A stretch of DNA of 64,000 bases from the NCBI RefSeq assembly GCF_009914755.1, contig NC_060925.1. The stretch is one strand, 5' to 3'. Made by a program: the position numbers and the translations under genes. Below the pieces are notes generated by a model. That model was not told the origin of the DNA and searched no databases. It was given only the letters and a program-made list of their open reading frames with translations. How positions within the stretch are numbered: the first letter of the stretch is position 1; every line of letters starts with the position of its first letter. This document shows positions 1 to 64,000 of the stretch, in pieces. This DNA is from the human T2T-CHM13v2.0 reference genome, Homo sapiens.

Positions 1-1148
1 GTGCACATATGCACACACATGCACACACACACACATACATTCTCAAAAGAGTCACAGAGCAGTTTGGTGGCACCAGAGAGATGCACTAGAACAAGCACAC
101 AGAGACGTGGAAAGGTTACTATTCACATGAACTTTCGAAAAAGCAATGCCAAGTGCCGCCAGAGGTGGACACAGCCCAGAGATGGAGGAGGGAGAGTGCG
201 TGGGAGAGAGGTCCCAGGTCTGCAGGGCACGCCAGGCCTGAGGACACGTTCACAGATGTGCAGTGAGATGAGAAGGAACAGGACAGAGGTAGCAGGACTA
301 AATGTAGTCCATCCAGTTAAAGGCCATCTGGTCGTCATCTATTCTGAGATTAAGTAATCCCATGGGAAGAGCTAAGCTCTCCTTGCTTTTATAAAATGAG
401 CAGCGCAGCTTACAGAGAGGGCTCCAGGAGGAAGGACTAGGATGAGGAATGAGTTATTCTGCCTTCAACTCCGTCTCCTCCCCACAGCCCTCCCCCACTC
501 CCACCGCCAAATGAAATCTCTGTTGTAAAAATGTCAAAGGACAAAAACTTGCTTAAACCATGCCAAAGGGCATGGTGTGCACAGAGGCCAGTGCCATTCG
601 GGGCAGTGGTGGCCAAAACATGGATCCCCAGAGGACAAAGGGGCCAAGCTGAGCCTTAGAGACCCTCAAGGATGCAAGCGCTGCTTTTGAGGTCCAGGGA
701 CCCAGGCTGTTCCAGGAGTGGCCCGGGAACTCCTGCAACCAAAACACCTAGATTATGAGGCCTCCCGGGCTGCCCTGCCCGACGTCCATAGCTTCCTGGA
801 GCGCATGGGTGGGAGGGCACAGTAGGGCCAGCCCCCTGTCCCTGGTGGCATCATCTACAGGGAGAGGTGCAGTGAGACCGGTCACCTTCAGGAAATTTAC
901 AAAAGACGCAGGCGCAAGAGCCAACAAAGGAGACTGCCTATGCGTGTGGACGCCCACACCTCCAGGCAGACACTAGGAGAAGGGCAACCCTGATTTGCAT
1001 CCGTGTGACTTTAACACACATGAGCGCACATGTGCACTCACACCACACACTCAAACATGTGCACACACGTTCATAGGCACGTATATTTTGTGACATAACC
1101 CCCTACCCCTTAGTCACCCGGTCAGGGAATCAAGCTCCCTACCTTTCT

Positions 1149-1573
<425 letters not shown>

Positions 1574-2261
1574 TCAACCCACAGGGTTCCTGGGCTGGGC
1601 TCCCTCAAAAAATGCTCTGAGCAGCTTTCACTCATGACCCCCATGCACAGCGAGAGCTAGGGCCATGGAAATTCCGTGCCTGGACCAACCTCGTCTCGTG
1701 CAGCGTGGAAGAGGCGCGTAGCCCAGTGCTTGGGTTGGGAACCTCGTCATCGTCTCCTTCACGGTGATGAACAGCTACTGAGAAAGAAAAAAATGTCTTC
1801 ACGCAGTTTCTTGGAATAGTAGCTGCACCCGCGATTAATAGAGTCTGTTTCGGTAGAAGTTTTTTAGAGAAAGGAAAACTGTCACCAGCTCCATTTTGTC
1901 AGGTTCATTTCTGAGGAATCTCTTGACCACCGCGGCTTCCAAGTGGGATCGATGTTGGACTTGCAAAAGGGGAAAATTATTTTTGACTCATAAACTGGAA
2001 TGGAAGCCAAGGAAGAAACTCGGTTTGTGGCCTGCTGTTGCTAAATACAAAAATTGATTATTTTATGGAAGAAGAGCCATGGCCAGGTCAGCTGTTTTTC
2101 CCTCATAAAATCATTCAGCGACCCGATAGGAAACTGCAACGCCTGTGAGTCGTTTGCAGAGTGGTGCAGCTGTGAGAATTCTCCCTGGAAGGGCTGCCCG
2201 ACCCCTCTCCTGAGCCTCTGAAACTCGGAAGCGAGGCCAGGATGGTGATAAAGGAGGAGTG

Positions 2262-2280
2262 TGGCGCCCTCTGGCGAGAG
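2262..2280 (-). promoter_or_regulatory. CTCF motif
   Basis: Reverse complement CTCTCGCCAGAGGGCGCCA; one mismatch to the CC(A/G)CCAG(A/G)GGGCGC core. Confidence 0.55.
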
Positions 2281-3095
2281 TGGGGCTGAGTCCCTCCCAG
2301 GAGCCCAGCCTGGGTGTCCCCCTGCTGTAAAGACCCCACGGCGCACAGCCTAAGGCTCAGAGCTTTGCACGGAGTCTGCCCCTTTGGGCAACATGGAGCT
2401 GATGTGGTTGCATGTTGGAAGACCTCATTTAGATTCCAGCCAAATTAGGAGAGAGGTGCTTATCCCAGCTGGAGATGCACAGGCGGGCAAAGGGCTGAGA
2501 GCAACCCAAAGCTGGAAGGCCAACGGGGCTTAGGCCTCCTGGCCCCAGGTGCTGCCCCGGGAAAAGAGGCCGTAACGCCATCCTACCCAGCCATCGCTGC
2601 AGCAGCAGGACCTGTCTCCAGGTTAAGACTGAGCAGACATCAGGCAGCCTCCAGGTTGGCCCAAGCATCTCTCATCTGGAATAAAAGTACTTGTCAAACA
2701 TCATTATCCAGAATCTCAGGGAAAATAAAAATGAGTTCTAAGGCTTGTGAAAGAGATGGTCTTGGGACAACCCAACACCAGGACTTTTCCTCTGGGTCTG
2801 GTGGAAATATTTTGAAAGGCCAAAGAAGAGGGTTCTGTCCTTCCCAGGACCCGACTCAAGGCCTAAAGAAAGTTGTAGGGAGTTCTGGACACGGCACTAA
2901 TGCTTCAAGAAATCTCTCCAAGCTCGGACTTACTTGCCTGATAATTCCAGGTCTCAGACTGAGCTTCTCATCCAAGGCTGGGTGATTTGATTCCCATAAA
3001 TCACATCTATCGCTCTGTAGCATTGATAAGGGGCACTCTAGGCGTGAACCTGGAGCCACTGGGAATCAAGAAGGAATTCCTGTCTGTGCCATATG

Positions 3096-3331
3096 TGTGG
3101 TTCAGCGTGGGGGGGGGTTCCTTCCGAACTTTCTGCAGTTTCCTGGAGGGATGAGACACGGCCTCCATTGGGGATTGGGCAAGAATGACCTCCCTGTGCC
3201 CTGGCGCTCACACCTGGAGGTTGCTGGCCCACCCAGCCCCTGCAGAGGGTTTGAAGGTCCATGAGTCAGGTCTTGGAAGGCCCAGGGGGGAGCCTGAGAA
3301 AGAAATTCAGAAGATTCCATCATGACGTCAT
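3096..3331. promoter_or_regulatory. Candidate enhancer motif cluster (RUNX, AP-1, CRE)
   Basis: TGTGGTT 3096-3102, TGAGTCA 3262-3268 and the perfect palindrome ATGACGTCAT 3322-3331 in unique DNA. Confidence 0.4.
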
Positions 3332-3649
3332 CAATCCCCCTGAAGATCTACAGGTTGCATTTACTCCCTGGCTTCAACGCACCACATTTTAGAGAGGTTT
3401 TTTGTTTTTTGTTTTCTTGAAGTACAAGAACACCAGTGATGAAACTTGAAAGCATCCTGTACTCATGGTGGATCAGGAAAATAAGAGTTTTCTTAGACTC
3501 AGAGTCTTGGTGGGAGTGTTGGTGGGGAGGGTCTGCCCTCTGAACGGGGACATGGTGAGGGGGACTGCACTGAAGCTGTGTCCCCAACTCCTTCCTCCAC
3601 CGATGCTTCCGTTCCTCATCTCCAAAATGCCTACCGCTCTCACCCTTAT

Positions 3650-5480
<1,831 letters not shown>

Positions 5481-5662
5481 TTCTACCTCTATTCACCTTT
5501 TAGGAGTCCTAAGAATTAGTCAGTCCTGTTTGACAAATAATACCAGTATAACTGGATCTTTCCAGAAAAAGCCTGAACAAGTCCTACAGTTAAATTTCCA
5601 TTTTAGCAGGGGGAGTTGGTTGACTGGCTGCTCTGGTTAGCTGAAGGTAATAATAATTTTTA

Positions 5663-5917
<255 letters not shown>

Positions 5918-6007
5918 TTTGAAGGTACCAAAGAGGGGCTGAGAGAAAATAGCAAAGGTGGGGACAGTGCTCCAGGTGGTGTAGCCAGAAAACCCCTCTC
6001 TGCAGAA

Positions 6008-6500
6008 GTGTATCCGTTTTCTCTTGCTGTCAATTACCAATAACCTCAAACTCAGCAGTTTCAAAGAACATCCGCTTCAGAGCTCAGCATTCTAGGGGTC
6101 AGAAATCTGGGTGGGCTCAACTGGGTTCTGTGGTCAGGGTCTCACATGGACAAGATCAAGGTGTCGGCTGGATCAGGCTCCCCTCTGGAGCCTCGGAGAA
6201 AGAATCCACTTCCAAGCTCATTCCAGGTGCTGACAGAATCCAGCTTCCTGCAGTTGTCAGACCCAGGTCCCTGCCCCCTTGCTGGCCATCAGCCAGGGTT
6301 GCCCTCAGCTACTCAGGAGCACTCTCCTTCCTCCATCCTCAAAGCAGCAGTGGCACCTCGGGTCTGTCTCTCGCTTTGAATTTCTCCGGCTTCCTCCTCT
6401 GCACCAGCCAAAAACTGCTCTTTGCTTCACAGTCTTGTGCAATTAGCTTTGGCCAGCAGGATGATCTCCGTCTTCCAGTCTTCAGGTTAACCATGTCATA
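6008..6500 (-). mobile_element. MaLR LTR (old MLT1 subfamily)
   Basis: TGTATCCGTTTTCTCTTGCTG...GGTCAGAAATCTGGG...CAAGGTGTCGGCTGG, typical antisense MLT1. Confidence 0.7.
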
Positions 6501-6685
6501 AGCCATAATGCAGCCCAGGAGTGACGGCACAGTCACAGGCTCCAGGATAAGGACATAAAATGGGCCGGGCGGGGAGGGAATGTTTAGAATCTTGCCAAGC
6601 ACAGAAGGTGTCCCTGAGACCTGGAGCAGGAGGAGGCAATGAGGGCGTGGCCATGGGAGGAGAAACAGCCCAGACAGAGGGGTCA

Positions 6686-11944
<5,259 letters not shown>

Positions 11945-12081
11945 AACATCAGCTTTTAAAACACGTGTATTTGTTCGTTCTTCCTCAAAGTACACCACAT
12001 ATTGCCTGGGATTGTGGCTGGCTGGAGTTTGGATAGTCGCTGAACTCTAGAACTGACGGGAAACTTAGAAAAGGTACGGTG

Positions 12082-12235
12082 CAGAGGTTGCAAACCGGCT
12101 GCCCAGAGGCCAACTTGGCAATCAGATGTGTTTGTGTGGCCTATACAGGATGTCCTGAAGGTGTGAGCCAACGTTTCAGAATTTGGTAGCTTTCACAAAC
12201 ATTTTTTTAAAAATCAGCCATCTGGCAGCCCAGGC
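12082..12235. mobile_element. hAT-Charlie MITE fragment (MER102/MER58-like)
   Basis: CAGAGGTTGCAAACCGGCTGCCC...ATCTGGCAGCCC termini. Confidence 0.45.
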
Positions 12236-12656
12236 CCGCACCCCTCCTGGCGATGGTGGGATGTGCAGGGTGGAGGAGCCTCTTCTGCAGGTCCCCTTGG
12301 TGCTGCCACCCACACAGAGCCCCAATGCCCTAATATCTGCCCTCTCCCCTGCCTGCACCACTCCCCAAAATATGCCTTTTAGAGATAAACCCTGGGGAGG
12401 TTCCCTAATTTTCATGGGGCAAATTGTGCACGCTGACCATGAAACCTGTGCTTCTTCCCACTCTGTGGACGTCCCCTCCCTCTACAGTGACCAACTCAGT
12501 CTGGTTTGCTTAGTCTCTGGGTTTCCGTACAGAAAGTCCTGTAGCCCTGGAACCCTCCCAGTCCCAGGCAAACCGGGATGGTTGGCCACACTACCGCTCA
12601 CTTCCTATCCTTCTCCCCCACAAAAAAATTAAATAAGATAAAACAAAATGTAATTT

Positions 12657-12946
12657 AGGCAGGGTGTGGTGGCTCACACCTGTAATCCCCGCACTTTGGG
12701 AGGCCGAGGTAAGCAGATCACTTGAAGCCAGGAGTTCAAGACCAGCCTGACCAACATGGCGAAACCCCCTTCCTACTAAAACTTCAAAAGTTAGCCAGGC
12801 GTGGTGGCGCACCCCTGTAATCCCAGCTACTCAGGAGGCACAAGAATCACTTGAATGCAGGAGGCACAGTCTGTAGTGAGCCGAGATTACATCGCTGTAC
12901 TCCAGCCTGGACAACAGAGCAAGACTCTGTCTAAAACAAAAAAAAA
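12657..12946 (+). mobile_element. AluS
   Basis: Dimeric Alu consensus. Confidence 0.95.
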
Positions 12947-15035
12947 GCAATTTAATTAAAAAGCAGAGTTTTATTGAACTAAGATTTCATCTCCTCTCTG
13001 GCCTGCTTGCTGGGCTAGACATGGAAGCTGCCAGCGCCATCATCTCTGATTTTTTCGTGGTGGAAGAGGTGAGTTGTGCCGTCCTTCACCACAGTGACCT
13101 CCTGGGGCCCAGCGCCTGACTCTGTGTCTGTGATGGAGGACACCTCACATAGGATGGGCCCCAAGTCCCAGCCGACAGCAGCACACACACGCCTTGCTGC
13201 CAAATGGCAGCGCGAGCCTCTGTTTGTGATTAGGTGGCAGACTACACTCGGAACCCAGCAAGCCGATGATGAAAGCTGTTAAAAGAACATTGTTATATGA
13301 CTTTTCATAGTTTCCCAAGTAAATATTACACTCACTGCTGCTTGAATTACTAATGCTTTGGAAGTGGAGGCCGAAATCCATTCCCAAACAGACTCCCTTT
13401 TTTTTCCCTGTCACCTAGGCGCTCGGCATTGTTGTCGAATTGTTTTCCCGGGCTCGCCCGTCCTCACAGCTCAGTACATTCCCTCCGAGTGATCTCTTGG
13501 CACCTCTGAAGCCCGAGTTTGCACAGCCACCTCATTTCCCAGCTCCTCCACGCCAGCTCCCTCTGCAGCAGGCAGCTTGCCGCAGGCAGGTGACCCAAAG
13601 GTCCTCAGATAGAACTGCAGAAAAGGGAGCAAATGAAAGGAAGGCAGCCACGGCTCTGCCAAGCCTCTCCAAAGAGACCCGGCTTTGCACAGGCAACTTC
13701 AGGTGGAAGGAAAGGACCCTGCTGGAAACGTCATCTCTGGGCCCGCACTGCGGCATTTAACCTCTTCCTTAGGCTGCCCGGAGAGACAACTGGAGAAAGT
13801 GCCTTGGACCCAAACAGCTCTTGGGTCCTCACTGTTTTTATTACTGCTTATAAAAGCTAGTAAACAGATGGTTTGGGTTAGAGAAAATATGCAGTCAGGG
13901 TTATTAAAAAGAAAAAAAGCAAGCAAGCAGAAGAATGAGGAGAGGAAAGGAAAAAGCAAGAAGGCTTGTATAACAGCGAGGACGCTGACAGCTCGTCAAT
14001 CCAAACACCCCTGGTCCTGCGTGTGTCTCTCCTGGGCTGGCGTCCTTACCAAGCTGTCTGTCCCAAAAGAAGCCCCCAAGAAGTCCAATCTCACGTGGAA
14101 AACGCATCCCCTCCTCTCACCAGCCCCCTTCCTATATTCTGTCCCACACATACTCGTGTCATGCTGGTAAGATGAGTTTGGTGGTACCTGGAGCCAGAGG
14201 AAGTGAATGAAGGTTGAGCCAAGAAGAGGCTGTGGATGGCCACAGAGGTAGACAGGGAGGGAAGACAAGAAGCTTACAGGTCTCTCTGGAGAAAGAGGCA
14301 CCACGGCTATGAATATCCTGCAAGAATAGAGAGGGCAACCAGGGCGTGGGGGGCTCGGTTACGTACCTGGCAGTGACCTTGGCCAGAACGAGGCTGCCGG
14401 CTCACACCAGTCCTAAGAGGCCACAGGATGGATGGGCTTGGGATTGAACCACAGGACTAAGATGCTTGAGCAGGGTGGGGGCAAAGATGCTTCCTCCACC
14501 CTCCAGAGACCGCCCCATCCCTCACCCCCAGCAGCCCCCAAGGAGAGAGACCGCGTGCAATATTCTGTGCAAGACATCAGGGGAAGAGAGGACCGGCAGG
14601 GACATGGTCCTCGTCAACCTGTATTGTGGTCCTATCCAGCTCCTGAGGGAACTTGTCCCACATCAGAGAGGAAGAAGCCACAACAGGCCAAAAGAAGCTG
14701 CGTGTGACCCCTAAGCATCTAGAAGAAACTTAAGACAGCAAGGGCTGTGTGCTTGGAGCCTTGGGGCAAGGACCCCACAAGAGGTGGGCAGAGGTTTCTG
14801 TCTCTTTCACTTCAGCTAAAGCAACAAAGACAGAATCAGAACGAAGATGGGGACACCAAGGAGCCACAAAGGAGCCCACAGGGCAGTCACGAACTGCAGT
14901 CCTTCCAGGTCAGCCACGGGCAGAGGGCTGGTTCAAGGCGGTGGACTCGAAGTGTGGTCCCCAGACCTGCTCCTGGTCGACTGATGGTTTGCCGCTAGTC
15001 TGCCACAAAGTAAGTACAGAAATCAAGAGTTAGTT

Positions 15036-17533
<2,498 letters not shown>

Positions 17534-17624
17534 GAATGTGCCTTCTACTTCCTTTATTCTCTCCTCCCCGGAGCTGGAGGTGAGGAGGGCAACTCAAGCC
17601 TAAAAATCCCACTGGCTTCAACCC

Positions 17625-18030
17625 AGGAGAGAACAGAGTGTATGATTCCATTTATATAAAGCACAAAAACAAGCAAAAGTAGCCAGTGAGGAGATGGGAT
17701 GATCTGTGCAGCAAACGAACACGACACACGCTTACCTATGTAACAAACCTATACATCCTGCACATGTATCCCAGAACTTAAAAGTTACAAAAGAAACAGA
17801 AAACAAATAAACTAACAAGCAACCAGTGCTATGAGAAGTTAGAATGGCACTCACTTTGGGGGTACAGTGACAAGGACTGGGGAGTAAGGAGGACTCCTGG
17901 GGGTTGGCTGTGTGCCTACCCTTGATCTGGGCGTGTTCTGTTTGCAAAAATTGCAGTTTGTGAAGGGTATATGCTTATGGTTTGTACACTTTGTACATGG
18001 ATATCAAACTTCAATAAGAAGTTTTTAAAA
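17625..18030 (+). mobile_element. L1ME-like 3' fragment containing a short L1P-type 3' end (about 17695-17815)
   Basis: TATGATTCCATTTATATAAAG; TTACCTATGTAACAAACCT...CACATGTATCCCAGAACTTAAAA. Confidence 0.75.
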
Positions 18031-18304
18031 TCTGTGGGCTCTAACCACAACGCAAAAATAAAATATTAGCACCGAGGTCTTGTGAGACTCTTCTGCTGTG
18101 TTAAAAGCGCTCCGTCGTAGGACCACGGGAAAACGAGCAATGTCCTTGCAAGAGAAGCCGGGATTTGATTTTTGGGTCACTGTTTTCCCAGGTGGTTGCA
18201 GGGCAGGGGGACGGTTGACTCATTTTCCCTGCTCCCCCCACCCCGCCCTCATCCCCACCATTTGGGGCTGGATGGGGGCCAAGGGCCGGGAGATTTGGGC
18301 TGTT

Positions 18305-18951
18305 GCCTTGGTGATGCTTAAATATTGGCTTCAAGTTGTGATGGTAAAATAAATACGCAAGAGGCTTGGGGAGCTCCAACCGGTCCTGCCCGCTGTTCCC
18401 AGGTCGCCATTCAAAACCACAAAGGTGGCTCAAGTACTGTGAAGCCTGGAACTCTCACCTGGGTGGACAGGGGACAGGTTAGGAGCAGGTTGTGTCCTGG
18501 ATGCTCAGGGATCCAGGCTCGCTGCAGACGTCCACTCTGAATAGACGCTCCTGAAATTCTAGCTCAGTTTTCTGGAAATGTAGCGGCCAGGAATGCAAAT
18601 CCTGAGCATGGGGAAGTTTGCTCAACCTGTAAAGGCTGGATGGGCACAGAGGGAGTTCGAGAGCTACAATTCTGCTGTCAGGAGACGTGCTTGCCTTCAG
18701 AAGGCAAGGGCAAAGAAAACAGAGCTGTGTCTAGAGGCCAGGAGCCAGGCCACATTCAGCCCCTAACCTGCCCCCTGTCCCCTGTCCCCCCCGCCAGGTG
18801 AGAGTTCCAGGCTTCACAATACTTAAGCCACTTTCGCAGCTTTGAATGGGAATCTGGGAACAGCCGGCAGGACTGGTTGGAGCTCCCCAAGCCTCTTGCT
18901 TATTTATTTTACCATCACAACTTGAAGCCAACAAGTAAGCATCACCAAGGC
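18305..18951. repeat. Long non-Alu inverted repeat: arms 18305-18483 and 18762-18951, spacer about 278 bp
   Basis: Hand alignment gives 16 mismatches over the first 158 bp (about 90%), with perfect blocks of 31, 25 and 25 bp. Confidence 0.95.
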
Positions 18952-19977
18952 TTAAAAGATGCCTCAGGCCCATCCTGGAACCAGGAAGCAGAGGAGGTGA
19001 GATTCCCAACAGAGCCCGAGAAGACGAGGACCCCGGTGCAGGAAGCAGAGCAGAGCTTTGCCCAAGATAAACTCTCAGTTGTGGTCCTGCCTCTCTTGCC
19101 AAGATGCCGTTTGACTTGGAGGTGTATAGCAAGTTCTTAACTCCTCCGGGCCTCAGTTTCCCCATCTGCAAATCATTCTTTTTATAGACGAAGGCAGGAG
19201 AGAATAGGACTCCAGCCCTGGGAACACACCCTCCCAGGCGTATCCCAGCGCTCCCTGGCCAGGCAGCTGTGGCAGATGTGCAGAACATCTTTTCGGGTTT
19301 ACAACTCGGCTGCCCTCAGGGAAGTGGAAACTGTTGGCCTCACCCATTCCCAAAGCATCCAAATCATAAACCGCCACTAAAGTCTTGGCTCAGAAGGTCT
19401 GATTGTCCTGCTGTGTGTGCAGGGGAGGGGAGAACACACAACACTGGGCAGGGGTGGGGTGGGGACAGCTCCCTCCGGGCCAAGTTGAAGCACTAGGCAG
19501 AGCTGGGAGGGGCTCTGAGTGTTTGACAACCAGCATGAGGTCACAGCCATCCTCCTCCTGGGGTGTGATGTGTCAGCAGGCAGCGATTGGCCTGTGGGCC
19601 ATGATTCACAGCGGCAAGCATCCCTATTGAAGGCCTCGGCCCTCGGCCCTGCAGCTGCCCTTCACAGCAGACTCCTCACTTTCCCTCCGCCTCCGTCCTT
19701 CAAGGGCTCCAGCCTCAGCCGCCAGCCAGCAGGGAAGGGTGACACCCAGCAGCGGCAGGAGCTGGGGGCCCCTGGATACCCCGGGATGGTCCCCTCCAGG
19801 GCCACAGGCTGCTGCTCTGAAAAGTGACAGATCTATCCTGACGGTCCCTCTTCCTGTGTCCACACCTCCTACCTCCCACCCCTGCAGGAGGCAGCACAAG
19901 GATCCTAGTGGTTCTTTATTGAGCACCTACTATGTGCTGTGTATCAAAGGCTTTGGGTGATAACTGTCCTTTGAGAG

Positions 19978-20414
19978 GGTGTGTTCATTTCCTGGGGCGG
20001 CCATTTCAAGTCATCATAAACTGTGTGGCTTAAAAGAGCAGAAATGAGTTCTTTCACAGCTCAGGAGTCGAGAAGTCCAAAATCAAGATATCAGTGGGCC
20101 ACAATCCCTCTGAAGCCTTTAAGAAAGAATCCTTCCTGGCCTCTTCCAGCTTCTGGGGGCTCCAGGCGTTCCCCGGCTGGTGGCCACATCACCCCACTCT
20201 CTGTCTCTGTCTTCCCACAGCCGTCTCCCCTCTGTGAATGCCTCCATGTCTCCTCTTCTTATAAGCACACCAGCTGTTGGATATAGGGCCCACCCTACAT
20301 CCAGGATGATGTCATATCAGAATCCTTAATTAATTACCTCTGCAAAGACCCTATTTCCAAATAAGGTCAAATTCTGAGGGTCTGGGTGGACATGAATCAT
20401 GGGGGCCCACTACA
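19978..20414 (-). mobile_element. MLT1C-like solo LTR
   Basis: AAGTCCAAAATCAAG...CCTCTTCCAGCTTCTGG...GCAAAGACCCTATTTCCAAATAAGGTC. Confidence 0.85.
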
Positions 20415-20429
20415 GAGGGGCAGTATCAG

Positions 20430-20550
20430 TGCCCCCTTCGTACACATGAGAAAACTGGGGACCAGTGATGTGAAGTGCTTTGCACGGAGTCCCTCAGCTG
20501 GGAAGTGGTAGAGTCAGGATTTGAACCCAAGTCACCTGGCCCAGGACCCA
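20430..20550. mobile_element. MIR fragment
   Basis: ATGAGAAAACTGGGG...GTGGTAGAGTCAGGATTTGAACCCAAGTC core. Confidence 0.65.
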
Positions 20551-20556
20551 CCACTA

Positions 20557-22980
<2,424 letters not shown>

Positions 22981-23214
22981 TTAAAGTGAACAATTTGGTG
23001 GCATTTAATACAATCACAATGTCATGCAACCATCACCTCTGTCTAATTCCAAAACATTTTTATCCCCCCAAAAAGGAAACTCCCTACCCATGAAGCAGTC
23101 ACTCCTCCTCATGCCCCATCACTCCCGTCACCCACTAGTCAGCATTCTGTCTCTATGATTTATGCATTCTGGGCATTTCATACAAATGGAGTCAGACATC
23201 TGCACAGCTCCCTT

Positions 23215-23775
23215 CTCTCCTTGTCCTGACCTCCCTTCAATCCAGGTGACTGCCTCACCCCCTGCTTTCAGGGGCAGGCACATGACCCAAGTCATGCAAA
23301 TCAGAGTCATCATGATCAGTTTCTGAAGGGAGCTTGTGACTCAATCCCAGCCCATGAGAACACCCTCAGGACATCTGCTGAATCTGCAGGATAGGAGGCT
23401 GGAGTCGCTGGCAGCCACCTTTACTGCCACCCAGGGCACAGTTTCTGAGGGGAGCTTATGACTCAATCCCAGCCCATGAGAACACCCTCAGGACATCTGC
23501 TGAATCTGCAGGATAGGAGGCTGGAGTCGCTGGCAGCCACCTTTACTGCCACCCAGAGCACACCCACTTGAGAATGAGACCCACACGGAGGAAAGCAGAG
23601 ACAAAGGGGAGGCCCATTCTTGTCAATATCACCTGAGCTCCTGGATCCACCTCTGCCTGAAGGCAGAACTAGCCTTAGAGGCTGTTTACTTTTGAAAACC
23701 ATTAACACCTTCTGTACTTAAGTTAGTTGGAACTGGATTTCTGTAATTTGCAACTAAAAGAGACCTGATTAATAT
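23215..23775 (+). mobile_element. Old ERVL-class LTR (LTR16/LTR33-like)
   Basis: CATGACCCAAGTC..AATCAGAG; GCTGGCAGCCACCTT; CTGGATCCACCTCTGCCTGAAG; TTTCTGTAATTTGCAACTAAAAGAGACCTGATTAATA end. Confidence 0.6.
23317..23562 (+). repeat. Direct tandem duplication, 2 x 122 bp
   Basis: Copies start at 23317 and 23439; only 3 substitutions between them. Confidence 0.97.
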
Positions 23776-23926
23776 TTGTGGCAAGGGGGACTCCAGTTTC
23801 ACTCTCCTGCCTTGGCACCTTCCCATTCCTTGTGGAATAAAATGCAACCTCCCTCTTAAGGGGTCCTCCCTCCCCTTTCAGGCTTTGTACCCCTGCCTCT
23901 CGGTTAACACACCAGCTCCACAATTC

Positions 23927-24715
23927 TCACACACACACATGCATGACACACCCACATGCACACACACATATGCACCCATAGACACATGCACATATACACA
24001 CACATATGCACCCACACACACGCATGCATACACATACACGCTTCACACACATGTGCATACACATGCACCCACACACATATACACACACATACACACCCAC
24101 ACACATACACATGCATACACATATGCTACACACACATGAACACACATGCACCCAGACACACATGTATACACATATATACACACCTATGTACATATACACA
24201 TGCATGCACACATGCTACACACACATATGCACATACATGCACTCACAGACACGCATATGCACATGCATTTACACACAAGCATACACACACATTACACACA
24301 CATATGCACCCACAGACATACACACGTGTACACATGCATATACACACATTCATACACCCACACTACATACATGCACCTGCAGACATACACACGCATATAC
24401 ACATGAATTTACACACATGCATACCCACATGCTACACACACATATCCACCAACATACATACACATATACACATGCATATACACACATGCATACCTACACA
24501 CTACACACATATACACTCACAGACGTACACACATATACACATGCATTTACACACGTGCATACCCACATGCTACACACACACATGCACCCACAGACATACA
24601 CACACATATACACATGCATTTACACACCTGCATACCTGCATGCTACACACATATCCACCAACAGATATACATACACATATACACGTGCATATACACACAT
24701 GCATACCCGCACACA
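23927..24715 (+). repeat. (CA/TA/TG)-rich alternating purine-pyrimidine compound microsatellite, about 790 bp
   Basis: Recurrent CACACATATACACATGCAT units. Confidence 0.95.
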
Positions 24716-24739
24716 ACGCTTCCTCCTGCCACAGGGTCC

Positions 24740-25098
24740 TTGCTCTTGTCTCCTTTGCCAGGACACTCTCATCGCCCCCTCCCCAGCCCCCAAACGCTTA
24801 CTCATCCTTTCACACTCGATTCAGGCGTGACCTCCTCCAAAAAGCCTTCCCTGACTCAGCGCCCTCCTCTCCTCCATCTGGAAGGTGGCCTCCCGGACCC
24901 CCGCAACCCCATGCGTGGTTCCTCGCAGCAGTTGCCCTCAGGCTCCTGTCAGTTATCTGTCTGTGTCTCCCGTCTGCCCCCTGCACAGCCACACTGGGAT
25001 TCTTCAGGGCAAGGTGTGTGTCTGGCCATGGCTGCCCAGTACCATGCTTGGGCCATATAGTAAGACCTCAATTCACCTTTGTTGAATGAATGAATGAA
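24740..25098 (+). mobile_element. L2 3' end
   Basis: GTGACCTCCTCCAAAAAGCCTTCCCTGAC...GTTGAATGAATGAATGAA terminus. Confidence 0.7.
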
Positions 25099-25137
25099 CA
25101 AAATGCCTTGGAACACTGTTTTAAAAGAGAGGTTATT

Positions 25138-27392
<2,255 letters not shown>

Positions 27393-28129
27393 TCCAGCCC
27401 TTAAAATTCTAATAACCTAGTCTCTCCTAAGACTTAGCCTAAAAGAACGAACAAGCCTCCCTTTCCACACTGTCCTGGGGGAAACCACCACTGGCTGAGT
27501 GCCAGCAGGTGCTGGCCTCTCTCCTGGGCTCAGCAGGGCAGGTCCTGGCTGGCCCAAAGCTTCGTCCTCTGGAAGCCTCCTTCACCATCCTGTCGTACAA
27601 GCACCTGCTCTTCCCTCCCTGCCACACGCTCGCTTTGGGCTCACTTGGCCAACCTCCAAGTTCCCAGCCAGACCCAGCAGCCGTGCTGGTCAACCCTGGA
27701 AACATGGACTCTGCTTTGAAATTCCTTTGGAAATTATGGTCAAAGTTTCCTTCACAGGGACTCATTTTTCCAGGAACATTTTCTACCAATTTGGGGAAGG
27801 TGGGGTGTCTCATTCGTTCATTCATTTACCCAGAGCCTACACTGAGCCAGGTGCTCTGCAAGGTAATGGACGGGGCACAGATATTTCAGGCAGTGCCCAC
27901 CCTGGACCCTATAACAAAACGGCCAGGTGCTAGAAGAGCAAATTCATAAAGTGCTCTGGGAACAGAGAGAAGGAGAGAGCCAGGGTCCCTCTGAGGACCT
28001 CCCTCTGTTTATTTATGTCACAAAAACGCGTAGGAACATTCTGTGCCACCATTGTTTTGCAGTGTGCAAATCTGTGCAAACCTGCCCCCAAAGTCCAAGG
28101 GAGCTGAGAGGTGGAACAAAGAGGCTGAT

Positions 28130-28961
<832 letters not shown>

Positions 28962-29150
28962 CAGGCATTGTTCTAAGTATGTTCCAGATGCTAAGTCGCT
29001 TAATTCTCATAAAGGCTTTACGAGGCAGGCACTAGTATTACCACATTTTATAGATACAAGGGCACAGAGAGGTTAAGCAGCCTGCCCGGGTCACACTGCT
29101 GCTAAGTGGCAGAGCGACATTTGTACCCCAGCACTCAGGCTCCAGGCCCT
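28962..29150. mobile_element. MIR
   Basis: TTAATTCTCATAA...ATTTTATAGAT...GGCACAGAGAGGTTAAGCAGCCTGCCC. Confidence 0.75.
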
Positions 29151-30154
29151 GCTGTTAGCCACCGACAAGGCTGCCTCTGCTGATGGAGGGGCTCTCCAGC
29201 TGAGCAAGGGTGGCCAAGCCTGAGCCAGCTGCTGGGACACTCGGGAAGTGACACAGGCATATCTTCACACCAAGGAGCACACTGGGAGCACCCTGCTCAG
29301 CCAAGCAACCCTGAAGTCAGAGGCCGGCCGAGCCAAGGGGCTCCAAAGGGAGCTATGAACTCCCGGGCTGGACCGCTCTGTCTTTGTTCACAGCCTTCAA
29401 GGGAGAGCTCCAAGGACCATGTGAGTCCCTGCAGGGGAGCCATGGGAGGTGGCCTCCCCTCCCCAGAAAACAAGGTTTGGTGCCTGCCCTTGAGTGAACA
29501 GTTCGTCCCTGAAGGAAAAACAAAACAATAACATTCAGCTCTGGGTAAAAGATGTTCCCACTGCTACTCCACCAGGGAGAGAGAGTGCACTCATGAGAAG
29601 GGCTCGCTTTTGTAGGAGCAGGTACATCTTTTTCCTGGCCTGGAGCCCGTTACAACCACGTCATAAACGCCATGCCAGAGAGGGTGCCCTGCACTGGCCC
29701 CACACGGCCCACGTCACCTCTCCCAGAGGGCTGGAGAGCGAGCAGCGACATGGGAGGCTCCGGCAGGTCCTGGCCTTAAGGGTCACCGGCTCCCTGTGAC
29801 AGCTGACTCCACTCCTGGGAAGAGGAACAGGAGAAATCCTAGAACCAGGAGCCGATCCCATCCACGTGGTCTCTGCCCTCAGAAAGAGGCAATGCTGGAG
29901 AGAGGCATCCCCCTCCAGGATGGAAACCACAAGAGCCCCAATTTCTGTCTGTCCTGTTTGCCACTGGGTGTCTAAAATACCACTGGGTGTCTAAAATACC
30001 ATGTCACAAAGCCTCCACAATTTTTCTCTAAAGGATTCGATGTGAGAAGCTTAGGCTTTGCAGTTCACCAGTCTCAGTGCAAATCCTCCACTCTGCCATT
30101 GGAGAGCACACACTGCCTATAGCTTCTGAACAGATGAAGCCTTGTCCCAATCAA

Positions 30155-31271
<1,117 letters not shown>

Positions 31272-32126
31272 ACCCCTGATTTTGTGGCCACAGCCCCATG
31301 GGATCAAACCCAAACAGAAGGCTCCCAGTGCTCTGCCAATCAGGGATCCCCTGCCCCTCTGCATGGACCCCCATCTAACAACTGCAATTCTCAGTTTGCG
31401 CCTCTCCTGTGGGCTCTCGGGATCACCTTGCCCCTCACTTTCCAGCACTCACTTGTTTTCTGAGACTCAGTTCCCGTGTCTCAGGCTCTGGGAGCCCTCT
31501 CTGGATACCCTGTAGGGTTCTGATGCACCTCTCTTTACTGCCCAAGCCCCAGCAACTAACCCCTCAATGAACTTGTTGCCAAGTCTGATGGTGGCGGTTT
31601 GTTACTCAGCCTCCTCCAATGGCCCGGAAGCTACTGGAGGGCCAGGCGTGGGGCCCTCCAGCTCCCTCTCCCAGTGCTTGGAACGTGGTAAATGCTCTGT
31701 AAGTGCTCGTTGGGATCCTCTGTCCATCCCACTCCCTTCTCCTCTTCCTCTTCCTCCTCCTCCAAGTCTCTCAGCCTCTAAGATTGGCTGGCGCAGAGCT
31801 CAAGGCCAGAGTCTTGTTTTCTCCACCCACCTTCACATCCTAAGTGAACTCTCCCCAACTCAGGGCTCTAACGCCATCTACGTGGTGACAACTCCCAGAC
31901 ATATATCTCCAGCCCCAACTTTTCCCATGAACCCCAGATGATCTGGAATGTTTTCAGCCACTCTTAAGGTTGGCTTCAACTACGAATGCTGAATAGATAA
32001 AGGAGGCCATTGGCCTGAAACTGGTACACATGAGGGCAAATCAGAAGTGTTGAGGCATCATGACCCCATGGGACAGAGGAATTAGAGAAGTCAAAGAAAC
32101 TGTCCCAAAAGAAACCAGTCAAATGG

Positions 32127-36675
<4,549 letters not shown>

Positions 36676-37573
36676 AATCTACACATTTCATTTATTTATT
36701 TGTTGATGAATATTTGAGTTGTTTCCACTTGGGGGCTATTATGAATAATGCTGCTAGCTGCAAGTTTTTGTGCCAACATAGTTCTCAATTCTCTTGGGTA
36801 TATACCTAGAAGTGGAATTTCTGGGTCATATGGTAACTCCATGTCCAGCTTTCTGAGGAACTGCCAATCCATGGGCCATGCAATCCATTTTACTGTCCCC
36901 ATAGCAATGTTTTGAGGTGGGGGGTTAGGCCTGTGTGAACTGTAATGGCTCGTCACCCTGATCTGATTCCCGGGGCATGCACATGGGCAGCACACATGTG
37001 TGTATTGTGGGATGTGAACCCGTGCTGTGGAAGCCAACTCTTCAGAGTCTGCTTTCCGAGGAGCCAGTTTCATCAGGCAGTCTAGAGACTGTCGTAGCAA
37101 TCTGCAACTTCCGTGTTTTCGACCAAGCTCGCCAAGGGAAAGGGCAGGAGGCCCAGGGGCCCCCATCATACTCTCAGCTTCAGCATGGGAGGGAGCAAAG
37201 TCTGCTCACGGCTGGGCACGGTGGTTCATGCCTGTAACCACAGCATTTTGGGAGGTGAGACAGGAAGATCACTTGATGCCAGGAGTTCAAGGCTGCAGTG
37301 AGCTATGATCGTGCCACTGCACTCCAGCCTGGGCAGCAGAGAAAGACCCCATCTGAAAAAATAAAATAAGGCTGGGTGTGGTGGCTCATGCCTGTAATCA
37401 CAGAACTTTGGGAGGCCCAAAAGTTGGCCCTCGCCTTCGCCTCATGCACGTCTCAGGTTTGTGTGTAAAGTTTCCCCCACCAAGGCGTTTGCAATCTCAG
37501 CAGATCTCAGAGCCGGTCACCCAGGTTCAGCCCTTGCCCAGCTTCTCGGTCCTGGGTGGGTTAGCTTGGTCTC

Positions 37574-37592
37574 GGGCTCCCCCTGGCGGACA
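37574..37592 (-). promoter_or_regulatory. CTCF motif
   Basis: Reverse complement TGTCCGCCAGGGGGAGCCC, a strong core match. Confidence 0.6.
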
Positions 37593-37805
37593 CTGAGCCA
37601 TAGAAAGCCGCATCTGGAGGCAGCTGGCAGCTGGACCAAGTGTGACTTGTCCAGCACTTTCTCCCAGCCCACTGCGTGCCTCTCATAACGTGGGTCCCTT
37701 CACACTCAAATAAGGTCAGTCCCAGCCCCTGCAAAATCTCTTTTCTAATTGTTAAGAACATTATATTATGGAGAGTTTCAAACATTAAAAAACAGAATAA
37801 TCTCA

Positions 37806-41152
<3,347 letters not shown>

Positions 41153-41649
41153 TTATTTGGAGTTGCTGGGAGAGAAGGAGGCGGCCGGTAAACCCTGGCA
41201 CCCTCTCCTTTTAGCATCACCTCTGCGTGTCTTAACACTCAGCCTCCCTCAAAAACCAGGTGGCAGAGCCCTTCCCTGGTCTTCTCGCTCATAGAGGGAG
41301 GGTCCTGGGAGGGGGCCTCTCTGCATTCCCCACCCTGGCAGCTCTGGTTTAGTGAGTGGATGGGCTACCCTGGGCTGCTGTGGGCATTCCGGGGGGAGGA
41401 GGTTTGCCTCTCTCCGCCGCTTGGGGTGTGTCCTGGGAGAGCCCGAGGGGCAGAGCGGGGAGGGGAGGGGCTTGGTCTTCGTCCTGGGTAAGGTTGGTAG
41501 TGGCTGGGTAAAGGGCTTTAGGCTACCATCTTCCAGAGGGGCCACCAAGGGTCCCCCAATCTGGTCCTGGGGATGGTGGCTCAGGACCCTCGAGAAAGCA
41601 GGCGGGGAGAAAACTCAGCGTGGCTACCATTGGGGACCTTGATTAGTAG

Positions 41650-41935
41650 GTCATACCGCAGTGCCCACCGCAAGGGTGGCCACTGCGGACGCGAGGGCAG
41701 CCCCGCCTCAAGTAGCGCCCCAGAGCGGCCACTCCTCGTGCGGCCACCAGGGGGCGCAGCAGCGCCGGCAGGAAGCGCGGGAAAGCGGCCGCGATGGCCT
41801 CGGAAGAGGATGCGCCCCGCGCCGCCCGCCCTGCGCCATGCACTGTTACCCCTCGGTCCTCACCCGCACTGCGGGTGCGGGGTGGCAACTACCCCAGCTG
41901 GATAGTGAGGGTGCCGGGACGCAAGCCCGGGGCAG
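41650..41935. promoter_or_regulatory. Small orphan CpG island with a consensus CTCF site (41741-41759, +)
   Basis: Very GC- and CpG-rich unique DNA; CGGCCACCAGGGGGCGCAG is essentially the CTCF consensus. Confidence 0.75.
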
Positions 41936-42019
41936 GCTCTCAACTGCCCCCGCCCTTGCTTCTCAGTCGCCCTGCACACAGCCTCCCCCGAAACCAAAAT
42001 CCCCCAGGAGAGTGTGGTA

Positions 42020-47165
<5,146 letters not shown>

Positions 47166-47744
47166 ACCTTTCATCATTAGCCTTCTCCCGGGACTGGCAT
47201 CTCACCCTTTAGATTAGAACCCCATGACAGCAGGCAGTGGCACTGGGACGTCTGGAGGCCTGGACAGGGCTGCCTTGTATAGGTGCGCAGGGTGTACACA
47301 CTGCACACTGAAGAGACAGCCATTCACATCACCTACATACTGGACATTGTAGATTTGTATGTTTTTGGTGTCAATTTCCTAGCAGTCAAGGGTCTTGAGG
47401 AAGAGATACTGTTTTCTAATTCTCACAGAGGAGGCTCTGATCCCGCGATGGCCCTGGTCAAGGCTGGAGTGAACCGGCTGCCTCACGTGCTGGGCGATAC
47501 TGAGGACACTAGGTTGTGAGTCAAGACAAGGGAAAGGGCTGGGAGGAAGAGCGTGGGTTCAGATGCAACTGCTGGCCTGCGGTTCTCTCTGTACTGTACT
47601 TTCTGCCTCTGATGTTGCCCACTGGGCCAGAAGCAACCAGCTACTGATTAACAGAGTCCTCCGGGCAGCTGTGTGTGGCTTTTTCCGATGAACCAAGTGC
47701 GAAAACTTTTTCAAAGTCGAATGTGGGTCAAGAGGCATCAGGCA

Positions 47745-47935
47745 GAGAGGTTAAGAATAAGGCTGGTAGAGTGTGACAAGCCATGGGTCTAGTCCCAGCT
47801 GTCCATGACCTTGGACAAGTTATCTGATTTCTCAGCGTCTTTGTCTGTAGGTAGAGTAGGTAGCAAGGGTACCTACCCTACAGCCTGTTGTAAGGAAGAG
47901 ACACGATTTTGCATGTAAATCACTTAGCATGGTAA
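47745..47935. mobile_element. MIR
   Basis: GGGTCTAGTCCCAGCT...TGACCTTGGACAAGTTA...CTGTAG. Confidence 0.7.
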
Positions 47936-48009
47936 ACCTTGATAGCAGAAACGATTAAAAAATAAAACAGCAAAGGGAGGGTGACACCAGCACCCCCAGG
48001 ACTGACTCA

Positions 48010-49044
<1,035 letters not shown>

Positions 49045-49212
49045 CTACCAACAAAAACAAAAATTAGCCAGGCATGGTGGCACATGCCTGTAGTCCCACC
49101 TACTTCGGGGCTGAGGCAAGTGGGTCGCTTTACCCTGGGAGATGGATATTGCAGTGAGCTATGATCGTGCCACTGCACTCCAGCCTGGGTGACAAAGTGA
49201 GACCCTGTCTCA

Positions 49213-49408
49213 TAAAAAAAAAAAAAAAGAAGAAGAAAAGGAAAGAAAGAAGAAAAAGAAGAAAAAAGAGAGAAAGAAGAAAGAAAGAAAGAAAGAAGGG
49301 AGGGAGGGAGGGAGGGAGGGAAGGAAGGAAGGAAGGAAGGAAGGAAGGAAGGAAGGAAGGAAGGAAGGAAGGAAGGAGGGAGGGAAGGAAGAAAGAAAGA
49401 AAGAAAAG
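49213..49408 (+). repeat. Polypurine Alu-tail expansion with (GGGA)n and (GGAA)14
   Basis: 14 consecutive GGAA at 49319-49374. Confidence 0.95.
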
Positions 49409-50083
49409 TTTCGATATGTCCATCTCTGAGAAAGGACACCATCGGGGCAAATTTTAGGGAGATGCTCTTGGGAGCACCGCCCCCTCCAACCCAGAGCTCC
49501 ACTGTTTCCTTCCCACGGTCAAGGCATTTGTCCAGAGGAAAGGTGGAAGAAAAACCTCACCTTTGAGCTTTTGAGGTCTCGAATGTGTTTGGTGACCAAG
49601 TATTGATCCAGTGATTTGATTCTGGGATTCCGTCCATGCTCAGACGTAGATTCTTATTGGAAAAAAAGAAAAAGAAAGAAAAAACTTGGCACCGGTGACC
49701 CAAACAAGCCAGTCTGATCCAGGCACACTGGAGGCAGCCAGGGCTTATAAATAACCACGCTGGCCAGGCCCGGAGGAGCCTGGGCCGTACAGTCTGTCCC
49801 ATGAGGGGCCGGCGGCTCCTGGGCCCTAGTTTCACCTCATGGCATCAGCCGGGCTGTTATTTCACTCCAAGAAGAGGAGGGAACACAGGGTGGTGGCTCA
49901 GGTGACTCCCGGGTGCCTGTTTTTCATTTGTTCTGGCCGGACAGGCGGATGAGCTCCCCAGCTGGCATTGGAAAGGTCACGGGGCTAAAGATCACTTGCC
50001 TTGAATGAGCATTCCTCAGAGCCCTGCACCCCAGGACCCACACCTATTTATTATTAATGTTTTTATTTTATGTATTTTTTTAA

Positions 50084-50625
<542 letters not shown>

Positions 50626-51470
50626 TAAAATTCACTCTTGAGATTTTTTCATTCACTCAAATGATCGACCCACCTCGGGCTCCCAAAGTGCCGGGATTAC
50701 AGGCATGAGCCACTGCACCTGGCCAAATTTTTTATTATTTAAACAACCACTGCTGCTTTCTTCTGGGGTTCCAGGGTGAGGCATGAGGGGTGCAAGTGGA
50801 CAGCCTGGGGGGAGAAGCACCACCGTCCTTAGAGGCTGTGGCTGTGGGCAGGGCCAGGCTGGGTCCTCCCCATCACAGGGGTCTCAGTGAGCCCACCACA
50901 CCCCGGGCCCTGTTTGTCGCATGGTCCCTTCCGAAGCAGCCCTGTTTGTGCACTGCCAAGCCTTCAACATCCACCATCGCTCCTGTTTCCATGCCCCCAT
51001 ATCAAGCCATGGGCCAACATTTTCTTTCCATTCACACTCAATGCCACACCTGTACCAGGAGGGGCCGGGTCTCCAGGATGACTTCCAGTGCTGACCTCTC
51101 AATCGCCACCAAGCATCTCTCTCCCATCCAGGGTACTTACTGTAGGGATCTGCGGGGGCAGGAAGAGGAGCTGCAAGAGAAGTCCTTCCAGGCTGGGCCC
51201 GGGGCTCACGCCTATAATCCCAGCACTTTGGGAGACCAACGTGGGCAGATCGCCTGAGGTCAGGAGTGCGAGACCAGCTTGGCCAACAAGGTGAAACGCC
51301 ATCTCTATTAAAAATACAAAAATTAGCCAGGTGTGGTGGCACATGCCTGCAATCCCAGCTACTCAGGAGGCTGAGGCAGAAGAATCTCTTGAACTGGGAG
51401 GTGGAGGTTGCAGTGAGCCGAGATGGCAGCACTGCATTCCAGCCTGGGCAACAGAGTGAGACTCCATCTC

Positions 51471-51507
<37 letters not shown>

Positions 51508-51982
51508 TCTTTCCAGGCAGGGCCACGAGAGTCTTTCAGCATCATTTCCAGGCCTTGCCACTGAAGGCTTGAACGTAACCCTTTAATCCTCCCGCAGCCT
51601 CTCAGGCCCCCCTGGAGTGCGAGTCAGTGCACAGAATTGAAGATCTCAGGGACAGGGCCTGGCCGGTGGCTATACATGTTACATTCTCTGTGCTCCTGTA
51701 TCAGGTGGCCAAGAGCAAGAGCCCAGGAGGGAGCCACAGCAGGCCCCACCTGCTCACACAGCAGGGCCCCACCAGCCACCTCTGCGGCCAGGACACTCAC
51801 CCAGTCTGAGCCGCTCTCCTGCACTGGCAAAACCGGAATATAGCAGCACCTACCTTACAGATTATTCCAAGGATTAGACAGTGTAAATAGATAAAAGGCT
51901 TAACCTACATAGTCCCCAGCCTGTGGTAAACGCTGCTTTATTTGACAATACATTATTGATGAGGTGCTGAGACCCAGAAGAA

Positions 51983-52745
<763 letters not shown>

Positions 52746-53044
52746 GCCTAATGCCCAGGTGAGTTCCTAGTGAAAGAGAAGCTAAACCCATTTCCTTCCA
52801 CACCCATGGGAGGCACACGGGGACAGCAAGGTCAAGAAGGGCAGCACGTGTCCACGGTGGCCACTGACACTGAGAGCTTGTCCGTGAGGCTGTAAGTCCT
52901 GCAGGTCTGCATGCTGGACCTTGAAGGAGAGCAAATTCTCTGTAATTGCTCTGAAAACCCACCTGGACTAACGGTGTCCCCCTGGAACGGGCTCCTCTGA
53001 TGCATGTGACAGTCCCTCTCGATTCACTTCTGAAACTGGTTTCT

Positions 53045-55378
<2,334 letters not shown>

Positions 55379-55526
55379 TACCATGATGTTTTCAAGGTTC
55401 ATTCATTTCATAGCATGTATCAGTACTTCATCCCTTTTTATATGTATATTCCATTGTGTGGTAATATACTATGTTTCATTTTTCCATTCATCAATAGATG
55501 GACATTAGCATTGTTATGTTGTTTGG

Positions 55527-56073
55527 TGTGATGGTTAATAATGAGTGTCAAATTGATTGGATTTGGATGCAAAAGTATTGTTCCTGGGTGCGTCTGTGAG
55601 GGTGTTGCCAAAGGAGATTAACATTTGAGTCAGTGGACTGGGAGAGGCAGACCCACCCTCAATCTGGGTGAGCACCATCTAATCAGCTGTCAGAGCAGCC
55701 AGAATAAAGCAGCCAGAAGAAGGTGGAAGGACTAGACTTGCTGAGTCTTCTGCCTTCATCTTTCTCCCGTGCTGGATGCTTCCTGCCCTCAAATATCAGA
55801 CTTCAAGTTCTTCAGCTTTTGGGATCTTGGACTTACACCAGTGGTTTGCCAGGGGCTCCCAGGCCTTCGGTCACACATTGAAGGCTGCACTGTTGGTTTC
55901 CCTACTTTTGAGGTTTGGGGACTCAAACCGGCTTCCTCACTCCTCAGCTTGCAGACGGCCTATTGTGGGAGTTCACCTTGTGATCGTGTGAGTCAATACT
56001 CCTTAATAAACTCCCCCATATATATATATATATCTATCCTGTTAGTCCTGTCCCTCTAGAGAACCCTAATACA
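55527..56073 (+). mobile_element. MLT2A (probably MLT2A2) HERV-L solo LTR, 547 bp
   Basis: TGTGATGGTTAATAATGAGTGTC start, AGAACCCTAATACA end, perfect 5-bp TSD TTTGG, AATAAA at about 56005. Confidence 0.92.
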
Positions 56074-56201
56074 TTTGGCTGTTATGAAAAATGCGGTGGG
56101 AGTATTTGTGTAAGCAAGTTTTTAAACTATTGCTTTTTGGCTGGGCACCATGGCTCACACCTGTAATCCCAGCACTCTGAGAGGCTCAGGCAGGTGGATT
56201 A

Positions 56202-56456
<255 letters not shown>

Positions 56457-56932
56457 TCACCAGCCAGATAATGTACAAATGTCCTTAAGAGAACCACAGG
56501 CACCGTCTTCTCTACAACACAAGGAGAACTTGGGTTCTAAACTCCTGCAGGTGCTTCACGCAGGGGCAAACCCAGCTTAAGCTGCAGGGACTCCAGCAAT
56601 GGGCCTCTCCTGGTCAAATGTTTTTGCCAAACTTGCAAAGGGGAAGTGGTTAAATATGAACCCTTTCCATTTTGACCTCCCACTGTGCGTTGCCCCTCCC
56701 GTCAGGGATCATTACAATGGATGCAGGTGTTTGGAATCTGATGAGAAGGTGGGCTAAGTTTGGTGGTGAATATCTATGCGGTTTGTCGTCAAGTCTGTGT
56801 ATGTAAAATTCTTATAGAAAAGGCTTCTGTAGCCAGGTGAGGTAGTGCAGGCCTGTAGTCTTAGCTACTCAAGAAGCTGAGGCAGGAAGATTGCTTGAGG
56901 CCAGAGTTCAAGGCTACAGTGAGCTATGATCA

Positions 56933-57121
<189 letters not shown>

Positions 57122-57702
57122 TCAAAAATTAGCCAGGCATGGTAGCATGAACCTCTAGTCCCAGCTACTCAAGAAGCTGAAGGGAAGACTCACTTAAGCC
57201 CAGAAGGTCGCCGTTGCAGTGAGCCGTGTTCGCACCACTGCACTCCAGCCTGGGTGACAGAGCAAGACTCTGTCTCACAAAAAAAAAAAAAAAAAAAAAA
57301 AAAATAGAAGAAAAGACTTCTAGAAACACTTTCACCATCCACTACAGCTCACCCTGAACAATGACAGGTCAGTGCAGGGTCAGAAAATGTGCGGCCAAGT
57401 GTAGGGGAAAGGATGCTGGGAACGCCGGGCTGCTGATTGATTTTTTTAAAGATTGTTTTTTTTTTTTTGTTGGCCAACCTGGCCAACATGGCGAAACCCC
57501 ATCTCTACTAAAAATACAAAAATTAGCCGGGCGTGGTGGTGCATGCCTGTAGTCCCAGCTACTCAGGAGGCTGAAGATTGCTCGAACCCAGGAGGCGGAT
57601 GTTGCAGTGAGCAGGAGGTTTCAGTGAGCTAGGATTGTGCAACTGCACTCCAGCCTCGGCGACAAAGTGAGACTCTGTCTCAAAAACAAAAACAAAAACA
57701 AA

Positions 57703-57908
57703 TTCGGCGCATCCACCGCTGGCCAGCCTTTTCCTCTCAGAAGTCCCCTCTCTCTCACTAGAGAGAGAGCTGTGTTCCTCTTTCTTTCTCTTTCTCTTGC
57801 TTGTTGAACCTCCACTCCTAAACGCCTCATGTGTGTCCGTGTCCTAAGTTTTTCTGGGGCAAGACGATGAACCCCAGGGTATTTACCCCAGACAACGTAG
57901 CCGCTTCA
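57703..57908 (+). mobile_element. ERV1-class LTR 3' fragment (MER50-like, uncertain)
   Basis: GAGAGAGAGCTG...GGGTATTTACCCCAGACAACGTAGCCGCTTCA terminus. Confidence 0.6.
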
Positions 57909-58080
57909 GAAGGGTGGGCCTGGGACCCAGCACAGGGGGCAGAAGAGAAGGAGCCACAGAGGAGGCCACGCCAGGCAAGCAGGGAGGGCGGAGGGAAAGC
58001 GGCAGAGGCAACGCCAGGGGAAAGAGAGCTTTCATCACCTGGAAGCCATGGAATCCCATGATGGGTTCTTTCTGCCCTGC

Positions 58081-62450
<4,370 letters not shown>

Positions 62451-62669
62451 AAGAGAGAGAGAGAAAAAAAAAGAGAAAGAGAGAGAGGGAGGGAGGGAGA
62501 GAGGGAGGAAGAAAGGAAGGAAGGAAGGAAAGAAGGAGGGAAGGAAGGAAGGAAGAAAAAGATAAACGATATGAATGTTAGGGTAGGCGGATAGCTAGAC
62601 ATAATCAAAAGGGAAAGCCCCTGAGAAAAGGGGCAAAACAAAAGAATAAAAGGAAGAGACAGCAGGTGT

Positions 62670-62861
62670 GCTCCTGTACAGAGAAATAGCATGGGAGAAC
62701 ACAGCAAGAAGGCAGCTGTTTGCAAGCCAAGAAGAGAGGCCTCACCAGAAACCAACACTGCTGGCACACTTCCAGCCTCCAGAATTGTGCAAAATAAATT
62801 TCTGTTGTTGAAGGCCCCCAGCTGCGGTACTTTGTTATGCCAGCCCAAGCAAACTAATACA
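62670..62861 (+). mobile_element. MLT1A-like LTR 3' part
   Basis: CACAGCAAGAAGGCAGCTGTTTGCAAGCCAAGAAGAGAGGCCTCACCAGAAACC...AAACTAATACA. Confidence 0.8.
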
Positions 62862-63054
62862 TTGGTTGACCTGACATTTGTAGCTCTGAGAACAAGGAGT
62901 GACATTTACACCTGAGACAGGTGTGTTCCTCAGCTGAGCTAACTCCGTGGCTATTCAAGGGTCACACTGCAGTGACACAACTGCCCCAGAAGTGCGTGAC
63001 TTTACAGGGGGCTGTGACCACCACATCTCCTTTCAGGCCTAGGCATCGGTGTAG

Positions 63055-63415
<361 letters not shown>

Positions 63416-63562
63416 CTAAGTGACCTTTTTTGTTGGTTCATTATTCCTTCATTCATTCATCAGGCACATATGTATTGAACATTCAGTGCTGCCCAGCACC
63501 ATGCTGGGTGCTACAGATAAGCAGCATCATTAACTCCTTTATTGCCAATATTCTAACCCAAG

Positions 63563-64000
<438 letters not shown>

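What the first reader, a model, noticed from the sequence alone, without database searches (positions are those of the whole stretch)
18305..18951. Non-TE inverted duplication: an exon-like unit faces its own antisense copy
Seen: the arms are about 90% identical (16 mismatches in 158 bp), about 278 bp apart, with no flanking TSD and no repeat family I recognise. The right arm (+) spans almost exactly a splice unit: branch point CCCTAAC (A at 18766), pyrimidine tract, CAG (AG at 18796-97), a 137-nt segment with stops in all three frames (18798-18934), then the donor CAA|GTAAGC. Homology ends about 15 nt past that donor. The left copy keeps the branch point and acceptor on the minus strand, but its donor reads TTAAGC. 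Inference: a transcript through here would fold into a roughly 170-bp duplex that sequesters the exon and both splice sites. That would be a structure-gated exon, an ADAR editing-complementary sequence, or an endo-siRNA hairpin.
Basis: partly seen in the sequence, partly recalled or inferred. Interest (0 to 1): 0.8.

Follow-up and report, generated by a model that had tools for sequence, protein, structure and literature searches.

The report
Old single-locus inverted duplication, intergenic
A stretch of about 200 bases of human chromosome 1 sits next to a decayed back-to-front copy of itself; it is real and not a mobile element, but it looks like an old copying accident rather than a working exon or RNA switch.

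Summary
The inverted repeat is real. The arms are 18305-18505 and 18740-18951 (201 and 212 nt), with 24 substitutions and two indels. The core is 158 nt at 90% identity, and the spacer is 234 nt. In the T2T genome the arm matches only itself and its partner. The same search recovered Alus, and an old repeat family at 71-78% identity, so it would have found a transposon family. There is no target-site duplication and no Rfam family match.

Either strand would fold into a duplex of about 190 bp if it were transcribed. However, no gene is annotated in the window.

The exon-like signals are weak evidence:
- 36 equal-or-better acceptor-plus-donor units occur in this gene-free 64 kb.
- About 2% of random 212-nt stretches hold such a unit.

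Of 154 inverted pairs in the window, 150 are Alu-Alu, so hairpin potential is common here.

My best reading (about 0.75) is a neutral local inverted duplication. It was probably made by a replication template switch or fold-back repair, roughly 25-65 million years ago using substitution rates I recall, and has decayed since.

The function as a gated exon, editing substrate or siRNA hairpin is untested and unlikely (about 5-7%). Interest is low.

The parts
18305..18505 (.). Left arm of the inverted duplication (201 nt)
   Evidence: the repeat finder I1 and I2; global alignment to the reverse complement of 18740-18951.
18506..18739 (.). Spacer (234 nt). Unique sequence with no significant internal symmetry.
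   Evidence: The two halves of the loop aligned in inverted orientation score z = 1.3 against 300 shuffles. Only a 19-nt local palindrome is present, at 18690-18708. There is no other genome match.
18740..18951 (.). Right arm of the inverted duplication (212 nt)
   Evidence: In the genome search it matches itself at 100% and the left arm at 90%, and nothing else.
18767..18789 (+). 7-nt tandem repeat CCTGTCC x3.3 inside the right arm. The left arm has one unit fewer, which accounts for the 7-nt indel between the arms.
   Evidence: Tandem Repeats Finder; indel columns 18771-18777. Slippage as the cause is an inference.
18760..18792 (-). Canonical G-quadruplex motif (four G runs).
   Evidence: Regex scan. 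The window holds 18 such motifs, and 3 lie at 18234-18792.
18264..18290 (+). G-quadruplex motif 15 nt outside the left edge of the duplication. It is a possible fork-stalling trigger (inference only).
   Evidence: Regex scan.
18798..18934 (+). Exon-like segment (137 nt) between an acceptor-like CAG and a donor-like CAA|GTAAGC. I read it as a pseudo-exon.
   Evidence: Sequence; stops in all three frames; site scores and window-wide counts; no annotated gene (hub annotation).

Best explanation
This is a local, single-locus inverted duplication in intergenic DNA. It is a by-product of replication or repair, not a gene part or a mobile element.

Inferred origin: one stretch of about 200 bp was copied in reverse-complement orientation about 230-270 bp from its source. 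The likely route is a polymerase that switched to the opposite or nascent strand and then switched back. This is the template-switch scheme, four-point model type '1-4-3-2', which creates an inverted repeat. Fold-back priming during break repair would give the same result. G-quadruplex motifs at the left edge and in the inner right arm are plausible fork-stalling triggers.

Since then the two arms have drifted apart without constraint: 24 substitutions, slippage in a 7-nt repeat, and one cluster of changes. Arm divergence is K2P 0.11-0.13. With recalled substitution rates of 1.0-2.2e-9 per site per year, that dates the event to roughly 25-65 million years ago.

What is shown: the repeat exists, it is single-locus, it has no TSD, and it has folding potential. 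What is inferred: the mechanism, the age, the neutrality, and which arm is the copy (unknown).

With a spacer this long and 10-12% mismatch, the DNA should be a stable, weak cruciform or hairpin former.
For: The arm matches only itself and its partner in the 3.1-Gb genome: 2 of 2 matches. The 901-nt region at E<=10 gives 1 first-look candidate, itself.

The same tool gave thousands of candidates for repeats:
- 5,047 to 14,245 candidates for three Alu-bearing stretches.
- 1,328 candidates, with the 40 scored at 71-78% identity, for the old repeat at 19980-20314.

Other points:
- No TSD.
- No Rfam family at the repeat and no tRNA.
- Substitutions look unconstrained: 13 transitions to 11 transversions, 6 of 16 core mismatches at CpG.
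- There is no strand preference for G:U-compatible changes: 3 versus 8, P = 0.23. The two RNA strands fold equally well, -417.7 and -416.4 kcal/mol.
- The 7-nt indel equals one unit of a 7-nt tandem repeat.
- No gene is annotated in the window (hub annotation).

Published mechanism: template switching creates reverse-complement copies of nearby sequence, and type 1-4-3-2 creates an inverted repeat in 31% of high-confidence human-chimp events (PMC5453318, passages read). Over 6,000 hairpins arose this way in primates (PMC10710096, abstract and passages read).
Against: - Published short template-switch events are much shorter: 28 and up to 83 bases in the examples I read, against about 200 nt here. 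This would be an unusually long one, or a different repair route.
- No microhomology is visible at the junctions (and reading), though after this much decay none may be recoverable.
- Mismatches are clustered. Eight of 16 lie in 18403-18424 (variance/mean 2.25, P = 0.006; maximum in 22 nt, P = 0.011). Simple independent drift does not predict this. It needs a later multi-base event, or uneven constraint or conversion.
- The arm holding a fairly good exon-like unit is a coincidence of about 2%.
- Neutrality and age rest on no outgroup sequence. No other primate genome was available.
Confidence: 0.75

Rival explanations
1. An unannotated transcript crosses the locus and the duplex of about 190 bp has a function. 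It could hide a cryptic exon, serve as an ADAR editing substrate, or be diced into endo-siRNAs.
For: - Either strand folds into a near-continuous duplex.
- The right arm carries a branch-point-like CTAAC, an acceptor ranked 242 of 9752, and a donor ranked 102 of 6542.
- Only about 1-2% of random 212-nt stretches hold such a unit.
- At 88-90% identity it is the best-paired of the non-Alu inverted pairs in the window.
Against: - No gene is annotated in the window, and the nearest genes are tens of kb away (hub annotation).
- There is no CpG island: observed/expected 0.16-0.36 over 18200-18999.
- 36 equal-or-better exon-like units occur in the same gene-free window.
- The left copy has lost the donor.
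- There is no Rfam match.
- The arms have no other homologue in the genome. An hpRNA-type trans target is therefore missing, whereas hpRNAs typically show substantial complementarity to their targets (PMC10317233, passages read).
- There is no strand bias in wobble-compatible changes.
- In a genome-wide prediction, non-repetitive dsRNAs were rarely edited: 4,597 of about half a million (PMC11838218, passages and sections 9-10 read).
Confidence: 0.07
2. It is the relic of a very low-copy DNA transposon or foldback element with long terminal inverted repeats. The arms would be its TIRs and the spacer its internal region.
For: The architecture resembles a non-autonomous element with long TIRs: about 200-nt inverted ends, a short non-coding middle, and 647 nt in total.
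Against: - No target-site duplication of any length from 4 to 9 nt at the ends.
- No second copy anywhere in the genome, although the search finds families at 71-78% identity.
- The ends (GCCTTGG...) do not match the terminal motifs of hAT, Tc1/mariner or piggyBac as I recall them. This rests on memory and was not tested against a library.
- Arms only 10-13% diverged would imply a young family, whose other copies should be easy to find.
Confidence: 0.06
3. The repeat is much older than its divergence suggests. It is kept similar by gene conversion between the arms, or by selection on a DNA-level role such as a paired protein-binding site, an enhancer part, or a cruciform.
For: - Identity is uneven along the arms: 97% in 18335-18380 against 63-77% elsewhere.
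- Mismatches are clustered, as patchy conversion or patchy constraint would produce.
- A RefSeq 'enhancer' lies about 700 nt to the right, at 19647-20198 (hub annotation).
Against: - Arms of about 200 nt are near the lower limit for efficient mammalian gene conversion. This is recalled (minimal processing segment of roughly 130-230 bp) and was not tested.
- The annotated enhancer does not overlap the repeat.
- The clustering can equally come from one multi-base mutation plus CpG decay (6 of 16 mismatches at CpG).
- The long spacer makes cruciform extrusion unlikely. The review PMC7999016 (passages read) states that longer spacers and lower similarity reduce structure formation.
Confidence: 0.08

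Closest known systems
Template-switch mutations (four-point model; Loytynoja & Goldman 2017, PMC5453318; Monttinen et al. 2023, PMC10710096)
   Same: A reverse-complement copy of nearby sequence placed next to its source makes a new inverted repeat and hairpin potential in one step. No transposon is involved, there is no TSD, and the result is single-locus.
   Different: The events I read about are tens of bases long (28 and up to 83 nt; miRNA-like stems of 30-55). Here the arms are about 200 nt and the spacer 234 nt. The ancestral state needed to call such an event is not available to me.
Inverted Alu pairs (IRAlus), the main source of human dsRNA and A-to-I editing
   Same: Two arms of about 200-300 nt at 75-90% identity within a few hundred bases. 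The predicted intramolecular duplex is the same kind of structure.
   Different: Alu pairs arise from two independent insertions of a family with about a million copies. Of 154 inverted pairs in this window, 150 are Alu-Alu. This one has no family. It also lies outside any annotated transcript, whereas editing is mostly seen in genes.
Hairpin RNA (hpRNA) endo-siRNA loci of Drosophila, and plant miRNA genes born by inverted duplication
   Same: A long inverted duplication of non-TE sequence with a loop of a few hundred bases.
   Different: Those loci are transcribed, diced, and complementary to a target gene elsewhere (PMC10317233). Here there is no other copy of the arm sequence in the genome and no evidence of transcription.
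MITE or foldback DNA transposons with long terminal inverted repeats
   Same: Overall shape: long inverted ends around a short non-coding middle.
   Different: No TSD and no other copies.
Unstable genomic palindromes (PATRRs, close-spaced inverted Alus)
   Same: Inverted repeat able to form a hairpin in single-stranded DNA (-231 kcal/mol).
   Different: Those have little or no spacer and near-identical, often AT-rich arms. This one has a 234-nt spacer, 10-12% mismatch and about 50-58% GC, so it should be stable (principles from PMC7999016).

Membership tests
DNA transposon / MITE with terminal inverted repeats | Target-site duplication flanking the element | tested here: not met
   No shared direct k-mer of 7 nt or more within 30 nt of the two ends. 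One 6-mer is shared, but it is not at the junctions.
DNA transposon / MITE with terminal inverted repeats | Multiple dispersed copies in the genome | tested here: not met
   Only the locus itself is found. Positive controls gave 1,328 to 14,245 candidates.
DNA transposon / MITE with terminal inverted repeats | Match to a curated repeat library (Dfam/Repbase) | not testable with these tools
   No repeat library was available. The hub's list of masked stretches names only the longest and gives no families.
Template-switch mutation (four-point model) | Inserted segment is the reverse complement of sequence nearby on the same chromosome | tested here: met
   The arms are 88-90% reverse-complementary and 234-331 nt apart.
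Template-switch mutation (four-point model) | Ancestral or outgroup sequence lacks the copy, and the change is explained by one switch-and-return | not testable with these tools
   No other primate genome was available.
Cassette exon / structure-gated exon | Acceptor, branch point and donor signals | tested here: inconclusive
   The signals are present and in the top 1.6-2.5% of sites. But 36 equal-or-better units exist in the gene-free window, and the chance per 212-nt stretch is 0.01-0.02. The scoring matrix was recalled from memory.
Cassette exon / structure-gated exon | Lies in a transcript, with observed splice junctions | not testable with these tools
   The hub annotation lists no gene in the window. 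No RNA-seq data were available.
ADAR substrate / editing-complementary duplex | Long intramolecular duplex | tested here: met
   Predicted duplex of about 190 bp on either strand, with z of -25.3 and -23.1. This is an in-silico result only.
ADAR substrate / editing-complementary duplex | Transcribed, with A-to-I sites in the arms | not testable with these tools
   No expression or editing data were available.
hpRNA / endo-siRNA hairpin | Arms complementary to a target gene elsewhere | tested here: not met
   No other genomic match to the arms. The feature is taken from PMC10317233.
Known RNA families (Rfam 15, including miRNA precursors) | Covariance-model match | tested here: not met
   An E<=1 scan of 17000-20500 gave only Alu-related hits at 17236-17517, plus a 16-bit HOTTIP_3 hit (E 0.061, gathering score 50) at 18846-19022.

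The most novel reading that the evidence does not exclude
A primate-specific, unannotated transcript runs through the locus. Its non-Alu duplex of about 190 bp, born in one mutational step, makes it an ADAR or Dicer substrate and masks a cryptic 137-nt exon. That would be a rare human example of a structure-gated exon or long-hairpin RNA locus created by a long template switch.
Probability: 0.05. Interest if true: 0.55.

Novelty: new member of a known kind. Interest (0 to 1): 0.15.

Why it matters
As it stands, it matters little. It is one more example of how replication or repair errors write inverted repeats into non-coding DNA.

It has modest value as a clean case. It is long, about 200 nt, which is several times the size of the published short template-switch events I read. 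It is single-locus and free of transposons. Comparison with other primates could therefore show the ancestral state, the switch points and the decay rate of such a structure.

If it proved to be transcribed, it would be one of the few non-repeat long hairpins in the human transcriptome.

Tried and rejected
- **Transposon family.** Genome-wide search with the arm and with 18200-19100 found nothing but the locus. I checked that the search can see repeats using three masked stretches, which all turned out to be Alu. I also used a true old repeat, found by self-comparison of the Alu-masked window. A fourth control, 18952-22250, was swamped by an Alu at about 21147-21440 and told me nothing about the flank.
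- **Longer palindrome.** Inverted alignment of the two loop halves (z = 1.3) and of the 200-nt outer flanks (z = 2.3; shuffles reached higher scores) gave nothing significant. Only one near-diagonal 8-mer lies outside the arms.
- **TSD or junction microhomology.** None found.
- **Known RNA.** Rfam and tRNA scan found nothing at the repeat.
- **Strand of a selected RNA, from G:U-compatible mismatches.** The count was 3 against 8, not significant.
- **Local density of such repeats.** In a 264-kb sample (the window plus 200 kb fetched), 6 inverted pairs had arms of at least 120 nt, identity of at least 85% and a spacer of at most 1 kb. Five are Alu and one is this repeat. The sample is too small, and biased by including the window, so it gives no rate.
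- **Literature.** A search for SPSB1 + SLC25A33 + intergenic found 4 papers, none relevant judging by title and abstract. A search for a 22-base string from the arm found 0 papers. Neither search shows that the locus is undescribed elsewhere.

Full report
**What is there**

Reading 18100-19200 and running repeat finder confirm an inverted repeat. The core arms are 18305-18462 and 18794-18951: 158 nt, 90% complementary, 16 mismatches. A second collinear block lies at 18465-18505 / 18740-18780 (41 nt, 80%).

Gapped alignment joins these into arms of 201 nt (18305-18505) and 212 nt (18740-18951), separated by 234 nt. The arms differ by 24 substitutions (13 transitions, 11 transversions) and two indels of 4 and 7 nt. 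K2P distance is 0.131 over the full arms and 0.110 over the core.

The symmetry stops at the arm ends:
- The loop halves and the outer flanks show no significant inverted similarity.
- Of 150 inverted 8-mer matches in 17600-19650, 90 fall in the one diagonal bin of the arms. Only one near-diagonal 8-mer lies outside them.

**Is it a repeat family?**

The right arm searched against the whole 3.1-Gb genome gives two matches, itself and the left arm. The 901-nt region 18200-19100 at E<=10 gives one first-look candidate, itself. Nothing else in the 64-kb window resembles it.

The tool warns that it skips very common words and scores only the best candidates, so I ran controls:
- Three masked stretches, all Alu by comparison with the Alu at 22309-22654, gave 10,079, 5,047 and 14,245 candidates.
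- An old interspersed repeat at 19980-20314 gave 1,328 candidates, with the 40 scored at 71-78% identity. I found it because it has a 71%-identical copy at 51984-52316.

The search therefore sees both young and old families, and the arms belong to none it can see. A family of a handful of copies below about 70% identity cannot be excluded, and no repeat library was available.

There is no target-site duplication, no Rfam family at the repeat, and no tRNA-like gene.

**How unusual is it?**

Hairpin potential as such is common here. The repeat finder lists 166 inverted pairs of at least 80 nt within 3 kb in the window. By BLAST there are 154, of which:
- 150 are Alu-Alu;
- 3 involve 56830-56992 paired with Alus;
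- 1 is this repeat.

In a 264-kb sample (the window plus 200 kb from 8.50-8.70 Mb), 6 pairs have arms of at least 120 nt, identity of at least 85% and a spacer of at most 1 kb. Five are Alu, with 271-280 copies in the sample, and one is this repeat. What is unusual is the non-repeat origin, not the structure.

A genome-wide prediction (Andrews & Bass preprint, PMC11838218; passages and sections 9 and 10 read) likewise reports the following:
- Over 90% of predicted dsRNAs are repetitive.
- About half a million are non-repetitive, of which 4,597 are edited.
- The class suspected of immune relevance is longer than 300 bp and more than 96% paired. This repeat meets neither threshold.

**The exon reading**

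I scored all GT and AG sites in the window with a simple log-odds matrix. The frequencies are recalled from memory, so the scores are rough.
- The donor at 18935 ranks 102 of 6542.
- The acceptor at 18796 ranks 242 of 9752.
- 36 acceptors on the two strands have an equal-or-better donor 50-300 nt downstream. None of them lies in an annotated gene, because the window has none (hub annotation).
- The chance that a random 212-nt stretch of the window wholly contains such a unit is 0.0099 per strand and 0.020 on either strand. With slightly relaxed thresholds it is 0.043 and 0.085.

So the coincidence is mild and was noticed after the fact.

Other points weaken the exon reading further:
- The arm ends (18740 and 18951) do not track the 'splice unit'.
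- The AG site reads even better as a donor, CAG|GTGAGA, scoring 6.86.
- The 'pyrimidine tract' is a C-rich 7-nt tandem repeat, CCTGTCC x3.3 at 18767-18789. It is the complement of a G-quadruplex motif at 18760-18792.

I conclude that the unit is most likely a pseudo-exon.

**Folding**

If transcribed, either strand forms a near-continuous duplex of about 190 bp. Energies are -417.7 kcal/mol (+ strand, z -25.3) and -416.4 kcal/mol (- strand, z -23.1). Single-stranded DNA folds at -231.2 kcal/mol.

There is no sign that one strand's RNA has been favoured. Transitions that keep a G:U pair number 3 on the + strand and 8 on the - strand (P = 0.23).

There is no CpG island around the repeat.

An hpRNA-like role would need a complementary target elsewhere. 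hpRNAs typically show substantial complementarity to target genes (PMC10317233, passages read). None exists in this genome.

**Most likely origin and history**

The simplest account is one local event that copied about 200 bp in reverse complement next to its source.

Template switching during replication does exactly this. In the four-point model, type 1-4-3-2 creates an inverted repeat and made up 31% of high-confidence human-chimp events (PMC5453318, passages read). The process is credited with over 6,000 new hairpins in primates (PMC10710096, abstract and passages read).

The events I read about are much shorter, 28 to 83 bases. This would be a long example, or a product of fold-back or microhomology-mediated break-induced replication. 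The latter was discussed for microinversions flanked by inverted repeats (PMC8755829, passages read).

Three of the window's 18 G-quadruplex motifs lie at 18234-18792. One is 15 nt outside the left edge and one is in the inner right arm. Fork stalling there is a plausible trigger, but this is a post-hoc inference.

The subsequent history looks like decay:
- 6 of 16 core mismatches are at CpG.
- Non-CpG divergence is 10 of 147 sites.
- The 7-nt indel is one unit of the tandem repeat.

With recalled rates of 1.0-2.2e-9 per site per year, K = 0.11-0.13 gives about 25-66 million years. This is an inference without outgroup support.

**What does not fit neatly**

Mismatches are clustered. Eight of 16 lie in 18403-18424 (variance/mean 2.25, P = 0.006; maximum in 22 nt, P = 0.011). 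Identity ranges from 97% to 63% along the arms.

A later multi-base mutation, patchy gene conversion or uneven constraint could each cause this. I cannot tell which. I also cannot tell which arm is the copy.

**DNA-level behaviour**

A review of palindrome instability states that risk rises with arm length and similarity and falls with spacer length (PMC7999016, passages read). With a 234-nt spacer and 10-12% mismatch, this repeat should be stable.

**Verdict**

The functional readings are untested and unlikely.

It is a new instance of a known kind of mutation product and of low interest, unless transcription is found. The decisive data (other primate genomes, a repeat library, RNA-seq, editing and small-RNA tracks) were not available here. 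Supplements of the papers cited were not read.

Noticed in passing
window 19980-20314 and 51984-52316: Two copies of an old interspersed repeat, 71% identical over 338 nt. The family has at least 1,328 candidate copies genome-wide at 71-78% identity. The first copy overlaps the right part of the RefSeq 'enhancer' 19647-20198.
   Followed up: partly
window 23317-23562: Tandem duplication of a unit of about 123 nt (23317-23440 and 23439-23562), 97.6% identical.
   Followed up: no
window 56830-56992: A stretch that pairs in inverted orientation with neighbouring Alus at 73-77% identity, but was not hit by the Alu probe 22309-22654. It is probably a diverged Alu-related monomer.
   Followed up: no
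window 18234-18792: Three of the window's 18 G-quadruplex motifs cluster here: 18234-18256 (-), 18264-18290 (+) and 18760-18792 (-). They bracket the left edge of the duplication and sit in the inner right arm.
   Followed up: partly
window 18403-18424 versus 18832-18853: Eight of the 16 core mismatches between the arms fall in 22 nt (P about 0.01). In the left arm this patch contains a small perfect hairpin, CCAC-AAAG-GTGG, at 18417-18428, which the right arm lacks. A later short multi-base event may have caused this.
   Followed up: partly
window 17236-17517: An Alu just left of the region gives sub-threshold Rfam hits to Metazoa_SRP, mir-1268 and mir-3135, as is usual for Alu sequence.
   Followed up: no
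whole window: 84 Alu-like intervals cover 24,146 of 64,000 bases. All 20 of the longest masked stretches named by the hub contain Alu sequence.
   Followed up: yes
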